Shown here piece after piece: positions 1-64,000 of a DNA stretch of 64,000 nt. The translations under genes were made by a program, and so were the position numbers. The notes beneath the pieces are model-generated. The model was not told where the DNA came from and did not search any database. It saw only the letters and a program-made list of their open reading frames with translations. Each line of letters begins with the position of its first letter. Positions within the stretch are counted from its first letter, which is position 1. This DNA is from a virus (lineage: Duplodnaviria > Caudoviricetes): positions 12,424-76,423 of IMG/VR virus record IMGVR_UViG_3300026549_000069; one strand, 5' to 3'.

Positions 1-5
1 CAATT

Positions 6-3000
6 GTGCGGGAGGGGATGGTTAGTGACAATGGCGACTTGAAAGGAATGACAAAGTACTCGTTTGAGTTCTACCACCCGATGCACATGTTGTCTAATTT
101 CCCATTCACAGATGTCGCTGTAAGCAATGATGAATTGTTATATAAGTCACAGGACAAGGTATTTTCTTGGGTCGGATATTTACAAGACTATATAAACAAG
201 TTAAACAAGAACCTGCAAGAAACGCAATGGATTTGCGATTTAAGCCCTTTGACGCAAGAGAGCACGTTAAAGAAATTCAGCGATGTACTTACTTTCGACA
301 ACAACACGATTGCAGACGCATTAAAGACTGCATTTGATACTTGGGGAGTTCCCTTTGTCATTGATGTTATATCAGTCACAGATGAACGGTATGCGCAAGG
401 AAAACGATTCTTGATACATTTTGGAGAACCGTCAAATGAAATTTACGAAAGCGAAGATGCAAAAGAGGCTAGCACACCATTCGTGTTCAAGTTCGGGCAA
501 GGTGTAGGATTAAAGAACAATAGTGCAACACCGAAGAACAACAAAATCATCACACGAATTGCAGGCTATGGCAGCGAAAGAAATATACCTTTCGGCTATC
601 CGCAAATTGTTTGGGATGAAAATGGTGATGAAAGCGAATTGCAATATCCTTTGTATGATGGCATAGTTGGCGGTAGGTGGGTCAAGCTAATTAAGCATCC
701 ATTCACAAGAAACCACCTAATGCCAACAATCTATGCTGAAACTGTTGCAAGAAAGGTCAATCCAATGGATGCTCACTACGACCCGAATACAACCATTATT
801 GACTATCACGATGCACTAGACCAAAGCATTTATCAGCATACAATTAATCCAAATTCGCCGTCATACGAATCGCATGAATTTGAAGATATATTTCCCGAAC
901 TGGGCGTAAAGAACATAGTTGCAGTCCAGCCTATCAATGACGATATGACTGATGCACAAGATTGGGATGATTCTGTTGATGACCAAGGGAACTACAAGCA
1001 AGGGTATTTTAAGCTGACATTGCCTGTTCTTGATTTTGACTTGTATGCCTGTGCTGCAATCACAGAGGAAATGCAAATCAATATGCGCACTGGTGCTTGC
1101 ATTGGCTGTACGTTTACAATACAAGTGGATTGGGAAGATTATAAGAAGAATTTCTACGATGCAGACAATAACTTCAGTCCAGATGGTAGCCAACGTGATT
1201 TAACAAAATATCCGAAAAGCCAAAACGGTCAGATAATTGTTATCTGCCAAAAGGACACAAACACATTTGGCACGCTGATGCCAAACATATTCCAAAAGCC
1301 AAAAGGCACTATCGCAGGAGAATATGAAGGTGACGAGTTTGTTGTTCTTGGCATTTCTTTGCCCGAAAGTCACATTATAAATGCGCAATATAGGCTTGAT
1401 GCAGCAATGGATGAGTATATGTTGGAAAACAACGTGTACTACTTTGACTACCCGTTGAAATTTGACGAACATTTCCTTGCGACACACACCTATGTACTCA
1501 ATCAAATAAAGAACAACACTATTGTCAGATTTGAGTTTAAGGGGGAAATTATACCGTTGTATGTAAAGCAAATCACAATTAAATATGGTGAATCACCGCT
1601 ACCGCAATACACAATCACCTTGACTGATGATGTTGATATTGTTCTGAATCAAATCGGTCAAGTAACAGATGATGTGAGCAAGATGCGTGTGCAAATATCA
1701 TCATTGCAATCATATTGGTATCGTAGTGGTGCTGGTGGCAGTGGAACAGATAATACAAAACTATCGAAAGTTGTAGATGATACAGCTAGCGGTGTAATAA
1801 CGTTCTTGCAAGGATTGCTGGCAGGTAATTGGGTTGAGGATTCTAGTGGTGCTGCCATTCATCAAAACAATGACGGAAACTGGGTGATTGAGGCTGATTA
1901 TTTCAATGTTCGTAAAAAGCTGCAAGCTAACGAGGTTGAAATAATGCACAGTTCACATATTGGCGGTCGCCTAATTGCCACCGCAGGTTCTATGGTTGTT
2001 ACGAAAGTGCAATACATAGACAATTATCAAACAATAGTGTATTCAAACATTTGGAATGGCTCTTGCTATAAATGCTGGTTCAACACAACAGATAGTGATG
2101 GGAATGTTATCTACAATACATTTAAGGTTGGCGACCTAGCATATTGCGAAACTTTTAATTTAACAACAAGTAGCGACGGATTGACAAACCACAGCACAGG
2201 CAATCACTTCTATTGGCGAAAGGTTGTAGAAACTGGCAGTGATTATATCATTCTGTCAAATGTATTTGGTGAATATGCGGCAGAAAGTGACTACCCTTAT
2301 GTTGGCGACCATATTACGTTGTTAGGCAGTCAAGCATACATAGGTTCAGCAGGAACGCAACCGATAGGTGAAGGCGAACAAGGTGTTCCAGCTGGTGTTG
2401 ATTCTTACGAAATTGACACAAGCAGACAGAATGCAATTATAATGGCTGGTGCTGGTGCTGGCAATCCATATATCCGTGTTTATAAAGGGATTGATACTTT
2501 TGTCTTACCAAATCCTGTTGTGCAAATATCACCAAGCGGTTCGTGGATTACTGTAACTGACAATAACGGAAATGATGTAAAAATAACAGACCTTATTGAT
2601 AGTCTGCAAGACCAAGTTGACCAAGTAAAAGAACAGGATGACAAGCAAATTGTTCTTTGGTTTGGGAACGAAACACCGACATTAAATAATGCCCCTGCTG
2701 TTAATTGGGAAACAGAGCAAATTCGGCACGAACACGCAAATGACATCTACTACAATCGTGATGCAGGATTGGCTTATTCGTTTATTGAAACAATAACAGA
2801 AAATATTGCAAGCTATTCTTGGGATTTACTCACAGACCAAGACGTGTTGCGCTCGCTTGAACTTGCAGCAAAAGCGCAAGATACCGCAGATGGGAAAAGG
2901 CGTGTATTTGTTGCACGACCCACACAAGCACAGGCATACGACATTGGCGATTTGTGGGTTAATGCAACTTTCCCGACCGAAATAAGCGATGGCGAAAGCA

Positions 3001-4019
3001 CATTTGGCGATTCGACTGGAACTATACACACAATCGAAAATCCGCTATACAACAACGACATCCTGCGTTGTGTTGTCGCTAAAAGCGAGGGGGATGCATT
3101 TAATATTTCCCATTGGCAACCAGTACAAGAATTCACTACAAGTCGGATAGTTCAAAACTCCAACCAAATCAAACTTGAAGTACAGCAAGGGATGGAAACT
3201 ACTGGTATTAACATCACAACAGGGAAGATTGAACTGAATGCAGCAAACACAGTCGTTTCAAATACATTGTCTGTAGCTAGATTGGAAACACACCCAGACA
3301 CAAGCGTTGATGCTACGAATAAAGCAAAAGTTCAAATCAGTGGCAGTACAATGAACGTGTTTGGCGCGACTGGAATCATGAACATACAATTTGGTGTTGA
3401 TGATGACGGATATGCTGTATTGAAATACTACGACAATGATGGATTCCTTTTGTATGACCTTGGGCCGCACGGGATTAGAACTTTAGATATTAGTTCTGAA
3501 GGCTTTGATTACGATGATTTGTATGTGGTGACACAAGAAGGGGCAAACGACACAAGTGACACATTGGCCACACTAGGCAGGTATCATCCTAAAAAGATAG
3601 CGACAGTTGTTTCGGCCGGCACGATTGCGGATAATAATGATGCAATTGCAGCAGAGGCTAGTGGCAAATGGTTTACGACAACAACGTATGGTGCTGAAAT
3701 TTCAACAATAGTCGCTAATGGTGCTCTTGATACATCAATATTAGCAAACGGAACATATAGGTGGACAAACGAAATATTTTCAATGTCAAACCTTGAATTA
3801 TATGGTAATAGTGTCAGCGATGCAAAAGCGGATTTAATTCTTCAAACAGGAATATCACAAGCACAAGCAGATGCTTTTGATTGGGAGCTTAATACTTCGC
3901 AGTCAAATTTTGTACTAAAACGTACTATATATTGGCGAGAATATACTAACTTTGTCGATGGTGTCGAACAACCACAACATATTACAGTATGGCAAACTGA
4001 AGAATATAATGAGAATTAA
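6..4019 (+). CDS. Phage tail-tip/baseplate hub-type structural protein (5' truncated)
   Basis: Frame open to window edge; KIITRIAGYGSERNIP and ADYFNVRKKLQANEVEI segments typical of Bacteroidales phage tail proteins; heads the tail-lysis operon. Confidence 0.75.
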   Translation: MREGMVSDNGDLKGMTKYSFEFYHPMHMLSNFPFTDVAVSNDELLYKSQDKVFSWVGYLQDYINKLNKNLQETQWICDLSPLTQESTLKKFSDVLTFDNNTIADALKTAFDTWGVPFVIDVISVTDERYAQGKRFLIHFGEPSNEIYESEDAKEASTPFVFKFGQGVGLKNNSATPKNNKIITRIAGYGSERNIPFGYPQIVWDENGDESELQYPLYDGIVGGRWVKLIKHPFTRNHLMPTIYAETVARKVNPMDAHYDPNTTIIDYHDALDQSIYQHTINPNSPSYESHEFEDIFPELGVKNIVAVQPINDDMTDAQDWDDSVDDQGNYKQGYFKLTLPVLDFDLYACAAITEEMQINMRTGACIGCTFTIQVDWEDYKKNFYDADNNFSPDGSQRDLTKYPKSQNGQIIVICQKDTNTFGTLMPNIFQKPKGTIAGEYEGDEFVVLGISLPESHIINAQYRLDAAMDEYMLENNVYYFDYPLKFDEHFLATHTYVLNQIKNNTIVRFEFKGEIIPLYVKQITIKYGESPLPQYTITLTDDVDIVLNQIGQVTDDVSKMRVQISSLQSYWYRSGAGGSGTDNTKLSKVVDDTASGVITFLQGLLAGNWVEDSSGAAIHQNNDGNWVIEADYFNVRKKLQANEVEIMHSSHIGGRLIATAGSMVVTKVQYIDNYQTIVYSNIWNGSCYKCWFNTTDSDGNVIYNTFKVGDLAYCETFNLTTSSDGLTNHSTGNHFYWRKVVETGSDYIILSNVFGEYAAESDYPYVGDHITLLGSQAYIGSAGTQPIGEGEQGVPAGVDSYEIDTSRQNAIIMAGAGAGNPYIRVYKGIDTFVLPNPVVQISPSGSWITVTDNNGNDVKITDLIDSLQDQVDQVKEQDDKQIVLWFGNETPTLNNAPAVNWETEQIRHEHANDIYYNRDAGLAYSFIETITENIASYSWDLLTDQDVLRSLELAAKAQDTADGKRRVFVARPTQAQAYDIGDLWVNATFPTEISDGESTFGDSTGTIHTIENPLYNNDILRCVVAKSEGDAFNISHWQPVQEFTTSRIVQNSNQIKLEVQQGMETTGINITTGKIELNAANTVVSNTLSVARLETHPDTSVDATNKAKVQISGSTMNVFGATGIMNIQFGVDDDGYAVLKYYDNDGFLLYDLGPHGIRTLDISSEGFDYDDLYVVTQEGANDTSDTLATLGRYHPKKIATVVSAGTIADNNDAIAAEASGKWFTTTTYGAEISTIVANGALDTSILANGTYRWTNEIFSMSNLELYGNSVSDAKADLILQTGISQAQADAFDWELNTSQSNFVLKRTIYWREYTNFVDGVEQPQHITVWQTEEYNEN

Positions 4020-4237
4020 TGGCAATCACAGGGAACATATCATTTAGAATTAGCCAAAGTGAATCTGATAATGGGCAAGCAAAAAGTGCGATTGTTCACA
4101 ATATAAGCGGAACACTAACACAAAATAAGGTTCATCAAAAGTATATGGCTGAAATCATTGCACACGCATTATCAACCATTGGCATGGATATTGAAAATGA
4201 AAGATTTACTTATACATTCCCATTTAAACTAAACTAG
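4019..4237 (+). CDS. Small tail-operon protein
   Basis: 72 aa, TAATG coupling to upstream gene. Confidence 0.6.
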   Translation: MAITGNISFRISQSESDNGQAKSAIVHNISGTLTQNKVHQKYMAEIIAHALSTIGMDIENERFTYTFPFKLN

Positions 4238-4240
4238 GAA

Positions 4241-4591
4241 ATGGATAATATAGAACAATTATACATACCTGATAAAGTCAAAGGCGACAAGTTGTCAGCG
4301 GTAGAATTTAATAAAGTGCCGTCAAAAATCAACGAAATCATTGATTGGCTTAACGCTTTTGATGAACATACTAGGCAATTAATTGTAGAGGCAATTTCAC
4401 CGTACAATAATATCCGCGTGATGACCACACAAGAATACCTTGCACAATCAACTTGGGACACACGCGTTATTTATGCTTGCGTTGACAATGGCGAATTGAC
4501 TAGTGTGAATCTAGGGCTTTTTACGATAGCGACAAAACAAGGGCAAGCAATTGTTAAAGGTTTTCCGTATTCATTGCCTATTATTCTTTAA
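4241..4591 (+). CDS. Tail-associated protein
   Basis: 116 aa; N-terminal GDKLSAVEFN motif resembles the start of the next ORF. Confidence 0.6.
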   Translation: MDNIEQLYIPDKVKGDKLSAVEFNKVPSKINEIIDWLNAFDEHTRQLIVEAISPYNNIRVMTTQEYLAQSTWDTRVIYACVDNGELTSVNLGLFTIATKQGQAIVKGFPYSLPIIL

Positions 4592-4612
4592 CTATATATA
4601 GTTTATTGATTT

Positions 4613-7600
4613 ATGACAAACATTAATGATTTATTAAACAAGATTGAAAACGAGGGCAAAACACCGTCAGGGCGTGTTTCCGCAGAAGAGTTCAATCGTC
4701 TTGTCACTGCTGTGGGAGAAAACCAAGGGGCTGTACATAAGGTGACGATTGACAATGTGGAGTTCACGCCAGATGATGACGGCAATGTAACCCTTGTTAT
4801 CGACCAAGGTGACATCACATACAGCCTTGTGCTAGAGTTTCAAAGCGCACCACAAGTACTACAAAGAAGTACAGATGTTAGTGTGAATGTCCGCGTCAAG
4901 TCTAGCTACAAACGTGAGGGCATAACAACACCATTATCAGAAGTCGCAAGGGTTGTCATCAAAACTAGAACAAGCATTGATGGCGCATGGGTGAATGCTA
5001 CGACTGTGGCAATAGGCACAAATTCAGAAAGCTACACTACAATCCCTTTGAAAAATTACTTGAATATTGGCACAAATTATGTGCAATTCCAAGCAATCAG
5101 CGACAATACTAGGGATGTTGTGAATGAGTTTGAATTAAACGTTGTCAACCTTTCGCTTTCACCGAACAATGCATTTGAAAGGCCATTCACGGACACATTG
5201 ACATTGAACTACTTGATTAGTGGTTCTTATCCAAAGCAAATGCAATTCCAATTTGGTAGTGGAAATGGCAGCTACTTTACCCCTGTGTTTTCGTATTTGA
5301 CCGACAATAGGCTTATTGTTAATCTTGACAGTAGTTCCTATATGGAAAGCGGCCGTGATTTCCAATTTACGGATGCTGATATTCTAGAAACAATGTTGGC
5401 GGAGGGCGTACACACGGTTAAAGCGAGGTTGTATATTAGCGAAGATGTCAATACCGATTGGGTGGAAACTCAATATGTTGTCGCAGGTCAAATTCCTTAT
5501 GTGTCACTGAATAACATTTCGCCTAATTTGACAAACTGGACTGATGTCCATTTCTTTAATTGGGCTACGACGCAAAACATTGCCGTTGTGTTCAGATTAA
5601 CAAATGAGGAGGATACATTGACCTATGCGACGTGGAACTTTGATGCTGCCGCAGAAACTAGCTATGATTTCTCAACCCAACTTGGCATTGAATTACAGGA
5701 TGCAAGTGTTACGCAATTTTACGGCATCATGCATATTGAGGATATTAACGGCAATGCGCTAGCTGATAATGTCGTGTTTAATATTGCGAACAGTGCAGCT
5801 TTTGTCCCGACAAGTGGTGCTGACTTTATTATTACGCCAGCGAATAGAAACAATAGCGAAACAAATCCAGCTAGGGTTATAAATAATGCTACTGGAAGTG
5901 TTGTCAGTGCAACGTTCACAAACTTCGGTTTCTTGACAGACGGGTGGATGCCTGTCAACAAAGATGTGAATGCAATTTCGTCGAATGCAGAAACAATCCG
6001 AGCATTACATATTCCCAGTGGGCGAAAGTTGGATATTGATTACAATCCATTTGTTGATTTCACAAGCGGCAACAACACTGGCTTGAATATGACTCTTGAA
6101 TTTGATTACAGGACAAGCAATATCCTTGATGAAAACGACCCCATTATTCGCATTGGCACAACGGCTAATGACGGCAATGTTTGGGGATTTGAAATGCTGC
6201 CAACAAAGGCATATATGTTGACAGAAAATGAACGCAATGTCGCTGACCAAGATGTTGATTGGGCAGAAGATACCAGAATGCACTTGGCTGTCAATGTTAT
6301 ATATGGTTTGCGTAATGCTGCGTATGATGAACGAATCAATCTTATCCGAATATTCTTAAACGGTGTGATTGAGCGGGAATTTACATATAATTCGGATGAC
6401 AGATTTACAGCTGCGAGTGGTGTGCATATCGTGTTTGGCAACAATACCAGCGACCTTGATATTTTTGGTGTTCGTTCTTATCGTAAGGCTTTGTCTGTTG
6501 ATGATGTTATGCGTGACTATCGTTCATCATTAAGCACGTCAAATGAAAAGATTGCTTTCTTGGAGGCAAATGACATTACAGAGGGCGGTGCGATTGATTT
6601 TGTGAAATGCCAAGGCAAATACAACATAATCGGTTTTACTGGGCCGACATTGCCACAATATATCAACGGGAACAACGAAACTGTCCATGGTGACTTGTAT
6701 ATCAATATCGTTGGCGACCCTGACCATAGCGGCACTTTGACAAATCTTGATGTAAAAGGTCAAGGTACAACAGCTATGACCTATTTCTTTTGGAATCAGC
6801 AATACAAGATTACAGACACAACACAACACCTAGACTTGCAAGGGAACACTAGGTCTGGAATGCTTGGCAAGGGATATGCGATTAAAGATGGTGAGGCACT
6901 TGCAAAGAAACTTGTAGGCAAGATTAACTTTGCATCGTCAATGCAGTCACACAAACTTGGCTTGACTTGGATTTACACAGACTTGTTCAAGCAAGTGATT
7001 TCAAATGACAATCTTCCCAGTCAAATCAAACGACAATCAAATGCACGCCTTGCGGTCTATGAAAAGCCGTTCTTGTTCTTTTGGCGCACAAGTGAAAATA
7101 GCCCGTGGGTATTCAAGAACTTAATGACATTCGGCGCTGGCAAAGGTGACAAGCCAACATTTGGTTTTAGTTCAAGTGCAACACCTGATATGATGATGGT
7201 CGAGGGTGCAGACAACGACAGACCTTTGGCTTTATTCGCCATGCCATGGAATGATGATGTCGTGTACAATACATCGTCAGAGGCTTGGATGTACAACAAT
7301 CAAAAACAATTAAACTTTGGCTTTGGCTCAACGACAAAGGTTAATGGCGAGGAGGTGCCGTCAAGTGAAAATGCAATCAATGCAATGAAAGCATTTTTTA
7401 ACTTTGTCTATACGCATCATTCTGGAATTAACTATTTCAATGGCACATTTTCTGAATTAAAGCGCAGCACAAGCGTTTCCCGCAGCAAGCTGTATTGGGT
7501 AACACAGGCCGAAAATGGTTCAAATATCTATGACTTGTATAGGTATGATGCTCTTGCAGCTACTTGGGTGAATGCAGGTGTTGACGGTGACACATTGAAT

Positions 7601-10546
7601 ATGCGTTCACAGTATGTCGCTTTTTGTTCGGACACTGGCGATACATCTAGGTCATTCGACGGCTTACTTGCAGCTAGTATTAATGAAATTTTCGCTGACG
7701 AAAGGCGCAAGCATTTCAAGCTAAATGCAAGCAACTATTTCCATGTGGATGACGCGCTTTACCATTCTTGCTTTGTCAAGTTCTTTGCGGCGACAGACAA
7801 TAGAGCAAAGAACACCTATTACTACACTGACCCTGAAACATTAAAGATTCGTTGGATGCAGGATGACCTTGATACCGTTATAAAAACGAACAATGTCGGT
7901 CAAAACCGCAAGCCATATTATGTAGAAGAACACGACTTGAATGCCGCTGGTGAATACTATTGGCAAGGAGAGGCAAGCGGTTTCTACAACTTGTTGGAGG
8001 AGGCATTTGAGGTTGAAATGACAACCATGATGCGCAGGATGCTGTCAGGTATGGCGGCGATAGGCGGCAGTGTGATTGGGTTCTTGGAGCAATATCTGTT
8101 ATACACACAGGACTATTTCCCCGCCATTGCGTACAACGAGCAAGCCAGCAAGGTGTATGAAACATCGGCAATCGCACAAGAGGCTGGTGTATACACCAAT
8201 AGTTCTGCACGGGCAATCAGTCAGTCATGCGGCAGTCAACGATGGTCTGAATATCAATGGCTGGTTGACAGAATTATGTACATCAGTTCTTGGTGTGAAT
8301 ATGGAGAATTTGCGGCAAGTTCAAGTGCGCCCAATGCGCTTGGCTGGCGTGCAAGCGGCAAGGCTACTGGCACAAACTACAACTTTGTTCTTACGCCTGC
8401 TAAATGGCTTTATCCTAGAGTTGGCTTTGGTGAATCAAATGTCGCACCTACAGCCATCGTTGCTGGCAAAGAAAGCCGTGTGCGTGTGCCTGCTGGACAG
8501 ACATTTGCATTCCCTACTATTTCTCTTGACACCGACTCTACTTTGTCAATCAAGGGCATTAATTACTATCTTGATATTGGCGACATGAACGTTGGTTTGT
8601 CAAGTTCACAGGGAACGTTTACTTTCGCTGGTCGAAAGTTGCAGCAAATCAATGTGAATCCTACTGGCGCAAACGACAATGAATTTCTTGCAACAAACAT
8701 CATCATAAGCAATGCCACAAATATCAAGACAATTAAAATCCGTGGTGTGAACACTTTGGCTGGTGCTATTGACCTGTCAAGATGTTCTAGACTTGAATCC
8801 ATTGATTTGCGTGGAACTACCGCTACTGGTGTAAGTTTTCCAGCAAGCAATGCACTCACTGATGCCCTTATGCCAGCGACATTGACCACAATAAGCATAA
8901 CGCAACAGCCCAACCTTTCTAACTTTTCCATCGAATCGTCTACAACTAGTGCAAGTGGTACGACATATATTGGTGGTGAATTGCTTACACGAATCACTGT
9001 GCTTGACAACACTGTGCTTGACACCTATAATAATATTGTTGGTTTTGCTATAAACGCAAACGCCAATCTGCAAATTGTCAATATTAACAATATTGATTGG
9101 GCATTGACTAATACTACAATACTGGAAATGCTTGCCGACATTGATAGCACATTGAAAGGTGTTATAGACATCGCAGGAACAAACAAGGTCACATTTGCAG
9201 CCAAGCGGAAATTCTACGAAAAGTGGGGCGAAATTGATGATTCTGCAAATGATTTGTATATTACATACGCAAAAGTAGCTTTAAGCGATTTTGAAATATC
9301 TGGCAATGACTATCTTGGTGAAGCACCAAAAGATTATATTATGGATGCCTATCCGACAAATCAGTATGCCAATAATTTCAAAAACATTAAGTGGTCACTT
9401 TCCGCAAATCTATATGCTACTGTCGATGAAAATACTGGTGTTGTCCATGTGACATCGCTTGGAACTGAAGAACTCGCACCTACTGCAACTTTGACTTGCA
9501 CAATCACTTTGTTGGATAACAGTACAATCACAAAGTCAAAGCCAATAGGATTCTATCTGCGTTCTGCGCATCTTGGTGACTATGTGTATTATGACGGTAC
9601 CTATAGTGATATTTATGACAGGAGAAAAACAGTGGTAGGTATTTGTTTTTATATTGATAATGAATTTCCAGAATGCAGAATGATGTTGCACCCTGTACCA
9701 ATTACTGCAATTGTTGGTAGATGGGGGCTAGATAATACTAATGATGGTATTCAAAACATAGCACTTGCTGACAATCCAACGTACGATGTGTATAATACTC
9801 CACTGATAGATTATGGAACAAGTACGTTTTACATAAATAATAGCACAATGAGAAATCAAGATAATACTGATTTTAAAGACATTCCAATAACTCAAAATGG
9901 AGGTGACATTGGTGTTGTAACACTTGAACAAGATTTAATGGGCAAAAGGGCTGGCGAACAAATATTTTGGGGGCAATACAACACTCTTTTGATAATCAAA
10001 CATCGTAATACAATATTAAATGATAGCGCAATAAATCTTCCCATTCCAAGTGAAATTAAAAATGAACAAGGGAGAATTGTTAAAACTGAAGTTGATGATT
10101 TGATTGATAAAATGGCAGCCATTGCTAGCGAAAACGAGTCAAAATATGAGGCTTTTTACTATCCATTAGTATCCTATGCTTATGCTTTTGAACCAAATGT
10201 TTCTTCCAAAGAAACGTTAAATGATAAGTTTAAACGGCATAATTGGTGGATGTTATCACAAGGAGAAATGGCACGATTTATATGGTACTATTGTCAAGGA
10301 TTCGACATCTCAACGAATGAAAATGCAATTTTTGCAGAAGCAAGAAGAACAGGTGTTTTTCCCGTTGTTAACACTCAAACGCAATATGCCACATCAAGTG
10401 AATCCAATCAGAATAATTTCAAGTTATGTAAATATCAAGCAAGATGGTCTAGCGACAATAATAATTTGAATATTAGCGGTATGGTGAATAAAATTTCAAT
10501 GAGTAATATGTACCCATCAAGACAATTTGTCGCATGTTCGTTTTAA
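4613..10546 (+). CDS. Large tail fibre / receptor-binding protein
   Basis: 1977 aa, beta-rich; LRR-like segment (IDLSRCSRLESIDLRGT), Ig-like segment, C-terminus resembling C-type-lectin-fold tips. Confidence 0.7.
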   Translation: MTNINDLLNKIENEGKTPSGRVSAEEFNRLVTAVGENQGAVHKVTIDNVEFTPDDDGNVTLVIDQGDITYSLVLEFQSAPQVLQRSTDVSVNVRVKSSYKREGITTPLSEVARVVIKTRTSIDGAWVNATTVAIGTNSESYTTIPLKNYLNIGTNYVQFQAISDNTRDVVNEFELNVVNLSLSPNNAFERPFTDTLTLNYLISGSYPKQMQFQFGSGNGSYFTPVFSYLTDNRLIVNLDSSSYMESGRDFQFTDADILETMLAEGVHTVKARLYISEDVNTDWVETQYVVAGQIPYVSLNNISPNLTNWTDVHFFNWATTQNIAVVFRLTNEEDTLTYATWNFDAAAETSYDFSTQLGIELQDASVTQFYGIMHIEDINGNALADNVVFNIANSAAFVPTSGADFIITPANRNNSETNPARVINNATGSVVSATFTNFGFLTDGWMPVNKDVNAISSNAETIRALHIPSGRKLDIDYNPFVDFTSGNNTGLNMTLEFDYRTSNILDENDPIIRIGTTANDGNVWGFEMLPTKAYMLTENERNVADQDVDWAEDTRMHLAVNVIYGLRNAAYDERINLIRIFLNGVIEREFTYNSDDRFTAASGVHIVFGNNTSDLDIFGVRSYRKALSVDDVMRDYRSSLSTSNEKIAFLEANDITEGGAIDFVKCQGKYNIIGFTGPTLPQYINGNNETVHGDLYINIVGDPDHSGTLTNLDVKGQGTTAMTYFFWNQQYKITDTTQHLDLQGNTRSGMLGKGYAIKDGEALAKKLVGKINFASSMQSHKLGLTWIYTDLFKQVISNDNLPSQIKRQSNARLAVYEKPFLFFWRTSENSPWVFKNLMTFGAGKGDKPTFGFSSSATPDMMMVEGADNDRPLALFAMPWNDDVVYNTSSEAWMYNNQKQLNFGFGSTTKVNGEEVPSSENAINAMKAFFNFVYTHHSGINYFNGTFSELKRSTSVSRSKLYWVTQAENGSNIYDLYRYDALAATWVNAGVDGDTLNMRSQYVAFCSDTGDTSRSFDGLLAASINEIFADERRKHFKLNASNYFHVDDALYHSCFVKFFAATDNRAKNTYYYTDPETLKIRWMQDDLDTVIKTNNVGQNRKPYYVEEHDLNAAGEYYWQGEASGFYNLLEEAFEVEMTTMMRRMLSGMAAIGGSVIGFLEQYLLYTQDYFPAIAYNEQASKVYETSAIAQEAGVYTNSSARAISQSCGSQRWSEYQWLVDRIMYISSWCEYGEFAASSSAPNALGWRASGKATGTNYNFVLTPAKWLYPRVGFGESNVAPTAIVAGKESRVRVPAGQTFAFPTISLDTDSTLSIKGINYYLDIGDMNVGLSSSQGTFTFAGRKLQQINVNPTGANDNEFLATNIIISNATNIKTIKIRGVNTLAGAIDLSRCSRLESIDLRGTTATGVSFPASNALTDALMPATLTTISITQQPNLSNFSIESSTTSASGTTYIGGELLTRITVLDNTVLDTYNNIVGFAINANANLQIVNINNIDWALTNTTILEMLADIDSTLKGVIDIAGTNKVTFAAKRKFYEKWGEIDDSANDLYITYAKVALSDFEISGNDYLGEAPKDYIMDAYPTNQYANNFKNIKWSLSANLYATVDENTGVVHVTSLGTEELAPTATLTCTITLLDNSTITKSKPIGFYLRSAHLGDYVYYDGTYSDIYDRRKTVVGICFYIDNEFPECRMMLHPVPITAIVGRWGLDNTNDGIQNIALADNPTYDVYNTPLIDYGTSTFYINNSTMRNQDNTDFKDIPITQNGGDIGVVTLEQDLMGKRAGEQIFWGQYNTLLIIKHRNTILNDSAINLPIPSEIKNEQGRIVKTEVDDLIDKMAAIASENESKYEAFYYPLVSYAYAFEPNVSSKETLNDKFKRHNWWMLSQGEMARFIWYYCQGFDISTNENAIFAEARRTGVFPVVNTQTQYATSSESNQNNFKLCKYQARWSSDNNNLNISGMVNKISMSNMYPSRQFVACSF

Positions 10547-10563
10547 AATAAAACTATAAAACT

Positions 10564-10941
10564 ATGGAAGAAAAATTAATAGACTATATGTCGCCAGACA
10601 AGGTGACAAAAAAACGCCATCTTGGTCAACCAATCTATATCATCAACTTTGACATAGAAGAAGTTATTGTTGATGAAGTAACGCAATATGCATACTACAC
10701 TGTAGAATTGCCGCCTGCTGTGTGGGATTATGGCGTTATTGTAGACAAGATTATTACAACATATTATCCGAATGATAAGATGTGGGCAATCTTGAACAAC
10801 TATATGCTAGACCAAAGCGACGAACAGAATCTGCAAGAATACAATGCCATGCAAGAAAGGCGTGCTTGGGCAAAGCAGACAGCCAAAGACTTGATGGCTT
10901 ATGCGGAGGAAAACGGAATCATTGAGCATTCCGAAGAATAA
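10564..10941 (+). CDS. Conserved protein downstream of fibre (possible chaperone)
   Basis: 125 aa; position and IITTYYPNDKMWAILNNY motif. Confidence 0.5.
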   Translation: MEEKLIDYMSPDKVTKKRHLGQPIYIINFDIEEVIVDEVTQYAYYTVELPPAVWDYGVIVDKIITTYYPNDKMWAILNNYMLDQSDEQNLQEYNAMQERRAWAKQTAKDLMAYAEENGIIEHSEE

Positions 10942-10978
10942 TAAATCTATTGTTTAACTTTTTAAATTAACTAAAATT

Positions 10979-11245
10979 ATGAGAGAGTATTTTTGGAATT
11001 GCGTGATTAGCTTTGCAGCCTGTTTTCTGCTGGCATGTTTGACATTCCTTATTGGTCGTGATGGTGGTGCTGTTGCATCTGCGGTATGCGCTGGTGCTAT
11101 CTATGGCATCATCATGTCGTTGTCCTACTGCTTTGGGAATTTCTTTAGTGATGACAACAAATTTAACAAGACTTGTCTGTTGGTGATGCTAATTAGCGGT
11201 GTTGTCGGCGGCGTTCTTGGTGGATTCCTTATCAATGTAGGATGA
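10979..11245 (+). CDS. Membrane protein, holin candidate
   Basis: 88 aa, three hydrophobic segments, upstream of endolysin. Confidence 0.5.
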   Translation: MREYFWNCVISFAACFLLACLTFLIGRDGGAVASAVCAGAIYGIIMSLSYCFGNFFSDDNKFNKTCLLVMLISGVVGGVLGGFLINVG

Positions 11246-11499
11246 TTCGTACCGACAAAGTACAACACTTTGCTATTTGTGCTATAGCGGCGATGTGCAT
11301 GATGATTCTTATGCGAATCATTTGCACATTGCCCGCTGTGGCATTTGTTTCGGCCGCCATGTCATCAATAGCACTTGGTGTTGGGAAAGAATATGGTGAC
11401 CACTGTAATCCTTATAGCAATTGGGATTGGTATGATTTGCTGGCAGACACAATCGGAGCATTGGTTGGTTCTGCCATTGGGTTGGTTCTTTGGGCTTAA
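11242..11499 (+). CDS. Membrane protein (DKxxH...KE...D type, VanZ-like), holin candidate
   Basis: DKVQHF, GVGKEYGD, DLLADTIG motifs with hydrophobic helices. Confidence 0.5.
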   Translation: MIRTDKVQHFAICAIAAMCMMILMRIICTLPAVAFVSAAMSSIALGVGKEYGDHCNPYSNWDWYDLLADTIGALVGSAIGLVLWA

Positions 11500-11510
11500 T
11501 TTACATTGCT

Positions 11511-11978
11511 ATGAAATACTTTACAATATATGAATTGACAAAATCAAGCACGGCAGAAAGGCTGAATATAAACAACACGCCAAATTCATCAATCCGTGCT
11601 AATTTAATCGCTTTGATTGAAAAGGTGCTAGACCCATTGCGTGAAAAGTGGGGTATGCCGATTATTGTGACTAGCGGCTATCGCTGCGATGCGCTTAATC
11701 GTGCTGTTGGCGGAGCGACAAATAGCCAACATAGAAATGGCGAGGCAGCGGACATAAGAACCGTAAGCGATTCAAGGGAGGATAATATGAAACTCTTGAA
11801 ATGCCTATTGCGTTCAGGTATCATCTTTGACCAAGTGATTTGTGAATATCCAGATGCGCAAGGTCGCCCAGATTGGATTCATGTTTCATTCAAGCGCAAT
11901 GGTATGAACAGGAAAAGCAAGATAACTGCAAACAGGATTGGCGGGAAAACTTATTACACCAATGGAATCGTTGTCTAG
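11511..11978 (+). CDS. Endolysin, peptidase M15A family
   Basis: TSGYRC...SQH...AAD...WIHVS zinc-peptidase motifs; start reassigned to ATG 11511 (MKYFTIYEL). Confidence 0.9.
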   Translation: MKYFTIYELTKSSTAERLNINNTPNSSIRANLIALIEKVLDPLREKWGMPIIVTSGYRCDALNRAVGGATNSQHRNGEAADIRTVSDSREDNMKLLKCLLRSGIIFDQVICEYPDAQGRPDWIHVSFKRNGMNRKSKITANRIGGKTYYTNGIVV

Positions 11979-12411
11979 ATTTACCATAGTCGCATTTATC
12001 GTCATTGCGTTGCTGGGTTGCAAAACAAGACGCATTGTACAAGAAGTGCCGATAGAAATCCACGACACAACATATAGGTCAATCATACAAACAAGGATTG
12101 ATACATTGTGGAAGATGGACTCTATTAGCATTATTGATACGATGTGGATTGATACCAGCACAATAGCAACACTAGGAATGCCAGTATTGCGCCATAATCG
12201 CACCACAAGCGCACTTTCAAACCAAGGTAAGGTAAGTAATACAAATAGGGTAGACACGTTCTTACAAGTCAAGGAAATCCCTAAAATTATAAAACAAAAA
12301 GAATATATAGAAGTTGAAAAGCCCTTATATTGGTGGCAAAAGGCATTGATGTGGATTGGCGGCATTTCTTTGGTCATTTTGTTCGCTATTTTTATCTATA
12401 AATTGAAATAA
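11962..12411 (+). CDS. Unimolecular spanin-like lipoprotein
   Basis: Lipobox LLGC after signal peptide plus C-terminal TM helix; follows endolysin. Confidence 0.75.
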   Translation: MESLSRFTIVAFIVIALLGCKTRRIVQEVPIEIHDTTYRSIIQTRIDTLWKMDSISIIDTMWIDTSTIATLGMPVLRHNRTTSALSNQGKVSNTNRVDTFLQVKEIPKIIKQKEYIEVEKPLYWWQKALMWIGGISLVILFAIFIYKLK

Positions 12412-12480
12412 TAATATTACTTTTGCATACACGTTCACTCTTAACAGAAAGGGGGTAAGATTTTTTTCATGACACATTAG

Positions 12481-12514
12481 TGCCACTTGTTCGGGAGAAT
12501 AGGTGGCATTTATT
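12481..12514 (+). terminator. Intrinsic terminator
   Basis: tgccac-ttgttc-GGGA-gaatag-gtggca hairpin then T-rich tail. Confidence 0.6.
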
Positions 12515-12667
12515 ATATACTTTGCAAGCATATTGGAAAGCAAATGGACTTGAAAAGGTACATTGTTTAAGTAGGTTTTAGGGGTAGTAAATTTGTCAAG
12601 CAATAAGTTGCAACGTATTGCGAAACTAATAAACTTATTTTGTTAAACTCTTAATCTACTTAAAATT

Positions 12668-13600
12668 ATGGCAGAAATTTATCAATTGCCCGATAATGGT
12701 GGAAACAACAACGGAGTAAGCGGTATTCCGTTCTCTATCCCCATTGGCGGATTTGGCGGTAACGGCCTATTTGGTGGTAATGGTAATGGCTTTAACAGCA
12801 TTGCTGACTTGTTTGGCCTTGCAATCATTGCATCTATGTTTGGATGGGGTGGCAATGGCTTTGGTGGAAACTGGGGCGGTGGCAATGGTGCTGCTGGATT
12901 CCTTGCCAATCAGATGAACAACGATAGCGGTCGTGAACTTATCATGAATGCTATCACGAACCAAGGCGAAGCATCACGCACGGCCATCCAGACTTTGAGT
13001 ACGATGCTTGGTCAGGACTTTAACCTTGTCAATGCTGGCATTCAGAGCGCACAGAACACGCTGAACCAGATTGCAAACAATCAAGGCATGTCTACCTTGC
13101 AGATGATTAATGCCGTACAGGCTGGTGATGCTAACGTAATTAGCACATTGCAGAGTTGCTGCTGTCAGACACAGAAACAGATTATGGAACAAGGTTACCA
13201 GTCACAGATTGCAACCCTCAACCAGACCAACCAACTTGGCTCACAAGCAGACCGCAACACCAACTCTTTGCTGAATGCTATCAACGCACAGACCGTTGCT
13301 ATGAACGACCAGTTCTGCGCAGCCCGTGAACGTGATATGCAGGCCAAGATTGACACGCAGGCCGACATCATTACCCAACTCCGAGGTCAGATTGACAACG
13401 CCAATCAAACCGCTCAGATTACGGGTTATGTTAATTCCCTGATTGCTCCATTGCAGGCAAAGGTTACGGAGATTGCCGATAAGCAACTTCCGACTGTACC
13501 AGTTCAATGGCCACAGATTCAGGCTGTGAATACCACACCTTACTTGGGTGGTTTCAATGGCTTCTACGGCAACGGTTTCGGTGGCAACGTAGTATTTTAA
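12668..13600 (+). CDS. Gly/Asn/Gln-rich protein with CCC motif, unknown function
   Basis: 310 aa; GN-rich N-terminus, one hydrophobic helix, QSCCCQ, Q/N-rich coiled region. Confidence 0.85.
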   Translation: MAEIYQLPDNGGNNNGVSGIPFSIPIGGFGGNGLFGGNGNGFNSIADLFGLAIIASMFGWGGNGFGGNWGGGNGAAGFLANQMNNDSGRELIMNAITNQGEASRTAIQTLSTMLGQDFNLVNAGIQSAQNTLNQIANNQGMSTLQMINAVQAGDANVISTLQSCCCQTQKQIMEQGYQSQIATLNQTNQLGSQADRNTNSLLNAINAQTVAMNDQFCAARERDMQAKIDTQADIITQLRGQIDNANQTAQITGYVNSLIAPLQAKVTEIADKQLPTVPVQWPQIQAVNTTPYLGGFNGFYGNGFGGNVVF

Positions 13601-13625
13601 TAATTAGCGGATAGGAGGTAAAAGT

Positions 13626-13964
13626 ATGAATTGTTGTTCATGTAATGTCACAACGAATGCAGGTGGTGTTCCGTATATTAGTAATACAAATGTGACCGTT
13701 GGAACAGATGCAGTTGATATTGCACTTGGTTTTAGACGCATTCAACCAATAGGCTATTTTACTGTTAGGATGGCAAATGCGATACCTGCCGATGCAACGA
13801 CAACATTGCCAGTAACATTAACAATGAATGGTACTACAAGAGCACTCACATTGCCAAATGGAACTGCTGCAACCGTTGCAGACTTGGCGGACACAAATGT
13901 ATTCTTGGTGTTCAATGACCGTTTTAATGGCATTCTTGCATTGATGTCTAGAACCATTGTGTAA
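13626..13964 (+). CDS. Small beta-rich protein, unknown function
   Basis: 112 aa, Thr/Val-rich, N-terminal CCSC. Confidence 0.75.
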   Translation: MNCCSCNVTTNAGGVPYISNTNVTVGTDAVDIALGFRRIQPIGYFTVRMANAIPADATTTLPVTLTMNGTTRALTLPNGTAATVADLADTNVFLVFNDRFNGILALMSRTIV

Positions 13965-14005
13965 ATCAACTAACAAAGTAAATCATCATTTAAAAATAAA
14001 CAACT

Positions 14006-14527
14006 ATGGATTTTAATAGTCTTGGTAACGGCAATCCGTTTTATGTATTGCGAAAAGGCGAAAAGCCAATTCTGGAAATTGGCGTTGTGAAATCAAAAAC
14101 ACAACCAAGGGCAGAATTTCCTACGCAGACACCAAACATAATGGTTGGTGTGCAAATGCAGCAAGTGATAGATATTGTCGCAACCATCAATGGTCGTGAC
14201 GAAACATTCACAAACCTGCCTGTGAATATTGAGATTGCCGCTAGGGGCAATAATACGTTTAGTGGAAGCAGGGAGGCAATGTTGCAAGCTGTTGATGCGA
14301 TGTTGCAAACATCAAAGAAAGCGATTGAGCAAATTCCATATCACAAGTCGGTGATTGCTGAAAGCGAAAAGATGCTTGAAACACTAAATCCGCGATATGC
14401 AGAGGAAAAGAAACAAGCTAGAACCATTAAAGCATTAGAAGAAAGACAGAGTGCTACAGATGCGAAATTGGACAGCATTCTTTCTATCTTGCAAAAACTT
14501 GATTCGCCGACACCAAGTTCTATTTAA
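14006..14527 (+). CDS. Hypothetical protein with C-terminal coiled coil
   Basis: 173 aa ORF, A-rich start. Confidence 0.75.
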   Translation: MDFNSLGNGNPFYVLRKGEKPILEIGVVKSKTQPRAEFPTQTPNIMVGVQMQQVIDIVATINGRDETFTNLPVNIEIAARGNNTFSGSREAMLQAVDAMLQTSKKAIEQIPYHKSVIAESEKMLETLNPRYAEEKKQARTIKALEERQSATDAKLDSILSILQKLDSPTPSSI

Positions 14528-14554
14528 TAATCCACTAAAAAAACAACTACAACT

Positions 14555-14776
14555 ATGGGATGGATTTTTGTTGACAAAGACAGCGAACAAAGTCAGATGC
14601 GCCAGCAAATGCGTCGCAATATGCGTGGTGGCGGTAGCTATCGTGACGGTGGCAATTATCGTGATGAATACGAGCGTGGCTATCGTCAGGGCTATAAGCA
14701 CGGCTGGGAGGACTACGAAATGGACGATGAGGAGAACTATCGTCGCCAGCGTGACAGCCGTGGGCGTTTTGTGTAA
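14555..14776 (+). CDS. Small R/G/Y/D-rich low-complexity protein
   Basis: 73 aa; YRDGG repeats, ends RRQRDSRGRFV. Confidence 0.75.
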   Translation: MGWIFVDKDSEQSQMRQQMRRNMRGGGSYRDGGNYRDEYERGYRQGYKHGWEDYEMDDEENYRRQRDSRGRFV

Positions 14777-14797
14777 TTAGATTTTGTTGTTTCCAAG

Positions 14798-14830
14798 GTT
14801 GGGTGGTTCTTTGTAATCACCCAACATTTT
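14798..14830 (+). terminator. Intrinsic terminator
   Basis: gttgggtg/cacccaac stem followed by attttt. Confidence 0.65.
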
Positions 14831-14847
14831 TAAATTAAATCAAAGAT

Positions 14848-15246
14848 ATGAAATACTATATTTCCGAAGGTGAAGCGATGTATATGGACGAGAATCACGG
14901 CTTATTCAGCAAACGATTGGCAGAATGGGCTATCAGTAATATGGAAATGAAAGACCCGTCCACACACGAAATGAAATCGATTAAAGCACCGACAATCGAA
15001 GAAACAAAGGACTTGCTAGAGAAAAACAAGATAGAATTGCCGCAAGAGTTCTTATACACTGCATGGTATTTATACGCAATGGCAATGGCTGACTATCCAA
15101 AGACACTGAAAACAGAAGAACAAAAGGCAACGTTCATAGAGGAAACGCTTTGTGACCCTGACGGTATGCCTGAAAATGTTCTTGCTTGTTTTGTGGCCAA
15201 AATGTGTAATGCAGAAATTCCTATCTTTTGGGAAAAATATCTATAG
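14848..15246 (+). CDS. Hypothetical protein
   Basis: 132 aa ORF. Confidence 0.7.
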   Translation: MKYYISEGEAMYMDENHGLFSKRLAEWAISNMEMKDPSTHEMKSIKAPTIEETKDLLEKNKIELPQEFLYTAWYLYAMAMADYPKTLKTEEQKATFIEETLCDPDGMPENVLACFVAKMCNAEIPIFWEKYL

Positions 15247-15249
15247 CCT

Positions 15250-15636
15250 ATGACAACGAAATACATCGACGTTGGTGATGGCAAGTGGGGAATTTTGCTA
15301 TGCTACGACTATTATCTGTTGGATTATGATGATATGTGGGCGATAATGCGTGCATTCGGAATGTCAAACCAAAAGTCAAACGAGGCACTAAAAGTTTTAG
15401 GCGGCTTGAATAGCGGTATGACAATTTCCAACGATTCGATTAGGATGTCTGCCGTGTTCATAAGTGACACAACAAGCGAAAGCGAATGGTGGAACACCTT
15501 GAATCACGAATTATTGCACGTTGTCACAGCGATAATAGATTATTATGGCGAACCATATTATGGCGAACCAGCTGCGTATCTGCAAGGACACTTGATGAAA
15601 AAGATTGTTGAAAAAGTTGGTTCGCCTTGCAAATAA
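15250..15636 (+). CDS. HExxH zinc-metalloprotease-like protein
   Basis: NHELLHVV motif plus downstream GEPAAY. Confidence 0.6.
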   Translation: MTTKYIDVGDGKWGILLCYDYYLLDYDDMWAIMRAFGMSNQKSNEALKVLGGLNSGMTISNDSIRMSAVFISDTTSESEWWNTLNHELLHVVTAIIDYYGEPYYGEPAAYLQGHLMKKIVEKVGSPCK

Positions 15637-15637
15637 G

Positions 15638-15720
15638 GCATTTTAAGCGACTTTTATTCACTGAATGTGCAATTACTCACCTTGACAAAGAAATAGCCGT
15701 ACAAAGCAAAAGAAATGCTT
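15638..15720. repeat. Dispersed ~85-bp element, copy A
   Basis: gcattttaagcgactttt matches 57161-57178 at 17/18 nt; second motif 54 nt downstream. Confidence 0.6.
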
Positions 15721-15730
15721 ATACGGCTAT
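15693..15730. terminator. Hairpin at convergence of + and - operons
   Basis: atagccgta/tacggctat stem with inner aagca/tgctt. Confidence 0.55.
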
Positions 15731-15757
15731 CCTACAACAATAGCAACAGTAACAATC

Positions 15758-16381
15758 TTAAAGTTTACTTATTTCAGGGTAGAATCTATCATCATCGTCA
15801 GACCAAATATATTTCTGCCCACAATGTTCGCAAATGCATGATAAGCCCTTGTATGCACTGATTTCGTGATTGCAATTATTACACATTGCATTATATGGTT
15901 CATGCACTTGTATGAAATGTCGCTGGAAATCCGTAGAACTTGCATCATCTGGCAAATACGGTTGGTACATACGCAAAAGGTCAACAAGTTCTTTAACCGA
16001 TGCGCCTGATGGGTCATCAATTCGGTCACGCAAGAATGACGCAAGCACCTTTTTGACATCACTGCTTGTAAGTTCTATGTCATCCAAATGCAATGCTGCA
16101 TCTTGTATCGCTTTTTTGTTCCTGTATTCAAGCTCTTCTTTCAGTTTGACAATGTGTTGTTGTTGCAATAATGATGATGACAACTTTGCACAGTTGTTGA
16201 AAAAATCCTTTTCGCTTTCCGTATCTTTAACCCTTTGGTATTCGTCTTGGGAAAAAGATAAGGCATAGGCTATAGTCGGTCGTTCGCCTATTACAACAAG
16301 TAATGTAAAGACATATTCTTGTTGGGTGAAAAACACACCACGGGCATTGAGTGTGGACTCTATATCTCGGAATTGCATCAT
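15758..16381 (-). CDS. Hypothetical protein with C-terminal Zn ribbon
   Basis: 207 aa; CNNC...CEHC. Confidence 0.6.
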   Translation of the reverse strand: MMQFRDIESTLNARGVFFTQQEYVFTLLVVIGERPTIAYALSFSQDEYQRVKDTESEKDFFNNCAKLSSSLLQQQHIVKLKEELEYRNKKAIQDAALHLDDIELTSSDVKKVLASFLRDRIDDPSGASVKELVDLLRMYQPYLPDDASSTDFQRHFIQVHEPYNAMCNNCNHEISAYKGLSCICEHCGQKYIWSDDDDRFYPEISKL

Positions 16382-16905
16382 AGGTTCTTTCGTCTTGCGT
16401 ATTCACACAACAATGTTGCGTCAACCTTGTTATCGTCAATATTCTTTGCCCTTTCGCTTTTTCTGAAATCCATAGTAGGGAATAGCCGCTTGGCACAATT
16501 TATTGATGTCTGTTTCGTGTTCACCTCTTTCTTGCTTACTTGTTTCCCTTTTATTGTCACAGTTTTGTATGTGACAACCATATCGCTATTTCCCCACATT
16601 TCTTTCTGCCATTCTTTGGGTGCTACAAGTGTATAGGGAATCTTGTTGGCGGCAAGTAAGCCAATTAAATATCCTTTGTTAAAACCAAACTGGAATGTTG
16701 ACTTTGCGCTACTTCCATATATCGCGTGGACATCTTCTATAGCACAAGAAATCCTATTGTTGTTTGCCCGTATGTTGGAGAATAATTTGCTTAATTGATA
16801 TAAGTCGCAATCTGCAATGCTAACATGCGACCATTCGCCGTCAATTTGTATGGCAACATATCCTTTTGCACCGACATCTATTCCTATATAGCATTTATCA
16901 TTCAT
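16378..16905 (-). CDS. RuvC-like Holliday junction resolvase
   Basis: YIGIDVG, AIEDV, PKEWQK, VDATLL acidic motifs. Confidence 0.85.
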   Translation of the reverse strand: MNDKCYIGIDVGAKGYVAIQIDGEWSHVSIADCDLYQLSKLFSNIRANNNRISCAIEDVHAIYGSSAKSTFQFGFNKGYLIGLLAANKIPYTLVAPKEWQKEMWGNSDMVVTYKTVTIKGKQVSKKEVNTKQTSINCAKRLFPTMDFRKSERAKNIDDNKVDATLLCEYARRKNL

Positions 16906-17120
16906 AGTCCTTGCAATGTTTCGTCAATATCTTTTAACCTTTCCGTAATCGCATTGTTTACGCTTGCCACGATTGAAATGTCCGTCAGCTTATATTTCAT
17001 ATTGGTGTTTGGGTTATAGACTTGCAATTCGCACCCGCTAGACAAGCAATGAAAAGCATGACGTAATATTTTCCTTTCCTCGCCCAATTCCATCACCTTG
17101 TCAATATTTGATACATTCAT
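16902..17120 (-). CDS. Hypothetical protein
   Basis: 72 aa, coupled overlaps. Confidence 0.6.
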   Translation of the reverse strand: MNVSNIDKVMELGEERKILRHAFHCLSSGCELQVYNPNTNMKYKLTDISIVASVNNAITERLKDIDETLQGL

Positions 17121-17518
17121 GCTGGTCTTTCTTTAATTTCCAACTTAACTTTATTCTTAAACCCGCGCGGAACAAGCATTGAAATGGAGATAGAATTGTC
17201 AATTTCAATCTTTCTTGACAAGCCTAGTCTTTCGACAATCTCATCCCATCGAGATTTCCACATAGCATCTGTTGTTATGCTGTTTAAAATTCGCACTATG
17301 GCCAATCCAACACCAGCTGCTGTGAACTTGTAGCCATTAAAAGCCGTTTCAATTGCAATCTGCTCGTTTGTATACCCATTAGCTTTGCGCAATGAATACC
17401 AAAACAGCCCCCGTATTTGCGGCACTGGAACAGTCCTTTTTGTTGACAAAACAACAGCCTTGTCAGCACCACAGACCTCGCAAACCACATCTAATATCTT
17501 TTCTGTACTTTCACGCAT
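17117..17518 (-). CDS. DnaA C-terminal-like HTH protein
   Basis: ILDVVCEVCG...VLSTKR...RGLFWY...TNEQIA resembles DnaA domain IV. Confidence 0.55.
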   Translation of the reverse strand: MRESTEKILDVVCEVCGADKAVVLSTKRTVPVPQIRGLFWYSLRKANGYTNEQIAIETAFNGYKFTAAGVGLAIVRILNSITTDAMWKSRWDEIVERLGLSRKIEIDNSISISMLVPRGFKNKVKLEIKERPA

Positions 17519-17909
17519 TGTTTATTTCTTTAAGTCTATTTACAATCTTTTGTTCACTTTCTGGCAATCTATCAACATAGATGTCAATCCTTTTATTGTT
17601 TGTCGCAGACCACATACAAACTATAGAATACTTGAATTTAAAAAAAACAAATTCACCACGATATGATGTTTTTCCGTTGTTGACCTGTCTTTTCAGATAC
17701 ACATCAAACACAGGTGTTGGTGTTCTTGAATAGTATGCGCCCTTTTCAAAATCATATTCAAGTATCTTTTTCCGCTTAATCCAAAGCCATGATTTGCCTT
17801 TGTCTTTAAAAAGCAAACCAACAACAGGCGAAATGTCAACGCCATCTATAGACAGTTCGCCGACATATTCGCCTTTTGACAATTCGATATAGCCTACACC
17901 GTTATTCAT
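17511..17909 (-). CDS. Hypothetical protein
   Basis: 132 aa, coupled overlaps. Confidence 0.6.
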   Translation of the reverse strand: MNNGVGYIELSKGEYVGELSIDGVDISPVVGLLFKDKGKSWLWIKRKKILEYDFEKGAYYSRTPTPVFDVYLKRQVNNGKTSYRGEFVFFKFKYSIVCMWSATNNKRIDIYVDRLPESEQKIVNRLKEINNA

Positions 17910-19018
17910 TCAACCAACATTGGCATCACCAAAGCTAAAACATTATCATCATTTGGATATATCAAGGCAGCACGATTCGATTTACTCATCATAATACGAA
18001 TATCCTCTGATTGGAAATTTGACAAGATTGTTTGCAATGACGATGCGTTAAAGCCGATTGTAAAATCGTCACCACTATAAGCGCAATCCACATTTTCTGT
18101 TGATGACATATTGTAATCCAAATCTTGCGTTGTCATTTCAACCATTGTCGGTGTAAAATGCAACCGAACGACTGGCGAAGTAGTAGGGGCGAACAAGATA
18201 ATTCGTGCCAACGAATCAAGGAAATCCTTGCGATTGATTGTGGCTGTTTTGTCGTTGTTTGTCGGAATCACCTTTTCGTATGCCGGGAAACGACCATTGA
18301 TTTGCCTAAATACGATTTCAAAACGCTCGTCAAGTTTAATCTTAACAATACTGCCATCATTGTAAATCGCAATATCATCATCACTATTGACCTGCTCAAT
18401 GAATGAACGGATAATTGTCGCAGCTTTAGCTGGAACAATAATAGGTTGCATCGCAGAACAGTCACCGATATTTACTTTTTCGCAAATCATCATTCTTGTG
18501 TCTGTTGCGACACCGGTGTAACCATTTGCATTGAAATCAAAATACACACCAGTTAATGTAGGGTGCAAGGCATCATTGCTAACCGCATAAGAAACGCTAG
18601 CGAGCGTGTTGCTGATATGTCCGACCTTTGTCATCAACATTGTGTGGTCAGGCTTAACTTCAGTAACAGGAAATTCATCGCCATTTAAATAAGACAAATT
18701 AAACTTACCTTTCTTATGCTTGCCATTCAATGTGGCATTACCGTCAAGTTCGATGGCCAATTCTCCATTAATGCCAGAAACAATTTGCGAAAATTTCTTG
18801 GCATTCACGCAGAACTTAAACTCGCCATCGCTGGAAACAATGGGCAATGATACATTCACAAGCACTTCGTTGTCAAATGCTGTCAATGTCATTTTTGAAC
18901 CACCTGAAACGGTTATCAAGAAATTATCAAGAATCGAAATTAGATTCTTCGATGAAACGACACGTTCAGCCTTTCGCAATGTGGCGGCAATTTCATTTGG
19001 ATTAATTGTTAATTTCAT
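17906..19018 (-). CDS. dnaN: DNA polymerase III beta sliding clamp
   Basis: 370 aa; LTGVYF, VATD, INGRFPAYEKVIP, IGFNA, ALVMPM motifs. Confidence 0.92.
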   Translation of the reverse strand: MKLTINPNEIAATLRKAERVVSSKNLISILDNFLITVSGGSKMTLTAFDNEVLVNVSLPIVSSDGEFKFCVNAKKFSQIVSGINGELAIELDGNATLNGKHKKGKFNLSYLNGDEFPVTEVKPDHTMLMTKVGHISNTLASVSYAVSNDALHPTLTGVYFDFNANGYTGVATDTRMMICEKVNIGDCSAMQPIIVPAKAATIIRSFIEQVNSDDDIAIYNDGSIVKIKLDERFEIVFRQINGRFPAYEKVIPTNNDKTATINRKDFLDSLARIILFAPTTSPVVRLHFTPTMVEMTTQDLDYNMSSTENVDCAYSGDDFTIGFNASSLQTILSNFQSEDIRIMMSKSNRAALIYPNDDNVLALVMPMLVE

Positions 19019-19048
19019 AGTTCTTTTTGTTTAGAAAATTATTTATTG

Positions 19049-19079
19049 CAAAGTTACTACATTATTTTTATATGGCAAA
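19049..19079 (-). promoter_or_regulatory. Bacteroidota sigma-A type promoter
   Basis: TTTG-N19-TAACTTTG on minus strand. Confidence 0.7.
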
Positions 19080-19089
19080 GAAATTTCAA

Positions 19090-21174
19090 TTAAAATGGCG
19101 CAGAATTTTGCTGCACAAATTCAAAATCATCATTGGCTACCTGCTGTTGTGATTGGGTTGGTTGCGGTTCTACGATTTGAACTTGCGTATATGTCGGCCT
19201 CCAAGAATAGACAACATTTTCATATTCGCTATTCTTGAACCGCCTGCTCTCTTGCTCATAGTACATACCAACCATCAAGTCTGCAACACCATACATACGA
19301 TTCTTTTCTACGGCAATCACATTCCCAAATGATTCATATCTTGCTGCATTTTGCGTACCGAAAAACTCACGAATGGCATGCAAAAAATCCTCGTTAACCC
19401 TATGTATGATGAATACGTTGTCTACTGCATTGGTTAGGTCGCTCGTTCCGCTAATGTCATTCTTGCGCAAGAAAGTCATCACCTTTCTAGGATGGGCGAC
19501 GAGAATAATATGCACTTGATTCTTTTTAGCAAATTCCTTGATTTGCAATATTAGTTCTTTCTGCTTATTGTTCTTGTCACCATCAAACAAGTCTATATCT
19601 AGCGAAAACAAGTTATCAAGAGCGAACACCTTGACACCTACTTTGAGCAATTCCTCCATATCGTTGAATATCTGCTCCCACTTTGTGCCGTATTCGTTAT
19701 TGTAAATGAAAAACTTACCGTCAAGCCATTGGTCTATTTGTTCGCCTATGTGGTTCGGAACATAATATTTGCCCTCGTTGATTTTTGACGGAGTTAAGTT
19801 TTCTTTCCCAGCAGCGACCATTTGAATCCATGTCTTTAGTATGTCAGACCTTAATTCTCCTGACCACAATGCAATCTTTTTCCCTTGCTGAACTATATTT
19901 AACAACAATGTATTCAACCAAGAAGATTTGCCGCTGGCATTACTTCCAGAAAGCATCGTAACCTCCGACATGTGCAATCCGACAATCTTTTGGTCAAGTT
20001 CGAAAAATCCAGTCTTTACACTTTCGATTTGCGACAGGTCAACTTTCTTAATATCGGACATACAAAGCCACTTGTTGCCTAGTTCTGGCAATTCATCCTT
20101 TATTTGGTATTTTTGCTTTTGTGGCGCATATCTTTGATATGGTTGTTGCGGTTGATATTGCGGCTTACTATAGGCATCTGGCTCGTAGTGTAAACGAAAA
20201 TCATGCCATGTTTTTCCTTTGCAATGACTATGTGTGCAATTGAACGTAATTTTCCCTTGTGGGTCAACAAACAACGCACTATCCCATTTCTTTCGGTCGC
20301 TATGTGAATCTATCCACGGGCAAGATTCAAGTTCATACAATGTAGATGTACCACTTTTCTTTTCACGATATACAATACCATGCTCATTCAACCAAGTAGG
20401 CAAATCAAATCTTTGACCACCATAGTAATTCCTGTTCGGCAAAACCTTTGGCTCTTCTTTTGGCGCAAGGTCGGCAAGTGCCTTAATTTTTTCAAGTGGG
20501 GTTGGGGTTATTTCTTTTGGTATGTAAACAATCTTTGATTGTCGCCATGGATTAGAAGGGAGATTCGCACCTTTTTTTGCGTATGTTGAATACAATTTTG
20601 TAAGTCTTGCTCTTGTATATACGGATGTGTCGAAATCTACCTTATCATCGGAAAAAACACCATTCAAGTAAGAATAGAAATCTTTTATAATTTTATCGCT
20701 TTCTTCGTTACATTGAATATCTACACACACAAGTATATGCCAACCATTCCCAGATATAGCGACAACCATATCAGAAAAACCTTTTTCTTTAAGGAAACGA
20801 AAAACATCTTGCGCTTTCTTGTGAGCCAATTCAAATTGTTCATCGGTGCTATTTGTTTGTGAAACACGAACAGGGTCAAAATCCAATAAAAGGAATTTTC
20901 GACTAATTATATTACTGTCATTTGTTGTTGCTTTCGGAGATTTTAAGAACTTTTCGCATTGAGGACGAGCGTAACAATCAGATGATATTTCGTTCATGAC
21001 GAAATATATTTGTTCATCGTCCATATTGGTATATGGTTCAAGTTGCGCACAAAGATTTTCGAAAGATTTAAAATACCCACTATATTGAAATCTGCCCAAT
21101 ATGCGAACTTCTGTAAAACCATTATCGCCAACAAACAAATCCCATGTTTTTTTTAGTTCTATCTTGTCAATCAT
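19090..21174 (-). CDS. AEP primase - SF4 (Twinkle/T7 gp4-like) helicase fusion
   Basis: N-term LLLDFD/SGNGWH/RLTKLY; C-term GSNASGKSS Walker A, VAHPRK, ISGTSDL; start reassigned to 21174. Confidence 0.85.
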   Translation of the reverse strand: MIDKIELKKTWDLFVGDNGFTEVRILGRFQYSGYFKSFENLCAQLEPYTNMDDEQIYFVMNEISSDCYARPQCEKFLKSPKATTNDSNIISRKFLLLDFDPVRVSQTNSTDEQFELAHKKAQDVFRFLKEKGFSDMVVAISGNGWHILVCVDIQCNEESDKIIKDFYSYLNGVFSDDKVDFDTSVYTRARLTKLYSTYAKKGANLPSNPWRQSKIVYIPKEITPTPLEKIKALADLAPKEEPKVLPNRNYYGGQRFDLPTWLNEHGIVYREKKSGTSTLYELESCPWIDSHSDRKKWDSALFVDPQGKITFNCTHSHCKGKTWHDFRLHYEPDAYSKPQYQPQQPYQRYAPQKQKYQIKDELPELGNKWLCMSDIKKVDLSQIESVKTGFFELDQKIVGLHMSEVTMLSGSNASGKSSWLNTLLLNIVQQGKKIALWSGELRSDILKTWIQMVAAGKENLTPSKINEGKYYVPNHIGEQIDQWLDGKFFIYNNEYGTKWEQIFNDMEELLKVGVKVFALDNLFSLDIDLFDGDKNNKQKELILQIKEFAKKNQVHIILVAHPRKVMTFLRKNDISGTSDLTNAVDNVFIIHRVNEDFLHAIREFFGTQNAARYESFGNVIAVEKNRMYGVADLMVGMYYEQESRRFKNSEYENVVYSWRPTYTQVQIVEPQPTQSQQQVANDDFEFVQQNSAPF

Positions 21175-21391
21175 TGTTTTTGTATTTCCAAATAAATCCA
21201 ACATAACTTTTTTTGCTCCCACTATTTAACAATTTATGCGCAACAAGAACCTCATTACCACAATCACATACACATTTATAAACCCTATGATAAGTATTTC
21301 TTGAAGATTGGGAACTTTTTTCAAGGATTTGTTCTACAACTACAAGTTTACCAAACCTGTCACCAACATTAATGTTTTTTCTTTTAGCCAT
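21167..21391 (-). pseudogene. Remnant of homing-endonuclease-associated DNA-binding domains
   Basis: GDRFGKLVV...CVCDCGN joined directly to NUMOD1-like KSYVGFIWKY; no nuclease domain. Confidence 0.55.
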
Positions 21392-21427
21392 ATTTTACCT
21401 ATCTTTTAATTTAATGCCTATCAAATA

Positions 21428-21502
21428 AAAAAGTGGAAGAGGCGATAGGCTTACCTCTTGTCAGTGGGGGTACTAATTCCACCTATCCACTTTGCAAAGT
21501 TA
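21428..21502 (-). promoter_or_regulatory. Promoter (-7 TAACTTTG) with structured leader
   Basis: TAACTTTG at 21495-21502; aagtgga/tccactt and aagagg/cctctt helices. Confidence 0.55.
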
Positions 21503-21570
21503 GAAAAATATATTTATATAGACAATAGAAATTTCACCACTTTTTATGGTTTCAATATCAATCATACAAA

Positions 21571-21993
21571 CTATTCCTCCTCATATTTTTTAAGTTTTTC
21601 TTTTAGTTCATGAATACGCTTATTCAATGTAGCGATGCGTGGCAATCTCTTTGTCTTTTCTTTTAGCATTTCATTTTCTTTTTTCAGCCGCTCACATATA
21701 TTGAACAATTTGCGGTTTTCATCCAATAAACGTGAATAATCCTCAACTTTTCGTTTAACCTCAACATATTCGATTTTAGATAATAGGTCGGGTTCATCAA
21801 CTTTTATTAAATATTCATCTCCACGCAGATAATCAACAATTTCAGCCATTTGGTCAAAGGTTATGTAATCATCTATATGAACCCCTTCTATTGGTGTACC
21901 GTGCCAATCTGGTTTCCACATACAAATGCTTTTTAATATAACATCCTCAATATAATCCTTTTGCTCTTCTGTTTTCGCTTTTAGTTTCGCCAT
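21571..21993 (-). CDS. Hypothetical coiled-coil protein
   Basis: 140 aa ORF. Confidence 0.6.
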   Translation of the reverse strand: MAKLKAKTEEQKDYIEDVILKSICMWKPDWHGTPIEGVHIDDYITFDQMAEIVDYLRGDEYLIKVDEPDLLSKIEYVEVKRKVEDYSRLLDENRKLFNICERLKKENEMLKEKTKRLPRIATLNKRIHELKEKLKKYEEE

Positions 21994-22106
21994 AGTTAGA
22001 CCTCCTCTCTTTTCTCTTTAATCCATTTAAACAAGAATGCGATATCTCCATCCAAATCGCTATCTTCTGTCTTCGCTTCTAACATATACCTTTTATTTAA
22101 CCTCCG

Positions 22107-22349
22107 TTATTTTCTTTTTATTGTTTTGAAATATACCTCAAAATTATCATCCCAATTATTTGCCTCTGCTAATACCGAACAAATAGGTGTTCCAATAGAC
22201 CAACAGTAGGCGCTATGCGTTTCGTATAACGAGCATTTAGGGCAAATCTGCTTGTGCTTACCACCGCCTGAATAGTTTTTGCACTTGCATAGATGATGAT
22301 TTACTCCGTCTATTCGCAAACAAACTCTTGTATTTTTCGCCATAATCAA
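22107..22349 (-). CDS. Cys-rich hypothetical protein
   Basis: 80 aa, several CxxC/CxC. Confidence 0.55.
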   Translation of the reverse strand: MIMAKNTRVCLRIDGVNHHLCKCKNYSGGGKHKQICPKCSLYETHSAYCWSIGTPICSVLAEANNWDDNFEVYFKTIKRK

Positions 22350-22367
22350 TTATCATTTGTAAATTCA

Positions 22368-22592
22368 TTAGTAGTCTTCGTTGTCAATATCCATATATCC
22401 AAAGAATCGGAACTTGTCGCAGTTGTACTTTTGGTGAAACACAACAGTTGAGGATTGAGTAAGATACCAATACCACTTAATTCTTTTCTTTGGAACTTTA
22501 GCAAGATATATGTTAAAGCAAAAGCATTTCCTCCCAAGCCCGATAACAAACTTGTTCATCCAGTTATATGTGAATCCAAATAGCCTAGTCAT
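22368..22592 (-). CDS. Hypothetical protein
   Basis: 74 aa, aromatic-rich. Confidence 0.5.
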   Translation of the reverse strand: MTRLFGFTYNWMNKFVIGLGRKCFCFNIYLAKVPKKRIKWYWYLTQSSTVVFHQKYNCDKFRFFGYMDIDNEDY

Positions 22593-22593
22593 A

Positions 22594-22863
22594 TTAAAAA
22601 GTTATTTCATAATGTTTCCTGTCCTTTGTCACAATGCGGATTGACTTTGTTTTACTACCCTCTTTGTATTCGATAGCAAGCGCAATTTGAATGCCGTAAC
22701 GCATTTCAATAACCGCCAACACACTTTCGTCTGTTATAACGTTTTCTGACCAACCATAGCCTTCTTTATTAAACTCGTAGCCAGCATCTACTTGTTTTAG
22801 TTTTTCCATACTCTTGTTATTTATTCGTTCAACAAATCTTTCAGTTCTTTCTTTAATTGACAA
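22594..22863 (-). CDS. Hypothetical protein
   Basis: 89 aa ORF. Confidence 0.55.
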   Translation of the reverse strand: MSIKERTERFVERINNKSMEKLKQVDAGYEFNKEGYGWSENVITDESVLAVIEMRYGIQIALAIEYKEGSKTKSIRIVTKDRKHYEITF

Positions 22864-23150
22864 AGCCTTTGCTTTAAACCGCTAACAATACAGTTTCTTG
22901 TTTCTTTGTCAAGAAGCAATTTCTCTGTTTCTTTTATAGTTCCGTCACTCCACATTGGTAGTTGTTCGGAAACAATAGGTTCTTTACCATAAAGACGTGT
23001 TGTCTTTACACCGCTTTCTCGTACAGTAATACATAGTGTAGCATCTTTGTCATCCTCGTTTTCTAATGGGTGTTCCAATGCGTCAATAAAGTCACTGATG
23101 TCGCCGACAAGTCTTGCCTTGTCCTCGAAGTTTTCTTTAATTGTTCTCAT
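22821..23150 (-). CDS. Hypothetical protein
   Basis: 109 aa ORF. Confidence 0.55.
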   Translation of the reverse strand: MRTIKENFEDKARLVGDISDFIDALEHPLENEDDKDATLCITVRESGVKTTRLYGKEPIVSEQLPMWSDGTIKETEKLLLDKETRNCIVSGLKQRLCQLKKELKDLLNE

Positions 23151-23161
23151 AGCCTTGTTGT

Positions 23162-23524
23162 TTATTTAATCCCCTTGAATATCCAATCATTTGTTGTCGT
23201 TCCGTCGGAGTATATAACCTTAAACGTATCTTCTGTATCAACGTCTATTTTCTTTTGCCCATCATTGTTTATAAAGCAGCAACTAAAAGCGGGTGCGTTC
23301 TTGCCTTTTGCAAAAGCGCAAAGACGCTTTACGCTTACCTCAACACCGTTTTGTGAATAGTAATAAGTTAGAGGTATCACGCTGTCCCATGAACCACCCT
23401 CGCTATGGCTGTTCAGCACACCGTAAGGCAAATCACAAATGACACAATCAATCGAATTATCTGGAATGTCTTGCATCAATTCAAGGCAATCGCCCAAATA
23501 GATATTATTTGTTTCCATAATCAT
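23162..23524 (-). pseudogene. Truncated N6/N4 DNA methyltransferase N-terminus fused to unrelated sequence
   Basis: IYLGDCLELM...CDLPYG...WDSVIPL then divergence; no SAM-binding motif I. Confidence 0.65.
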
Positions 23525-23838
23525 TTCTTGCTTTTAAACAACAACGCACTTACTTTGCTGTATATGCCAACATGGCGCAATTTCTTGATATTGTCAAATG
23601 TGCCATCATCATTGCATTGACGATAAGACTTGCCAAGCAATCTGGGAATTTCGTGCCTACCAATTCTTTCATCATCAACCATGCGACTTAACAATTCAAC
23701 CTCACTTTCAGTAGCCTCGCATTCACCACACATATTGGAATCAATCGTTTCTTGAACCCATTTGCCAAGACCGAATTTGTCGGCGATACGTTTAACTTGC
23801 GCAAGGTAGGTGCGACAAAGTTCTTGTAATCTTTCCAT
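23521..23838 (-). CDS. Hypothetical protein
   Basis: 105 aa ORF. Confidence 0.6.
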   Translation of the reverse strand: MERLQELCRTYLAQVKRIADKFGLGKWVQETIDSNMCGECEATESEVELLSRMVDDERIGRHEIPRLLGKSYRQCNDDGTFDNIKKLRHVGIYSKVSALLFKSKK

Positions 23839-23843
23839 AACAT

Positions 23844-24395
23844 TTAGAATAGAGTTAATTCTTGATTCTCGTTTTCTGTTTCAATGAACATTTTGCGGAA
23901 TATGTGGTAAAGCACATCGACAACAATGCTATTGCCAGCTAATTTGTATTGTGCGCTATTGCTTATTCCTGTTGCTTGTATGGTGTCAATGTCTTTGTCA
24001 TCAACACCCATAAGGCGAAAACATTCGCGCGGAGTTAGTCTTCTAATCTTAAATTTTTTACCTTCCAATTCTTTTGGTAATTTTCCTTTCATATCAACAT
24101 TGTTATATGGTTTTTCGTATATTCCAATCACATAAGGTTCTCTATCACTATAATAGTTGCAACACAGTGTCGGTGCAATATCTAAAATACGCTTGTTGGG
24201 ATTCTTGTATGGCCCCGTATTCGCAATTATTGCTTTGTATACTGTTTGACATTCTATTATTGTCGGGACAAGGTTCCCGCCAGCACTATAATCAGTAATA
24301 CATGGGGAAATGCCTTGTTTGTCATAGACTACGCCTTTACTGGGTCGCATTCTGTTTGGCTTTATGTAATATCCCAAAATTTTAATCTTTCCCAT
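23844..24395 (-). CDS. C5 cytosine methyltransferase C-terminal segment (TRD repeats + motifs IX/X)
   Basis: IRRLTPRECFRLMG...QYKLAGNSIVV. Confidence 0.85.
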   Translation of the reverse strand: MGKIKILGYYIKPNRMRPSKGVVYDKQGISPCITDYSAGGNLVPTIIECQTVYKAIIANTGPYKNPNKRILDIAPTLCCNYYSDREPYVIGIYEKPYNNVDMKGKLPKELEGKKFKIRRLTPRECFRLMGVDDKDIDTIQATGISNSAQYKLAGNSIVVDVLYHIFRKMFIETENENQELTLF

Positions 24396-24735
24396 ATTGG
24401 ATTATATTTATTTTCCCATCGGCTATTATTGTAGGAGCTATGTTTTTTGGGTCGTATATCGATTCCCCATTTGCACCTCGCTTATCCTTTGCTTGCGCCT
24501 GAAAAGCACGAATATCACCGTTAGGCATCATCTTATACTCAATCGTTCGTTTTGATTCGAAAATCGGTTCTACAATCACAACAAAATTTGGAATAGACCT
24601 GATTGTTGGGAATGTATTGTTGCTATGCGTTTCAAGTGTAAATTCATAGTTGTAGGTACTTCCACATCGAATTGACGCAGAAAACAACTTTGTGACATCC
24701 ACATTGTTAGCGATTTTCAATCTTGGTTTCTTCAT
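24382..24735 (-). CDS. C5-MTase TRD-like module ORF (two repeats)
   Basis: FPTIRSIPNFVVIVE and IAPTIIADGKINIIQY repeats. Confidence 0.6.
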   Translation of the reverse strand: MKKPRLKIANNVDVTKLFSASIRCGSTYNYEFTLETHSNNTFPTIRSIPNFVVIVEPIFESKRTIEYKMMPNGDIRAFQAQAKDKRGANGESIYDPKNIAPTIIADGKINIIQYGKD

Positions 24736-24822
24736 ATACTTCAATGATTAGAAAATCTTTTAATTGAATTGGCAATATCGTTCCAGATTTCCCTACTTAA
24801 TCCGTATGTTTCTTATCTTCAT
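24707..24822 (-). pseudogene. Frameshifted TRD-like mini-module
   Basis: MKIRNIRIK stops at TAG; adding one A gives ...KVGKSGTILPIQLKDFLIIEVYE. Confidence 0.5.
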
Positions 24823-25009
24823 ATATTTCTAAAATTCCCATTTCACGAAATCCTTGACGTGGATGTGTAATATTTCCTGCGTAATGGTGCGCACCGGTTA
24901 TCGTACATGCTATCCCATTCGGCGCATTAAGCGCATATCTACCATCGCCCAACGGGTAAAATTTAGCAATTGGTGTTTGGCTGGTGATTGTCCTCTTTTT
25001 CATATTCAT
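24797..25009 (-). CDS. C5-MTase TRD-like module ORF
   Basis: IACTIT...GILEIYE repeat. Confidence 0.6.
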   Translation of the reverse strand: MNMKKRTITSQTPIAKFYPLGDGRYALNAPNGIACTITGAHHYAGNITHPRQGFREMGILEIYEDKKHTD

Positions 25010-25142
25010 ATATTTCTATGATTTTCCATCCGTTCCGCGATGCGAGATTGCCGAATTGTGGGGTTATTGTGCCAATTATTTGTTGATTTTGTGGGAAACG
25101 ACTGTTAAAATCATCATAAATCAACACTGCTTTGCTCGTCAT
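24963..25142 (-). CDS. C5-MTase TRD-like module ORF
   Basis: IIGTIT...WKIIEIYE repeat; ATG 25142 with A-rich context. Confidence 0.6.
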   Translation of the reverse strand: MTSKAVLIYDDFNSRFPQNQQIIGTITPQFGNLASRNGWKIIEIYEYEKEDNHQPNTNC

Positions 25143-25866
25143 TTCTTGTTGAGAAAAACTTTTCAACTCTAGATTCGCTTAAATAAAACTTTTTATCAAC
25201 ATTAGAATCAAGATAATCCCTTAAACGCTTTTTTAGTTCAAAGCGTTTCGGAAAATAATATCTTGGCGGATTGCTTTCATCATCAATACGAATAGACACA
25301 AGGAATATACGATTGCGATTTTGTGCAACACCATAATCTACAGCATTTAACAATTGCGGAAAATTCATATATCCCAATCTTGCCAATTCGCTTTGCCAAA
25401 GGTTGAACATATCAATGAATTTCGATTGAACCATTGCCTCCACGTTTTCCAAACAAAGGTATTTCGGCTTTTTTGCAATCACGGCATTGCGAACATACCA
25501 AATGATACTTGAACGTGTACCACTGCCCTCTGCGAAACCATGCTGTAAACCTGCCGCTGAAATCGACTGACATGGTGTGCTGTAAAACAACAAGTCGCAA
25601 TCTGGAAAATTATCCCAATCAATCTTTGTTATATCGCCATAATTCTTATCAGCCCAATGCGGGAACAATGCTTTATGGGCAATCACCGCTGGCTGCTTGT
25701 CAATTGGTGATTTACTTTCTGGGTCAAACTCTGCCCAAGCGACAAGTTCGTAATCAAAATCAGGGAAATCACGTTTTAGCCTTTCCAATGCAAGACATTG
25801 GCTATCGTAGCCGCTGCATAACGTGGCTACCTTTAGTGGATTTTGCTTTGTGTATACCATAATCAA
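25114..25866 (-). CDS. C5 cytosine methyltransferase catalytic segment (motifs I-VIII)
   Basis: TLCSG, DITKI, STPCQ, ENV, QNRNRIF. Confidence 0.9.
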   Translation of the reverse strand: MIMVYTKQNPLKVATLCSGYDSQCLALERLKRDFPDFDYELVAWAEFDPESKSPIDKQPAVIAHKALFPHWADKNYGDITKIDWDNFPDCDLLFYSTPCQSISAAGLQHGFAEGSGTRSSIIWYVRNAVIAKKPKYLCLENVEAMVQSKFIDMFNLWQSELARLGYMNFPQLLNAVDYGVAQNRNRIFLVSIRIDDESNPPRYYFPKRFELKKRLRDYLDSNVDKKFYLSESRVEKFFSTRNDEQSSVDL

Positions 25867-26591
25867 AACAATGTTGGTGTAGTGTTAGGCTGTGTAATTC
25901 CTAATATAAAGTCACAGATAAAGTTCCTTGCATAGTCTGGAGAAATCATGCTACGTTCCTCGCTACATAATCCTGCATGGTCAGCACTTTTAGACTCCCA
26001 TACACGAAGTTCCTTTTTGGGCTTTTGAAACGAGCATCCAGATGTTGGTTCGCAATTAAAGAACCAATAACCAGTCGGCTTTGTGAAATAGTCGCCGCGC
26101 ATTCTTCTATTTCTGTCAATCACTGATGGCTCTTTCAAAAAATTATTGTGTAGATAATGCAACGTGGAATATGGATTCTCAATGACAATTCGAAAATTTC
26201 GTAGCAAGCAAATCCCAACCATTTTGTATAGCAACTTGTAAAATTCATTCCTATTGTCAGACCGTTCCAGCATAGCATCGAATTTTTGCTTTGTTGTCAT
26301 TGCTTTATAATTTATATTTTCAAGTGTGAAATAGCAAGGATTCACTAACCCAGTAAAATAAATACAAGGGAAAAAAGCCATTATAAAATCATCGCTAGTC
26401 ATTTTGTCAAAAATGCTTTCTTTACCATCATAGGCTTTGTTGATTTCGCCAAACAAGTCAATAACATGGTCGGTCTGCCCAAAATTATTTTGGATGTCGT
26501 AATCGAGAGCATCGTAGCCTAGCTTTTTAAATTCGTGCTTGAATGTGCCACTTTGCTCAAACAAACAATGTATTTTTCCTTTTATTTCCAT
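25863..26591 (-). CDS. Divergent C5-MTase-like protein
   Basis: LFEQSG (motif I-like), FFPC (motif IV), VIENP (motif VI), KPTGYW. Confidence 0.6.
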   Translation of the reverse strand: MEIKGKIHCLFEQSGTFKHEFKKLGYDALDYDIQNNFGQTDHVIDLFGEINKAYDGKESIFDKMTSDDFIMAFFPCIYFTGLVNPCYFTLENINYKAMTTKQKFDAMLERSDNRNEFYKLLYKMVGICLLRNFRIVIENPYSTLHYLHNNFLKEPSVIDRNRRMRGDYFTKPTGYWFFNCEPTSGCSFQKPKKELRVWESKSADHAGLCSEERSMISPDYARNFICDFILGITQPNTTPTLF

Positions 26592-26726
26592 ACTAATTTA
26601 ATAAATGCCCCACACTTTCAATTGTGGTAGTGCGAGTACACACAATCTACTAATGTAGGGCAATTTAAGTTATCTTTAAAGTTTGCCTCGCACGCTAAAC
26701 TTTGTTACCTAATCAAATCAACGCAA

Positions 26727-26757
26727 CAAAGATACAACAAACTTTTGAGATAACAAA
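26727..26757 (-). promoter_or_regulatory. Bacteroidota promoter for MTase operon
   Basis: TTTG-N19-TATCTTTG on minus strand. Confidence 0.75.
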
Positions 26758-26773
26758 ATATTTTAACATTATT

Positions 26774-27208
26774 TTAGAATGGCACGTTACTGTTCCCACC
26801 TTGCATTGGTGCTGGTGCTGGTTGGAATTGTTGCTGCATTGTTTGTTGGTTATATTGCTGCTGTGCTGGCTGGTAATATGGTGCTTGCGGCATAAATTGC
26901 TGCTGCTGGGGTTGTGGAACTTGTTGTTGTGGCACATCGGCACTTGCAGCAAAAGCAGTGGCATTAGTAAACCATTTGCCGTTCCATTCACGACTTTGTA
27001 AGTCGAAAGAAATGTTGTACACATTGCCGACCATCAATTTCATCTGTATCCACTTGTCATCGCCAAACACATCAAAGCAAATCTTTTTCGGATATTGCGC
27101 ATCCAGTGTTTCGCCTACAAAAGCATGCTTGTTTGATGGTTTACCGTCACGCTTGCTGATATACTCCATCGACGGCAGTATATCCACGATTCTCAATTTG
27201 ATTTCCAT
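26774..27208 (-). CDS. DUF3127-type OB-fold ssDNA-binding-like protein
   Basis: QYPKKICFDVFGDDK, SREWNGKWFT; Q/P-rich tail ending VPF. Confidence 0.75.
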   Translation of the reverse strand: MEIKLRIVDILPSMEYISKRDGKPSNKHAFVGETLDAQYPKKICFDVFGDDKWIQMKLMVGNVYNISFDLQSREWNGKWFTNATAFAASADVPQQQVPQPQQQQFMPQAPYYQPAQQQYNQQTMQQQFQPAPAPMQGGNSNVPF

Positions 27209-27213
27209 AAATT

Positions 27214-28077
27214 CTAGAATTTGATATTGAAATAATTTTCCAAAAACTCTTTACAATTAGTTTGACCGAAAACATTGTCTTGCGGCTTAAACTTTTTCAA
27301 AAACTCATCATAAGTATATGTGAATATATTTTGAACAATCCATTCATAGACATCCGAAAAATTTGCGTGAATACTTGTTCGCTTGTGATTGGCAAGGTAA
27401 TATTGCCCTCCCCTTGCATATAGTTTTAGCAAATTTGGGTATTTCAAGAATTGGTTTATCCGTTTTCTGCGACCTTGCAACGGGCAACCCAAACAACCAA
27501 GCCGCTTTGTTACATCAAACACGCCATCATTGCCGTAATACAATGGGTGGCATTTTATCCCTCGGTGTTCAATAAATTCAGCAACATCGTTATCATTCCA
27601 TTCTAATATAGGATAAAAGCATTCTACATGGTTTTTCTTTGCGCCATTATATAATTTGCATTCTGTCGGTTCTTTATATCGCTCTTGCCTACTCTTGGAT
27701 TCGCACTTACGAATACCCATAACTACAACATTCAAAATCTTGTACTCTTTTAATACGCCGCAACAAAAACGCATCCTAGCCGTTGGGAAACCGTATTTTT
27801 TGATAAGTTCAAGAAACGAAAATCTTGGTCGCCGCACTTCAACACCATTATCTTTGCAATGTTTGGTTGTGCCACTTGGGTCTAATGTTGTCATCTTGTA
27901 TATTGGAAGAAAATCAACTTTTGCCATTTTAGCCAATTCAAGTATAACATCGCTGTCTTTTCCGCCGCTATATGCTATTTCAACTGGTTCGCCATATCTT
28001 TTGGCGGATTTTTCTGCTTGCCGAATCAACTTTATTGCAAAATCTATTTTTCTTTGCAACTCTTTACTCATTAACAT
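27214..28077 (-). CDS. PAPS reductase family (adenine nucleotide alpha hydrolase) protein
   Basis: YSGGKDS PP-loop, RFCC..LKE, GIRKCES..R, RLGCLGCP. Confidence 0.85.
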   Translation of the reverse strand: MLMSKELQRKIDFAIKLIRQAEKSAKRYGEPVEIAYSGGKDSDVILELAKMAKVDFLPIYKMTTLDPSGTTKHCKDNGVEVRRPRFSFLELIKKYGFPTARMRFCCGVLKEYKILNVVVMGIRKCESKSRQERYKEPTECKLYNGAKKNHVECFYPILEWNDNDVAEFIEHRGIKCHPLYYGNDGVFDVTKRLGCLGCPLQGRRKRINQFLKYPNLLKLYARGGQYYLANHKRTSIHANFSDVYEWIVQNIFTYTYDEFLKKFKPQDNVFGQTNCKEFLENYFNIKF

Positions 28078-28080
28078 AGG

Positions 28081-28644
28081 CTAGTCAATTATATGGGTAT
28101 CCCAAAATTCAACACACAGTTTGCTGAAAAAATAATCCGACAATGCCACATCCAACAATGAGCGGATATTTTTCATGCAATTAGAAATATAATCAATCGG
28201 GTCATTGACATAGCCGTTATCATCTTTCACTGGAACAACATCTTTTGGACAAGAAACAGCAAAAGCACGAATCTGCATGAAACAATCGTTGATTTTCTGA
28301 TGATTGTCACGCATACCGTCTGACGGGCTGTAATTCCACGCATAGCGATTGACACTTACACAAGGCGCAAGACCATCCGCCTCGCTGTCAAACATTTCTT
28401 TCAGCACAAAAAGATGATAATCCGATTCTGACAAATTATAGTAATCAAAAAGCAATGATTCGATATGCTTGGATATTTCATCCATATCGGCAAATGTTGC
28501 GGAAACAAATGCCAACGCATTAATCTTTTCCCAGCATTTCTCAATTTCCTTTTCAAGCCACTTGCTTTTAGAGATAACGTCATCAACACTGGAATACTCT
28601 TTCTTGAAATCCCAATCGGGATAAATTGTGGTGTAACACGACAT
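28081..28644 (-). CDS. Hypothetical protein
   Basis: 187 aa ORF. Confidence 0.6.
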   Translation of the reverse strand: MSCYTTIYPDWDFKKEYSSVDDVISKSKWLEKEIEKCWEKINALAFVSATFADMDEISKHIESLLFDYYNLSESDYHLFVLKEMFDSEADGLAPCVSVNRYAWNYSPSDGMRDNHQKINDCFMQIRAFAVSCPKDVVPVKDDNGYVNDPIDYISNCMKNIRSLLDVALSDYFFSKLCVEFWDTHIID

Positions 28645-28646
28645 AG

Positions 28647-28985
28647 TTAAATATTATTTAAAAGATAGACATAAGAGAGAAAATAACGGGAAATCCGTTT
28701 TGGATAACATACGAAATATTTACGTTTCGCCATTTTTTTCAGCTTGCGCGGAAATTTCCAATATTTTCCATAAAATATTCGCCTTTCTTTGTTCGTAAAC
28801 TTATTTACTTTCACCTCATAAGTGATTGTATGCCCGCATTGGTTATCCCATTTTACCTTTTCGTCATCACTTTGCTCGCTCGACAAATCAAAATCAAGCG
28901 TGGCGATGGGCATTCCCGTTTCTATAGGCTTGTTGCAATAGAACAAGCTGCAATTATCAAACATCATATTATCTTTATCTCCCAT
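28647..28985 (-). CDS. Hypothetical protein
   Basis: 112 aa, basic C-terminus. Confidence 0.55.
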   Translation of the reverse strand: MGDKDNMMFDNCSLFYCNKPIETGMPIATLDFDLSSEQSDDEKVKWDNQCGHTITYEVKVNKFTNKERRIFYGKYWKFPRKLKKMAKRKYFVCYPKRISRYFLSYVYLLNNI

Positions 28986-28995
28986 AATCGTTTTA

Positions 28996-29084
28996 TTTGC
29001 GTTTTAAGGGGCTTTTACACCCCAAGGTGAACAACTAGTCATTTTTGATATTCCACACGATTGTAGATGCCTCAAAATGCGAAA
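28996..29084. repeat. Dispersed element, copy B (imperfect terminal inverted repeat)
   Basis: gcgttttaaggggctttt...caaggt, same spacing as copy E; ends cctcaaaatgcgaaa. Confidence 0.5.
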
Positions 29085-29119
29085 TAGGGCGATTCTGGCA
29101 TACAATGCGCATCTGCAAT

Positions 29120-30097
29120 TCATTTCTTCTCCCATTTTTGACGTTCTTTCGACCAGACAACAGTACCACGGCCATTGTTCATCTTGATTTCAGCCCCGTC
29201 AGGACGATTGTTGTTGTCATAGCCATCGAAGATATAATTCTCGTCAACACCAGTAAAAATATAGCACCCGTAATGCTCATTCCAATGAATGTTGCCAGTG
29301 GTGTCAGGACGATATTGCGTTTCACCAAACAAGCAGCCATAAACCTTGGACGGGTCATAGACAATCTTGCCACCGTCAAATATCACGTCATCGAAAAGGC
29401 GGTCACGAAGATAACGCTCAAAATCCCGCTGGTAGCACAATTCCCGTGTCGAAACATAAGCATGAATATGGCCTAGCACCCGAGAACGGTCATCAACAGA
29501 CAGACGTTCCCACTGCTCACGCGACTTTTTCTTGCTGCCCTTGCGATTGTAGGCAACCCAGCATTTTTCAAACATTTCGTCTTTTTCTTTTTTTTCTTTT
29601 TTGGATAGTTTTTTTCTTTTATTTTCTTTTTCTACAACATCATCTTGTTGTTGTATACTATCAGCATCTATGTGTAGTATACTAGTATCAGTATCTAGTA
29701 TTGTAATATTATTATAGTATTGCCGATTTTCAACCCGTGTAGGAGTTTTTCCGATTCGGGTTTTTTCCGAGTCAGGTTTTTCCCCACACGGCTCAGATTC
29801 ACAACAACGAAAAGCCTTGAGCACATATTTCACATTGCCAAAACAACCCTTGCCATCCTTGGACTGACCAACACGAACCAACCAACCAGATGACATCAAC
29901 TCTCCTACATACTTGCGAAAGGTGTCCGCACTGTAACCCAATTCAGAACACATCGTTTTCTGGTCGAAATTCCAGCCCGGTTCCTTGCAAGCCATGTAAA
30001 CATACATGAACCTAGCACGGTCACTCAACGCAACATCAAATACCAAATCTTTCGGTATCGACTGCAAACCACATAATTCACTTGAAAAATTACCCAT
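29120..30097 (-). CDS. Replication initiator / replisome organiser (wHTH)
   Basis: LSDRARFMYVY...ELMSSGWL wHTH; FEKCWVAYNRKGSK C-terminal domain; likely start ATG 30097. Confidence 0.7.
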   Translation of the reverse strand: MGNFSSELCGLQSIPKDLVFDVALSDRARFMYVYMACKEPGWNFDQKTMCSELGYSADTFRKYVGELMSSGWLVRVGQSKDGKGCFGNVKYVLKAFRCCESEPCGEKPDSEKTRIGKTPTRVENRQYYNNITILDTDTSILHIDADSIQQQDDVVEKENKRKKLSKKEKKEKDEMFEKCWVAYNRKGSKKKSREQWERLSVDDRSRVLGHIHAYVSTRELCYQRDFERYLRDRLFDDVIFDGGKIVYDPSKVYGCLFGETQYRPDTTGNIHWNEHYGCYIFTGVDENYIFDGYDNNNRPDGAEIKMNNGRGTVVWSKERQKWEKK

Positions 30098-30310
30098 AAT
30101 ACAAACTTTTTTATCATACCCACAACCAAACATACATACAAAAAACAACCACTGGCAATCAAACAATATTGTCTTCCACTACAATCCGTCTAATCACCAG
30201 CGGCCGAAAAAAGTTTGTATATATGCTGAGGAGCGAAGTAATCCGAGATTTATTATACAAAATTGCCAATTGAATGTGGAAGATTTAGCAACATTTCAAA
30301 AATCACAGTG

Positions 30311-30342
30311 CAAAGGTAGTAGCTTTTCTTGAAATACACAAA
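30311..30342 (-). promoter_or_regulatory. Bacteroidota promoter (leftward)
   Basis: TTTG-N20-TACCTTTG. Confidence 0.8.
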
Positions 30343-30377
30343 TTTTTTCCCAAAAAAATGACAAAATTGATTTTAAA

Positions 30378-30455
30378 GCGCATTTAAGCACGTCAAACAA
30401 GCAAAATGAACAACTATACTACACAACACACAAAAACGTAACACAGGGCAATTGT
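30378..30455. repeat. Dispersed element, copy C
   Basis: gcatttaagcac...gaacaacta...acacagggcaatt with 55-nt spacing. Confidence 0.5.
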
Positions 30456-30594
30456 GGACGTTTTAGGGGCATTATAGAATTATAAGTACAATATAACTTG
30501 ATTTTTTCAAAAATTTTTTTCGTTTTTTCGAAAAAAGGGTTTGCACCACACGAAATCCACGTCCCTATCTCCCCCTCCCCCTCGGCCTAAAAGC

Positions 30595-30712
30595 TAGCTG
30601 AAACGCCCCTAAACACGCAAAACGCAAATATATTTGTATCAAACGAACAATTAACTTGAATATCAAACAATTGCACACAAAATCACCTTAAACGCTAGCT
30701 TTTTGGGCGAAA
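30595..30712. repeat. Dyad element, possible inverted member of the same family
   Basis: aaaagctagc/gctagctttt 10-bp inverted repeat; reverse strand reads gcgtttaaggtgatttt. Confidence 0.4.
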
Positions 30713-30719
30713 ATACATA

Positions 30720-31060
30720 CAATCTAATTTAATATACAATAATTTCATTTTTCTGCAAATATATCTACTTTTCATAAATTTTTGCTATTTTGCCCTAATA
30801 TTAATATAATTATTACATAACTTTAATAACTTTACAGTATAAACTGTATAATACTACACTAACAGATAATACTAGCTAATAAACAGTAGTATACTAACAG
30901 TTTATATATCAACTAAATAACAGTTAATTAGTTAATTATTATAGATATGCTTAAATAGTATGATTATAATATTACTATTAATAAATATCCATTTGGCTAG
31001 TATTTCCTTTTGGACTAGTCTAATTTGCTTTAATAATGTACCCACACGAAAGGGCTGGAT
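30720..31060. other. Very AT-rich non-coding tract (origin or terminus candidate)
   Basis: Visibly AT-dominated, no ORF, between divergent promoters. Confidence 0.45.
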
Positions 31061-31168
31061 TTAGTTAACAAACCTTTAAAAATAGGCTTATTTGTGAAAA
31101 TATCTTTCGCCTATATATATGTACACACGAAATAATGCAGTTAACAGGCGTTAAAAAAATAGGAAAAA

Positions 31169-31200
31169 TTTGGTCAATCCAGAAGGTGGGTGTACTTTTG
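31169..31200 (+). promoter_or_regulatory. Bacteroidota promoter (rightward, early)
   Basis: TTTG-N20-TACTTTTG. Confidence 0.8.
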
Positions 31201-31926
31201 CAGTGTCGAAAGGGACAAAGGAACAACCCGCCACCGTAACGCGGCGCCCCACGTCCGAACAACCAAACAAGTTAGACTAACGTTGTATGTTAGTTGAAGA
31301 GCACCTTGAAATGATGACAAACGGCATTGTACCGGATAGGTCGGAGCCAACCGTGAAAAGCTATTTAGCTCGTTGGTCCAGGAATTGACAATTCCCCACC
31401 TTCGTTAACACTTCTGGCAAAGGTGTAAGCGGTTGAGTTTTTAGACTAAAAGCGGTAACAAAGAGCCGAAGCGGGAAGGTATGCACAATGTACCGAGCTT
31501 AAAAACGTGTGAATGAATTGAATTAGCTAGTAAATTGTTCCACGTAAAACAATTGCGACGCAAAAAGCAAAATAAATGATTTTTGAGCAAATTTGCAAAG
31601 CTATCTTTATAGCATTTAATTGCAGTGAGTCAATTGCAAGTGCAGCACACAATTAGCTATCATTATAGCACTTTTGATTGTGTGCAGCGCTAAAGCAAAA
31701 ATCATTGACTTTTGCCGGTTGCGGCAGCCTGAAAAAATAAGGGCTGCAGCGCCGCAATTGTTATTAGCCAGATTAAGCAACAAAAAACACTGGCGGACGA
31801 CAGATGAGGAGAATAACAGAGTCGTTTTTTAGGAGCCTTCTCGGGCTCCCCGCCAACAAATTTAATTCACTAACCTACTTAAAGCGCTTTTCGGTTGCAG
31901 GCCTCGGCCGTGGAACCGTGTATATT
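31201..31926 (+). ncRNA. Candidate large structured RNA / leader
   Basis: No credible ORF; nested helices, e.g. 31367-72/31494-99, 31398-403/31475-80, 31575-85/31696-706, 31645-53/31677-85, three-way junction 31791-31855. Confidence 0.55.
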
Positions 31927-32487
31927 ATGGCTACAACAAACAATGCTACCGCAATCCGCATCGACAACATGAGTCTGTTTCTCCTCGGCGAGAAAAAGGT
32001 CAACTTTAAGAACGTCCTTAAAGCAACGAAGGACGGCATGACTCTTAACCGTGTTATTAGAATGATGGCGAGCAAGGATTGTTATCCCACACTCGCCGAG
32101 GACTTGAAGCTGTGTGGCATCAACTCTGCCGCCGAGCTCACGCTAAAAAATGTTAAGTCGTTGGTTGCGCCCGAGCTAAAGAAGGTGGAGACGGTAAAGA
32201 ACGAGAACGGCACCGAGCGTGAGGTGGAAGTGCTTTGCACCGTCCGTCGCGTTTTTGAAACAGAGGAGGTACAATTGTACCGTGACGGCATGCCCTTGTG
32301 CAAAGCTGGCAAACCACTCACGCAAAAGCGTGCAAAGGAGGACGAGGACGGCGAGAAGGTTGTCAAGGAGTACAAGCTGTGCAAGGTGTCTGCATGGAGC
32401 ATCGGCCTCCTCATGAACTTGCTTGCACAGTCGAAGGCTGCAAACGAGGAGCGTGCTCGCATTGCAGCTATGCAGGCTGCAAAGTAA
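31927..32487 (+). CDS. First early gene, 186 aa, unknown function
   Basis: ATG 31927 after tatatt; strongly C/G-ending codons; K/E-rich. Confidence 0.8.
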   Translation: MATTNNATAIRIDNMSLFLLGEKKVNFKNVLKATKDGMTLNRVIRMMASKDCYPTLAEDLKLCGINSAAELTLKNVKSLVAPELKKVETVKNENGTEREVEVLCTVRRVFETEEVQLYRDGMPLCKAGKPLTQKRAKEDEDGEKVVKEYKLCKVSAWSIGLLMNLLAQSKAANEERARIAAMQAAK

Positions 32488-32502
32488 TATACGGCAACAG
32501 AC

Positions 32503-32600
32503 AACCCGTCCGAGCGGGGCCGTTGGGTAGGGAGCGGCAAAGGTAGTTAGGCTCGGAGCGTTTGCCCGTCACAGTGGGGAGGTGGCGGGCGAGGTCTACA
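32503..32600 (+). ncRNA. Pistol-class self-cleaving ribozyme with an inserted hairpin
   Basis: P1 cccg/cggg; loop tccgag pairs with ctcgga; AAA linker; P2 gtag/ctac; ttagg loop; GCG; 12-bp P3; G|U site 32594/32595. Confidence 0.85.
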
Positions 32601-32616
32601 CAAAAAAGTTTGTAAT

Positions 32617-32766
32617 ATGGTAAATGTTTTTCACACAAGCGGGCTGTATTTATTCAGTGCCGCAAGCATTGCCGATGCACACAAAAAGTGCATCGAGCGG
32701 GGATTAAAAACATTTACGCAGTCAATGCGTAACGGCATACTAACTTTATATGTTACAGAGGTATGA
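32617..32766 (+). CDS. Small protein (49 aa), not in ORF track
   Basis: Open frame with ATGA overlap into next gene. Confidence 0.5.
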   Translation: MVNVFHTSGLYLFSAASIADAHKKCIERGLKTFTQSMRNGILTLYVTEV

Positions 32767-32975
32767 GCGACAAAATTACATTGGCATGCGTGATTAGTTT
32801 CATGCTATCGATTTGCGCTATGTGTGGTGCGTTTATCTGCATCGATATGGGAATTGTGGACGGAAATAACGTTTGGGCTCAGGTTGCATATACGAGCCCA
32901 GCAATTGTCTTCGCCCTATCATTGTGGGCAATCGAAATTGCCGAGACCATAGAGAGAAAACGCAACAATAACTAA
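32763..32975 (+). CDS. Small two-TM membrane protein
   Basis: 70 aa, two hydrophobic helices. Confidence 0.6.
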   Translation: MSDKITLACVISFMLSICAMCGAFICIDMGIVDGNNVWAQVAYTSPAIVFALSLWAIEIAETIERKRNNN

Positions 32976-33056
32976 ACAATAATAACTCCTGCCGCAAAAG
33001 GTGGGCGCAATCCTTTGCTACTTTGGCGAGCGAAAGAGCGAAAGTAGCGGTTTATT

Positions 33057-34370
33057 ATGGCAAAGATTAAGAATTTGCAGACAGGTGAGGAGATGACCGT
33101 TAATAACAGTGTGATTCGTAACGGCCAATTGTGGGTGTTCAACAAAACGCCAAAACTTGGCGAACGTTGGTTCGCAAAGCGTCCGATGTTGTCGCAAGAC
33201 GGCACGGTCGAAGGCACCGCGCCAAACCTTGCGCTCCGTATGACCATTGCGGAGCCGTGGGTGCTTGACACAAGCAAGCCCGAGAGAAAACAGCGTACGC
33301 CCAAGGTACGCCAACCCGAGCCCGAGCAGCCGAAGGAAACAGAAGTGCCAGAGCAACCGATACCGCAGCCAGAGCCCGAACAGCCGCAACCGACACCACA
33401 ACCCGTGCAACCTGCTCCGGCATTCAACGTCACAGGTCTTGAAGGCGGGTTGGCGCAGGTGTTCGCACCTGTGTTTCAACAGGTAGCGGCACAGATAGAG
33501 GAAAACATCCGCGCAAAAGTGGCCACAGAAATTGCCGACTTGAAGCGTGTCGCCGAGGAAAAAGCGCGGACGCTCCGCATTGAGCTGCCAGATGGAACAA
33601 AGACCAAGGTCGAAGGTCTGACAATGGACGGTTTTGATGATATGGTGCGAGATTTAGCTGCTGGCTATGCCGTGTATATGTACGGCCCCGCAGGAACAGG
33701 CAAGTCACACACAGCAAAGCAACTTGCGGCCGCACTTGGTTTGCCATACTACGAACTTAATCAGGTTGAGTTCGCACACGAGGTTGCCGGCTATGGCGAT
33801 GCAAGCGGCAAGTATGTGCCGACACCACTTTACGAGGCGGTCACAAAGGGCGGCTTGCTGTTCTTTGACGAGTTTGACCGCAGCGCACAAAGTGCGACAA
33901 CTATTGTCAACACATTGTTGGCAAATCGGCGTTTTACATTCCCTGTCGTTGGCAATGTTGAGGCACACCCGAATTTCCGTGTGGTTGCCGCAGGTAATAC
34001 GACTATGACTGGCGCAAGTAACGAGTATGTTGCCGCCAACGTGATTGACGCATCAAGTCGTGACCGATTTGTGTTTTACAAAACGTATTACGACGAGCGC
34101 ATTGAGCTGCCTGTTATGGCTGGCGGTGATAAAGAACTTGTGGATTTCATGCAAGACTTGCGACAATCAATTGAGAAATCGCACATCTCGCTTGTTGCAA
34201 GTATGCGTGCAACCAAGTACTTGCACACGCACGACAACAACAAGCGCACCGCACTTGAGCGCGGTTTGTTCAAGGGCATGGATGCCGAGGACATTCGTGT
34301 GCTGTACAACAATCTTTCGAGCAAAGGTCTGATAACGAGCTGGGCCGATGCAATGCAAGAATTGTGCTAA
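33057..34370 (+). CDS. MoxR/CbbQ-like AAA+ ATPase
   Basis: GPAGTGKS Walker A, LLFFDEFD Walker B, AAGN, SRDRF; P/E/Q linker after N-terminal domain. Confidence 0.88.
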   Translation: MAKIKNLQTGEEMTVNNSVIRNGQLWVFNKTPKLGERWFAKRPMLSQDGTVEGTAPNLALRMTIAEPWVLDTSKPERKQRTPKVRQPEPEQPKETEVPEQPIPQPEPEQPQPTPQPVQPAPAFNVTGLEGGLAQVFAPVFQQVAAQIEENIRAKVATEIADLKRVAEEKARTLRIELPDGTKTKVEGLTMDGFDDMVRDLAAGYAVYMYGPAGTGKSHTAKQLAAALGLPYYELNQVEFAHEVAGYGDASGKYVPTPLYEAVTKGGLLFFDEFDRSAQSATTIVNTLLANRRFTFPVVGNVEAHPNFRVVAAGNTTMTGASNEYVAANVIDASSRDRFVFYKTYYDERIELPVMAGGDKELVDFMQDLRQSIEKSHISLVASMRATKYLHTHDNNKRTALERGLFKGMDAEDIRVLYNNLSSKGLITSWADAMQELC

Positions 34371-34389
34371 TCTTTTAACACTAACGACT

Positions 34390-35196
34390 ATGAACGTATT
34401 GTTTCAAAAATTCGCCAACATGAGCGAATACCACAACTATCTTGAGAGCGGGAAAGTTCAGCCCGCTTTCAAGAGTGGGCAAGCGTCAAAGACTGGATTT
34501 AAAAGCTTTACAGGTACGGAGTCCTATGAAGAGGCTGACAAGCTATATTTGTGGGGCGATGAAGAAATCGCAAAGAAACTTGACGGGTCTTATTCAATCA
34601 AGACTATGATTCGCAAATATGCTGCGATGAAACCGACAACAAAGAAATTTGTCAGCGTGTGTGGTGCTGTTCCCCATGTGCCTAACTATATCGCTGGCAT
34701 TCCGACAAACATGATTGCAATCCGCCGAACAAAAGTCAGAGAGCGTGTTATGGATGTGTTCTTTAACATGTGCATATCATGCGATGTTAGCACAGAGGAA
34801 ATAATTGAAACGACAATAGAGTTATTTAAGGCGATTATGACAATCGAATCTAGCGGAACACGGGTCAATCTGTATGCTGGCGAGGCTGTGATAAACAAAA
34901 GTCACACGCAGGTTGCTGGAATGGCGATAAAGATTAAGAATGCAACACAACCGATAGACATTGTAAAGATGGTCTATCCGCTGGTCAACCCGTCAATGTT
35001 GCGCCGCCACCATTTTCGCTGGCTTGAAGTGACAAAGGGAATCGAAAAAGATTTCCATAACGGATATGGCCGTGTCCGTGATGACCTTACGATGCCATAC
35101 GTTCGAAAGGAAATGCGCAATTGTCATTGCGTATGCTTTAATGAAATCCGTAAGATGACGTGCGATAGCATTGTCCGCACAATTCTTGACAACTAA
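34390..35196 (+). CDS. vWA-like partner of the AAA ATPase
   Basis: GAVPHVPNYIAG, DVFFNMCIS, IESSGTRVNLY, IKIK..QP; position directly after ATPase. Confidence 0.6.
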   Translation: MNVLFQKFANMSEYHNYLESGKVQPAFKSGQASKTGFKSFTGTESYEEADKLYLWGDEEIAKKLDGSYSIKTMIRKYAAMKPTTKKFVSVCGAVPHVPNYIAGIPTNMIAIRRTKVRERVMDVFFNMCISCDVSTEEIIETTIELFKAIMTIESSGTRVNLYAGEAVINKSHTQVAGMAIKIKNATQPIDIVKMVYPLVNPSMLRRHHFRWLEVTKGIEKDFHNGYGRVRDDLTMPYVRKEMRNCHCVCFNEIRKMTCDSIVRTILDN

Positions 35197-35206
35197 TATA
35201 AACCAC

Positions 35207-35226
35207 GGGGCGGTATCATCCGCCCC
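35207..35226 (+). promoter_or_regulatory. GC-rich intergenic hairpin
   Basis: ggggcgg-tatcat-ccgcccc, no U-tract. Confidence 0.4.
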
Positions 35227-35245
35227 ACTAAAACAAATAAACGAC

Positions 35246-35602
35246 ATGAAAAAGAATAGTTTTGACAACACATTTACATTTGTGCAAATAATTGCTGGCA
35301 AGCACGCTGGCGAGTACGGATATATCGAAGGAACATTCGGCAAAAAGATTGCCGTGGTAAGCGGCAAGCCTGATGGCGAACGCTTTGAATGCCTTGTTTC
35401 TTATGCTGACGTAGAGCGTGGCCTGTCAGATAACGAGATGCACATTGCAAAAGAATGTGCATTGAACTTCTATAATTTTGACATCAAAAGCAAAATTGAA
35501 TACATTAATGCTTGTGATGATGCAGCGGAAATAGAGAGAGTTGCGGTGATAGCAAGAGACCGCATAATCAAGATGTCGAACATTGAAAACATTGTATTAT
35601 AA
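35246..35602 (+). CDS. Hypothetical protein (KOW-like N-terminus)
   Basis: VQIIAGKHAGEYGYI; start reassigned to 35246. Confidence 0.55.
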   Translation: MKKNSFDNTFTFVQIIAGKHAGEYGYIEGTFGKKIAVVSGKPDGERFECLVSYADVERGLSDNEMHIAKECALNFYNFDIKSKIEYINACDDAAEIERVAVIARDRIIKMSNIENIVL

Positions 35603-35967
35603 TGGATAACATTCAATTCAACCGCAAGTGCCGACAGGAAATTCAATGGCGGTACATATTGAATGCCATCCAGATGGCAAACCCAGATGCGATATTTGTT
35701 TCGCACAAAGAAATGCTCAAGTATATCATCTATGAATTTCATTGGGACAGCAACGTGGAATTAACCGCAACGGCTTTTGCGAAATGGCTAGAACAAAAAC
35801 AAATCTGCATCGCCATTCCGCACGACAAAGCCACAATCATTGCAATTGGCAAGGCATGGGGATTTTGTCGAACGAAGAATTCAACTGACAGATTCGTTGA
35901 GACATGGTATGAGCGAATCGCGCAGAAATTTATTCAGATGTGTAACAAATTAAATGTAGAACTATGA
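35602..35967 (+). CDS. Hypothetical protein
   Basis: 121 aa, coupled. Confidence 0.6.
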   Translation: MDNIQFNRKCRQEIQWRYILNAIQMANPDAIFVSHKEMLKYIIYEFHWDSNVELTATAFAKWLEQKQICIAIPHDKATIIAIGKAWGFCRTKNSTDRFVETWYERIAQKFIQMCNKLNVEL

Positions 35968-36137
35968 CAAAGAAAGATTTAGTTGGTGCATTGCTTGTGT
36001 CGCACGGCGTTCTTAATAGCATCTTTGGTAATGCGCTTGAAAGTGCAAGCGGGATTATCATTGCAGCCATCTGCATTGTGGTTGGCTGTGTTGTACTTAA
36101 TTTCGAAAGCGAAACAAATATTAATAGTAATATATAA
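35964..36137 (+). CDS. Small membrane protein (57 aa), not in ORF track
   Basis: MTKKDLVGALL..., ATGA overlap, hydrophobic. Confidence 0.55.
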   Translation: MTKKDLVGALLVSHGVLNSIFGNALESASGIIIAAICIVVGCVVLNFESETNINSNI

Positions 36138-36154
36138 ATTAAACAATAGATATT

Positions 36155-36484
36155 ATGAAAGTACTATCAAGAAAACAATTACTTGCACTCCCGTATGACA
36201 AACAATTGCATGGACTTAAAGATTTTAAATCCGTGCTTGTTGTTCCGACATCTATCGTGTTCGATGAAATGCCGAAGTATCAATGGTTTGTCCTTGTTGG
36301 CTGTGATAAAAATGGTGATGCTTTAGCAAAGGTTGGCTACTGTGACGTGCTTGATATTGAGGGTGGCCACCCGGTGATTGATGTGCTAGAAAACGGCATT
36401 ACGCGAATCCATGATATGGGATGGCGCAAAATGAATGTATTAGATAATTCAGGTGCAACAATTATAATCGACAAAAAAGTATGA
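36155..36484 (+). CDS. Hypothetical protein
   Basis: 109 aa ORF. Confidence 0.6.
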   Translation: MKVLSRKQLLALPYDKQLHGLKDFKSVLVVPTSIVFDEMPKYQWFVLVGCDKNGDALAKVGYCDVLDIEGGHPVIDVLENGITRIHDMGWRKMNVLDNSGATIIIDKKV

Positions 36485-36567
36485 CAATAATTATTATATT
36501 CGGACTTTTAGGCGCAATATTAAATGGTGACCTGTTGAAAATTGGTGGCCGTGGAATGAGAAAATAA
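36481..36567 (+). CDS. 28-aa hydrophobic peptide
   Basis: MTIIIIFGLLGAILNG..., ATGA overlap. Confidence 0.4.
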   Translation: MTIIIIFGLLGAILNGDLLKIGGRGMRK

Positions 36568-36668
36568 CTAACAAAGGCGGGTTCAAGTTGACCAGTGTAG
36601 TGGTAGTGGAAACCACACCCGCCACACAACAAACAATTAACATTATTCACTTTTAAACTTTTTAGATT

Positions 36669-37139
36669 ATGAAAAAGCAAGAGTTTATCCAGCGTGTCAA
36701 GGACATAAAGAACAACATCGAGATTATTCCAGAGCCTTTGCGAGCAGAAGAGTTGAAAAAACGCGGATGCACGAATCCGATTGTGTATGGGATGTGGTGC
36801 GAGCGTAATATGGAGCGCAACTTGCGAGAAGATACAGAACGCAAGTTCACGTTTACAAGCGATATGTCAATCGCCGAGTGGTTCTTGCCGACAGAAGGTA
36901 TTGCCGCCACATACGACACCATCGAGCGCGAGTTGATTGATTGGTGCTACGATAATTATGAGGCTTTTGCCGAGTTAATTATTTCGATAAACCTCAAGGC
37001 TTGGGAACACGCTGCACGGAAGAATGAAACGTGGGCTATGTGGTACAGCGATATGTATCTTGCCGTGAAAGATTTGTACTTCGACCACTTTACTGGAAAC
37101 GAGGATGCAATCAACTACTATTTCGATTACGTTGACTAA
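36669..37139 (+). CDS. Hypothetical protein
   Basis: 156 aa ORF. Confidence 0.65.
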   Translation: MKKQEFIQRVKDIKNNIEIIPEPLRAEELKKRGCTNPIVYGMWCERNMERNLREDTERKFTFTSDMSIAEWFLPTEGIAATYDTIERELIDWCYDNYEAFAELIISINLKAWEHAARKNETWAMWYSDMYLAVKDLYFDHFTGNEDAINYYFDYVD

Positions 37140-37210
37140 AACTAATTCAATATCACCAGTCGCTCGCCGTGGGTTTGCTTGCGGCGGCGGCGATAAAAAC
37201 AAACACTACT

Positions 37211-37513
37211 ATGACACTAACGGAACTTGAATATTACAACGCACTTAATGCGCAAATAGGCGACTTGTGCGACAAGCTGATGGGCAATGCAGATTTGCAA
37301 CTTGTATTAGAAACTGAAAACGAGCAGCAATATTGGCTTGCCAACCACTTAAATACGAATAACGGTGTTCCTGTATTACTTTGGTGTTACGAAGAAGAGC
37401 GTGGAGATGGCTTTGACATCGATGATATTCACGACTGGTACGACTTTCGTGACAAGGTATTTGAACTTGTAACAAGCGGCAAAGTGACAGAATATTATCT
37501 GGAACATATTTAA
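37211..37513 (+). CDS. Acidic hypothetical protein
   Basis: Start reassigned to 37211; D/E-rich. Confidence 0.6.
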   Translation: MTLTELEYYNALNAQIGDLCDKLMGNADLQLVLETENEQQYWLANHLNTNNGVPVLLWCYEEERGDGFDIDDIHDWYDFRDKVFELVTSGKVTEYYLEHI

Positions 37514-37534
37514 TCATTTAAAATTAAAACAACA

Positions 37535-37822
37535 ATGGCTAATTTACAATACAGAATCGGTGGCTCACCTTATGTGTGGGTGGTGAAAGGAGAATGTGGA
37601 TGCGATGTGTTTTTCGATTTCGAAAATGCACTTAATAGATACAATGAGGAATTTAAGAAATTGCAACACGATAAAAATTGCAAACTTTGCATCAATGTTG
37701 CGGAAGATGCGGAAAAGTTGTATTACGCAGTTTTCATTAGAAACGAATGGTGTGGCATCAAAAGGATTTACCTCACACTAGATGATAAGACTATTATTGA
37801 CGGTAGAAAATTGAAAGAATAA
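37535..37822 (+). CDS. Hypothetical protein
   Basis: 95 aa ORF. Confidence 0.6.
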   Translation: MANLQYRIGGSPYVWVVKGECGCDVFFDFENALNRYNEEFKKLQHDKNCKLCINVAEDAEKLYYAVFIRNEWCGIKRIYLTLDDKTIIDGRKLKE

Positions 37823-37823
37823 T

Positions 37824-38600
37824 ATGAAATACGTTACATACTTGCGTGTATCAACGCAGAAACAAGGGCGGTCAGGGCTTGGTCTTGAGGCGCAACGAAA
37901 GATGTGTGCTGCATTTATTGAACAACATCACGGAGAACTTGCAAAAGAATTCGTTGATGTCGAAAGCGGAACACACCGTGACCGCAAAGGATTGTGGGCG
38001 GCTATTGATTATTGCAAGTCAAACAATATGCAACTTGTAATTGCAAAGCTCGACAGGTTGGCCAGAGACGTTGAATTTACATTTAAGGTAATCAACACTG
38101 GTATTCAAATCCATTTCACCGATATGCCGCTTGTTAATACAATGATTCTTGGTGTGTTCGCTGCTGTCGCTCAATACGAAAGAGAGTTGACAAGCAAGCG
38201 CACAAAGGATGCACTTGCAGCGAAGAAAGCAAAGGGCGAAAAGATTGGTGCAGCCAGCGACAATTACCACATCACAAAAGAAAAGAAAGCCGAAAGCGCA
38301 AGCAAGGCAGGAGCGACTAGGACACGGCGGGTGCTTGAAAATCGTGATACGCAAGTACTCATTCAGATTATGAAGAAAGTATTTCCGAAGTGTCGCACAA
38401 CCGAGGAAAGCAGATGGTGTTCTACATTTGTTTCCGTAAATTTGAAATCACGCAAGCAATTCTTTGATGCAATGGTTGAATACCAAAGTATCGACAATGA
38501 TTTGTTCAGAACTTGGGATTTGTCAGACTTTGACAATCCAAAGCTGATTTCAAAGCTAACAAGTAAATTACAATCAATCGTTAAAATGCTAACAAGATGA
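37824..38600 (+). CDS. Serine recombinase (resolvase/invertase family)
   Basis: YLRVST catalytic motif, DVESG, KLDRLAR, ERELTSKRTK. Confidence 0.92.
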   Translation: MKYVTYLRVSTQKQGRSGLGLEAQRKMCAAFIEQHHGELAKEFVDVESGTHRDRKGLWAAIDYCKSNNMQLVIAKLDRLARDVEFTFKVINTGIQIHFTDMPLVNTMILGVFAAVAQYERELTSKRTKDALAAKKAKGEKIGAASDNYHITKEKKAESASKAGATRTRRVLENRDTQVLIQIMKKVFPKCRTTEESRWCSTFVSVNLKSRKQFFDAMVEYQSIDNDLFRTWDLSDFDNPKLISKLTSKLQSIVKMLTR

Positions 38601-38821
38601 GAGCAAAGTATTGTGACACATTTCGTGGACGGTTATACGGCGAAAACGAAAAAGAAGTCTTTGTGATAACAGACAATGGATTTACAAAGATTTCTGAAAT
38701 GATTGGTCAAACCATTCACCGCTATGGCAAACCAGTCAACTATAAATATCAAGTTGAAATTACCAAACTTGACACAGAGGAACATGGTTGGTATAGCATC
38801 AAAGGGCGCAAGATTAACTAA
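38597..38821 (+). CDS. Hypothetical protein
   Basis: 74 aa ORF. Confidence 0.55.
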   Translation: MRAKYCDTFRGRLYGENEKEVFVITDNGFTKISEMIGQTIHRYGKPVNYKYQVEITKLDTEEHGWYSIKGRKIN

Positions 38822-38841
38822 CACAATTAAAAATTAACATT

Positions 38842-39252
38842 ATGAAGTTCGATAGTAAGAAATTCGCAAAGTGGGAAAATGAAACACATATCCCGAAAGA
38901 AATCATGGACATCGTAAATGCTGTTGCCGAAAAGATTGGTTGCGGTGAAGTTGAGGAAAGTACAATTGCTATTTACAATCGTGGTGGCCAAGTTATTGGT
39001 TGGGCAAAGGGGTTCAGCCTGACGCACTGCACAAGTTCATACGAAACAGGACCGACACCAGACTATTCAAGCGCAATGGCAAAATGGTTAAAGGGTCTAG
39101 GTTTTACGATTGAAAATTCTTACGGCGACAACGGCATGGATAGTGCAACGAATTGGCACGATACATTCTGGACACACGATTTCACTTACAAGCCGACAGA
39201 GGTTTGGGAAGAAAGTTTTATAATTTGGGAAAATAAAGATTATATTGAATGA
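38842..39252 (+). CDS. Hypothetical protein
   Basis: 136 aa ORF. Confidence 0.6.
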   Translation: MKFDSKKFAKWENETHIPKEIMDIVNAVAEKIGCGEVEESTIAIYNRGGQVIGWAKGFSLTHCTSSYETGPTPDYSSAMAKWLKGLGFTIENSYGDNGMDSATNWHDTFWTHDFTYKPTEVWEESFIIWENKDYIE

Positions 39253-39451
39253 AATTATGAAACAGATTAAAGGTTACATGGCAACATTCAGACGGCGGAT
39301 GACACCGTACTGCATTGAATTTGATGATTGCTATGATATTGTCAAGCGTGATGGCGGCTGGGCTATCAAGAAAGATGGCGAGTTTATGAACGATTATATC
39401 TATCATTCGAAATGGGCGGCAGCGTCTAGAATCGGTAAATGGGTTAAGTGA
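39245..39451 (+). CDS. Hypothetical protein
   Basis: 68 aa ORF. Confidence 0.5.
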   Translation: MNEIMKQIKGYMATFRRRMTPYCIEFDDCYDIVKRDGGWAIKKDGEFMNDYIYHSKWAAASRIGKWVK

Positions 39452-39485
39452 TGACGCTTCAAATACTACAAAGATTGAACGTATT

Positions 39486-39881
39486 ATGAACTGGCAATAC
39501 AACGATGGCGGCAGGTCAAAGTATTTTGCAGCACGAAAGGTTGGCGACTGTGTTACTAGGGCAGTCGCCATAGCAACAGGTCGTGACTACAAAGAAGTGT
39601 ACAATGAAATAAAGACTGTCGTTGGTTATACACCACGCAATGGCATCTACAAAAAAGACACAAAGAAAGTGATGGAACATTTCGGTGGCGTCTGGGTTGC
39701 TTGCAGTGGGATTGGCATAAAAGAAAGGGTACACCTAAATGACGCAGAAATGCCACTACAAGGACTTTTTGTGTGTAACTTGAGCAAGCATGTCACCTGC
39801 GTAATTGATGGTGTTATAAATGACACCTATGACCCGTCAAGAAATGGAACACGAATGGTTTACGGATATTGGAAATTTTAA
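39486..39881 (+). CDS. Conserved phage protein (DCV.RA...H...D-type, possible cysteine-protease fold)
   Basis: GDCVTRAVAIA, KHVTCVIDG, DTYD. Confidence 0.5.
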   Translation: MNWQYNDGGRSKYFAARKVGDCVTRAVAIATGRDYKEVYNEIKTVVGYTPRNGIYKKDTKKVMEHFGGVWVACSGIGIKERVHLNDAEMPLQGLFVCNLSKHVTCVIDGVINDTYDPSRNGTRMVYGYWKF

Positions 39882-39886
39882 AAGTT

Positions 39887-40444
39887 ATGGAAACAAAGGA
39901 AAAACAAATTCAGGCAATTAAAGATGCATTCGAAAGGGCTATGGCCGAAATTAACGAGAGAAGAGAATACAGGATGCGTAACTACTATGATTGCATTGAT
40001 GATTATTCTTTCGGTGGTATTTGCGACAAAGCAGACAATGAACTTGAAGATATGTTGCGTATGCAACGTGACATCAAAATAGAGCAAGTTGAAAATGATG
40101 GTTTCTATTTTAGGACATCGATGTTCTATCGGTTGTGTGACAATGACGGCAATGCCGCTTTAGGCACAAAACACGGACAATGGGGAGAGTTCTTTGTTAT
40201 CAATGACAAGTGCGTCAGTGTGCCAAAGCGATTAGCCACACTAACAAAGAAAGGCTATAAACTTGAACAAGTAATACGGACATATAAGTGCGAACTTAAA
40301 AGCATTAGAAACGGGCATGCCATAAACAAGTCAATGACTGTTATCGAAGAAAAAGTTATTGACATTACGCAAGACTCTATGCCTGATTACATCGGTGGCT
40401 TGCCATACATCGATTGGCAATATGAAAGTTATTTTAAAAATTAA
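39887..40444 (+). CDS. Hypothetical protein
   Basis: Start reassigned to 39887. Confidence 0.6.
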   Translation: METKEKQIQAIKDAFERAMAEINERREYRMRNYYDCIDDYSFGGICDKADNELEDMLRMQRDIKIEQVENDGFYFRTSMFYRLCDNDGNAALGTKHGQWGEFFVINDKCVSVPKRLATLTKKGYKLEQVIRTYKCELKSIRNGHAINKSMTVIEEKVIDITQDSMPDYIGGLPYIDWQYESYFKN

Positions 40445-40449
40445 GAGAT

Positions 40450-40707
40450 ATGGAATTTGAAAAAGATTTTATTCCTCGCCCTTACGAAGTAAAGGCAAAG
40501 GAGCATGTAAACAAAGTGTGCCGTGAGGATGAAATATCTTTCGGTTTTCATTATAACGAATGCGAACAAAGTCACCGGTATAGCGGTTTCACGAATGGGT
40601 ATACGCAAGCAATTACAGATGCTATATCATTCCTGAAAAGCAAAGGAATGACGGACATGGCGGTAAGAATGCAGGAGGCTTTGCTATACGGAATAACAAA
40701 CAAATAA
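40450..40707 (+). CDS. Hypothetical protein
   Basis: 85 aa ORF. Confidence 0.55.
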   Translation: MEFEKDFIPRPYEVKAKEHVNKVCREDEISFGFHYNECEQSHRYSGFTNGYTQAITDAISFLKSKGMTDMAVRMQEALLYGITNK

Positions 40708-40723
40708 CTAAAACAATGCGACT

Positions 40724-40939
40724 ATGACAAAGAAAGAAAAAGTACAGATTGACAACATTCTGTTTAGACTTAACACAATTCTAGAATGTGCAGATGCAGA
40801 CAATACGCTGTGCGTTGATGCCGATGGTGCATACACACATAATGCAATGGTATTGCGCAACCACATCCACGCAATCATAAAGGATTTGCAAGTTTCTATT
40901 GAAAACGATTGTTTACTAATCAAAGATTATGTAAGTTAG
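40724..40939 (+). CDS. Hypothetical protein
   Basis: 71 aa ORF. Confidence 0.55.
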   Translation: MTKKEKVQIDNILFRLNTILECADADNTLCVDADGAYTHNAMVLRNHIHAIIKDLQVSIENDCLLIKDYVS

Positions 40940-40941
40940 TT

Positions 40942-41226
40942 ATGGCAAACAAAGTAATTGTCCGCGACACCAAAAGCGGAGACGAAAAAGAGACGATGAT
41001 TTATGACGCACGATTCAGTGCCGAATACACTCTGCAATTAGTGTGGTGTAGCGCACATCGTGTGAACGTGTTTGACAAGAAGATGCTTGAACGAGCAAAA
41101 CTTGATTTCAATTACGAAACTGATTTTGTCTGGTTTGAAATAGGCGATGAAACTTATTCATGCGCAAAGCAAAGCGACAGGGTAGATGTCTATGATGGCA
41201 TCAATTCAAGCCCGCTGGATTTCTAA
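40942..41226 (+). CDS. Hypothetical protein
   Basis: Start reassigned to 40942. Confidence 0.55.
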   Translation: MANKVIVRDTKSGDEKETMIYDARFSAEYTLQLVWCSAHRVNVFDKKMLERAKLDFNYETDFVWFEIGDETYSCAKQSDRVDVYDGINSSPLDF

Positions 41227-41285
41227 TAACCGTGGCGGCGGTTCACTATCACCACCCGCCGCCGCAAACAACGACAACGACAGCT

Positions 41286-41504
41286 ATGACACAACTTGAA
41301 CAAAGAATGTACAATGCTATCGCATCGGCTTGCGCAAAATACATTGCAAACGAAAGCATTGATTGGGAACAACGCAAATATGAATGCGCAAAAGATTATG
41401 CCATTGGTCTTATGACATCAAAATGGTATGACGGCACGGAGCAACAAGCCATTGAACGTGGCATGGAATTTGCGGAGAACTTCATTGAATTGTACAAAAA
41501 ATAA
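41286..41504 (+). CDS. Hypothetical protein
   Basis: Start reassigned to 41286; IDWEQRKYECAK motif. Confidence 0.55.
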   Translation: MTQLEQRMYNAIASACAKYIANESIDWEQRKYECAKDYAIGLMTSKWYDGTEQQAIERGMEFAENFIELYKK

Positions 41505-41509
41505 CGACT

Positions 41510-41671
41510 ATGAGCAAAAAGAAAGTGTGCTGCATTTGTGGCATTGAATTTAATGGTCGTGGCAATAATCCTCGACCTGTCAAAGATGACGGTGAATGCT
41601 GTGATAAATGCAATTATGCCTATGTGCTGCCAAAAAGAATTGAAAACGTAATTAGCAAAGTACGAAAATGA
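41510..41671 (+). CDS. Small Zn-binding protein (53 aa), not in ORF track
   Basis: CCICG...GNNP.P...CCDKCN. Confidence 0.65.
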   Translation: MSKKKVCCICGIEFNGRGNNPRPVKDDGECCDKCNYAYVLPKRIENVISKVRK

Positions 41672-41835
41672 AAACTTTTGATGTATTCGCCATTGTTGTT
41701 TTTGGCATCATGGCATTGGTGACTTTTGTTGCTGGATTCTACAACCCGATTCATTTCCTTTTCAGTGCTTGTTGCGTGGCAATGGTTGTGATTGCTTACA
41801 AGGAATTGGAAAGTGAAAATGATAAAGAATGTTAA
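41668..41835 (+). CDS. Small two-TM protein (55 aa), not in ORF track
   Basis: Hydrophobic, ATGA overlap. Confidence 0.55.
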   Translation: MKTFDVFAIVVFGIMALVTFVAGFYNPIHFLFSACCVAMVVIAYKELESENDKEC

Positions 41836-41839
41836 AATA

Positions 41840-41871
41840 TTTGGTGGGTTCAAAAAAACTATGTACTTTTG
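41840..41871 (+). promoter_or_regulatory. Bacteroidota promoter
   Basis: TTTG-N20-TACTTTTG. Confidence 0.8.
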
Positions 41872-42026
41872 CATCGCAATCGAATAACGGCGGTCGCAAG
41901 GACATAGTGGATTGACTTGTGGATTACATCCACACTCAATATATACCAACAAAAAGGAACATCCCTGCAACCTTCCGTTATAACTCAGAGGAGTTTGGTT
42001 GCAGGGAATGTTCTTTTTTGTTGACT

Positions 42027-42758
42027 ATGGCACAATTACGAAGAAAAATAATGACCGAATGCAAAGGACAACCACGACTACAAAAAGCCGTGGCATTTGC
42101 TGTTTTTCTAAAATACAAACTCGGTCAATCTTCCATGATGCGCAATTATTCTGTCAACAAGATTCATACTTTGACAAAGATTTCAGCAACTACTATCAAA
42201 AAATATCTACCAATCTTGAAACAATGCGGATTTGTCGCTTTCTGCGGCAAAAACAATCAACACCTGATTGTGTCAAAACTTTGTTCTCATACAAAGGGGC
42301 GCAATGTAAAGATTGATGATTTTTGCTTTGATTCATACAAAGATGTTTATAGGTCGTTGCGTGCTTATTTGGCATTGATTATACAATCGCATAAAGATTT
42401 TGTTAAACGCTCGATTCAAATTGTTGCAAACCCAAAAAATTGGGAAGAATTTAAAGCAGCAAGAAGAAATGTGAAACGACTCGTCAAGCAAGGTGTCTTA
42501 TGTGGATTGTGTGATAAATACAAAGAGTATGGATTAAGTTTTAAGCGCATTGCTAGTGAAACTGGCAATTGCGCAAGAACTGCACAAAGAATTATGAACT
42601 ATGCCATCAAAAAAGGTTGGGTATCTAAAAAAAGAAATTTCAAAAAGATATTCACACCAAAAATTAATCGTAGGCAATCAGATATGTTTACTTTCTCAAC
42701 TTTGAACAACATATACATTGTCTACGCTAACACATACGAATTGAACATTCTATTGTAG
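42027..42758 (+). CDS. Basic wHTH-containing protein
   Basis: SVNKIHTLTKISATTIKKYL HTH-like; second HTH-like SFKRIASETG; likely start 42027. Confidence 0.55.
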   Translation: MAQLRRKIMTECKGQPRLQKAVAFAVFLKYKLGQSSMMRNYSVNKIHTLTKISATTIKKYLPILKQCGFVAFCGKNNQHLIVSKLCSHTKGRNVKIDDFCFDSYKDVYRSLRAYLALIIQSHKDFVKRSIQIVANPKNWEEFKAARRNVKRLVKQGVLCGLCDKYKEYGLSFKRIASETGNCARTAQRIMNYAIKKGWVSKKRNFKKIFTPKINRRQSDMFTFSTLNNIYIVYANTYELNILL

Positions 42759-42801
42759 TGGTATGGTATTATATTAGTTGGTAAAAAATAAAGGCGCATT
42801 T

Positions 42802-43311
42802 ATGACTTACAAAGGTGACAATATTATCGGAAAGCCATCACTAGGTTTAATTCAAGTTTATATTGAAGAAAAAAGCCTAGGGTTAATTACACCGCAAGAG
42901 GTTTTTGATTATTGGGATAAAAAAGATTGGTTGACAAAGAAAGGTTCTGAAGTCAAAACTTTAGAGTCGGCTATCAATGTGTATAATAGTATTGTCGTAC
43001 AAAAAGCATTAAAGGGGAACAAAAAAACAAGGAAAGAAATAAAAAGTGCTTTTACTGCAATTAAAAAGAAAAACAAACAACCTAAAAAGCATTCAGAATA
43101 TTCAGAACAATTAAAAGATGAAAGATGGAAAGCATTTAGGTGGTTTGTTATGAAAGTTCGTGGTAACGAATGTGAAATATGCAAATCTACAAATAACTTA
43201 CAAGTACACCATATTGAATACATTAAAAACGCAAAAGCATGGGAATATAATGTAAATCAAGTAATAGTTGTTTGTAGGGAATGTCATAAGAAAATACATA
43301 ATATTAAATAA
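42802..43311 (+). CDS. HNH endonuclease
   Basis: CEIC...LQVHH...CRECHKKIH. Confidence 0.8.
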   Translation: MTYKGDNIIGKPSLGLIQVYIEEKSLGLITPQEVFDYWDKKDWLTKKGSEVKTLESAINVYNSIVVQKALKGNKKTRKEIKSAFTAIKKKNKQPKKHSEYSEQLKDERWKAFRWFVMKVRGNECEICKSTNNLQVHHIEYIKNAKAWEYNVNQVIVVCRECHKKIHNIK

Positions 43312-43330
43312 GATAATTTAAATTGGAACA

Positions 43331-43555
43331 ATGAAATCAAACGAGGTAACAAAATTCATGTGGTATATGTGCAACAAGTGGTCGCTTGACGAGGCACGGG
43401 AATTGTTCGGTGACAATCTTGGAGCACATATCTACCAAAAGAAATTGCATCTACAAGGAATTGGCTACGACACGCTGTACTGGTATGGTGACCTAGATGA
43501 AACGTGCCGGCAAAAGATTGTTGACCGCGCAAATGAAATCTACAAAAACGCGTAG
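43331..43555 (+). CDS. Hypothetical protein
   Basis: 74 aa ORF. Confidence 0.6.
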   Translation: MKSNEVTKFMWYMCNKWSLDEARELFGDNLGAHIYQKKLHLQGIGYDTLYWYGDLDETCRQKIVDRANEIYKNA

Positions 43556-43557
43556 AA

Positions 43558-43638
43558 TTTGATTCTAGCGGCTTTAATCCACAAAGCTGATTAACTTATC
43601 ATTTCACAAACAAAAGTCGAACACGGGGCAAATAAACC
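43558..43638. repeat. Dispersed element, copy D
   Basis: attctagcggcttt...acacggggcaaat with 55-nt spacing. Confidence 0.5.
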
Positions 43639-43654
43639 ACTAAATTTTCAAGTT

Positions 43655-43885
43655 ATGGACAATACGAATGACAACAAGAAATCAAGTGCATCGCAGAATG
43701 CGATGATTCTCGCCTATATGCAGGACGGAAACAAGATAACATCTTTGCTTGCTTTGAAGCTTTTCGGCTGTATGCGTCTAGCATCACGAATCTGTGATTT
43801 GCGGGAACGTGGATATGACATCAAGGCTGAAAAAATCCAAGTGCCTAGCGGTAAATATGTGACAGAGTATTCACTCAATCAATAA
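43655..43885 (+). CDS. Winged HTH protein (HTH_39-like)
   Basis: SQNAMILAYM..G.KITSL.A...GCMRLASRI.DLR. Confidence 0.8.
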   Translation: MDNTNDNKKSSASQNAMILAYMQDGNKITSLLALKLFGCMRLASRICDLRERGYDIKAEKIQVPSGKYVTEYSLNQ

Positions 43886-43900
43886 TTAATAATATGGCTT

Positions 43901-44197
43901 ATGGAAACGAAAATTTGTAAATGCTGCGGGAGAGAACTTCCAATTGATGATTTCCGTGTTACGAAATTGGGTCGCAGAAACACTTGCAACGAATGCGTAA
44001 GCAAGAAAATAGCGGATGCTAAAAAAAGAAAAAATGACGGATTGACATTTGAGGAGGAATTGGAAAGAGCAAAGACATTGCGGCTGCAAGATTTCACACC
44101 GCGTGAATTGATGACCGAATTAAAGCGCCGTGGTTACGATGGCAAGCTGACATTCACACAGGTGATTGAAATAGATATTAGCAAAATTGGGGAATAA
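43901..44197 (+). CDS. Zn-finger hypothetical protein
   Basis: CKCCG...CNEC; FTPRELMTELKRRGY. Confidence 0.6.
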   Translation: METKICKCCGRELPIDDFRVTKLGRRNTCNECVSKKIADAKKRKNDGLTFEEELERAKTLRLQDFTPRELMTELKRRGYDGKLTFTQVIEIDISKIGE

Positions 44198-44227
44198 GAA
44201 CAATCAAGGTTAACAAAGGTTAAACAT

Positions 44228-44258
44228 TTTGCAATATCAAAAATAACTTGTATCTTTG
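44228..44258 (+). promoter_or_regulatory. Bacteroidota promoter upstream of tRNA
   Basis: TTTG-N19-TATCTTTG. Confidence 0.8.
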
Positions 44259-44352
44259 CATTGTAAAACAACCAAGGTTGGCGTTTAACTTAATTATTAA
44301 CAATATGGGGTGGTTTTACACTAAATTTGCGTAACTTGGTTGTTTTACATTT

Positions 44353-44424
44353 TGGCGATTGGTGTAATGGTTTGCACGTCAGTTTTTGGCACTGAAAGGG
44401 CAAGTTCAATTCTTGCATCGCCAA
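44353..44424 (+). tRNA. tRNA-Gln (UUG)
   Basis: Acceptor tggcgat/atcgcca, D arm gtg/cac, anticodon stem tcagt/actga with loop ttTTGgc, T arm gcaag-ttcaatt-cttgc; no encoded CCA. Confidence 0.9.
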
Positions 44425-44542
44425 CAAGTTGAAAGGTTTTCGTTAATGGTGAATGATTGCCGGGCGTGCAGTGTAACAATTACAAACCATTAAAAATACA
44501 TTGCAGCCCGACTTTTTACTAACATTTAAAAGAATTGTATAT

Positions 44543-45097
44543 ATGATTGAGATTGAATTATTGGAAATTTCTGGCATCGTTGGCGCATTGCGTGCATTAC
44601 GTTTGCCGTATGGAAAAGAATGTCGTTCAAAAATTGACGGTGGCGGCAATCTTACACTTGATAGTAACAATAAAATCGTTTTTCATTCAAATTGGTTTAT
44701 TAACATAGATGAAAATGATTTAAACCTACTGACACGTCTTGTTTCTGCTGGCGATGAACACGCCAAGGTTATGCGTGGTGTAGTCGCTTATTTTGAAATC
44801 AATGCGCCACGTTTTTGGTGGCAAGAATTTGACACATACAGAATCGGCTGTGAAAAACTTTCTAGCGAATCCACAATGCACATACAAGGCAAAGGACTTT
44901 CAGAAAAAGAACTTGTTGAAACGAAAAGCAAGTTATGTGAGGGAACGATGCAAAAAAGAGTTGTGATGATTTCTTATCAAACATTGCGGAGAATCTATAG
45001 GCAAAGGAAAAATCACAGGTTGCCGCATTGGCGAATGTTCTGCGAATTTTTAAAAAACGAATTGCCATTACAAGAACTTATAACTGCACAATCGTAA
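44543..45097 (+). CDS. Divergent ThyX-like protein
   Basis: EINAPRFWWQEFDTYR...SSESTMH, ISYQTLRRIYRQRKNHRLPHW. Confidence 0.55.
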   Translation: MIEIELLEISGIVGALRALRLPYGKECRSKIDGGGNLTLDSNNKIVFHSNWFINIDENDLNLLTRLVSAGDEHAKVMRGVVAYFEINAPRFWWQEFDTYRIGCEKLSSESTMHIQGKGLSEKELVETKSKLCEGTMQKRVVMISYQTLRRIYRQRKNHRLPHWRMFCEFLKNELPLQELITAQS

Positions 45098-45098
45098 T

Positions 45099-45464
45099 AT
45101 GAGAGAATCAGGCTATTATCCGCCAGGGGCTGAATTTGACCCGAACGCTCCATATAATCAGGTGGAGCCGGAGGAAAGAGAGTACAACATTGAGGCGGTG
45201 TTTGAACTTCGCAGAACCGATGAGCTGTGGTCGAATGACTACGACGAGTTCGACAACATGAACAACCCGCAGCGGGAGTGGACGAGCATCCACATGACCC
45301 CGCTGGAGCTGATTGCCGAGTGCAAGCAGCTGGCGAGGACGATGCTCGACAGCATCAAGGACACGGCCACACCGATGGGTGCGAGAGCAAAGCAGCACTT
45401 GTTGCATATTATCGCCGAGTGCGATGGCTGGGAGAATACGTTTAACGAATTTAACCAAGAGTAG
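45099..45464 (+). CDS. Hypothetical protein
   Basis: GYYPPGAEFDPNAPYN start; GC-rich. Confidence 0.65.
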   Translation: MRESGYYPPGAEFDPNAPYNQVEPEEREYNIEAVFELRRTDELWSNDYDEFDNMNNPQREWTSIHMTPLELIAECKQLARTMLDSIKDTATPMGARAKQHLLHIIAECDGWENTFNEFNQE

Positions 45465-45465
45465 T

Positions 45466-45762
45466 ATGAATTGTGTGAATTTATCATGGACACTGGCTCG
45501 GCAGTATGAGCCTGCACCCGCCAGCGAGGACTTGAGCGCGCCGCTTGTGCGCTTGGCTTATGCGACAGGATTTGAGCGAATGGCAGATATTGCCGAGCAG
45601 CAGCTGCGTGCCACGCTTGAGGCGCACGGATGCAAGATGGACGAGGCGTGGGACATCATGCATCAGTGGGGCAAGCGCATTGAAGCACTGACCGGCGACG
45701 AGCACAAGCGTGTGGGTTGTAACGACCCGCGAGGCTACGACAAGGAAGGAGATATACGATAG
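45466..45762 (+). CDS. Hypothetical protein
   Basis: Start reassigned to 45466; GC-rich. Confidence 0.55.
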   Translation: MNCVNLSWTLARQYEPAPASEDLSAPLVRLAYATGFERMADIAEQQLRATLEAHGCKMDEAWDIMHQWGKRIEALTGDEHKRVGCNDPRGYDKEGDIR

Positions 45763-45768
45763 CAACAA

Positions 45769-45829
45769 AGCCGCCGAGGCGCAAGTCAATTCTTGTCCGT
45801 AAGGTGGTGTAATGAAGCACGCGGCGGCT
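45769..45829 (+). ncRNA. Circularly permuted tRNA-like structure
   Basis: Order T arm - short GUAA-capped stem - D arm, closed by agccgccg/cggcggct; arms resemble the local tRNA-Gln. Confidence 0.55.
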
Positions 45830-45849
45830 ATTTAAAAAAACTACAAACT

Positions 45850-46047
45850 ATGACACAAGAACAAATATCACAGACAAAGGTGTGGCGAATCAATGAATCT
45901 ACACTTGTAGTTGCTGGAACTATACCTATAGCAATAGAAATATATGAAACCCGTTACCCGTTTGAAAGAGTTGAAAAAGTTGAGCTCGTTAAAGGTAAAT
46001 GGGATAGCGAATACGCATTAATATTAGAAAATCACAATGAACTATGA
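45850..46047 (+). CDS. Hypothetical protein
   Basis: Start reassigned to 45850. Confidence 0.55.
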   Translation: MTQEQISQTKVWRINESTLVVAGTIPIAIEIYETRYPFERVEKVELVKGKWDSEYALILENHNEL

Positions 46048-46262
46048 CACAAGAAGAAAAAGACTATTGCGAGACTTGCTTCATATATGATGTCTGCGGT
46101 TACGCTAATCGAGGGCTTCAGCGTAAATGCAAGAGAATGAAAACATTTGCTGATGGTTTTGATGCCGCTGTCGGCAAAGCAAAAGAATGGCTTTGCGAAC
46201 TCACACCAGAACAATTGTCAGATGTTGATTTTGACGATTTTGAAAAAGCAATGTACAAATGA
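46044..46262 (+). CDS. Cys-rich hypothetical protein
   Basis: CETC..YDVC...CKR. Confidence 0.55.
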   Translation: MTQEEKDYCETCFIYDVCGYANRGLQRKCKRMKTFADGFDAAVGKAKEWLCELTPEQLSDVDFDDFEKAMYK

Positions 46263-46483
46263 CTCGAGAAGAAGCAAAGGAAATTGCACCAAAGATGTGC
46301 AAAGACAGTATAGAAAAATACGGTGAAGATGCTATCTATGTTCAGTCTCCGTGTTACGGAAAATGCTCATGGACATATAAAGAAGCACTTGAGTCGATAC
46401 TAAACGATACTGTCCTAGAGAATACCAATGAGAATATCATAGATTCTGTTCTTGAGTATTACGAATATCTTAACAAAATGTAG
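46259..46483 (+). CDS. Hypothetical protein
   Basis: 74 aa, coupled. Confidence 0.55.
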   Translation: MTREEAKEIAPKMCKDSIEKYGEDAIYVQSPCYGKCSWTYKEALESILNDTVLENTNENIIDSVLEYYEYLNKM

Positions 46484-46484
46484 T

Positions 46485-46853
46485 ATGACACAAGAAGATA
46501 AACAACTGCTTTTGGCTGACCTTTGTGCAAGGTTGCCATATGACGTGAAAGTTAAATATGATAATGGAATATATAACATTGATTATATTTCCGCATTATA
46601 TGAAGAAATTGAACTAGATACTCCTGACAATTATACTATCGGAATATCTGAAATTAAACCATACCTCCGTCCGATGTCTTCAATAACTGAGGAAGAAAGA
46701 CTTGAACTATCAACTGCTCTCATTTATGCAAATATGATAGACAACACTCGTGTACAAATTGATTGGTTAAATGCTCATCACTTTGACTACCGAGGACTAA
46801 TCCAGAAAGACCTAGCAATATCTACGGAAGAGTTTAATCCATATAAAGACTGA
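46485..46853 (+). CDS. Conserved Bacteroidales-phage hypothetical protein
   Basis: LLADLCARLPY, IKPYLRPMSS, WLNAHHFDYRGLI. Confidence 0.65.
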   Translation: MTQEDKQLLLADLCARLPYDVKVKYDNGIYNIDYISALYEEIELDTPDNYTIGISEIKPYLRPMSSITEEERLELSTALIYANMIDNTRVQIDWLNAHHFDYRGLIQKDLAISTEEFNPYKD

Positions 46854-46857
46854 AAAC

Positions 46858-47031
46858 ATGAGAGGGACAGAATATAAACATGTTTATGCCCTGCGAAACA
46901 AAGACACTGGGAACTACTTGCTGACCTACTGGGCAAGCAGTCAAAAGCATAAGGCACTGTTCTCTTCTCGCAAGAAAGCAGAGGAGGCAGTTAAAGGAAT
47001 AGACGCAAACATTGAAATTGTTGAATTATGA
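46858..47031 (+). CDS. Small protein (57 aa), not in ORF track
   Basis: Open frame, ATGA overlap with next gene. Confidence 0.5.
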   Translation: MRGTEYKHVYALRNKDTGNYLLTYWASSQKHKALFSSRKKAEEAVKGIDANIEIVEL

Positions 47032-47405
47032 AAGCATACACTGACCTAGAGCAAAGTCGAAAGTTGGCAGAGATACTGCCACTCAAAACCGCTGATATGT
47101 GTTATAGAATTGTAGCATATAATCCTAATGATACGCAAGAATATCAAGCATATTGTTTTGTCGGAACATTAGAGAGCGATATTCCTTGCTGGTCGCTTGA
47201 TTCGTTGCTTAACTATTTTCGTGAGATTGATTTCTTCCCCGAGATAGATGCAGACGAGTGTTCAGTGACAATGAATATCAATTACTATGACGAGGAAGAG
47301 GCGAGGTTATTAGCCCCTATACATAACATCAAGGTTAAAGCAGAGAGTTTTATTGATGCTTGCTATGAAATGATTATCAAACTGCACGAACAAAAAGTTT
47401 TGTGA
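47028..47405 (+). CDS. Hypothetical protein
   Basis: YTDLEQSRKLAEIL, IPCWSL. Confidence 0.65.
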   Translation: MKAYTDLEQSRKLAEILPLKTADMCYRIVAYNPNDTQEYQAYCFVGTLESDIPCWSLDSLLNYFREIDFFPEIDADECSVTMNINYYDEEEARLLAPIHNIKVKAESFIDACYEMIIKLHEQKVL

Positions 47406-47590
47406 TTATGAAAATAACAGCAGGTAAAATATTTGAATGTTTTGTATTCCTCCCATCATTAAATTTAAGTTGGGTAAGAGTTTCCAAAGGGAATATCTAT
47501 TTTCTCCAATTTGGGTGGTTATTATGGTATATACAAGTACGACTGAATTATGGACTACGAAGAAAAAGTTATCGCTCTGTTAAATGGTAA
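47402..47590 (+). CDS. Aromatic/hydrophobic small protein
   Basis: 62 aa. Confidence 0.45.
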   Translation: MIMKITAGKIFECFVFLPSLNLSWVRVSKGNIYFLQFGWLLWYIQVRLNYGLRRKSYRSVKW

Positions 47591-48209
47591 AGAACTATCG
47601 CAAGAGCAAAAAGAAAAATTAGAGGAAATCTTCCCCGAACTTGCAGAGAGCGAGGATGAAAAGATGAGGAAATCTATCATTTATGCTTTGCAAAATGGAG
47701 GATTTTATTCTAGCGATAAAACGGACGAGGCTATTGCTTGGCTTGAAAAGCAAGGCAAACAGAAGACTGACAAAGTTGAACCGAAGTTTAAGGTCGGTGA
47801 TTGGATTGTACTCCCCTTGGGGATAATTGCTCATATTGAAAGCATAAATTCAACTGACTATCAAGTCACAACAACTGATGGGAAGATTTGCGATTTTAAG
47901 ATTTCAAAGCAAGATAATTATCGTCTTTGGACTATCGAAGACGCGAAGGACGGTGATGTGCTTGTCGCTTCTGACGGCTCAATCTTTCTTTTTGCAGGCG
48001 TTGATGATTGTGCTTGTAAGTATTATGTTGCACTTACAACCGACAACTATATCGAAATCAATAAAGAAGCAAAAGGTGGCTATTGGGAAACATCAAGAGC
48101 AGTCTATCCAGCAACCAAAGAACAGCGTGATACTCTCGAGATAGCTATGGCAGACGAAGGTTACGAATGGGACGCTGATAAGAAAGAATTGTTGCATAAA
48201 CAGTCATAA
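47550..48209 (+). CDS. Modular hypothetical protein
   Basis: ESEDEK...WLEKQG module, EPKFKVGDWI, WTIEDAKDGDVL. Confidence 0.65.
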   Translation: MDYEEKVIALLNGKELSQEQKEKLEEIFPELAESEDEKMRKSIIYALQNGGFYSSDKTDEAIAWLEKQGKQKTDKVEPKFKVGDWIVLPLGIIAHIESINSTDYQVTTTDGKICDFKISKQDNYRLWTIEDAKDGDVLVASDGSIFLFAGVDDCACKYYVALTTDNYIEINKEAKGGYWETSRAVYPATKEQRDTLEIAMADEGYEWDADKKELLHKQS

Positions 48210-48213
48210 AACT

Positions 48214-48471
48214 ATGAAAATTAGAAAAATCATTGAACAGGTGGAAGAACTAAGTATCGCTTCTTATGTCAAGCCACATCAGATAACAATCGACACAATT
48301 GAAGATGTTATCGAAGAATTGCAAACAGACGAACTTTCCTCGTATGAGGCGATTATCGGTTCGTGCGCCTATAAAGTGAATAACTTAATAGAGGTCATGA
48401 ATCCAGAATACCATTACGACATCGAAGTTCTAACAGAACTCCAACACATTCTGAACAGTTATCAAAAATAG
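48214..48471 (+). CDS. Hypothetical protein
   Basis: 85 aa, acidic. Confidence 0.55.
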   Translation: MKIRKIIEQVEELSIASYVKPHQITIDTIEDVIEELQTDELSSYEAIIGSCAYKVNNLIEVMNPEYHYDIEVLTELQHILNSYQK

Positions 48472-48473
48472 AA

Positions 48474-48704
48474 GTGGTAAGTAAAGAGAGCGAGGACGAG
48501 CAGATAAAACGAGAACTTCGCAACGATTTATTGCTTTATGTCCCTACCCCAGAAAGGTATATTTCATGGATTGAAAAGCAAGGCCACATGCTTGACACCG
48601 ACAAGGTGATTGAGTGGCTTTACGACCAAGCGTGTCAGGGCTGGATTGAAGATGTTGAGGTTGATAAATTTGTAGACAAGTTCAAAAAAGATTTCGGACT
48701 ATGA
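48474..48704 (+). CDS. Hypothetical protein sharing ESEDE...WIEKQG module
   Basis: 76 aa. Confidence 0.5.
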   Translation: MVSKESEDEQIKRELRNDLLLYVPTPERYISWIEKQGHMLDTDKVIEWLYDQACQGWIEDVEVDKFVDKFKKDFGL

Positions 48705-49000
48705 CAAGAGAAGAAGAATTAAATGAAGCATGGTGCAATTACAGGGGCAAGTGTAGCACCGAGATAATGCAGGCACTTGCGTTTGCATTACGTTGGTGTG
48801 ACAAACATCCAAATTGGATAAGCGTTGAGGACGAGCTGCCTGAGGAAAATAAGTGGGCACTTACATACAACGGAACGTCTATTAACTTACTCATGCTTGC
48901 TGGTAACGGAGGCTGGTACGACCATAGTGTTGTCAAACATCTTAACATCACCCACTGGATGCCGACTCCGCAACCACCGAAGAAAGGAGGCAAAAAATGA
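48701..49000 (+). CDS. DUF551-like protein
   Basis: WISVEDELPE...ITHWMPTPQPP. Confidence 0.7.
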   Translation: MTREEELNEAWCNYRGKCSTEIMQALAFALRWCDKHPNWISVEDELPEENKWALTYNGTSINLLMLAGNGGWYDHSVVKHLNITHWMPTPQPPKKGGKK

Positions 49001-49176
49001 AACGATTATTTTCCAAATTTAAATGCGACAAATTAGATTGGCATATACCAGAAAGTAAAGTTACTTGGTTAGGTTATGACAATTTTGCAACAAAGTGCAA
49101 GTATTGTGGAAGACGTATTCTTTGGAGTAGTGGGGGATGGTTTTCTTGTAGTTCAAAGAAAGTAGATAAGCAATGA
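48997..49176 (+). CDS. Small protein (59 aa), not in ORF track
   Basis: Coupled both sides; CKYCG. Confidence 0.5.
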   Translation: MKRLFSKFKCDKLDWHIPESKVTWLGYDNFATKCKYCGRRILWSSGGWFSCSSKKVDKQ

Positions 49177-49370
49177 CACGACGCAACAATGACATAGCAG
49201 CGTGCGGCCACGCAACATGCCCAATCCGTCACACCTGCCTGCGCTGGCAGCTGGGGCAACAGATGTCCGACTATCAATGGTGGGCGAACTTTAAACCCAC
49301 AAACGGTGGATGTAAGTTTTACATGCACAACAAACCAAATAACGACAACGATAATGAGCGAGAAGATTGA
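49173..49370 (+). CDS. Small Cys-rich protein
   Basis: DIAAC...CP....C.R. Confidence 0.55.
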   Translation: MTRRNNDIAACGHATCPIRHTCLRWQLGQQMSDYQWWANFKPTNGGCKFYMHNKPNNDNDNERED

Positions 49371-49815
49371 GCCAACCTACCAAGTCACGATGACCAAGCG
49401 ACAAGTTCAACTACTGTCTTATGCGTGCGACCAATTCAGCCGATTGATATGCGGCCAAGATTGGTCATTCCGAGAACTGCTGGAGGCTGCATGGGAGAAA
49501 CGATGCAAGGAGGCAACAGGCAAGATGATAGACAAGGAATGGGATGGCGGCTGGCGCAATATGCGTGCCGAGGCAGAATGCTTGTGTGAGTACATTAAGC
49601 GCAGGTTTTGGGGGCTGGAAAGTAGTGCGCAATACGGCATCTACTACGATGCGACAGCCGACATATTGTGGGATATACACCAAGTACTTCGACATCAGTT
49701 GTGGCTGGATAGACCAGATGATGACAAATCAACCATAACGGTTGATGCGGGCAAGGCAATGCGTGTGGGTAATGAGCCATTAATTGAAATTAAAAAAATA
49801 AACAATGAAAGATAA
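49354..49815 (+). CDS. Hypothetical protein
   Basis: Start reassigned to 49354. Confidence 0.6.
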   Translation: MSEKIEPTYQVTMTKRQVQLLSYACDQFSRLICGQDWSFRELLEAAWEKRCKEATGKMIDKEWDGGWRNMRAEAECLCEYIKRRFWGLESSAQYGIYYDATADILWDIHQVLRHQLWLDRPDDDKSTITVDAGKAMRVGNEPLIEIKKINNER

Positions 49816-50323
49816 AAGAGTTTTTCAATTTAAAGCTGTCATTGAGGGTGCGTTAATTGCGGACGAAAAAAAACGGCTTGAAAGGATTCGTGAAACATTA
49901 ATTAATTGTGGGCTTGACAAAGAGGCATATAATGTACAACGAGATATAAACAAGTGCGTGGATGAACAAAAGAAAGCAATGGAGAAAGCGAAAAAGCAAA
50001 GGCTTAAATTGGTTCGTGAAATGTTGCTTTGTTTTGCAGCCGCAGATATTGCAACAGAATGCGCAGACAATGTAGCTTATGCATTTGATGATGTTGCTTA
50101 TGGCAAAGAGAAAAGCGACGGTAATTCGTTTGCAGAATTATTCAGACTGCAAGCAAAGGATTTGAATAAGTGCGTACAGCTTGTTGATGGACAATGTGGC
50201 GATGATAGAGTTTCGTACTTATATGCTGATATGGCAGAGGAAATAAACAATAAGGTTATCCCTATAATGTACGAAATTATTGACAAATATATGGATAGTG
50301 AAAAAGGAAAGAAAATCTTATAA
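49805..50323 (+). CDS. Hypothetical helical protein
   Basis: 172 aa. Confidence 0.6.
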   Translation: MKDKRVFQFKAVIEGALIADEKKRLERIRETLINCGLDKEAYNVQRDINKCVDEQKKAMEKAKKQRLKLVREMLLCFAAADIATECADNVAYAFDDVAYGKEKSDGNSFAELFRLQAKDLNKCVQLVDGQCGDDRVSYLYADMAEEINNKVIPIMYEIIDKYMDSEKGKKIL

Positions 50324-50480
50324 GGGTTCTAATCAAAAAAAAGGCATTGAAAGGTCTTGCTCAAATTGCAGCAAATATCCCTGTTTTACGGGTATAGAAA
50401 ATTTGGAAAGCGATTTTGGCAAAGAGGGATGTAGGAACTATTTTGTAAAAGATAACAACAATGGACATAAATCGTGTTGA
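50280..50480 (+). CDS. Small Cys-containing protein
   Basis: CSNC..YPC...C; start uncertain. Confidence 0.45.
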   Translation: MTNIWIVKKERKSYKGSNQKKGIERSCSNCSKYPCFTGIENLESDFGKEGCRNYFVKDNNNGHKSC

Positions 50481-50853
50481 ATTAAAAGGCCGTGTGGCGA
50501 CAGATGTTACCGTAAGAAAGACAGCTACTGGCGGAGAATGGCTAGCATTCGCAGTGGCCACAAACGAATACAACCCAGCAGCAGCAGTCGAAAAAGATAA
50601 GTCTGTTGCAACATTTATACAAGTGGCGGTATTCAATCCGAATATAGTAGAAAGGATTAGAAAAATCGGGATAAGAATTGGAACACATGTGTGGTTGCTT
50701 GGTAAGATTATTGTGCGAGCGGTAGAAAACCACGGCAGGTCAATTGTGTACACAAGTGTTGCTGTTAGCGAAATAGAAGTACTACAAAGGAAAAAATCAA
50801 ATTCCGATTTGCAAGCACCAAACGAACAAAATAATAATGATAATGATTTTTAG
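50461..50853 (+). CDS. ssb: Single-stranded DNA-binding protein
   Basis: INRVELKGRV, FAVATN, OB-fold pattern, acidic tail NDNDF. Confidence 0.8.
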   Translation: MDINRVELKGRVATDVTVRKTATGGEWLAFAVATNEYNPAAAVEKDKSVATFIQVAVFNPNIVERIRKIGIRIGTHVWLLGKIIVRAVENHGRSIVYTSVAVSEIEVLQRKKSNSDLQAPNEQNNNDNDF

Positions 50854-50855
50854 TT

Positions 50856-51821
50856 ATGTACGAACACAAGAATGAAATCCTATCCAGCAGGGTAGGTTGC
50901 TTGGGAGCAAGTGATGGGAATATTATTGCCTATGCAGCGACAAATAATGAAGTTCAAAAAAGCGCATTAAAGCGTTTGGCTGTAGTAAAAGGTCTGATTG
51001 AGCCGCAAGACGGGTTAACAACAGCTGCTATGCGATTGGGTGATGACATTGAAATGCTAATCTTTGAAAACCTGAAATTGTCCGATGAAAGATGGCAATC
51101 AAACTATCGTTTTGACAGTGTAAGATATAGCAGAAAGAATGTCAAGCTAATTGCCCACATCGACTTTTTCTTAAAAGATGATGAGAACCAAGTATTGCGA
51201 TTGATTGAATGCAAAGCAACAAAGAATGGCATTAATGCTGCAAGATATGAATATGCCAATCAATTGTACATCGAATATTCACTGGCAAAAGAATATGCAG
51301 CAACACTCGGCAAGAAATGGAAAGTGGAATTAATGCTATGCCACTATGACACAAATGGCTATGTTGATTTTGACCCAAGTAAAATCGTAACGAAAAAAGT
51401 AGCTTTCAAGACAAAGCCGTTTGACATTGATTTTGGCATGGATGTTATTGACAAGAAATTGGAGTCGCTTAATGAATTTTATGAAGATGGCGACATTGAC
51501 GCAGATGCATTGCCTATTGCGGTCAAAAAGGATTTTGACTTGATGACAAATGTCATTCGTGAAATAGAAACACGACAAAAGCAGGTGGACGATTTTAAGG
51601 CAAAGCTGTACGACTTTTTCTTGCAACGAGGGATTAAATCTGTCAAAAGCGATGACTTTACAATCACACTTGTTGAACCGACAACAATAAGTTCTTTCGA
51701 TACAAAGAAATATCTAGAGGATTATGAAAAAGAACATCCGTATAAATGTCAAAAAATAAAGAAACAATACGAAAAGAAATCAAACCGAAAAGGTTATGTT
51801 CAAATTAAAGTAAAACATTAA
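50856..51821 (+). CDS. YqaJ/lambda-exonuclease-like protein
   Basis: GCLGASD, AMRLG..IE, HIDF, LIECK, QLY. Confidence 0.75.
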   Translation: MYEHKNEILSSRVGCLGASDGNIIAYAATNNEVQKSALKRLAVVKGLIEPQDGLTTAAMRLGDDIEMLIFENLKLSDERWQSNYRFDSVRYSRKNVKLIAHIDFFLKDDENQVLRLIECKATKNGINAARYEYANQLYIEYSLAKEYAATLGKKWKVELMLCHYDTNGYVDFDPSKIVTKKVAFKTKPFDIDFGMDVIDKKLESLNEFYEDGDIDADALPIAVKKDFDLMTNVIREIETRQKQVDDFKAKLYDFFLQRGIKSVKSDDFTITLVEPTTISSFDTKKYLEDYEKEHPYKCQKIKKQYEKKSNRKGYVQIKVKH

Positions 51822-51836
51822 AATTAAGACAAAATT

Positions 51837-52670
51837 ATGGAAACAACAAATCAAATGACAACTCAACAGCAAGAGGGTGAGGTGATGCGAATTGACAATG
51901 CAGACACATTGGCAGCATTGACAAAAAGCGAAATCGATGTTCAGATTGCAACCGCAAAGCAATATCCGCGCAATCTATCTAAAGTTCTTAATGACATCGA
52001 AACATTGGCGACAATGGATTCTGATGTTGCTGCATCTTGTTTCTACACATTGCGCAGACAGGGGAAACTCATCGAGGGGCCGACAGTACGAATGGCTGAA
52101 ATCATTGCATCATCATGGGGGAACTTGCGTGTTCAAGCCATGGTTGTTGCAAACGATGGAAAGACAATCACGGCAAGAGGGGTTTGCCATGACCTTGAAA
52201 GCAATTACGCAGCAGCAACAGAGGTGAAAAGAAGAATCACTGATAGAAATGGCAAAACATATAGCGAGGATATGCAAGTAATGACCGGCAATGCAGCCTG
52301 TGCTATTGCTTTGAGAAATGCAATATTCAAGGTTGTTCCCGGCGCATTGGTCAAGAAAGTCATTGACAAAGCAAAGAAAGTTAGTATCGGTGAGTCTATG
52401 ACTTTGGAACAGACACGTCAAGCAATGATTGAATACTTTGAGAAGATTGGTGTAACGAGTAAACAGATTCTCGACTATCTTTCGGTTGAAAAGATTGAGG
52501 AAATCAACATTGATATGGTTGTTGAATTGCGTGGACTTGCGAATGCTATTGCGGATGGAACAACAACAAAGGAAGAGGCTTTTGCCCCAAAGGTTGACGA
52601 TGAAACTGCAAAAAAGGTAGCCGAAAAATTTGATGGATTCAACGAATCGTTCCTTGAGCCACAAAAGTAA
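51837..52670 (+). CDS. Putative single-strand annealing protein
   Basis: EIDVQIATAKQYPR family; directly follows the exonuclease (Red-like pairing inferred). Confidence 0.55.
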   Translation: METTNQMTTQQQEGEVMRIDNADTLAALTKSEIDVQIATAKQYPRNLSKVLNDIETLATMDSDVAASCFYTLRRQGKLIEGPTVRMAEIIASSWGNLRVQAMVVANDGKTITARGVCHDLESNYAAATEVKRRITDRNGKTYSEDMQVMTGNAACAIALRNAIFKVVPGALVKKVIDKAKKVSIGESMTLEQTRQAMIEYFEKIGVTSKQILDYLSVEKIEEINIDMVVELRGLANAIADGTTTKEEAFAPKVDDETAKKVAEKFDGFNESFLEPQK

Positions 52671-52688
52671 AATTAAGTTGTTTTTTCT

Positions 52689-52730
52689 TGTTGGCGGTAT
52701 GTTTGCCATTTTCATATCGCCAACATTTAA
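52689..52730 (+). terminator. Intrinsic terminator
   Basis: tgttggcggtatg/catatcgccaaca. Confidence 0.7.
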
Positions 52731-52736
52731 AAATAA

Positions 52737-52768
52737 TTTGCAATATTCAAAATTTTGTCGTACCTTTG
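52737..52768 (+). promoter_or_regulatory. Bacteroidota promoter
   Basis: TTTG-N20-TACCTTTG. Confidence 0.8.
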
Positions 52769-52794
52769 CACGGATAAAACAATGTTGAACGAGT

Positions 52795-53331
52795 ATGGTA
52801 TTAAACGAAAAGGAAATATGTAGGTATCTTGATATACCGTCAATACCTAAAAAGAAATGGGATGGCAAAACATCATTCCAGCATGGTGTTGCTATTGCAA
52901 ATCTTGTTAGTGGCGCACAGTCTTATGTTGCTGTTTCTTTCGACAGCGAAAAGGATTCATCGCCAAGAATCAGGAAAGTGTTTGAACTTGAGCAATACAC
53001 GACAATAGGTGATGTGTTTGTTGTGCCGTCATATATGAATGTTGATGTTGACAATATGGACTTGGATGATGATTCAAAGGATATGGCAAAATTGCTTGTA
53101 GAGGAGGCTGACGAAAAAATTTCCGACAACGAGATTTTTGACGACACACCAAGCAACGAATATTTCTTTGACAACATCAAGAATGACGAAGAGGCAATAG
53201 CTTTTATCCGTTCATACTACAAGAGCAAAGGAGCTGGAAAGAAAAGGAAAATTCCCAAAAAGCATGAAAGCATCATCATTGCATTAAGTGTAATATATAA
53301 CGAAATTCAAAACAAGGAAAATGGAAAATAA
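52795..53331 (+). CDS. Hypothetical protein
   Basis: 178 aa. Confidence 0.65.
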   Translation: MVLNEKEICRYLDIPSIPKKKWDGKTSFQHGVAIANLVSGAQSYVAVSFDSEKDSSPRIRKVFELEQYTTIGDVFVVPSYMNVDVDNMDLDDDSKDMAKLLVEEADEKISDNEIFDDTPSNEYFFDNIKNDEEAIAFIRSYYKSKGAGKKRKIPKKHESIIIALSVIYNEIQNKENGK

Positions 53332-54010
53332 GAAACCTACAAAAAGCGAACTTGAGCGAAGAATCAAGAATGCGCTTGTGTTCGTGCCGAAAGACAAGGA
53401 TTATCAATCCGTTTATTTCGCAGACAAAGGGTTGAAACTTGAGGTGACACAGGAACATACAATCATCAGTACTACATATCACAAGCACGTTTTTGACAAC
53501 ATCACATCAAGCGGAATCAGTAGACCGTACATCTACACAAGGCGATTTATTGAGATTGCGCTCGATACCAATTGTACTTACACGGATGATAATGGCTACA
53601 AGTTCTATTCATATCAAAAGATGATGAATGAACTGAAAGCAGACAAAGATAAACAGACTGAATACAATATCGCTTACTATTGCGACCTTTGGTTTTTTAA
53701 TCTGTTTAACCCACTGTATTCCATTGACGGAAACAATGCATCTGCTTTTATCGTGTTCCTTGACTACATCTGCAATGTCGCCAAAAATTCAATCATTCTT
53801 GATGAACACACCGAAAGTATGACCAATAAGCAATTCCTTGACAAATACATCGGATTGATTATGGATTTCACAAAGACAATGCAAGAGGAAGTTATCTTTG
53901 AGAAAAAGACCGATGACAAGCTGATGCAAGAAAGCATTGAGGCATTACAAGAACAGGAACAAGAACAACAAATCAATCAAAACACAGAAAACAATGAAAG
54001 TCAAGATTAA
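53321..54010 (+). CDS. Hypothetical protein
   Basis: 229 aa. Confidence 0.65.
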   Translation: MENKKPTKSELERRIKNALVFVPKDKDYQSVYFADKGLKLEVTQEHTIISTTYHKHVFDNITSSGISRPYIYTRRFIEIALDTNCTYTDDNGYKFYSYQKMMNELKADKDKQTEYNIAYYCDLWFFNLFNPLYSIDGNNASAFIVFLDYICNVAKNSIILDEHTESMTNKQFLDKYIGLIMDFTKTMQEEVIFEKKTDDKLMQESIEALQEQEQEQQINQNTENNESQD

Positions 54011-54443
54011 GAAATTGCACAAGAATGCAGTCGTGCCATTTAAGACTTACCGCAATGATTGTTGCTATGATGTCGTTGCAGTAAGCTGCACGGAGGTTGC
54101 GCCAAATGTGTACAGATATGGAACAGGACTATCATTCCAAATCGAACGTGAACAGGATGAAGATGATTCCGATAAAATTATTTCTATTGACTTTCGATGC
54201 CGTTCTAGCATTTGGAAAACTGGTATGGTGTTGTCTAATTCGTGCGGCACGATTGATGAGGCGTATACTGGCGAGGTGATGGCTGTGTTCTATCATGTTA
54301 TGCCCGATATGCCGAAATATAAAGTGGGAGACAAGATTGGACAAATAAAGATTGGAACAACATGCCCTATGGATTTCGTAGTTGTGAACGAATTAGGCAA
54401 AACAGATAGGGGTAATAACGGATATGGCTCAACAGGGGCATAA
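53994..54443 (+). CDS. dut: dUTPase (trimeric)
   Basis: CYD, RSS, GTIDEAYTGE, RGNNGYGSTG. Confidence 0.92.
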   Translation: MKVKIKKLHKNAVVPFKTYRNDCCYDVVAVSCTEVAPNVYRYGTGLSFQIEREQDEDDSDKIISIDFRCRSSIWKTGMVLSNSCGTIDEAYTGEVMAVFYHVMPDMPKYKVGDKIGQIKIGTTCPMDFVVVNELGKTDRGNNGYGSTGA

Positions 54444-54444
54444 T

Positions 54445-54615
54445 ATGAACGAACCAAACCAATATGAATGGGTGAGTCCAAGCACGCTGGCCGAAAGGTT
54501 GGGTGTTTCTACTATGACTATATACAACAAGATGAAACGTGGCTTTTACGAATATCAGTCGTTCCGCCGTGGAAAGATGATTGGCTATTTAATAAAGGTT
54601 GCAAAACAAGGATAA
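54445..54615 (+). CDS. Excisionase/MerR-like HTH protein
   Basis: SPSTLAERLGVSTMTIYNKM. Confidence 0.6.
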   Translation: MNEPNQYEWVSPSTLAERLGVSTMTIYNKMKRGFYEYQSFRRGKMIGYLIKVAKQG

Positions 54616-54633
54616 TTTCAAATAAAGAATATT

Positions 54634-54822
54634 ATGGATTACAAAATTGGTGACAAGGTGAATGTGACTGCAAATTCAATCACAATCGGCAAAGGTGTCG
54701 TTGAACGCATCGAAGATGAGGCTTATGTGGTTAAATTAGACAACCCGATTACAACGGTCTATTGTATGTCATGTGACCTTGAATATGTCGTAGATGAGGA
54801 TGGCACGGACAAGGAAAAGTAG
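54634..54822 (+). CDS. Small SH3-like protein
   Basis: YKIGDKVNV...GVVERIE. Confidence 0.5.
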   Translation: MDYKIGDKVNVTANSITIGKGVVERIEDEAYVVKLDNPITTVYCMSCDLEYVVDEDGTDKEK

Positions 54823-54991
54823 GAAACGCAAAGGTAAAATCAAGTTCACCCAGTCTGTCAGGCTAAAACAAAAGTCTGACAAGACTAGGGTGGACATTGA
54901 AAAAGGTGATACCGCTGGATTAAGGAAAGCACCAGCAAGGTTGTACCCAGATAATGGTGCGAACTTTAAGATTAAGATTAGGAAAAAATGA
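54800..54991 (+). CDS. Highly basic small protein
   Basis: K/R-rich 63 aa. Confidence 0.5.
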   Translation: MARTRKSRKRKGKIKFTQSVRLKQKSDKTRVDIEKGDTAGLRKAPARLYPDNGANFKIKIRKK

Positions 54992-55416
54992 ACATCACAA
55001 TTAAAACAAGATATACCCTAATTAGGATGGGTAAAGTTTTGCCATTTATTGTATGTTTTATCTTACTAATTTCCTATTCTGAATGCTTGTATGCTCTATC
55101 CATAAAAGATTACATTGAATTTCCAAGCGGTGTTTATCTAAATAAACCAGTTTCATGGGCGATTGGCGAATATTTTAGATATGATTTGCCAACATTGGCA
55201 TTCTTTGCAATTGTATCATTCGCCATCCGCACTTGCATTTGGAACAAATTATCAATAGCATATCTAGCGGCTCAACTATATGAAAAATCTTTCTTTGCAA
55301 CACATGAATACAATGTTTCAATTTACCACATCGTCACAATTGTAAACATAGCATTGTGCCTATTCTTTTGCTGTAAAGGAATCAAAATACTAACCACAAA
55401 AACTTCCACACAATGA
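54988..55416 (+). CDS. Membrane protein
   Basis: Three to four hydrophobic helices. Confidence 0.6.
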   Translation: MNITIKTRYTLIRMGKVLPFIVCFILLISYSECLYALSIKDYIEFPSGVYLNKPVSWAIGEYFRYDLPTLAFFAIVSFAIRTCIWNKLSIAYLAAQLYEKSFFATHEYNVSIYHIVTIVNIALCLFFCCKGIKILTTKTSTQ

Positions 55417-56276
55417 AACTAACAACCAAAGATGTCCGGCAAGTAGATAATCCAGAATTTCGCATTATGAACAATCGTGTCGGATTGTTTAACACTACGA
55501 TGCAAGATTACAAGAAACTGGGATTGCCAAAAGCACAATTGATTCTTACGGACATCCCATATAGCCTTGGTGCAAACGCCTACGCATCCAACCCAACATG
55601 GTATCAGGGCGGTGATAACAAAAATGGCGAAAGCGAGTTGGCTGGTACCACATTCTTCACAACAGATGAAAATTTCAAGCCAGCAGAAATGATGCACTTT
55701 GCATCACAAATGCTAAAGCCAGAGCCAAAAGAAACAGGTAAAGCACCTTGCATGATTATCTTTTGCGAGTTTGAACAACAATTCTATTTAATTGATTTGG
55801 CTAGGCGATATGGGCTAAAGAACTACATCAACCTTGTGTTTAGAAAGAATTACTCTGCACAAGTGCTTAAAGCGAATATGCGTGTTGTTGGTAATTGCGA
55901 ATATGGTCTTATTTTATATCGTAACAAATTGCCGAAATTCAACAACAATGGGCAAATGGTCTTCAATTGTATGGACTACCCTAGAGATTTGGGAATGGAG
56001 CGAATACATCCTACGCAAAAATCAATCCCTATGTTGAAACGACTGATTGAATTGTTCACCGATGTTGATGATGTCGTGATTGACCCATTTGCTGGCAGTG
56101 GCTCTACATTGATTGCGGCTGCAAGTATGGGGCGCAAGGCATACGGTATGGAAATAAGCAAAAGGTTTTATAGTGATGCTTGTGTCGCTTTGCAGAATAA
56201 TATACAACCTGATTTGTTCAATGTGAGCATCGAGGAAGAAAAACGAAAACAATATAAACAACAAAAAATATTTTAA
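55413..56276 (+). CDS. Beta-class N6-adenine/N4-cytosine DNA methyltransferase
   Basis: TDIPY motif IV, HPTQKS, DPFAGSGST motif I. Confidence 0.9.
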   Translation: MKLTTKDVRQVDNPEFRIMNNRVGLFNTTMQDYKKLGLPKAQLILTDIPYSLGANAYASNPTWYQGGDNKNGESELAGTTFFTTDENFKPAEMMHFASQMLKPEPKETGKAPCMIIFCEFEQQFYLIDLARRYGLKNYINLVFRKNYSAQVLKANMRVVGNCEYGLILYRNKLPKFNNNGQMVFNCMDYPRDLGMERIHPTQKSIPMLKRLIELFTDVDDVVIDPFAGSGSTLIAAASMGRKAYGMEISKRFYSDACVALQNNIQPDLFNVSIEEEKRKQYKQQKIF

Positions 56277-56278
56277 CC

Positions 56279-56566
56279 ATGGCTAGCAAAAGTACAGAAT
56301 ACTATCGTACACATCCTAAAGCAAAAGAAAAGAAAAAGGAGTACGACAAGGAGTTCAATAAAAAGAAAGAACAAGTTGAAAAGCGTGTCGAACTGAAACG
56401 AGAGAATCGTGAACACGATAAAAAGTACGGCAAGGAATCACGAAAAGGAAAAGACTTGTCGCACACAAGCAAAGGTCTTGTCTACAAGAAATCGTCTACT
56501 AATCGTGGCTCAAAGTCAGACACGGCTGGTGACCGCAGAGCGAGAGGAGGTAAGAAAAAAAAATGA
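56279..56566 (+). CDS. Basic protein, possible degenerate HNH-like fold
   Basis: K-rich; KDLSH...STNRG. Confidence 0.55.
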   Translation: MASKSTEYYRTHPKAKEKKKEYDKEFNKKKEQVEKRVELKRENREHDKKYGKESRKGKDLSHTSKGLVYKKSSTNRGSKSDTAGDRRARGGKKKK

Positions 56567-56799
56567 GAGATGTGATGAAACAAGAGATTGGCGGCAAGCA
56601 CTACAATGGTTTGAAAATCCAGCCAATCCAATATATCTTTGCGAACAATCTTGGATTCATTGAGGGCAATATAGTAAAGTATATTACTAGATATAAAGAC
56701 AAGAACAAGAATGAGGATATTGAAAAGATAATCCACTACGCAAAGTTGTTGCTTAAACTGGAATACGAATATACGCAAGACAAATTAGATTCTTTATGA
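56563..56799 (+). CDS. DUF3310-like protein
   Basis: GGKHY..IQP...GNIVKYITRY..K...EDIEK..HY. Confidence 0.85.
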   Translation: MRDVMKQEIGGKHYNGLKIQPIQYIFANNLGFIEGNIVKYITRYKDKNKNEDIEKIIHYAKLLLKLEYEYTQDKLDSL

Positions 56800-57158
56800 C
56801 TATGGACTTGAACAAAGAAGCAAAGATTTGGTGCGCAAAGCATAGCAACAAAGGATGTAAGGATAATTGCTCTGGTTGCTGGCAATTAAAGCAAGAATGG
56901 GGATGTGAACAACACAACATGGAATCAGCATATATTGCTGGTTCTCTAAATGCAATCAACCGTATTTGGCGCAATTCATATATCGAACCAAGGCGTGGCA
57001 GATATATCATCGTAAAGCCTAAAGATGCTAGTGTTGGAGAAGTGTTCTTGGCAAAAACTCTAACTGGCGGCGAGTATATTCGCGAAGAAAGCATAGGAAG
57101 TTTGCAGCCAACAGACATCTGGTGCTATTTGTACGACATATTGCCAAACACGAAATAA
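56796..57158 (+). CDS. Hypothetical protein
   Basis: 120 aa. Confidence 0.55.
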   Translation: MTMDLNKEAKIWCAKHSNKGCKDNCSGCWQLKQEWGCEQHNMESAYIAGSLNAINRIWRNSYIEPRRGRYIIVKPKDASVGEVFLAKTLTGGEYIREESIGSLQPTDIWCYLYDILPNTK

Positions 57159-57160
57159 AT

Positions 57161-57240
57161 GCGTTTTAAGCGACTTTTGCGCTCAAGGTATATAGTTGCT
57201 CATTCTTGCGAAATAAATGCAACACAGCGCAATTAAATGG
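57161..57240. repeat. Dispersed element, copy E
   Basis: gcgttttaagcgactttt...caaggt...acacagcgcaatt. Confidence 0.6.
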
Positions 57241-57276
57241 CTTTTTGGGCTATAATTAAAAATTGTTACACATTGT

Positions 57277-57308
57277 GTTGTGCAAATTAGATAAAAACCA
57301 TATCTTTG
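57277..57308 (+). promoter_or_regulatory. Bacteroidota promoter
   Basis: GTTG-N20-TATCTTTG. Confidence 0.65.
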
Positions 57309-57324
57309 CAGACAGAATTTTAAT

Positions 57325-57714
57325 ATGGCAAGTTTTGAATTAATAGGCTACATCAAGAATATTGCGCACATAGGCGGCAAAGCACGTCTTACCGTTGGCG
57401 AGTATATCCAAGGAAAGCGCAATGAAATCGGCGAAATAGAAAACGAGAAAATGGACTTATGGTTTGTTTTCTTCCCGAAATCATCCAACCGGCATCTAAT
57501 GAACTTTAAGGTTGGCGACCTTGTGATTGTAAAGGGAACTATTCACCAATCAATGCCAAACTCGGATTATGCTTATGCTATCAATGCAGAAAGCATCAAG
57601 CATTTCTACACAAGGAACATTCTTGATGAAATGAAAATGGAAAGTGCGTCAAAGAAAGCAATCAAGAAAGGCGATGCCCCGAATCTTGATGATGCACTAG
57701 AAAATGATTTTTAG
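57325..57714 (+). CDS. OB-fold SSB-like protein
   Basis: FELIGYIK, KVGDLVIVKGTI, acidic tail LENDF. Confidence 0.6.
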   Translation: MASFELIGYIKNIAHIGGKARLTVGEYIQGKRNEIGEIENEKMDLWFVFFPKSSNRHLMNFKVGDLVIVKGTIHQSMPNSDYAYAINAESIKHFYTRNILDEMKMESASKKAIKKGDAPNLDDALENDF

Positions 57715-57745
57715 GTTAACCACAATTAAATAAGTACTTATTATT

Positions 57746-58114
57746 ATGAGAAAGAAAAAAGAAAAGACGGCAGAAATGCTGCAAGAACTGGCTACACAAA
57801 AGCCAATTAACGAAGAAACAAAAGCAAAAATTATTGACACAAGTGCAGCGACAGACGAGCAATGCAAGCTGTTAAATGAGGAATGTCAATCATTGCGCCG
57901 CCAATTAGCTGGCGTAAAGGGCGAAAACACAAAGCTGAAAGCCGCATTGCAAGAAATGCAAAAGTTGAATGCCAAGCAACAGGATGATTTGCAAGAAATG
58001 AGTATAGCACTTTCGCAAATAGACAAGCAACGCAATGAGTTCTTGGCTAAACTAAAAGCATTTAACGAAATGCCTTGGTATAAGAAAATGACATACAAGT
58101 ATAGAAATATTTGA
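57746..58114 (+). CDS. Coiled-coil hypothetical protein
   Basis: Heptad-rich, ends MPWYKKM. Confidence 0.6.
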   Translation: MRKKKEKTAEMLQELATQKPINEETKAKIIDTSAATDEQCKLLNEECQSLRRQLAGVKGENTKLKAALQEMQKLNAKQQDDLQEMSIALSQIDKQRNEFLAKLKAFNEMPWYKKMTYKYRNI

Positions 58115-58190
58115 TTAGTTATTGATTGATTTGTTTTCTATGTTTCATTTGTCATAGTAAGTTTTTTTAAAATTGTTAGTAACTTGACTT

Positions 58191-58226
58191 ATGTTGCACG
58201 GTTTGTGAAAATAGCGCAACATTTTT
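58191..58226 (+). terminator. Intrinsic terminator
   Basis: atgttgc/gcaacat stem, GUGA tetraloop, T-tract. Confidence 0.65.
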
Positions 58227-58340
58227 AAGCACAGCGGTAGTTGCCCCGCAATCGAATGGCAGCGTTTACGTCTATCCAAATGTTTTCAGAGGGAGTGCAG
58301 AGGCACAGAAGAGCCCAAAAGGTTGAACACCTTTTTAATC

Positions 58341-58392
58341 AAACACCCGCCAGCTTTTAAATGCAAGCAACTGGCGGGTGTTTACTTTTTAA
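58341..58392. terminator. Terminator of leftward tail operon (possibly bidirectional)
   Basis: aaacacccgccag/ctggcgggtgttt. Confidence 0.75.
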
Positions 58393-58872
58393 TTATGCCA
58401 AATCAAAAGTGTCTAGAGTGTGCAATTTCAATGTTCCCATCATGTATGACTTTTCGCCACGCTGCAACTTGATTGTGGTTGGTTCGTAGCCTTCCAGACA
58501 AACACAATGCGCAACCTTGTTAGAATATGCGGACTTAATCCAAATGTCCGAATTAGTCATTCTGGATATAAACAAGTCGTGTTGTGTAGCCACATCAATG
58601 TTCGCACTTGTGTACCTGTTGCCGACAATGAATGTGATTTCAATGTCTACATTTTCACGAATCACAACAGGATTGTCGTTTTCATCAACTTTGGTTATCA
58701 AAAAATCCTCATCTTGCTGGTCTATCCATTGCGCCGTGTAAATGTTAACTGGCTTGCCTTGGTCAAACATACCTTTGATTTCAAGTATGCGACAACCAGT
58801 GACAAGTTCTGAAATGTCAACGAATGTTCCGTTTTGACTGGTTTTTATAAAATATTTGTTTTCTAGTGCCAT
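58393..58872 (-). CDS. Distal-tail-like protein
   Basis: 159 aa, beta-rich, two genes downstream of TMP. Confidence 0.5.
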   Translation of the reverse strand: MALENKYFIKTSQNGTFVDISELVTGCRILEIKGMFDQGKPVNIYTAQWIDQQDEDFLITKVDENDNPVVIRENVDIEITFIVGNRYTSANIDVATQHDLFISRMTNSDIWIKSAYSNKVAHCVCLEGYEPTTIKLQRGEKSYMMGTLKLHTLDTFDLA

Positions 58873-58876
58873 ATTA

Positions 58877-59473
58877 CTATAATCTTAATTTTTTGTCGTG
58901 TTGATTAACCTTACCCAAACAAAAACGGCCTAATTCAACGGAGCATTTGTCGCTATACCGATAAATCAAAACCTCGCTATTCTCGTCTATATCGTCAAGC
59001 ACTACCTTGCTTTTGTCAAACAAGTAGACACGGACGGAGTTATATCCATCAGTAGACAAGCTAATCACTGAATTATTGCTAATGTACAATACAGGGCATT
59101 TGTGCGCATCTATTGTTGCTTGTGTGTCATTACACCACATAAGGTGCAAAACATCGTCAGAAACGCTTAAAATGCCATTATAATCAACATACAGTTCGTA
59201 AGTGTACCCATCAACATCGTCACAGTCCTGTGCGATGTATTTCCCGTTTATATAATCGCCAAATTCTTGCAGTATATAATCCTTGCTTAATCCTTTGCCA
59301 CGATAGCAAAAGTCAGCGAAATAAGGTATCGCTTGCTGCTGTAAGGAAAGACAAACCAACCTTTCTTTGCTGCTATTTGCCGATTGCCATAAACCTTTGT
59401 AGTCCTGACAAAGGTTTTCGGTCAATGCGTTCTTGTAGAAATTGAACATTTCTTTATCCATAGTGTATATCAT
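58877..59473 (-). CDS. Conserved tail-region protein
   Basis: 198 aa directly downstream of TMP; GLSKDYI..EF motif. Confidence 0.55.
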   Translation of the reverse strand: MIYTMDKEMFNFYKNALTENLCQDYKGLWQSANSSKERLVCLSLQQQAIPYFADFCYRGKGLSKDYILQEFGDYINGKYIAQDCDDVDGYTYELYVDYNGILSVSDDVLHLMWCNDTQATIDAHKCPVLYISNNSVISLSTDGYNSVRVYLFDKSKVVLDDIDENSEVLIYRYSDKCSVELGRFCLGKVNQHDKKLRL

Positions 59474-59474
59474 T

Positions 59475-62400
59475 TTAATTTAACAATTCAACTTTAACCG
59501 CACTACCAGCGGGATTTGACCAACCAATCAATATCGCCTGTATAGCCATTTGAACTTGGTAACTTTGCTGTAATTGCAAAAGCATTTGCGCTTGAGTTGA
59601 TAGTTGGATGTCACCATCCATAGCAACAACCGCATCACGGATTTGCATCAATAGGTCACTATGCAAATAGACTTGTTGGCTTACACTATTCATATATGCC
59701 TCTAGTGCGCTAGCCGTATCTTCGGTAATGCTCTGAATGCCTTGTTGCAATGCTGACAACTCGTTGCTTTTAATATTCTTGCTAACAATATCAAGATTCT
59801 CAAGATTGCCATAGAATACACCAAGCGCATTGTTGATGTCAATTCCAAGTTTATCCGACAGCACAGCTAATGCCTTAAGTTCATTTGTGGTTAATTCTAC
59901 ACCACCTTCTGACCCCTTGCTTGTGTACTGGTCAACCATATCATACAAAGGCTGCAATAGGTTGCCGACAATCTTTGATGTAGCGGCTTTTTTGATGAGA
60001 TTGAAAATCATATCATCCATCTTTTCCCCTATTGCGTCAAGTGTCGTTTCGCCCTCTCGCCAAGCCTGAACCCAAGTATCAACAAATTCCTCTGCTGCCG
60101 ACTTGATGTCAGAACCCAACAATGTGTTCATCACATCTTCCTTCAAGTTTTTCAGGTCGTTCTCTGCATCAATCACAGCACCTTCTAATTCCTTGATTCT
60201 ATCAATATCTTGGTTCTTTTTCTTGCGTGATTTTTCAAGTTCAAGCTGTCGTTGCAATTCGACAAGTTGTAATTGCTTGTTGGCAATAGCGGCACGTCTT
60301 GCCTGCGTTTCAGCCGCACCCATTGAATGTTCAACAGTGTATTCAAGCCGCTTGTAGGCATTCTCCAAATCCTTTACGGCACGTTCGCTATTCTTGACTT
60401 TCTTGGTAATCTTTTTATCGCTATTGTCAAACCAAGAACTGACAGTTGTCCACAATCCTTTCACAACATTAACAGTACCACCAATAATGTCACCATTGGC
60501 TATTTGAGCAGCACCTTGCGCAGCGGTAGATAGGCCATCGATACTTGCGGCAATATCGTTGATGACTTCTACCACATCTTCATCTGCGCCAAGTGCTTCT
60601 GCTATGTTAGCTATTTCACTAATACCGTCTGCAATCTTGTGCGCCTCGTCAGCAATCAGTTCAACGCCCTTAACCCAGTCTACAAGTCCATCCTCTCCCT
60701 TTGTCAGTGCTTCCTTGATTTTGTCAAACGAAGTTTGCGTTTCACGAAGTTTGCCGTTAACTTTGTCGAGTTGAGCGTTCATTTCCTTTTCAGTCAATTC
60801 TGCCGTTTGGCCTGATATTGGGTCTGTAACCTCATATTTCCCATTACTGTTCTTGCCTTTCTTTACAGCAAGTTCAAGCATTTGCTTGTAGTTTTGTGCA
60901 AGCTGTCGTGTCATTCTTGCGCTATGTTCAACAACACTATTAAACAAACGCTTGTAGGTAGGCAATGTGGAAAGGATTTCTTGCTTTAACTTGTCAATCG
61001 CATTTTCTTGGTCTTTAATCATCAATTCAAGCAAATGACGTTGCTTCTCATTGGTTTCTTGTTGGTGCAACAATCTGAGATTGTCAAGTTTTTTTTGCTC
61101 GATTGCTATCTTACCGTTGATGTCCGCAAGTTTGTATTGTAGGTCTTGTGTTTGCTTTATTGTATCTTGCGCCCACTTCTTTGCAACATTTTGTGCTTCT
61201 TTGAATTTAGGTGTAAGTTTGTCAAGTGCATCTGTATTCTTATCAATAACATTGCCGTTTTCGTCAAGCACGTCAACAACAAGACCCATATTCCTGCCCC
61301 AACTTTCCCATTTTGCATCGTCGGCTTTGAAAATATTAAGCGGCTCACCAAAACCTCTTTTTTCACGCATTTTGTCGAACTCTTGCTGAGCGCGCTGCAT
61401 ATACTCATCAATGGTTTTGGGGAATGTTGACGTGTCAATCCCAAACATATCCGTAAACATGCCACCCAATTCTGGGTTTGCGTCAAGTTCAACAGCCAAT
61501 TCGTATTCGTCTTTCAGTTTATCAAGTTCGCTATTCAATCCCTTGGTGATTTTCTCAATGTCAAATTTCTTGACATCAATTTTCATTTCGTTAATCTTTG
61601 TTTCAAGTTCAACGATTTCCGCTGGTTTAGCCTTGCCAGATGCAATCAACTTGTTTAGTTGATTCTCAAACATATTTAGCAATTCATGGGGATTCTCAAT
61701 GCCAGCAAATTTTGACGGGTTGAACTTCTCCAAGCCAAATTTTGCAAGTGTTGCATTGATAGCCTTGACAGACTTTTCATATCCTCCAGTTGCCAAAGCA
61801 ATCGCCTCTGTTGTTCCAACACCAGCTTTTCGCAAATCTTTATATGTATTGCGAATTTTGTCTACAATTGACAGTTCCTCCTTTAATGCTTTCTGTAATT
61901 CACTTTCTGCTTGGCGTTGCGCACGGGTAGCTGCCGCATGTGCCTTTCTTGCAGCAGCAGCAGATTTGTTTGCATCTGATGCTTCTTTTGCCGATTTTCC
62001 ACCATCGGCAACTGCTTTATTATAATCATCTTGTGCAACATTCCTTTCGTTAATCGCCTTTGTCAGTTTTTCATTTTCTTCTTTTGTTCGATTGGACTTT
62101 CCTTGCAATCTTGTGATTTCATCATTCAGTCGCTTAATATGCTGATAAGCCTCATTTGCTTTTGTGTCTGCATTCGAAAGGGTTTCAAATACGCTCTTTT
62201 GGATTTGTGTAGTATCAAGAATAACACCAATACGAACTCGCCATGTGCTTGCATCTTGAACCCATCGCCAAAGGTCATCAAAAGATGTACCCATTTGTTT
62301 TGAAAACGCTTGGGCATTTTCTCTTGCCCAATTTTGCCATTTTGATTTAGACCAATCAATGTGGTTGATTTCATCTTGCGTCATGTTGCCAAACATTGAT

Positions 62401-64000
62401 TGCAATTCGCTTGCGTGATGCGATTTCAACCAATCATAGAAACCATTTACAAGTACTTGGTTCTGACTGAATCCTTTAATCCATGTATTATAAGATGCAC
62501 GAATTTGCTCTGCTTGTGCTTGATTGCCAAGCCGAGCTTGTTCGTTTGCGGCATCTATATACATTTGTTTTCTTTGGTTGATAAATGCCTTTTCCAATTC
62601 TATGCGGCCTTGCAACTCTGTCTTTGGGTCTAACCCCTTGCCTTCAAATATCTTGTTTGATATTTCCTCAAATCCTTCTCGCATTTGCTGCGGGTCGAAT
62701 TTCAAGTTTGAAAACGTATCGGAAATAGATTTTGCGGTTTCGTCTGCAGCATCTTTTATATCTTGGAATATGTCGTTGTACTTACTAACATCATCTTTTC
62801 TTAATATCTCAAACGCTGTGTTCTCATAGTTATGCTTGGCTATCTCCTTTAGGCTATTGATGAGTCCTTTATCCATTTCGTAAAGATTCCACCAAGCAGA
62901 CATATCTTGTTGCACCTTTATGGCGGATTCATCTATATCTTCTAATGCACCACGAACATCGCGCAATTTGGCAGTTATTTCAAATGCTTTCGATAACCTT
63001 TTGCTTAAATCGGTTTCAGTTACAAGTTGCCCCATGAAAACCTTACCATAAGCAGTTGATGTTTCGATTTCTTCACGAATTGCAGTCCATGTTTTTTGCA
63101 TTTCGTCTGGGTCTTGCGAACCTGTATATGTTGCAGAAACAACCCTGCCTGTTTTTTGGTCTGTCGTTAATGCATATGTACCTAACTTGTCATACGATGA
63201 GAGCAAAGAATCTAATGATTTCTTGCTTTCCGTTGCTCCATCACGGATTGATTTATTGAGTTCTTTTATCGCCTCGTTTGCTTGTTGTACGGTGCCATAC
63301 ATATCCGAAAAAGCAAATGCAATTGCAGCTACCCATGTTACAGGGCTAGAGGCTATTTTAACCAAACCATCCCTCAATCCAACAAGCATAGCTGTTACCT
63401 TTTTCCCAGCAACAGCTTGCATTGCCAATCCAGCGGACATATCTTTGTACATTTGCAGCCAAACAAATCTAATCGCTTGGATAACACCTACTATTTTACC
63501 TAAACGCAAAATAGAATTTATAACCCTATCAAAGTCTTTCCAGTGCAAGAAAAGTTCTTTTAATGCAACAACACCGGTAGCAAGTATTCCTTGGTTGCTT
63601 TTGCCAATATCATTGAGCATATTATTCCAAGCAAGCGTAAGGTTTGCCAATTGAACCTTTAGTGTGCCAGCCATCTTTGCTTGGAAATCAAAAAACTTGC
63701 CACCCTCATCTGTCATCTTATTGATAACAGACATCACATCGTTATATTCAATGGTCTTTTTTTTCATTCTTGTATATACATCGCCAATAGATACCATACG
63801 ACCTTCAAGTTGCGTATAGTATTCAGACAACTGCTTAACGAGTGGAATGCCAGCATTTGCAAACATTCTTGCATCGCGGCTATTCAGGTAGCCATAAGCC
63901 TTAATTTGTCCAAGCGCATAAGTCAGGCGTTCCATAGGAATACCAACAGCAGCAGCCATATCTGCAAGTCGCCTAGTGGTGTCAACAACATCTTTGGCTG
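59475..64000 (-). CDS. Tape measure protein (5' truncated)
   Basis: Frame open to window edge; RRLADMAAAVGIPMERLTYALGQI..G.L tape-measure domain; long helical body. Confidence 0.9.
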   Translation of the reverse strand, partial: AKDVVDTTRRLADMAAAVGIPMERLTYALGQIKAYGYLNSRDARMFANAGIPLVKQLSEYYTQLEGRMVSIGDVYTRMKKKTIEYNDVMSVINKMTDEGGKFFDFQAKMAGTLKVQLANLTLAWNNMLNDIGKSNQGILATGVVALKELFLHWKDFDRVINSILRLGKIVGVIQAIRFVWLQMYKDMSAGLAMQAVAGKKVTAMLVGLRDGLVKIASSPVTWVAAIAFAFSDMYGTVQQANEAIKELNKSIRDGATESKKSLDSLLSSYDKLGTYALTTDQKTGRVVSATYTGSQDPDEMQKTWTAIREEIETSTAYGKVFMGQLVTETDLSKRLSKAFEITAKLRDVRGALEDIDESAIKVQQDMSAWWNLYEMDKGLINSLKEIAKHNYENTAFEILRKDDVSKYNDIFQDIKDAADETAKSISDTFSNLKFDPQQMREGFEEISNKIFEGKGLDPKTELQGRIELEKAFINQRKQMYIDAANEQARLGNQAQAEQIRASYNTWIKGFSQNQVLVNGFYDWLKSHHASELQSMFGNMTQDEINHIDWSKSKWQNWARENAQAFSKQMGTSFDDLWRWVQDASTWRVRIGVILDTTQIQKSVFETLSNADTKANEAYQHIKRLNDEITRLQGKSNRTKEENEKLTKAINERNVAQDDYNKAVADGGKSAKEASDANKSAAAARKAHAAATRAQRQAESELQKALKEELSIVDKIRNTYKDLRKAGVGTTEAIALATGGYEKSVKAINATLAKFGLEKFNPSKFAGIENPHELLNMFENQLNKLIASGKAKPAEIVELETKINEMKIDVKKFDIEKITKGLNSELDKLKDEYELAVELDANPELGGMFTDMFGIDTSTFPKTIDEYMQRAQQEFDKMREKRGFGEPLNIFKADDAKWESWGRNMGLVVDVLDENGNVIDKNTDALDKLTPKFKEAQNVAKKWAQDTIKQTQDLQYKLADINGKIAIEQKKLDNLRLLHQQETNEKQRHLLELMIKDQENAIDKLKQEILSTLPTYKRLFNSVVEHSARMTRQLAQNYKQMLELAVKKGKNSNGKYEVTDPISGQTAELTEKEMNAQLDKVNGKLRETQTSFDKIKEALTKGEDGLVDWVKGVELIADEAHKIADGISEIANIAEALGADEDVVEVINDIAASIDGLSTAAQGAAQIANGDIIGGTVNVVKGLWTTVSSWFDNSDKKITKKVKNSERAVKDLENAYKRLEYTVEHSMGAAETQARRAAIANKQLQLVELQRQLELEKSRKKKNQDIDRIKELEGAVIDAENDLKNLKEDVMNTLLGSDIKSAAEEFVDTWVQAWREGETTLDAIGEKMDDMIFNLIKKAATSKIVGNLLQPLYDMVDQYTSKGSEGGVELTTNELKALAVLSDKLGIDINNALGVFYGNLENLDIVSKNIKSNELSALQQGIQSITEDTASALEAYMNSVSQQVYLHSDLLMQIRDAVVAMDGDIQLSTQAQMLLQLQQSYQVQMAIQAILIGWSNPAGSAVKVELLN

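Follow-up and report, generated by a model that had tools for sequence, protein, structure and literature searches.

A stretch of phage DNA of 64,000 nucleotides (the window, probably from a Bacteroidota phage) carries on its minus strand a C5 cytosine DNA methyltransferase that is split into a chain of overlapping genes: an N-terminal half (N-half), two mini-ORFs with a single TRD each, a decayed module, an ORF with two TRDs and a C-terminal half (C-half), each working piece starting at its own ATG, which lies within the end of the piece before it and is in the +1 frame. The layout is conserved in related phages and the small pieces are under purifying selection; because it is both conserved and selected there, the locus is most likely an enzyme rather than a broken gene. 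We think it rather probable that what is encoded is a multi-chain, multispecific phage C5-methyltransferase, the pieces of which would be translated separately, with free TRDs of distinct specificities joining the core in trans and with anti-restriction as the role of the whole.

Layout of the locus

The textbook C5-methyltransferase is a single chain, with the TRD inserted between motifs VIII and IX. The division of the catalytic motifs between separate ORFs in the window, as described in the original prediction, is confirmed by the Pfam family PF00145, which matches positions 25866-25114 over profile positions 2-216 (motifs I-VIII, E 1.4e-41) and positions 24395-23844 over profile positions 256-322 (motifs IX-X, E 1.4e-11, residues 98-169 of the C-half). 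Both halves also match the same PHROG family, phrog_116. As regards membership of the C5 cytosine DNA methyltransferases, both sets of motifs are present in the sequence. The translation of the N-half shows motifs I (LCSGYDS), IV (TPCQS, with the catalytic Cys), VI (ENV) and VIII (QNRNR), all at positions that are invariant in the N-half alignment (A3), while in the C-half motif IX, RRLTPRECFRLMG (consensus R.LT.RE..RL.G), and motif X, AGNSIVV (consensus GNS[IV]), are conserved in the alignment of the IX-X core (A4). The nearest solved structures to the N-half are those of the M.MpeI type (4dkj/8c56) and M.HhaI; it has no TRD, since its end comes 64 residues after QxRxR, and its start is more likely the ATG given in Table 1 than the TTG at 25866 that appears in the ORF listing.

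Table 1 Pieces of the methyltransferase locus, in window coordinates.
Piece	Coordinates	Strand	Description
N-half	25114..25860	(-)	248 aa from ATG 25860; motifs I-VIII; no TRD
Mini-ORF 2 (ORF2)	24963..25142	(-)	59 aa; one TRD; ATG 25142, +1 frame
Mini-ORF 3 (ORF3)	24797..25009	(-)	70 aa; one TRD; ATG 25009, +1 frame
Decayed module	24707..24822	(-)	Canonical junction gaaatatATGaag opening only a 9-codon ORF
ORF4	24382..24735	(-)	117 aa; two TRDs fused in frame; ATG 24735
C-half (ORF5)	23844..24395	(-)	183 aa; two TRDs, then motifs IX-X; ATG 24395

Between the halves the frame shifts by +1 at every junction, the coordinates modulo 3 running 0, 2, 1, 0, 2. The ATG of ORF2 lies 29 nt ahead of the N-half stop codon in a weaker context (G at -3), and its TRD is of the type 'IYDD...IGTIT.QFGN..RNGWKIIE'; that of ORF3 is of the type 'ACT[IL]TGAHHYAGNITHPRQGFREMG[IV]LE', and the junction between the two, gaaatatATGaat, overlaps the tail of ORF2 by 47 nt. 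Behind the TAA of ORF3, and in the same frame, comes a TRD remnant of 29 codons (24796-24710) that has no ATG and that aligns weakly (E 0.01-0.05) to the C-terminal part of modules of the type 'CAMRGRS...ITSV.KD..I.EIYE' in two related contigs (L071 and L036). Because this module type is intact in relatives, the piece at 24822 is best taken as a single decayed module. ORF4 opens at gaagtatATGaag, in the +1 frame relative to the remnant, and is followed by a junction with the C-half (caatATGgga) that is again +1, with an overlap of 14 nt. In total, four of the junctions work, and the window has six intact TRD repeats besides the remnant.

The original prediction envisaged five junctions, at each of which a next ORF begins in the +1 frame inside the previous one, and a series of small ORFs with one or two TRDs each. 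All five ATGs (25142, 25009, 24822, 24735 and 24395) do exist and all are in the +1 frame, but a next ORF is to be found only at the four others and not at 24822, where there are just nine codons; in the same way, the description of the small ORFs holds for ORF2, ORF3 and ORF4 but not for the piece behind 24822, which is the remnant without an ATG. The further claim that four of the junctions make use of TAT-G proved correct, these being tatATG at 25009, 24822 and 24735 and aatATGgg at 24395, with gaaATGacg at 25142.

The original reading of the locus as a C5-methyltransferase, with TRDs arrayed in tandem as in multispecific enzymes, is supported. Searches with the mini-ORFs placed them in no Pfam or PHROG family and yielded neither a solved relative by sequence nor a usable match in the ESM Atlas, and ORF3 folded by itself reached a mean pLDDT of 56.5 (low confidence); a TRD of 59-70 aa may be unstable by itself. 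A terminator scan of the coding strand found none inside the array.

Related phages and selection

Whether the junctions are conserved can be judged from related contigs, at least 12 of which have the same chain layout, in which 5 to about 15 mini-ORFs separate the halves (L010, L011, L012, L013, L015, L016, L019, L038, L039, L071, L073 and L076); the largest arrays of relatives reach some 15-20 modules. Circularly permuted cores (L018, L034 and L051) also precede mini-ORF chains of this kind, and over 72 loci the density of overlap junctions is 1.83 per kb downstream of the N-half, as against 0.58 per kb elsewhere. Continuous relatives, with a single ORF, do exist (P0006, P0043 and P0078, at 55-68% identity in the N-half), yet with so many contigs sharing the chain, the case in which relatives are continuous and the breaks private to the window did not hold.

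Identical TRD types recur in the arrays of relatives in differing order. That of ORF2 is found by itself in L073, joined to motifs IX-X in L013 and within the continuous enzyme P0006; an exhaustive search for homologues of ORF3 returned 39 clusters, mostly stand-alone proteins of 47-114 aa, with some fused forms; the second TRD of ORF4 is a stand-alone mini-ORF in L071 (6456-6647), and the first TRD of the C-half shares 82% identity with its counterpart in the L012 C-half. As one and the same TRD type can thus occur unattached, attached to IX-X alone, attached behind VIII alone (in the permuted cores) or internal to a continuous enzyme, neither covalent link would seem to be needed on its own. 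There are also six relatives (L032, L036, L038, L040, L044 and L076) in which the N-half extends about 61 residues past QxRxR, the C-half starts no more than 22 residues before motif IX, and every TRD is a mini-ORF: neither half of the core has a TRD there, and the free ones must therefore act in trans or through recoding.

No close relative is known from a cultured phage, the best matches, about 50% identical, being faecal contigs from uncultured sources. When viral contigs were scanned with the N-half as the only protein, no match was obtained, and a scan of metagenomes gave no relative closer than 73%, so that at close range the junctions could be checked only against an identical ENA contig. 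A DNA search of a phage collection matched only the neighbouring phrog_757 methylase gene.

Substitution ratios show that the mini-ORFs are conserved as proteins as strongly as the catalytic halves: pN/pS is 0.19-0.41 for mini-ORFs in general, 0.20-0.39 for ORF2 (synonymous sites being saturated in both cases) and 0.38 for ORF4, beside 0.26 for the N-half and 0.15 for the IX-X core, and ORF3 is 75% identical to L071:6275-6469 with dN/dS of about 0.06. The ENA contig, a MEGAHIT assembly that possibly derives from the same reads, is identical to the window over 8.7 kb; its gene caller reported genes of 248, 70, 117 and 183 aa and passed over ORF2. Since a second assembly is identical, the layout shared and the mini-ORFs selected, the locus is neither a private case of decay nor an artefact.

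Junctions and start codons

Boundaries were counted in a homology-filtered census of modules and junctions across 13 related arrays. An ATG stands at the head of the downstream module at 85 of 93 non-homopolymer boundaries (91%) and the step is +1 at 53 of 71 adjacent boundaries, these events not being independent, as modules and junctions are inherited and duplicated. The regularity of the junctions exceeds chance and, together with the conserved layout and the purifying selection, upholds the original argument that random decay would not produce it. The boundaries include six ATGA overlaps and three with a stop codon and then an ATG in the same frame; in the L076 lineage the junction reads ..E-I-W.. 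with the ATG in the +2 frame.

The sequences around these ATGs resemble starts in several ways. Lysine is the second codon at 44% of module starts, as against 19% of the long genes of the window, and the Met-Lys-Lys heads of modules have no counterpart in the continuous relatives, while the base at -1 is a T for 57 of 85 module starts, as it is for 28 of the 37 long genes of the window. Because the genes of the window have no Shine-Dalgarno sequence, and have A at -3 and at -13/-14, starts that are A/U-rich and unstructured are the norm here; the junction regions are likewise unstructured, with RNA folding z from -0.7 to +0.8 downstream of the junctions.

Open frames overlap at 76 of the 87 adjacent boundaries in relatives, so that on sequence grounds fusion of neighbouring pieces in pairs by recoding would be possible. 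The remaining 11, however, cannot be bridged by one shift, and within the window one shift does not lead from ORF3 into ORF4, the frame of the latter being closed by three stop codons between the ORF3 stop and the ORF4 ATG; for both these reasons fusion of a whole chain is impossible without extra events.

A proposed multi-chain enzyme and its alternatives

On the proposed mechanism a single transcript would carry five overlapping genes, namely the N-half, three TRD-only genes (59, 70 and 117 aa) and the C-half, each of them with translation beginning at an ATG of its own that sits among the final codons of the module before, where ..E-I/V-Y-E.. would be re-read in the +1 frame as ..Y-M-K-K... 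As the upstream ribosome would stop 14-47 nt past the next ATG, the genes would be translationally coupled and yet give separate polypeptides. The N-half and C-half would then assemble non-covalently, as in M.AquI, and the free TRD proteins would dock in turn at the TRD position of the core, enabling a single catalytic core to methylate several different targets and so to shield the phage genome from several host restriction systems. The more specific proposition that the split core accepts any one of a set of TRD proteins of 45-70 aa, each with its own coupled mini-gene, as a cytosine-methylase counterpart of HsdS, seems to us evenly poised. Combinatorial specificity of the array, as originally suggested, is plausible. 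Certain points do count against the proposal: the mini-proteins, and any binding of them to the core, are predictions from sequence, ORF3 alone folds with low confidence, limited literature searches turned up no C5-methyltransferase with a free TRD subunit, neighbouring pieces might be fused in pairs by recoding, ORF2 was passed over by the gene caller and has the weaker ATG context, and in the window free TRDs are not strictly needed because the C-half has two TRDs in cis.

This last point opens the way to a reading in which the enzyme of the window works in cis only, as N-half plus C-half with its two in-frame TRDs, and in which ORF2, ORF3 and ORF4 are spare cassettes, translated or silent, that form a recombination reservoir or are on their way to loss, and would play no part as free subunits. 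The array module that has already decayed, the variation of module order between phages (which implies frequent cassette turnover) and the want of a confident fold for ORF3 would all accord with it; but protein conservation is no weaker in the free modules than in the catalytic parts, although synonymous sites are saturated, with intact ORFs and ATGs kept across many lineages, the database homologues of ORF3 are mostly stand-alone mini-proteins, and the six relatives with no cis TRD on either half must make use of free ones, all of which renders this reading unlikely. The one module that is truly broken, and the existence of continuous relatives, might also suggest a continuous multispecific methyltransferase inactivated by frameshifts, its regularity being left over from the repeated sequence. 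Against this, every piece is under purifying selection in its own frame, the catalytic motifs are intact, and dozens of divergent contigs share the architecture with start codons at the boundaries, so that a dead gene is a very remote prospect. As for indel errors that would make a continuous gene look frameshifted, the window does come from a metagenome assembly, and relatives show many frame changes at error-prone G7-G10 tracts; the array of the window, however, has no run of G or C of 6 or longer, its junctions are not at homopolymers, the second assembly agrees with it (though maybe from the same reads), and the junction motif with its ATG recurs in unrelated samples, leaving such an artefact with a negligible probability.

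The original prediction left it open whether the cassettes are coupled or joined by frameshifting, and of these it is coupling that fits the data. Programmed recoding, by a shift of +1 (or of -2 on A-UAU-AUG) at the junctions, would join pieces, up to a single-chain multispecific enzyme, the ATGs being incidental or serving a second product. Several observations speak for it: four of the five junction ATGs lie where the upstream and downstream frames overlap, for 14-47 nt (the exception being the stub at 24822), and the shift is always +1, as it is at most adjacent boundaries in relatives; the sequence aTATATGaa is common to the junctions at 25009, 24822 and 24735, where a tRNA-Tyr could re-pair two bases back; and covalent TRD arrays do work, as the continuous relatives show. 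Yet inspection of the four overlaps revealed no known +1 signal at the zero-frame stops and no site of the CUU-UGA-C type, the P-site codons before the stops (UUA, UGC, CGC and GAU) cannot re-pair in the +1 frame, TATAT is missing at 25142 and 24395, and neither a stimulatory RNA structure nor use of a Shine-Dalgarno sequence is seen. Joining ORF3 to ORF4 would further call for read-through of a TAA, the +2 frame of the L076 lineage and the ATGA or stop-start boundaries fall outside such a scheme, the high conservation of the ATGs and the Lys-rich heads would be left unexplained, and with 10-20 junctions per array the yield of full-length product would be vanishing. Recoding is judged decidedly improbable, and the multi-chain enzyme with separately started pieces is the reading followed below.

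Two related ideas were ruled out. Reading of TATG as a four-base codon would break motif VIII, in which TAT-G occurs in frame within the conserved D-Y-G-V, and the only tRNA found is a normal tRNA-Gln; reassignment of a stop codon is excluded as the pieces lie in different frames and those of the window end in TAA or TGA.

Comparison with known methyltransferases

The multispecific enzymes of Bacillus phages studied by the Trautner laboratory (M.SPRI, M.Phi3TI, M.Rho11sI and M.H2I) have one core that serves a tandem set of short TRDs, which are exchangeable, lie between motifs VIII and IX and each bear T-[LIV] as a central signature, and all of their 3-5 TRDs are in one polypeptide. To our knowledge, the way in which many TRDs serve one active site in such enzymes has never been resolved structurally. 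The N-half is some 36-40% identical to these enzymes and the locus is likewise a phage-borne orphan C5-methyltransferase with a TRD array; the three continuous relatives are built exactly as they are, and the six intact modules and the remnant of the window are homologous to the TRDs of continuous multi-TRD relatives. Unlike them, however, the window has five ORFs in successive frames rather than a single polypeptide, the array being cut into overlapping, separately started genes and the core itself into two chains, and the largest arrays of relatives far exceed 3-5 modules.

Precedents for a divided core come from elsewhere. M.AquI (CYCGRG) is a natural two-subunit enzyme, split within the variable region, with motifs I-VIII on one chain and motifs IX-X and the recognition sequence on the other, both chains being required for activity (PMC3404938). 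The N-half and C-half of the window, and of its relatives, are divided in the same way on adjacent genes, but M.AquI consists of two chains with a single specificity, as compared with five genes in the window, of which three are TRD-only, and a total of six TRDs. The small subunit of M.EcoHK31I carries motif IX and is encoded in another frame, wholly inside the gene of the large subunit. This enzyme (YGGCCR) is a two-chain, heterodimeric C5-methyltransferase (PMC3404938). It resembles the window in having C5-methyltransferase parts in overlapping frames, assembly from separate proteins being in our case the proposal; it differs in that neighbouring genes of the window overlap only briefly, head to tail, by 14-47 nt, and in that TRDs make up the extra subunits. 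Lastly, detached N- and C-terminal fragments of M.BspRI, M.BsuRI, M.HhaI and M.SssI, cut between motif VIII and the TRD, reassemble in vivo, albeit as two-piece laboratory constructs of low activity (about 4% for M.SssI) (PMC3404938). Because such fragments reassemble into active enzyme, the C5-methyltransferase fold evidently tolerates breaks of this kind (PMC3404938), although those were breaks into two pieces, whereas the free TRDs of the window would be detached on both sides.

Limited literature searches found no publication describing such a locus: no C5-methyltransferase with a free TRD subunit, and no account of free TRD genes or of poly-G-gated TRDs in phage C5-methyltransferases. If the multi-chain reading is right, target recognition could be supplied entirely in trans, and phages could gain, lose and shuffle protective specificities without the catalytic chain ever being interrupted, which would explain very large anti-restriction repertoires (relatives having up to about 20 modules). 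It would also provide small DNA-recognition modules, ready-made and interchangeable, as tools for programmable cytosine methylation, and would correct annotation, as gene callers give two methylase fragments with hypothetical mini-proteins, or pseudogenes.

Poly-G tracts in relatives

In Type I systems and phasevarions, specificity resides in a separate, exchangeable component, HsdS, which serves a common catalytic subunit. By analogy, the modules of relatives contain G7-G10 tracts, the lengths of which vary between near-identical contigs as in simple-repeat phase variation, and through which, if the multi-chain reading is true, specificities could be switched individually. This feature is confined to relatives and absent from the window, which has no repeat tract, and the Type I systems differ in being of the m6A HsdM/HsdS class and host-encoded. 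Tracts of at least 7 occur at 0.98 per kb in the arrays of relatives, as against 0.18 per kb in their flanks, and one pair of near-identical contigs (L083 and L084) differs at four poly-G tracts.

Layout of the locus

A Pfam search of the window finds PF00145 on two separate minus-strand ORFs, an N-half with motifs I-VIII and a C-half in which target recognition modules (TRDs) are followed by motifs IX-X, and between these lie three TRD-only ORFs (ORF2, ORF3 and ORF4; see the table). All six C5-methyltransferase motif groups are found in the locus, which by this content belongs to the C5-methyltransferase family. The N-half probably starts at ATG 25860, two bases past the stop of the upstream gene, giving a protein of 248 aa that contains LCSGYDS, TPCQS, ENV and QNRNR; because it ends 64 residues past QxRxR, it has no recognition domain.

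Locations of features in the window and in relatives (L-numbers, relative loci on IMG/VR viral contigs; P-numbers, relative proteins)
Feature	Location	Strand	Description
Putative DNA methyltransferase gene	25863-26591	minus	directly upstream; phrog_757, E 6e-23; no Pfam match
N-half ORF	25866-25114	minus	PF00145 profile positions 2-216 (motifs I-VIII)
ORF2	ATG 25142	minus	59 aa, one TRD
ORF3	ATG 25009	minus	70 aa, one TRD
ORF4	ATG 24735	minus	117 aa, two TRDs
C-half ORF	24395-23844 (ATG 24395)	minus	183 aa, two TRDs at its beginning; PF00145 profile positions 256-322 (motifs IX-X)
120 aa ORF	23162-23524	minus	two genes downstream of array; first 50 residues match phrog_67
Mini-ORF chains	L010, L011, L012, L013, L015, L016, L019, L038, L039, L071, L073, L076		between N-half and C-half
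Tract-bearing arrays	L073:5052-8016, L019:5238-7617, L010, L013, L038, L076		
Permuted cores	L018:4222-6100, L034:3661-6420, L051:3979-6150		proteins P0011, P0020
Intein carriers	L071:3211-5058, L073:3202-5052, L076:4465-6285		proteins P0001-P0005, P0010, P0018

The original prediction had five ATGs at which the next ORF opens in the +1 frame before the preceding one has ended. The ATGs are as described, with overlaps of 29 nt at 25142, 47 nt at 25009 and 14 nt at 24395, and the prediction needs correcting only between ORF3 and ORF4, where ATG 24822 has the canonical junction motif gaaatatATGaag, yet opens just nine codons. After it comes a 29-codon TRD-like piece lacking an ATG, in ORF3's frame and downstream of ORF3's TAA, that can be aligned to the C-terminal portion of a module type which L071 and L036 have intact; the stretch is read here as probably one decayed module.

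The phrog_757 gene, which has about 75% DNA identity to a counterpart in the B40-8 group of Bacteroides fragilis phages, adjoins the array, so that the locus forms a methylase cluster. On the other side, the 120 aa ORF has an N-terminus as in amino-methyltransferases (phrog_67, ..DLPYG..) and then diverges; it is a putative truncated or remodelled second methylase gene.

Occurrence in relatives and selection

The split array is neither an artefact nor private to the window. Three contigs in public assemblies encode exactly its N-half protein, and one of them, a MEGAHIT contig from ENA (76,011 bp) that may stem from the same reads, matches the window at each of the 8,747 bases compared, its gene caller reporting genes of 248, 70, 117 and 183 aa. 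Within the window array G or C runs stay shorter than six, and its junctions never fall at homopolymers. A profile built from an N-half alignment gave 70 loci in IMG/VR, and chains of 5 to about 15 mini-ORFs lie between N-half and C-half in at least 12 different contigs; nearly all of these mini-ORFs begin ..(Y/F/N)-M-K-K.. and finish ..h-h-E-(I/V/Y)-Y-E... Module types are shared among phages in an order that differs from phage to phage, recurrent ones being 'GLGRSRD..NPY.NCIHT', 'CAMRGRS..TSV.KD', 'GRERTEEEK..GDKGAKFS', 'NADGN.AKTILAGCYKFG' and those of ORF2 and ORF3. By a crude count over 72 loci, overlap junctions number 1.83 per kb over the 3.2 kb that follow the N-half, versus 0.58 per kb elsewhere.

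The idea that the breaks might be private while relatives encode one continuous ORF thus fails as to privacy, although continuous multi-TRD relatives do exist (P0006, 660 aa; P0043, 486 aa; P0078, 521 aa); since both forms are found, the split is best regarded as one conserved state of a family with classical members. A search of cultured phages found no close relative.

Comparison of fifteen homologous pairs shows saturation at synonymous sites (pS 0.73-1.0), yet 49-83% of amino acids remain identical, implying that the modules are maintained as proteins, each in its own frame. Values of pN/pS are 0.19-0.41 for mini-ORF modules, 0.26 for the N-half and 0.15 for the IX-X core, and for ORF3 against L071 dN/dS is about 0.06. 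The short tails past ..Y-E.. vary in length and sequence; wherever they seem conserved, the cause is the overlapping start of the module that comes next, whose head is what has homology to continuous relatives.

Separate starts or frameshift joining

In a homology-filtered census of boundaries in 13 arrays, an ATG stands at the head of the downstream module at 85 of the 93 boundaries not at homopolymers (91%). Of homology-supported segments, 63% have an ATG no more than six codons from the stop before them, versus 27% of spurious alternative-frame segments, and Lys occupies codon 2 at 44% of module starts, versus 19% of the window's long genes; a T directly precedes the ATG at 57 of 85 module starts and likewise in 28 of 37 long window genes. 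Among 71 adjacent boundaries the shift is +1 in 53 and +2 in 15, the remaining three being same-frame stop-then-ATG; the classical ATGA overlap occurs at six census boundaries, and in the L076 lineage, whose modules finish ..E-I-W.., the ATG is in frame +2 (GAGATATGGAA). Given this mixture, what stays constant is that each module's end contains the start codon for its successor, rather than any one type of shift.

Window gene starts show no Shine-Dalgarno enrichment (6% versus 10% background); across 63 ORFs of at least 120 aa, 60% have A at -3 and at -13/-14, and 68% have T at -1. Such a pattern is typical of Bacteroidota, where initiation relies on A/U-rich unstructured leaders, and points to a probable host in that phylum. 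At the four working junctions, 100-nt stretches fold no better than shuffles (z -0.69 to +0.84), with the junction ATGs unpaired in the minimum-energy folds.

The original prediction allowed for cassettes that are either coupled or joined by frameshifting, and it is the former that agrees with the census, in which most modules have their own ATG. That the pieces are joined by frameshifting seems very improbable, because three stops lie in ORF4's frame between ORF3's stop and ORF4's ATG, so that ORF4 can be reached only by its own initiation, and because 11 of 87 adjacent boundaries in relatives likewise cannot be bridged by a single shift. Furthermore, the window junctions carry no known +1 frameshift signal, the P-site codons ahead of the zero-frame stops (UUA, UGC, CGC and GAU) make +1 re-pairing impossible, and TATAT is absent from two of the four working junctions. 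Four-base decoding of TATG was also considered and rejected: it would break up the D-Y-G-V that is conserved in motif VIII, and the window's sole tRNA is a normal tRNA-Gln.

Proposed action of free TRDs in trans

From these gene arrangements we infer that the free TRDs would work in trans, an idea for which relatives provide the best argument. Lacking a TRD, a methyltransferase is unable to recognise DNA. In L032, L036, L038, L040, L044 and L076 the N-half stops about 61 residues past QxRxR and the C-half starts no more than 22 residues ahead of motif IX, so that both core halves lack a TRD and each TRD is a mini-ORF; all parts are conserved in these relatives. Many relatives have circularly permuted cores (IX-X-I-VIII in one ORF), after which TRD mini-ORF chains also come. 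Permuted cores retain only the VIII-to-TRD link and the window's C-half only the TRD-to-IX link; natural variation of this kind shows each covalent link to be dispensable by itself. One TRD type may moreover occur free, fused to IX-X or within continuous enzymes: the ORF2 type stands alone in L073, is joined to motifs IX-X in the L013 C-half and lies inside P0006, while the ORF3 type forms about 28 stand-alone clusters (47-114 aa) and occurs in fused form in P0143, P0147, P0151, P0152, P0154 and P0156.

It could instead be that the window's enzyme works only in cis, its free modules being spare cassettes. The C-half already has two TRDs, and the structure of ORF3 alone is predicted at low confidence (pLDDT 56.5), which counts against action in trans; even so, we consider a cis-only enzyme unlikely. 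Two-chain C5-methyltransferases are established (M.AquI, M.EcoHK31I), as is fragment complementation for four monomeric C5-methyltransferases (PMC3404938). The window locus is divided as M.AquI is, but departs from its exactly two subunits and one TRD; in working mode it may be likened to the multispecific enzymes of Bacillus phages, which, unlike it, are single polypeptides. A full-text literature search found no description of free TRD genes, and a trans-acting TRD subunit is potentially a new principle.

Poly-G tracts and rearrangements in relatives

G7-G10 or C7-C9 tracts crowd the TRD arrays of many relatives, where they lie within modules and encode Gly-Gly-Gly motifs. Over all loci, arrays have 0.98 such tracts per kb and flanks 0.18; L073 has 14 in 4.8 kb and none in 4.6 kb of flanks, L019 eight versus one. 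In 26 cases a module is split over two frames at a tract, in mixed directions. The loci L083 and L084 come from different metagenomes and share 96.5% identity over 2.4 kb; of the five internal indels between them, four alter the length of a poly-G tract. This fits the tracts being candidate per-module on/off switches acting through slipped-strand mispairing, although it is possible that the length differences are errors at homopolymers. Per-module switching would give the mini-gene layout a rationale, as a frameshift in one module spares the others and the catalytic chain. In the window lineage (40% G+C) the same Gly motifs are written in mixed codons with no tract, so that on this view its array would be constitutive.

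An intein with Hint and LAGLIDADG domains is inserted at catalytic motif IV, directly past ..STPC, in about half of the longer relatives. Downstream of the C-half, a 454 aa ORF at L011:6897-8285 (on one contig with L009:3542-4906) repeats at its C-terminus the final 18 residues of the methylase (..FRKMFIETENESQQLSLF) and looks like an inserted mobile gene that duplicated its target's 3' end. The single ORF at L019:6980-7414 joins a 'GIGRNRD..NPY..CIHT' module head to a '..TSVAKD..IEP' module tail, an apparent recombinant of two module types. In another phage, P0125 (102 aa) holds ORF2-type and ORF3-type TRDs in one ORF, in the window's order; the join passes through the window's out-of-frame tail sequence and merges near a Gly-Gly motif, and a change in G-tract length may in this way turn free modules into fused ones.

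Follow-up and report, generated by a model that had tools for sequence, protein, structure and literature searches.

The window analysed here, a stretch of 64,000 nucleotides, makes up most of a 76.4-kb virus record from IMG/VR (CheckV completeness 96%). Its genes point leftward up to position 30166 and rightward from 31927 onwards. The first gene of the leftward block (29120-30166) has matches among replication-initiator PHROGs, and the rightward block opens with a 186-aa gene of unknown family, hereafter gene 1, followed by a small ORF, an AAA_5/MoxR-type ATPase and a DUF7192 protein. Between the two blocks lies a pair of divergent promoters, at 30342-30311 on the minus strand and at 31169-31200 on the plus strand. 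The latter, the early rightward promoter, was recognized by pattern matching and consists of a -33 TTTG (31169-31172) and a -7 box of the form TAnnTTTG (31193-31200), a combination that we take to be a promoter of the Bacteroidetes type. Promoter-like sites of this form stand at several places in the window where operons appear to start. An earlier, sequence-only reading of this DNA had described the region downstream as following a consensus promoter, which is correct in form, and the promoter is conserved in every relative: it is kept with identical spacing in L125, L180, L181, L119, L121, L122, L002, L123 and L126 as well as in distant relatives, and the CA directly after the -7 box is kept in all of them. 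Judging from the position of the promoter, transcription probably starts a few bases past 31200.

A long leader without genes

Between this promoter and gene 1 extends a leader of 726 nt (31201-31926, plus strand). It holds no ORF of note under code 11, under code 4 (TGA=W) or with TAG read as Q. Indels of 1, 2, 4 and 5 nt are scattered through the alignment with its homologues and break the frame, and since so many of them are not triplets, a coding function is excluded. The claim that the region has no credible ORF was thus confirmed under three genetic codes and by the indels among homologues. No terminator-like site was found on the plus strand within 31201-31926. At four other promoters of the same type with a gene just downstream, the leaders in the window measure 27-140 nt, as against 726 nt here, and a leader without genes, of about 400-1070 nt, is retained in every relative.

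The leader belongs to no catalogued RNA family. A search of Rfam gave no family at the gathering score, and searches at E up to 10 returned chance-level matches only, both over 30600-32700 and over the sub-stretch 31770-31930. Among the large RNAs with Rfam models, GOLLD, ROOL, OLE, HEARO, raiA, tmRNA and RNase P found no match in the leader at E up to 10. The sequence-only reading had been unable to assign the region to a class, and the Rfam scan bears this out; it shows no resemblance to ROOL or GOLLD. The sole gathering-level Rfam match in the window is a tRNA at 44353-44424. A tmRNA call made by ARAGORN appeared only below threshold, at a setting of 70%, and was dismissed.

Relatives and mosaic leaders

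Relatives of the locus were found in metagenomes by means of the ATPase and gene-1 proteins. They comprise close loci (L002, L119-L126, L180-L182 and L186) and distant loci (L157-L174), and members of the gene-1 family are present in all of them. Other searches added little. In an annotated phage collection, a DNA search gave no match and a protein search gave only distant AAA_5 ATPases of unrelated phages; a gene-1 protein query of IMG/VR gave no match. Scans with DNA patterns (the 5' end of the RNA, two invariant 19-mers and one of the hairpins described below, H2) returned chance matches only, and a broad search with an ATPase alignment returned distant loci only, the patterns being too degenerate. 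The distant metagenome relatives have long leaders of different sequence, without Rfam ribozymes.

The close relatives differ in how much of the leader they share. Over 31368-31926, L125, L180 and L181 are 77-88% identical to the window, and L182 equals L181 except for one base. The 5' parts of the L125, L180 and L181 leaders are partly swapped, and a block of about 175 nt, located at 31365-31367, is present in all three of these full-length homologues and missing from the window. L186 can be aligned with the window only from 31792 onward and shares modules elsewhere, and L002, L119, L121, L122, L123 and L126 have only short patches in common with the window leader. More distant relatives have non-homologous leaders, yet the same promoter. 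Homologous leaders number five only, two of which are nearly alike in places. Whether homologous or not, the leader of every close relative contains a 200-nt window with a folding z-score of -2.8 to -7.0.

Folding stability and covariation

The minimum free energy of the whole stretch lies well below that of shuffled sequences (z = -5.8 on the plus strand and -3.2 on the minus strand; 20 shuffles per strand). In 200-nt windows, the only outlier is at 31551-31800, with z-scores of -5.8 and -4.4 against a genome background with a mean of -0.42, a standard deviation of 1.08 and a minimum of -3.7. The z-score of 31201-31550 is near 0, and this part folds no more stably than shuffled sequence. The description of the region as densely paired, and the expectation that it would fold better than shuffles, therefore hold beyond chance for the 3' half only, where 31551-31800 stands out, and not for the 5' half (31201-31550). 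All helices listed at the outset are exact reverse complements at the coordinates at which they had been placed, among them agctcg/cgagct (31367-72/31494-99) and accttc/gaaggt (31398-403/31475-80); the 7-mers ttgcggc and gccgcaa begin at 31719 and 31751.

Pairing was examined further with RNAalifold on four homologues, which predicted 135 pairs. Among the four sequences, 20 pairs show double changes, a count that is inflated by the fact that the structure was partly chosen for covariation, compared with 9.3±2.1 in column shuffles (0/500 reaching the observed value) and 2-5 with slid partners. Many invariant pairs are G-U pairs, compatible with the plus strand only. Covariation among homologues, on which the claim of a structured RNA had been made to depend, was thus found at these 20 pairs, and not for one prominent helix, the 11-bp helix discussed below. 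We conclude that a genuine structured non-coding RNA region, so far uncatalogued and with conserved pairing, is encoded here.

Within its 5' half, conserved pairing takes the form of small local elements. A small hairpin at 31229-31246 (plus strand), identified from the alignment, has a 4-bp stem that reads CGCC/GGCG in the window and CCUC/GAGG in L180 around the same conserved loop, which contains CCGUAAC; this comparison was made by eye and involves two sequence types only. A second hairpin, at 31381-31395 on the plus strand (helix 2), has a covarying 5-bp stem with three consecutive double-change pairs among the four sequences, and a conserved loop that is UGACA, or UGACU in L125 and L180. 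At 31469-31500, again on the plus strand, a stem surrounds a 6-bp hairpin (helices 6 and 7), with two double changes in helix 6, one in helix 7 and 100% of the cells of the alignment paired. This stem competes with the pairing of 31367-72 with 31494-99 noted earlier. Except for the closing helix of the domain described in the next section, no long-range covariation linking one module to another was found.

That the leader is a functionless spacer, mosaic junk with chance hairpins between a promoter and the first gene, is scarcely credible in the light of these data. Such a reading would account for leaders that are largely non-homologous among relatives, for the loss of 175 nt from the window without obvious harm and for a 5' half that is not unusually stable. 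It does not account for the compensatory changes and invariant loops, for a z-score at 31551-31800 that falls outside the genome background, or for the long leader that every relative keeps, where the four other measured leaders of the window are below 150 nt.

The proposal of a single ornate RNA of about 720 nt fares less well than the region itself. As one fold it was abandoned, because the 5' half lacks excess stability, the window lacks the block of about 175 nt and L186 shares modules only, so that the leader is modular and mosaic among relatives. A ROOL- or GOLLD-like role, in which the leader as a whole adopts a single tertiary fold, is released from the early transcript and, as the earliest product of infection, acts in trans on a host or phage target as a large ncRNA, for example as a decoy or scaffold, likewise seems unlikely to us. 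An RNA of about 720 nt that is phage-borne, comes first in the early transcript and has a tRNA-like element at its end would be at home among GOLLD and ROOL RNAs, which are found next to tRNAs. The conserved loops on covarying hairpins could form tertiary contacts, self-complementary CAAUUG motifs could mediate RNA-RNA pairing, and the stability of 31551-31800 is an outlier in the genome. However, Rfam gives no match to GOLLD, ROOL or any other large RNA even at E up to 10, and what would have to be one architecture is a patchwork with an optional 175-nt block, swapped 5' parts, a relative (L186) that has modules only, a 5' half with a z-score near 0 and, apart from the closing helix, no covarying long-range pairs found between modules.

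The ornate domain

The stable part of the leader corresponds to a domain at 31548-31762 (plus strand; z -5.8), bounded by an inverted repeat that forms a 13-bp closing helix between 31548-61 and 31749-62. The domain contains an 11-bp helix, two sibling hairpins, a hairpin based on CAAUUG and a hairpin with an A-rich loop, here called the A-loop hairpin. The minimum free energy folds of the window, L125, L180 and L181 share one architecture, with the closing helix in 4/4; in it, the A-loop hairpin is predicted to sit just 5' of the 3' closing strand, and the second sibling hairpin to stand on a long stem. In L186, the closing helix is ambiguous, several CAAUUG copies being able to pair. The core of the domain hardly varies, and most of its pairs therefore give no information on covariation.

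The individual elements of the domain differ in how well they are kept. The 11-bp pair at 31575-85/31696-706 (aatgatttttg/caaaaatcatt) is an exact reverse complement in the window. In L125 one of its pairs becomes a mismatch and in L181 the outer pairs are lost, without compensating changes; the weight that the sequence-only reading placed on this helix is not supported. H1 (31600-31613, plus strand) has a 5-bp stem, the loop CUUU and a conserved core. H2 (31656-69, loop CAUU) stands on a 9-bp stem (31645-53/31677-85) with exact pairing, the whole spanning 31645-31685 on the plus strand. Both copies of the 12-nt core of H1 and H2 are kept in 5/5 window-type leaders, L186 included. The helix that extends H1 at its flanks has another sequence in L186 and retains its pairing, and the H2 stem (helix 15) shows two double changes and two changes to G-U, with 97% of it paired. 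The A-loop hairpin (31724-31747, plus strand; helix 17) has a 7-bp stem with three double changes and an invariant 10-nt loop, GAAAAAAUAA. In L186 (545-568), its stem is wholly swapped for a different complementary pair and the loop is kept. A search of the leader for iterons gave nothing but the two sibling hairpins. The -7-like box that L125 and L181 have at H1 raised the possibility of a second, internal promoter there; since the window and L180 lack this box, the candidate was not adopted.

The motifs of the domain go with the type of gene 1. CUAU-N4-AUAG is present twice and CAAUUG three to seven times in 5/5 leaders joined to a window-type gene 1; the twelve other leaders examined have neither, but for one CAAUUG in L119. 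As the H1/H2 core and CAAUUG are conserved in sequence, they would suit recognition by a protein, and the sibling hairpins and the invariant A-rich loop look like protein-binding sites.

Conservation of this kind also invites a reading at the level of DNA, in which the palindromes are repressor operators or parts of a replication origin and the RNA hairpins a by-product of symmetry. The 14-bp palindrome occurs twice, 56 bp apart, CAATTG is itself palindromic, and both motifs are invariant in sequence rather than covarying; in L125 and L181, the first palindrome overlaps the -7-like box. The adjoining leftward gene encodes a replication initiator, and the cumulative GC skew turns near 31 kb. 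We nevertheless judge this reading to be quite unlikely. The H2 stem, the H1 extension, the A-loop stem and the three-way junction described below change in sequence yet stay paired, which DNA sites would not require, G-U pairs are retained on the plus strand, and the central CUUU has one orientation in 9/10 copies. The palindromes are found nowhere else in the 64 kb and at no other promoter, and the internal -7-like box is missing from two of the leaders that carry them, those of the window and L180. The replication origin lies more plausibly in the AT-rich stretch between the divergent promoters (30343-31168), the more obvious place for it, beside the initiator gene and the turn in GC skew.

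A pseudoknotted junction before gene 1

Downstream of the ornate domain, the sequence-only reading had drawn attention to a three-way junction. The element is present at 31792-31854 (plus strand), with an outer stem (31792-96/31850-54), an arm A (31797-801/31821-25) and an arm B (31832-37/31844-49), and it carries in addition a 5-bp loop-loop pairing, a pseudoknot between 31809-13 and 31838-42 with one compensatory change. A hand-drawn model of the junction, derived solely from the window, was tested against five sequences. In this test, 99% of the cells were paired, and 6 double-change pairs were found over the three stems and the pseudoknot, against 1.2±1.0 in shuffles and 0 with slid partners. 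A covariance model of the junction found exactly one copy per window-type leader; neither the remainder of the window nor the 29 loci searched yielded another.

Its predicted shape recalls a part of a tRNA. The outer stem, of 5 bp or of 6 bp with U31791-A31855, directly abuts the 6-bp arm B, giving a stack of 11-12 bp. From the geometry that the sequence suggests, this stack, together with the loop-loop contact, would resemble the acceptor/T half and the elbow of a tRNA, the portion that RNase P and RNase Z recognize. In a cloverleaf, the T-arm has 5 bp and a 7-nt loop of the UUCRANY type and lies beside the 3' strand of the acceptor. The element of the window has three helices and a 6-nt loop and is without T-loop or D-arm consensus, and ARAGORN made no tRNA call on it, even at thresholds of 60-80%. 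As to known ribozymes, direct reading of 31792-31854 finds no hammerhead core (CUGAUGA, GAAA), Rfam gives no match to it, and the twister, twister-sister, hatchet, HDV-like and hairpin ribozymes have no match in 31770-31930 (E up to 10, lax filters).

The junction occupies a slot about 45-75 nt before the gene-1 AUG in which different relatives carry different types of elements. L002, L121, L122, L126 and the second tandem cassette of L181 have cloverleaf-like elements with a T-loop hairpin that abuts the closing stem, and those of L002, L121 and L126 are called tRNA by ARAGORN at the 80% threshold, none being called at default. L119 has a four-way junction without T-loop. L123 has a hammerhead with a complete catalytic core, which scores 32.9 bits with the RAGATH-1 hammerhead model, whose gathering score is 56.3. 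Given the positional equivalence with the hammerhead and the T-loop elements of relatives, we infer that the junction of the window is a cut site too, most simply for host tRNA-processing enzymes. It is very unlikely, in our view, that the junction instead represents a new class of self-cleaving or self-processing RNA, releasing, as the earliest product of infection, an RNA-only agent of about 600 nt that acts in host takeover or counter-defence through its repeated hairpins.

Gene 1 and its flanking RNA elements

Between the junction and gene 1 lies a 5'UTR module (31855-31926, plus strand), in which an A/U-rich linker containing UUCACUAAC (31866-74) is followed by a hairpin (31892-31918) that stops 8 nt before the gene-1 AUG. 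Besides the promoter, this linker-plus-hairpin is the only block of the leader that can still be aligned with L002, and the stem of the hairpin shows one compensatory change in the four-sequence alignment. In relatives, each slot element is likewise followed by an A/U-rich linker and then by a hairpin ending about 8 nt before the AUG. The same 5'UTR hairpin occurs again in L180 and L181 before gene 2, after the pistol ribozyme described below. The last ~135 nt of the leader would be a processing-plus-5'UTR cassette and not part of the ornate core.

Gene 1 itself (31927-32487, plus strand), aligned with its counterparts in relatives, encodes 186 aa of a family of unknown function. It has no Pfam or PHROG match. 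Its AF2 model is weak (pLDDT 61.5), and a Foldseek comparison of this model with the PDB gave nothing at E below 0.001, the weak rows for SSB/OB-fold proteins not being used. Nothing in the predicted fold points to RNA binding.

Downstream of gene 1, at 32505-32600 (plus strand), lies a candidate variant of the pistol ribozyme, all of whose elements could be placed by hand. Pistol ribozymes are defined by a P1 hairpin whose loop is pseudoknotted to the P2-P3 junction, by P2 and P3, and by a G-U cleavage site (Harris et al. 2015, PMC4604425). The variant of the window carries an extra hairpin between P1 and P2, and the Rfam pistol model covers only its 3' part (positions 28-64) and scores 11.1 bits, where gathering requires 34.5; the low score is attributable to the inserted hairpin and to a long P3 loop. 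Compensatory changes keep its P1 paired in L125, and its pseudoknot shows covariation in L180. In L119, L123 and L002, the slot after gene 1 holds pistols that pass the Rfam threshold.

A proposed punctuated early operon

Taken together, these features lead us to favour, with modest confidence, the reading of the region as a modular, processed leader RNA: the gene-less first cassette of a punctuated early operon and a candidate platform for proteins. Host RNA polymerase would start at the 31169-31200 promoter and transcribe a series of small hairpins with conserved loops, followed by the domain of about 215 nt at 31548-31762, which would display the two hairpin copies and the invariant A-rich loop. 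Host tRNA-processing enzymes of the RNase P or RNase Z type would recognize the junction at 31792-31854 as a processing signal and cleave there, detaching the gene-1 mRNA from the leader; the other (3') end of this mRNA would be cut by the pistol at 32505-32600. The leader, of about 600-650 nt if released, or else still attached, would most likely be a platform for a hairpin-recognizing protein, and this protein would set the stability, the read-through or the timing of the early operon.

A role in read-through could also be exerted in cis. The leader would then be an antitermination signal of the put or nut kind for the long rightward operon; its hairpins in the nascent RNA, alone or with a bound factor, would modify RNA polymerase and make it resistant to terminators. 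The site, directly after the early promoter of a long block of genes on the same strand and with no terminator inside it, is a fitting one, and the sibling hairpins and the A-rich-loop hairpin have the conserved loops and covarying stems of recognition elements. We consider this possibility very unlikely. The put element consists of two stem-loops of about 70 nt, which the leader resembles neither in sequence nor in size; no downstream terminators in need of suppression have been demonstrated; relatives with the same operon have unrelated leaders without the motifs; and a leader cut off at the junction would need to remain bound to the polymerase.

In these phages the early transcript would open with a structured RNA in place of a gene; its repeated hairpins, conserved in sequence and set on covarying stems, make it a candidate protein-binding early RNA. 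The phages concerned form a small, uncultured family in which one and the same slot takes either a hammerhead, T-loop tRNA mimics or a pseudoknotted junction of no known class. This interchangeability argues that the job of the slot is RNA cleavage by whatever means, and the slot variants among relatives constitute a natural swap set for testing a role in cleavage. Should the junction cut itself, it would represent a new ribozyme class.

Comparison with known systems

Phage operons that are cut into single-gene messages by ribozymes are already known, and their purpose is unsolved. Hammerheads flank single genes in prophage transcripts, where they presumably divide long RNAs into messages for one gene each (Perreault et al. 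2011, PMC3088659). As with those hammerheads and with the pistol ribozymes (PMC3088659, PMC4604425), gene 1 is bracketed by RNA elements, with a pistol (a candidate variant in the window) after it here and in relatives and, in L123, a hammerhead before it; as in ribozyme-flanked genes, too, the same short 5'UTR follows each element here. Two differences stand out: the upstream slot of the window holds a pseudoknotted three-way junction without a known ribozyme core, and the first cassette is about 600 nt of structured RNA with no ORF.

With GOLLD and ROOL, the leader shares the size class of 600-800 nt, the phage location, a tRNA-like neighbour and an unknown function. Unlike them, it has no Rfam match, is made up as a modular mosaic, has five homologues only and lacks support for a global fold.

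Early operons of coliphages have leader elements of their own, such as the nut site of lambda with its boxB hairpin, the put element of HK022 and the early RNase III sites of T7. Like these, the leader lies at the start of the early transcript and has loops of a recognition type, for example the A-rich loop on a covarying stem. As in T7, a polycistronic early RNA would be cut into units, although the cutting proposed here would be carried out by a ribozyme and tRNA-type signals and not at RNase III hairpins. Compared with nut and put, the leader is ten times larger.

Finally, tRNA-like structures serve as processing signals in other systems, as in the tRNA punctuation of mitochondrial transcripts, the 3' end formation of MALAT1 with its mascRNA, and the stable RNAs of the T4 tRNA cluster. 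In the literature searched, no tRNA-like signal ahead of the first gene of an early operon of a Bacteroidetes-type phage was found. The predicted element of the window differs from tRNA-type signals in having three helices and in being without T-loop or D-arm consensus. It shares with them a putative acceptor/T-like coaxial stack with a loop-loop elbow, placed where a long RNA must part from the next unit, and the same slot in relatives bears T-loop mimics. Cleavage of the junction by RNase P or RNase Z, if it occurs, would give bacterial viruses an equivalent of 3' end formation at tRNA-like structures.

Modules of the leader upstream of gene 1

A block of about 175 nt, found at 527-702 in L125 and at 1509-1683 in L181, is missing from the window's gene-free leader (at 31364-31368). 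Because the window lacks it while all three full-length homologues of the leader (L125, L180, and L181) carry it, this block is, judging from the sequences, a dispensable module. In another close relative, L123, the slot held in the window by the pseudoknotted three-way junction (31792-31854) is occupied by a hammerhead with a complete catalytic core (2717-2818), located about 40 nt upstream of the gene-1 AUG. Its top match is the RAGATH-1 hammerhead model, whose gathering score of 56.3 it does not reach (32.9 bits). Leaders of five close relatives harbor a tRNA mimic with a canonical T-loop hairpin and without a usable anticodon arm: L002 (~3783-3836), L121 (~2740-2777), L122 (~1754-1857), L126 (~2965-3049), and L181 (~2210-2345), the last of these in tandem after a junction of the window's type.

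Leaders of the distant relatives L171 (3867-4500), L160 (3007-3417), L167 (3487-4133), and L157 (141-967) are rich in a strand-specific CAACG(G) motif: the + strand has 4-9 copies, the - strand 0-1. The window's leader lacks this motif, whose copies could be repeated protein-binding sites belonging to a different type of leader.

Likely replication origin and a promoter ahead of the tRNA gene

Two divergent promoters flank an AT-rich (31% GC), repeat-rich stretch within 30311-31200 of the window. Since this stretch adjoins a replication-initiator gene (29120-30166) and coincides with the minimum of the cumulative GC skew, it is likely a replication origin. Further downstream, the interval 44228-44425 holds tRNA-Gln(UUG), the sole tRNA gene of the window, and, about 95 nt upstream of it, a promoter like that of the gene-1 leader; the following ORF begins at 44501. 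This tRNA may act as a processing signal in the transcript from that promoter.

Gene 1 and the pistol ribozymes on its 3' side

Gene 1 (31927-32487) and its homologues form a conserved family with neither a Pfam nor a PHROG assignment. In their alignment one Trp never varies, and an LAQ motif, mostly LAQS, lies near the C-terminus. With a pLDDT of 61.5 the AF2 model is weak; its structural matches were SSB-type OB folds alone, none of them significant.

The hairpin preceding the gene-1 AUG is single in the window; L180 (~3690-3735) and L181 (~3125-3170) carry a second copy before gene 2, just 3' of the pistol. Immediately 3' of the gene-1 stop, the window harbors a candidate pistol ribozyme variant (32505-32600). 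This variant has a long P3 loop and carries an additional hairpin that separates P1 from P2; the Rfam model misses the element (11.1 bits). P1 compensation is seen in L125 and pseudoknot covariation in L180. Directly 3' of the gene-1 homologues of L119 (3408-3490), L123 (3313-3386), and L002 (4404-4488), pistol ribozymes score above the Rfam gathering score.

What the first reader, a model, noticed from the sequence alone, without database searches (positions are those of the whole stretch)
31201..32600. Promoter - structured RNA - 186-aa ORF - ribozyme as a self-releasing unit
Self-cleavage at 32594/32595 would release a ~1.39-kb RNA carrying the structured leader and the first gene, with a 2',3'-cyclic phosphate end. 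The remaining early mRNA would have a 5'-OH. The ORF is K/E-rich with strongly biased codons. Hypothesis: a ribonucleoprotein system (the protein binds its own structured RNA) or a device that decouples the stability of the first gene from downstream genes.
Basis: inference. Interest (0 to 1): 0.72.

Follow-up and report, generated by a model that had tools for sequence, protein, structure and literature searches.

The report
Phage early gene ending in pistol ribozyme
The first gene of this phage's early operon has a long folded RNA leader and is followed by a self-cutting "pistol" RNA of an unusual shape, which probably separates the first message from the genes behind it, a known kind of arrangement with some new parts.

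Summary
All four parts are at the stated coordinates.

- **Promoter.** A Bacteroidetes-type promoter (TTTG-N20-TAnnTTTG, 31169-31200) is conserved in relatives.
- **Leader.** It is about 720 nt. The 5' part is mosaic. The 3' part is conserved and ends in a three-way-junction RNA (31792-31854) with no Rfam match. I found this RNA upstream of every homologue of the gene that had enough upstream sequence, with 135 of 135 stem positions paired.
- **Gene.** The 186-aa ORF is a real, basic, high-GC3 ORFan of a small family with no known fold.
- **Ribozyme.** The element at 32505-32599 is a pistol-class ribozyme by comparative evidence, with the scissile G32594|U32595. It misses Rfam's threshold because of an extra hairpin, but its orthologue in a relative passes, and the stems and pseudoknot covary strongly.

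A pistol follows the gene in 7 of 9 informative lineages. It comes directly after the gene, or after one more small ORF or a non-coding gap. It is internally deleted in one lineage and absent in one.

Cleavage is untested. It would cut the early transcript 22 nt before the next start codon. The ribonucleoprotein idea is untested. Ribozymes between phage genes are already known, and this scan has noted pistols in many phages, so this is a new variant of a known kind.

The parts
31169..31200 (+). Bacteroidetes-type promoter: -33 TTTG (31169-72), 20-nt spacer, -7 TACTTTTG (31193-31200)
   Evidence: the motif is enriched in the window (12 against 2.3 expected), conserved in relatives with variable nn, and always 727-1088 nt before the ORF.
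31205..31368 (+). 5' variable module of the leader. It includes a small hairpin CCGC/GCGG with loop CACCGUAAC (31228-31244).
   Evidence: replaced by unrelated sequence or indels in L002 and L003, kept in L004/L005. The hairpin has one compensatory change in L003.
31369..31791 (+). Conserved middle of the leader. Hairpins at 31381-95, 31408-26, 31478-94 (loop CACAAU) and 31533-54. Long-range stem 31548-61 with 31749-62. Twin words GCTATCWTTATAGC at 31600-13 and 31656-69.
   Evidence: 90% of cells paired, 18 of 79 pairs with double changes, 0 of 500 shuffles as good; the twin words keep their distance to the ATG in six lineages.
31792..31854 (+). Three-way-junction ('Y') RNA: P1 GGCGG/CCGCC; P2 ACGAC/GUCGU with conserved 19-nt loop AGAUGAGGAGAAUAACAGA; P3 GGAGCC/GGCUCC with loop UUCUCG
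   Evidence: 9 lineages, 135 of 135 cells paired, 14 of 15 pairs with double changes, 0 of 1000 shuffles as good. No Rfam match. Only one copy in the window.
31855..31926 (+). A/U-rich spacer (..AAUUCACUAAC..) and pre-ORF hairpin CGGUU-G-CAGGC-CUCG-GCCgUG-G-AACCG (31892-31918), ending 8 nt before the AUG
   Evidence: conserved, with G-C to A-U compensation in L002, L004 and L006. The same motif is repeated behind the pistol in L003, L004 and L005.
31927..32487 (+). ORF186: basic (pI 9.15), high-GC3 ORFan protein, first gene of the early operon
   Evidence: AlphaFold2 pLDDT is 83 with the 16-sequence alignment. No Pfam or PHROG hit. No fold match.
32505..32599 (+). Pistol-class self-cleaving ribozyme, hairpin-insert variant: P1 32505-08/32515-18; loop 32509-14 pairs with 32552-57 (pseudoknot); extra hairpin 32519-38; AAAG 32539-42; P2 32543-46/32596-99; UUAGG 32547-51; GCG 32558-60; P3 32561-72/32582-93
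32594..32595 (+). Predicted scissile G|U linkage
   Evidence: By homology to the G53-U54 site of pistol (PMC6154101, PMC4604425). Not tested.
32617..32766 (+). Next gene (49 aa, C-terminus ..YVTEV). Its AUG lies 22 nt after the predicted cut.
   Evidence: conserved in L002 and L004/L005, and a similar small ORF occurs in L072.

Best explanation
This is the head of the early operon of an uncultured phage whose host is probably in the Bacteroidota.

A host-type promoter (TTTG/TAnnTTTG) starts a transcript near 31205. The first ~720 nt are a non-coding, multi-helix leader. Its gene-proximal end is a conserved three-way-junction RNA, followed by an A/U-rich spacer and a small hairpin. Next comes the first cistron, a basic 186-aa ORFan with unusually high GC3, which would fit heavy expression but could also reflect acquisition from elsewhere.

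Seventeen nucleotides after its stop codon lies the only pistol-class ribozyme in the 76-kb genome. It is a variant with an extra hairpin between P1 and the A-rich linker. By homology it should cut itself between G32594 and U32595.

The upstream product would be about 1.39 kb (leader plus ORF186). It would end in the compact ribozyme fold with a 2',3'-cyclic phosphate. The downstream mRNA (small ORFs, AAA+ ATPase, DUF7192 and more) would begin with a 5'-OH only 22 nt before its first AUG. The likely effect is that the two halves of one transcript get independent stability and translation.

Shown here: the sequence features, their conservation, covariation and co-occurrence. Inferred: transcription through the whole unit, cleavage in vivo and its consequence.
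For: - Promoter.
- Pistol identity: the orthologue in L003 passes the Rfam Pistol gathering score (36.8 against 34.5 bits). My own model finds one copy at the same kind of place in window, L002, L003, L004/L005, L015, L072, L073 and L074. Covariation covers P1, the pseudoknot, P3 and the extra hairpin. The invariant UUAGG, GCG and G|U match the residues the literature names as catalytic: purine 32, G33, G40, G42 and G53-U54 (PMC6154101).
- The 5-nt loop separates it from the pseudoknot hammerhead, which has a 7-nt CUGAUGA loop (PMC11300833).
- There is one ribozyme in the whole genome (Rfam scan).
- The leader, Y element and ORF are linked in every lineage with upstream sequence.
- Same strand, and no nearer canonical promoter in the window.
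- Literature precedent for ribozymes processing phage polycistronic RNA: PMC3088659, PMC6765202.
Against:
- The window copy fails Rfam's threshold (12.4 bits).
- It has a shortened linker (AAAG rather than AUAAAUA) interrupted by a hairpin. The effect of this on the A-minor contacts with P1 is unknown.
- P2 never varies, so it has no covariation support.
- The position of the pistol relative to ORF186 is not fixed. It is absent from L017 and decayed in L016.
- The twin TAnnTTT(G/A)-containing words inside the leader could be internal promoters.
Confidence: 0.68

Rival explanations
1. Ribonucleoprotein or autoregulation: the ORF186 protein binds the three-way-junction RNA (or another leader module) of its own transcript. 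It would either repress its own translation or form a stable particle that the ribozyme releases from the operon RNA. This can be true together with the best explanation.
For: - The Y element and an ORF186-family gene co-occur in all 11 loci with upstream sequence, down to 32-34% protein identity. The loops are sequence-conserved and the stems covary.
- The protein is basic, pI 9.15.
- There is only one Y element in the window.
Against: - The protein has no RNA-binding domain or fold match.
- Co-occurrence of a 5' UTR element with its gene is expected for any cis-regulatory RNA.
- No binding test is possible with these tools.
Confidence: 0.22
2. Loose mosaic: promoter, leader modules, ORF186 and pistol are independent, exchangeable cassettes typical of phage early regions. 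The pistol is a generic intercistronic insulator or 3' stabiliser, or a passenger, with no particular tie to ORF186.
For: - The 5' third of the leader is replaced among relatives that are 75-87% identical in DNA.
- Homology breaks exactly at 32600, where L003-L005 carry an extra ~340-nt module.
- The pistol lies after the next small ORF in L072 and L073, is absent in L017, and is deleted in L016.
- This scan lists 177 notes of pistols in phages.
Against: - A pistol stays within about 0-350 nt downstream of an ORF186-family gene in 7 of 9 informative lineages, spanning 25-96% protein identity.
- There is a single copy per genome, at this one boundary.
Confidence: 0.3
3. The leader is one or more separate non-coding RNA genes, and ORF186 is transcribed from an internal promoter. 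The twin CTAYCTTTRTAG words contain the -7 box TAnnTTT(G/A). On this view the 1.39-kb single RNA does not exist.
For: - In L017 (one copy) and L072 (both copies) the words are perfect TAnnTTTG.
- One L072 copy has a TTTG 20 nt upstream.
- The words sit at a fixed 263-340 nt before the ATG.
Against: - In the window both words end in TTTA and lack a -33 TTTG at 19-21 nt.
- The terminator scan found no +-strand terminator-like site between 31200 and 31926.
- The words also form conserved hairpins inside a long-range stem.
Confidence: 0.18
4. The 3' element is pistol-derived but catalytically dead in this lineage. It would act only as a stable 3' structure, a transcription terminator or pause site, or a nuclease entry site.
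For: - It has an inserted hairpin and a shortened linker.
- It is below the Rfam threshold.
- L016 shows that the element can decay.
Against: - UUAGG, GCG, the G|U junction and the 2-nt junction length are kept in all eight distinct active-looking copies, while the stems covary. That pattern indicates selection on the catalytic fold.
- There is no U-tract after P3.
Confidence: 0.12

Closest known systems
Pistol self-cleaving ribozyme (Rfam RF02679; Weinberg 2015; Harris 2015, PMC4604425; structures 5K7C/5KTJ/6R47, reviewed in PMC6154101)
   Same: Same order and connectivity: a P1 hairpin whose 6-nt loop forms a 6-bp pseudoknot with the P2-P3 junction, an A-rich linker, a 4-bp P2, the loop UUAGG with purine 32/G33, G40-C41-G42, P3, and a G|U junction of fixed length. 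It lies in phage DNA. A validated pistol exists in the Bacteroidetes species Alistipes putredinis.
   Different: A 11-36-nt hairpin is inserted between the P1 3' strand and the linker in six of seven lineages. The linker is shortened to AAAG, or to GAG in two lineages. P3 is 12 bp long. The window copy is below Rfam's gathering score. Activity is untested.
Ribozyme-flanked genes in prophages and phages (clustered hammerheads, Perreault 2011, PMC3088659; review PMC6765202)
   Same: A self-cleaving ribozyme sits in an intercistronic gap of a phage operon. This suggests that a long transcript is processed into pieces with separate fates.
   Different: There is one ribozyme in the whole genome rather than an array. 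It marks a single boundary behind the first gene or genes of the early operon, and it is linked to one particular gene family.
Pseudoknot-containing hammerhead ribozyme (PMC11300833)
   Same: Identical helix topology and a 6-bp pseudoknot.
   Different: The hammerhead has a 7-nt CUGAUGA loop between helix I and the pseudoknot. This element has the 5-nt pistol loop UUAGG and the pistol GCG.
Synthetic ribozyme insulators such as RiboJ (from my own knowledge; no paper checked)
   Same: A self-cleaving ribozyme placed just upstream of a coding region removes the upstream RNA context and leaves a 5'-OH.
   Different: RiboJ is engineered and hammerhead-derived. This one is natural and of pistol class.

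Membership tests
Pistol ribozyme | P1 hairpin | tested here: met
   32505-08/32515-18. Three of 4 pairs have compensatory changes, and 100% of cells are paired.
Pistol ribozyme | Six-base-pair pseudoknot between the P1 loop and the P2-P3 junction | tested here: met
   UCCGAG (32509-14) pairs with CUCGGA (32552-57). Four of 6 pairs have changes on both sides across lineages, for example UCCUAG/CUAGGA, UUGCGG/CCGCAA and ACAGGG/CCCUG.
Pistol ribozyme | A-rich linker between P1 and P2 | tested here: inconclusive
   AAAG is present at 32539-42, but it is shorter than the consensus AUAAAUA and separated from P1 by a 20-nt hairpin. L003 has UGAAAUAG. L072 and L074 have GAG.
Pistol ribozyme | P2 helix closing the ribozyme | tested here: inconclusive
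   GUAG/CUAC can pair in all copies, but it never varies, so there is no covariation evidence.
Pistol ribozyme | 5-nt loop with a purine at position 32 and G33, followed after the pseudoknot by G40-C41-G42 | tested here: met
   UUAGG (32547-51) and GCG (32558-60) are invariant in all full copies. The residues are as named in PMC6154101.
Pistol ribozyme | P3 helix | tested here: met
   12 bp, 32561-72/32582-93. Eight of 12 pairs have double changes.
Pistol ribozyme | Two-nucleotide G-U junction between P3 and P2 as the cleavage site | tested here: met
   G32594-U32595 is invariant, and the junction length is exactly 2 nt in all copies.
Pistol ribozyme | Score at or above the Rfam gathering threshold | tested here: not met
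   The window copy scores 12.4 bits against 34.5. The orthologue in L003, which lacks the extra hairpin, scores 36.8 bits.
Pistol ribozyme | Mg2+-dependent self-cleavage giving a 2',3'-cyclic phosphate and a 5'-OH | not testable with these tools
   Needs in vitro transcription or end-specific RNA-seq.
Pseudoknot hammerhead ribozyme | CUGAUGA core loop and GAAA | tested here: not met
   Neither motif occurs in 32505-32599. The loop there is UUAGG.
tRNA-like element (considered for the 31792-31854 three-way junction) | Cloverleaf with a T-loop consensus, recognised by tRNA finders | tested here: not met
   ARAGORN finds only tRNA-Gln at 44353. Rfam gives no tRNA or tmRNA hit here. The P3 loop is UUCUCG or UUGUCG, not a T-loop.

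The most novel reading that the evidence does not exclude
The ~1.4-kb RNA is a dedicated product that is both a message and a functional RNA. The conserved leader, with its three-way junction and twin hairpin words, would assemble with the abundant basic ORF186 protein into an early-infection ribonucleoprotein, for example a decoy or sponge against a host factor or defence. The single pistol ribozyme would exist to excise this particle from the operon transcript. That would give pistol a defined biological job and would define a new phage RNA-protein system.
Probability: 0.1. Interest if true: 0.8.

Novelty: new variant of a known kind. Interest (0 to 1): 0.5.

Why it matters
Pistol ribozymes have been known since 2015, but their natural role is still open. 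This case is unusually clean. There is one ribozyme per genome, at one defined boundary behind the first early gene, and it is tied to a small gene family.

Nature also supplies the controls: a relative without the extra hairpin (L003), one with an internally deleted ribozyme (L016) and one without any (L017). Together these make the question "what does cleavage do for the flanking genes?" directly testable.

The work also shows a recurrent pistol subtype with an inserted hairpin that the Rfam model misses at its threshold. It adds a strongly covarying three-way-junction RNA with no Rfam match that always precedes this gene family.

Tried and rejected
**Searches that gave nothing**
- An Rfam scan of the whole window at gathering scores, and of 30800-33100 at E up to 10, gave no ribozyme. 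The pistol was recognised only after scanning the short stretch and the orthologue.
- BLAST of 30200-32700 against GenBank phages found no match.
- Protein-based locus searches in IMG/VR, JGI metagenomes and GTDB genomes found no relatives. The deep alignment was too diverse for the locus finder.
- Exact-pattern scans of IMG/VR for three pistol pieces and for the Y-element loop returned only chance matches or nothing.

**Structure and fold**
- Single-sequence folding is uninformative. For 31180-31520, z = +0.23. For the 3' element, z = -2.1.
- The ORF186 fold gave pLDDT 49 with the shallow alignment and 83 with the deep one.
- That model has no convincing match in PDB by Foldseek, in BFVD, or in the wide VIA-align search, where the best Z is 3.9.
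- The ESM Atlas feature search gave no usable hit, and the atlas fold library was unavailable.
- P0012 and P0016 (repeat hits) look like low-complexity artefacts.

**Ideas considered and dropped**
- tRNA-like reading of the Y element and of the L004 insert: ARAGORN is negative.
- Terminal-inverted-repeat or long-range pairing between leader 31227-52 and pistol P3: absent in L002 and L003, and duplex energy is no better than shuffles.
- The in-frame upstream ATG at 31804 (a 227-aa form): the frame is not conserved in L002-L004.
- Pairing of the Y-element loop GAGGAGAA with UUCUCCUC inside the ORF (~31980): read by eye, it is not conserved.

**Tools and papers not available**
- Weinberg 2015 (PMC4509812) is not held. 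I therefore could not check whether a hairpin insert in the linker was drawn in the original consensus.

Full report
**Setting**

The window is part of a 76-kb, about 96% complete viral record. Around the finding the layout is as follows:
- A replication-initiator gene at 29120-30166 on the minus strand (PHROG 270).
- A 1.76-kb gap without convincing ORFs.
- A 186-aa ORF at 31927-32487 on the plus strand.
- A GC-rich 95-nt element.
- Two small ORFs, an AAA_5 ATPase (33057-34370) and a DUF7192 protein.

GC skew changes sign near 31000. This is therefore a divergent control region, with the early rightward operon starting here.

**Promoter**

TTTG-N20-TACTTTTG at 31169-31200 fits the two-box promoter of Bacteroidetes (TTTG at -33, TAnnTTTG at -7; this consensus is from my own knowledge).
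- The pattern occurs 12 times in the window against 2.3 expected, and no shuffle reaches 12.
- A partner on the other strand at 30311-30342 faces the initiator gene.
- In relatives the boxes are kept while the two free positions vary: TAct, TAat, TAcc.
- A canonical copy lies 727-1088 nt upstream of the homologous ORF in six lineages.
- No other canonical copy lies between 31200 and the ORF in the window.

**The gene**

ORF186 has no Pfam or PHROG match.
- A word-indexed search of 5.8 billion proteins found only five clusters at 85-96% identity.
- An exhaustive profile search of 1.8 billion representatives found 14 proteins.
- After removing two repetitive artefacts, these form a family at 25-51% identity.
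- Protein conservation (88% mean column identity) exceeds DNA identity (75-87%), so the gene is under purifying selection.
- It is basic (pI 9.15), with 11.8% K and 9.6% E. Its GC3 is 0.65, against 0.36-0.40 for most other genes in the window; the neighbouring AAA ATPase is at 0.56.
- With the deep alignment AlphaFold2 gives pLDDT 83: an N-terminal helical part, a beta domain and a long C-terminal helix.
- Foldseek on PDB and BFVD and a wide VIA-align search give nothing convincing; the best Z is 3.9.

Its function is unknown.

**The ribozyme**

Rfam at gathering scores, and at E up to 10 over 2.3 kb, reported no ribozyme.

The sequence has these elements in order:
- P1 CCCG/CGGG.
- A 6-nt loop UCCGAG that is exactly complementary to CUCGGA at 32552-57.
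- A 20-nt extra hairpin.
- The linker AAAG.
- P2 GUAG, later closed by CUAC.
- The loop UUAGG.
- GCG.
- A 12-bp P3.
- The G32594|U32595 junction.

Four lines of evidence support the reading:
- The orthologous element in L003 lacks the extra hairpin and has the linker UGAAAUAG. It passes the Rfam Pistol gathering score at 36.8 against 34.5 bits. The window copy reaches only 12.4 bits over the 3' two-thirds of the model.
- A covariance model built from seven copies finds exactly one copy in the window, and one in the whole genome. It also finds one each in L002, L003, L004/L005, L015, L072, L073 and L074.
- On the model-fitted alignment, 96.4% of cells pair, against 28-49% when the partners are slid. 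Seventeen of 31 pairs change on both sides, including 4 of 6 pseudoknot pairs, and no shuffle matches this. That alignment leans towards the structure, but the pseudoknot was not part of the model.
- UUAGG, GCG, G|U and the 2-nt junction are invariant. They correspond to the purine-32/G33, G40-C41-G42 and G53-U54 positions named in the literature (PMC6154101, PMC4604425).

The 5-nt loop separates it from the topologically identical pseudoknot hammerhead, whose loop is CUGAUGA (PMC11300833).

The extra hairpin recurs with different sequences and compensating pairs in six lineages: GCCGUU/AGCGGC, GCCAA/UUGGC, GCUCU/AGGGC, UGGUC/GGCCA and GGUGGA/UCCACC. It is a stable feature of a subtype, not an accident. 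I could not read the original consensus paper to see whether such an insert was already noted.

**The leader**

A single-sequence fold of 31180-31520 is unremarkable. The comparative picture is mixed.

*Variable 5' part.* About 31205-31368 is replaced or carries large indels in L002 and L003, and L004/L005 carry a 176-nt insertion just after it.

*Conserved middle.* From about 31370 onward the sequence is conserved.
- RNAalifold on five lineages gives 79 pairs, 18 of them with double changes, against 8.2 ± 2.1 in shuffles and 3-7 in slid controls. The structure was derived from the same sequences, so this is moderate evidence.
- A long-range stem (31548-61 with 31749-62) encloses two copies of GCTATCWTTATAGC.
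- Those words keep their distance to the ATG (263-340 nt) in six lineages.
- They contain TAnnTTT(G/A), so internal promoters cannot be excluded.

*Three-way junction.* This is the strongest element, at 31792-31854.
- In nine lineages, down to about 32-34% protein identity, all 135 stem cells pair and 14 of 15 pairs show double changes.
- The 16-20-nt P2 loop (..UGAGGAnnAUAACAGA) and the P3 loop (UUGUCG or UUCUCG) stay similar. That was a manual register, so it is biased towards the structure, but the margin is large.
- It has no Rfam match and a single copy in the window.
- L074, at 25% protein identity, has only a divergent, expanded version further upstream (by eye).

*Spacer and hairpin.* An A/U-rich spacer and a small bulged hairpin follow, ending 8 nt before the AUG. 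The same hairpin motif reappears behind the pistol in L003-L005, in front of an extra module.

Every locus with enough upstream sequence has a promoter or promoter-like -7 box, a long leader (about 730-1090 nt), a Y element and an ORF186-family gene. These loci are the window, L002, L003, L004/L005, L015, L017, L072, L073 and L074.

| Pistol state | Loci |
|---|---|
| Directly after the stop codon | window, L002, L003, L004/L005, L015 |
| After one further small ORF | L072, L073 |
| About 190 nt after the stop | L074 |
| Relic missing 31 nt (GCG and all of P3), flanked by an AGG microhomology | L016 |
| Absent | L017 |
| Contig too short to judge | L006, L018, L075 |

A pistol therefore follows the gene in 7 of 9 informative lineages, but the released piece is not always "leader plus one ORF". 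Homology between the window and L003-L005 breaks exactly at 32600, right after the ribozyme. The ribozyme's 3' edge is thus also a recombination boundary.

**Mechanism**

If the transcript runs from about 31205 through the operon, self-cleavage would give two products:
- A ~1.39-kb 5' piece ending in the folded ribozyme with a 2',3'-cyclic phosphate.
- A 3' piece starting with 5'-OH U32595, 22 nt before the AUG at 32617.

The distance from the cut to the next start codon is 20 nt in L015 and 29 nt in L073. It is longer in L003, L072 and L074 (coordinates).

The most economical reading is intercistronic processing. It would uncouple a probably heavily expressed first gene, with its elaborate leader, from the replication genes. 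It would also leave the next start site free of upstream structure. This idea is already in the literature for hammerheads in prophages and for bacterial ribozymes in general (PMC3088659, PMC6765202). This scan has noted pistols between phage genes many times on other DNA.

The ribonucleoprotein idea rests only on the strict linkage of the Y element with the gene and on the basic charge of the protein.

**Verdict**

New here are a recurrent hairpin-insert pistol subtype that Rfam's threshold misses and a well-supported three-way-junction RNA specific to a small ORFan family. There is also a tidy single-ribozyme arrangement with natural loss variants. The general principle is known, and no RNA evidence could be obtained.

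Noticed in passing
window 31600-31613 and 31656-31669: Twin near-palindromic words GCTATCWTTATAGC sit at a conserved distance (263-340 nt) before the ORF186 start in six lineages. They contain the Bacteroidetes -7 box TAnnTTT(G/A), and are perfect TAnnTTTG in L072 (both copies) and L017 (one copy). They could be internal promoters, sigma-dependent pause sites, protein-binding sites or RNA hairpins.
   Followed up: partly
L004:2232-2365 (same in L005): A ~190-nt insertion in the leader carries a perfect 7-bp acceptor-like stem (TCCGCTA...TAGCGGA, then ACA). It also has a T-arm-like GCTGG-TTCGACT-CCAGC, preceded by a duplicate of the pre-ORF hairpin motif. ARAGORN and Rfam call nothing there.
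   Followed up: partly
L072:~3290-3335, L073:~2145-2190, L074:~2015-2060, L017:~3700-3740: A hairpin with the conserved loop AAUUCACU(A/G)UCACC sits directly before the pistol in three distant relatives, and also in the pistol-less L017. The window lacks it. It has no Rfam hit.
   Followed up: no
L016:793-840: This is a natural pistol relic. Compared with L015 it lacks 31 nt (GCG and the whole of P3), bounded by an AGG microhomology, while P1, the extra hairpin, P2 and the G|U junction remain. An assembly error cannot be excluded.
   Followed up: partly
window 31227-31252 versus 32574-32589: Leader CCCGCCACC..CCCCAC is complementary to the 3' strand and loop of pistol P3. L004 keeps this with a matching one-base indel on both sides. 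L002 and L003 lack it, and duplex energy is no better than shuffles. It is probably chance, but it could compete with P3 formation.
   Followed up: partly
window 31900-34400: ORF186 (GC3 0.65) and the AAA ATPase (GC3 0.56) are much richer in G+C than most other genes in the window (GC3 0.36-0.40). This suggests either strong codon adaptation or recent acquisition of this block.
   Followed up: partly
window 30311-30342 (-) and 30343-31168: A second canonical TTTG/TAnnTTTG promoter faces the replication-initiator gene. Between the two divergent promoters lies an AT-rich (about 31% GC) stretch with several direct and inverted repeats, a candidate origin or control region.
   Followed up: no
window 31892-31918; L003:~4690-4730; L004:~3110-3150: The small bulged hairpin just before the ORF186 start (CGGUU-G-CAGGC-loop-GCCgUG-G-AACCG) recurs behind the pistol in L003-L005, in front of an extra ~340-nt module. 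It looks like a portable pre-gene cassette.
   Followed up: partly

Follow-up and report, generated by a model that had tools for sequence, protein, structure and literature searches.

We examined if a stretch of a rumen phage genome is a pistol ribozyme that carries a hairpin within a linker that canonical members keep single-stranded. Few classes of self-cleaving ribozyme occur in nature, and pistol is among them; structural and mechanistic studies regard the linker between its helices P1 and P2 (J1-2), with its adenine triple, as a fixed element of the fold. The canonical J1-2 is a 7-nt single strand, of which A19-A21 form A-minor triples in the P1 minor groove (PMC6101554; also PMC11300833). 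The window (the whole stretch of DNA that was analysed, 64,000 nt) represents positions 12,424-76,423 of a 76.4-kb IMG/VR virus record, IMGVR_UViG_3300026549_000069, with an estimated completeness of 96%; the DNA runs containing the window come from bovine gut samples. Judging from the sequence and its relatives, we consider it likely that 32505-32599 is a genuine pistol-class ribozyme of a distinct structural subtype, and one that is probably active.

Architecture of the element and its Rfam score

The element begins 17 nt past the stop of a conserved ORF and is built as follows.

31927-32487, plus strand: conserved 186-aa ORF, with its start set by homologs P0001-P0010
32505-32508, plus strand: 5' strand of P1 (cccg), pairing with 32515-18
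32509-32514, plus strand: P1 loop and 5' strand of the pseudoknot (uccgag), 6/6 Watson-Crick with 32552-57
32515-32518, plus strand: 3' strand of P1 (cggg), pairing with 32505-08
32519-32538, plus strand: hairpin inserted in J1-2 directly after P1, stem gccguu/agcggc, 8-nt loop ggguaggg
32539-32542, plus strand: single-stranded tail of J1-2, AAAG (AAA at 32539-41, then G32542)
32543-32546, plus strand: 5' strand of P2 (guag), pairing with 32596-99
32547-32551, plus strand: core UUAGG, identical to the Rfam consensus UUAgG
32552-32557, plus strand: 3' strand of the pseudoknot (cucgga), exact reverse complement of 32509-14
32558-32560, plus strand: G-C-G of the Rfam consensus GAGCGU, with C32559 pairing with G32551
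32561-32593, plus strand: P3 hairpin of 12 bp (32561-72 / 32582-93) with a 9-nt loop, first pair U32561-G32593
32594-32595, plus strand: predicted scissile G-U junction, the 2 nt between P3 and P2, aligned to GU of the Rfam consensus GGU
32596-32599, plus strand: 3' strand of P2 (cuac), pairing with 32543-46

The 4-bp P1 is followed by a J1-2 linker of 24 nt rather than a single strand of about 7 nt, and 20 of these lie in the inserted hairpin (-9.9 kcal/mol when folded alone). By analogy, the AAAG tail is probably the counterpart of the A-rich strand that lies in the P1 minor groove of canonical pistols. The 12 bp of P3 include three G-U pairs. An earlier note on 32503-32600 had described a pistol with all elements in order, a shortened P1 and an extra hairpin in the linker; every coordinate and element that it gave agrees with the sequence, base for base. 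Mapping by analogy, after PMC6154101, would place env25 G40 at G32558, G33 at G32551, purine 32 at G32550 and the scissile G53-U54 at G32594-U32595; position 32 is conserved as a purine in pistols (PMC6154101), and the length of the P3-P2 junction is strictly conserved in the class (PMC4604425). A descriptor of the whole architecture, with the linker length left free, found the site at 32505-32599 as its sole match in the window and gave 1 match in 300 Markov-shuffled windows, so that the architecture represents more than chance.

The Rfam Pistol model RF02679 (gathering cut-off 34.5 bits) aligned to a 65-nt slice with 21.8 bits (E 0.012) over model positions 24-68 only, with the consensus UUAgGC...GAGCGU and GGU matched letter for letter; a slice of 102 nt (32501-32602) scored 20.1 bits over the full model length, and a further scan of the element gave 11.1 bits. 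The match surfaced only on slices of about 100 nt or less, no pistol being reported for the whole window (at the gathering threshold and at E<=1) or for a 301-nt slice. The pistol model, which the earlier note had named as a check, aligns the core but leaves the element below a gathering score that canonical orthologs pass with 36.8-43.9 bits; with 20-22 bits against 34.5 bits, the element is a variant and not a textbook member. A blastn search against GenBank phages returned 24-nt chance matches only.

Related loci and covariation

Relatives were reached via homologs of the 186-aa ORF, and the stretch just past the ORF stop was read in each contig. The homologs all begin at the equivalent of 31927, so the gene is probably 186 aa and not the 227 aa of the longest ORF call, which begins at 31804; the ORF had no match in Pfam or PHROG. 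In nine loci a pistol lies 6-63 nt past the stop of the ORF homolog. Canonical pistols with a 5-bp P1 and a single-stranded linker occupy this site in L020 (43.9 bits with RF02679, linker 8-9 nt), L161 (38.4 bits, 8 nt) and L156 (36.8 bits, 8 nt). Since the same post-ORF site holds full-length pistols above the Rfam cut-off, homology is positional as well as structural, and the pistol identity proposed in the earlier note is borne out both here and by the 3' two thirds of the element, which align to RF02679 with all core nucleotides.

The hairpin form was found at six related loci (L152, L153, L154, L162, L160 and L157), and the distinct hairpin-form sequences number six in this locus lineage, or seven when an unrelated contig, L073 (see below), is included. 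L153 and L154 are nearly identical to the window (AAAG tail in L153). L152 has P1 ccag/cugg, a compensatory change, with an AAAG tail and an A-G mismatch in the hairpin. In L162 the hairpin stem is gcuguu/aacagc, in which the third pair is U-A instead of C-G and the fifth A-U instead of G-U; its P1 is cucg/cggg, its tail AAAG, and its hairpin loop gggugggg as compared with ggguaggg in the window. L160 has P1 cacg/cgug, a shorter 4-bp hairpin with a gcaaa loop and then AAAG; its P3 differs in sequence, yet still has 12 bp, and a G-A mismatch in P2 lies next to the predicted cleavage site. L157 has another 6-bp hairpin with an 11-nt loop, a GAG tail, and the pseudoknot accaag/cuuggu.

Across the hairpin forms, the inserted hairpin takes up 13-23 nt with 4-6 bp and is followed by 3-4 unpaired nt up to P2. 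The length of this tail tracks that of P1 (4 bp with AAAG or GAG, 3 bp with GAG), whereas the canonical orthologs combine their 5-bp P1 with an 8-nt linker. Both the hairpin and the 4-bp P1 that the earlier note had reported for the window are thus seen again in relatives, with compensatory changes. The AAA that it had placed after the hairpin is present in the window, and AAAG is common to the window, L152, L153, L162 and L160, but it is not universal in the subtype, L157 and L073 having GAG instead.

Two further observations concern individual loci. In L157 (2040-2167) the pistol P3 is only 2 bp, and a strong G+C-rich hairpin lies between the ORF stop and P1; this pistol may be a weakened copy. 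L155 has no pistol after its homolog of the 186-aa ORF, which would make the element dispensable.

A covariance model of the hairpin form (R1) was built and 18 distinct pistols, of canonical and hairpin form, were aligned, with the pseudoknot added. In this alignment, which was fitted to the model so that its figures lean towards structure, 97.6% of the cells pair (compared with 70.7% in shuffles and 33-47% with slid partners), and both-sided changes occur in 28/33 pairs: 3/4 in P1, 4/6 in the pseudoknot (where 95.4% of the cells pair), 4/4 in P2, 11/12 in P3 and, from 6-7 sequences, 6/6 in the inserted hairpin. The equivalents of the G32551-C32559 pair and the first pair of P3, U-G, are each invariant (18/18). 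The same compensatory changes are seen in the raw unaligned sequences, and those in P1, the pseudoknot, the inserted hairpin and P3 occur among the six hairpin-form sequences themselves. Loop and pseudoknot strand always change together (uccgag/cucgga, acaggg/cccuga, accaag/cuuggu); the pairing of loop and junction that the earlier note had proposed covaries with the canonical pistols at the same locus in related phages.

The hairpin-form ribozymes of the window and L162 are 92% identical and the canonical ones of L156 and L161 are 95% identical, while the protein of the adjacent ORF shows only 42-49% amino-acid identity in these pairs. Both forms therefore persist in diverged genomes, and the ribozyme is either under strong constraint or exchanged as a cassette; its high identity across diverged phages could mean that the cassette was exchanged recently, and not that purifying selection has acted for long. 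Canonical and hairpin forms have P2/P3 modules that are 91-97% identical, and the 5' module (P1, loop and linker) is accompanied by its matching pseudoknot strand. Similarity between relatives breaks off right after the ribozyme 3' end, which puts the element at a recombination boundary. Sister phages that combine either the canonical or the hairpin form with a nearly identical P2/P3 module represent a clean natural experiment on the effect of the hairpin.

Comparison of the modules of the window (32505-32599), L156 (2093-2174), L161 (1742-1822) and L162 (1721-1816) showed all four combinations of 5' module and P3-loop variant on a near-identical P2/P3 module. A conserved motif, gcggtt-nn-cg-n-tgacaggc, which contains a TTGACA-like box, follows the pistol in L153 (2224-2270), L156 (2175-2215), L161 (1823-1860) and L020 (2489-2530); other sequence stands in its place in the window, L152 and L162.

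The surrounding locus and pistols elsewhere

About 460 nt downstream lie two small ORFs, a gene for an AAA_5-type ATPase (33057-34370) and one for a DUF7192 protein. A simple promoter and terminator scan showed nothing adjoining the element. Upstream, 30167-31926 forms 1.7 kb without a conserved ORF, bounded on one side by a divergent replication-initiator gene and on the other by the 186-aa ORF. In two metatranscriptome runs of one bovine-gut sample, contigs cover parts of 31232-32448, including 31232-31831, and of 33616-33966; none covers 32449-33615, which includes the ribozyme, and the contigs show no RNA ends and are uninformative on cleavage. In an independent bovine-gut run, one DNA contig lacks 32 nt of the AAA ATPase gene (33348-33381), a difference that would put the gene out of frame and that may stem from strain variation or from faulty assembly.

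Other routes to relatives returned less. The 186-aa ORF or its alignment, used as the query, gave no match among viral contigs; the AAA ATPase query reached one relative twice (L020 = L150) and also L151, where the 700 nt preceding the ATPase match showed no pistol. A DNA pattern specific to the P2/P3 of this lineage had no match in viral or genome contigs. An Rfam scan at E<=10 in 35 kb reported none of the hairpin forms of this lineage; as hairpin-form members lie below the Rfam threshold, pistol counts in phage genomes are probably underestimates.

The hairpin form was also found by DNA pattern in L073, an 8-kb viral contig unrelated to this lineage. Its pistol (1166-1241) has a 3-bp P1, a 5-bp linker hairpin with the loop agcaa and a GAG tail, and its 3' two thirds alone score 35.6 bits. 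L073 is a typical ribozyme-rich phage operon, and that such an operon carries the linker-hairpin architecture argues that this architecture works. On the minus strand of L073, 36-3034, there are six ribozyme matches on one strand within 3 kb, including two hammerhead II matches (40.2 and 35.5 bits, cut-off 37) and three twister-P1-like matches (45-54 bits, below the cut-off of 67.2); the linker-hairpin pistol makes up the sixth.

The remaining patterns were less productive. Among the matches listed for a general core DNA pattern in viral contigs, most were an unrelated conserved gene and random matches, and another pattern gave L073 plus an unrelated gene only. A GAG-tail pattern returned L073, a canonical pistol (L159) and one non-pistol. 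A long-linker pattern with the pseudoknot sequence of the window had one match, in a Planctomycetota MAG, which was rejected as chance. One 122-kb viral contig, L003, holds two canonical pistols 4 kb apart (3048-3118 and 7196-7269), the second of which has the pseudoknot uccgag/cucgga as in the window, but a normal 8-nt linker.

Alternative readings, proposed mechanism and known systems

The Rfam alignment of 32501-32602 over the full model length puts 32521-32536 at the model P1 and 32539-41 at its AAA, as if the second hairpin (32519-38) were the true P1 and the first hairpin unrelated. This is very improbable. The model is blind to the pseudoknot, and only the loop of the first hairpin can pair with 32552-57, so that the alignment is wrong; that loop pairs 6/6 and covaries in all relatives, and the full-length alignment gains nothing in score over the partial one (20.1 vs 21.8 bits). 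The low Rfam score would also fit a resemblance by chance, or membership of a different pseudoknotted class, e.g., the pseudoknot-type hammerhead, which has the secondary structure and connectivity of pistol (PMC11300833). We give this hardly any credence: the descriptor matched once in 300 shuffled windows, orthologs are full pistols, the hammerhead core CUGAUGA ... GAAA is absent from 32505-32599, slice scans gave no hammerhead match at E up to 10, and scans of slices and of the whole window showed no other Rfam family above noise.

It is unlikely that the element is a decayed pistol, in which the hairpin abolished the minor-groove contacts of the linker, cutting was lost, and the remainder survives as a stable 3' end or spacer. 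The score below the Rfam cut-off, the loss of the conserved 7-nt linker geometry, the weakened relatives (L157 with its 2-bp P3, L160 with its P2 mismatch) and the missing element in L155 would all agree with decay; nevertheless, the catalytic core has kept all its letters, and the junction of 2 nt and the U-G pair that opens P3 are intact as well, the pseudoknot and P1 keep covarying within the hairpin lineage, a mere spacer would not need complementarity between loop and junction, and L073 has the same architecture on a contig with several other ribozyme matches. Quite improbable, in our judgement, is a conditional pistol, whose hairpin would be a docking or sensing module for a protein (e.g., the upstream ORF product) or for a tertiary receptor, gating formation of P1 and the pseudoknot and hence cutting. 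An ORF of one and the same family always accompanies the ribozyme, GNRA-like or A-rich runs occur in the loops of L160, L073 and L157, and the loop is near-unchanged between the window and L162 above a stem with compensatory changes; but this last similarity may represent recent common descent, the two ribozymes being 92% identical, and the loops of L160, L157, L073 and the window differ completely, which speaks against a common ligand or protein site.

If the element is an active pistol of a distinct subtype, as we favor, its fold would be that of other pistols, with P1 stacked on the 6-bp pseudoknot and on P3 and with P2 alongside. The predicted cut falls between G32594 and U32595; with env25 as the model, G32558 would be the general base, and the region of G32550/G32551 would arrange the Mg2+ site. 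The inserted hairpin would replace the two-nucleotide turn at which the linker normally turns back along P1. This hairpin of 4-6 bp starts right after the shortened P1 and probably stacks on it, and a short tail, AAAG in the window and about as long as P1, would still run along P1 to P2. Cutting during transcription would detach the message of the 186-aa ORF from the small ORFs and the AAA ATPase gene that lie downstream. Nearly all of the folded ribozyme would then remain at the 3' end of the upstream fragment, which would terminate in a 2',3'-cyclic phosphate; the downstream RNA would have a 5'-OH at its start, so that the stability of the two RNAs would be uncoupled.

A counter-point to this reading is that PMC6101554 describes a high conservation of the A-minor triple in the linker, that the hairpin must alter this triple, and that L157 and L073 are without AAA. 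The low Rfam score, the small set of seven distinct hairpin-form sequences and the signs of weakening in L157, L160 and L152 also speak against it. The loss of AAA in L157 and L073, however, suggests that the stabilisation can be provided by the hairpin instead. Tentatively, and with the balance rather against it, the linker hairpin may be an alternative solution, which stacks on the shortened P1 and replaces the stabilising role of the adenine triple, the triple then being dispensable; the loop gggu-r-ggg of some lineages may in addition be a docking site that makes cleavage conditional. If true, there would be a pistol subclass with a three-helix junction, and perhaps a regulated pistol of natural origin. 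A natural, recurrent and covarying linker-hairpin form would show that a tertiary contact can be rebuilt or replaced, and the hairpin position would offer a ready-made site for engineering, e.g., aptamer insertion.

The pistol class itself is already known; no description of a linker hairpin, or of an optional pistol stem, was found in the searchable literature, a scope outside of which the original 2015 discovery paper lies. With the canonical pistol (RF02679; env25 5K7C/5KTJ; Harris et al. 2015, PMC4604425) the element shares the P1 with a 6-nt loop pseudoknotted to the P2-P3 junction, the 4-bp P2, the UUAGG and GCG core with its G-C pair, the U-G-opened P3, the 2-nt G-U junction and the intergenic phage context, and orthologous loci carry textbook members; the canonical form has a single-stranded linker of about 7-8 nt and a 5-bp P1, whereas the subtype of the window has a hairpin linker and a 4-bp P1 (3 bp in L073). 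The pseudoknot-containing hammerhead (Zhan et al. 2024, PMC11300833) connects its helices as the window element does, and its A-rich linker contacts the minor groove of the stem that carries the pseudoknot loop; however, that linker is a single strand, and the catalytic core CUGAUGA/GAAA of this hammerhead is lacking in the window element. As with P0/P3/P5 of twister and P5 of hatchet (PMC6154101), a hairpin has been added to a conserved fold in some members only; unlike these optional peripheral stems, the insertion in the window replaces part of a linker that makes tertiary contacts rather than extending a peripheral loop.
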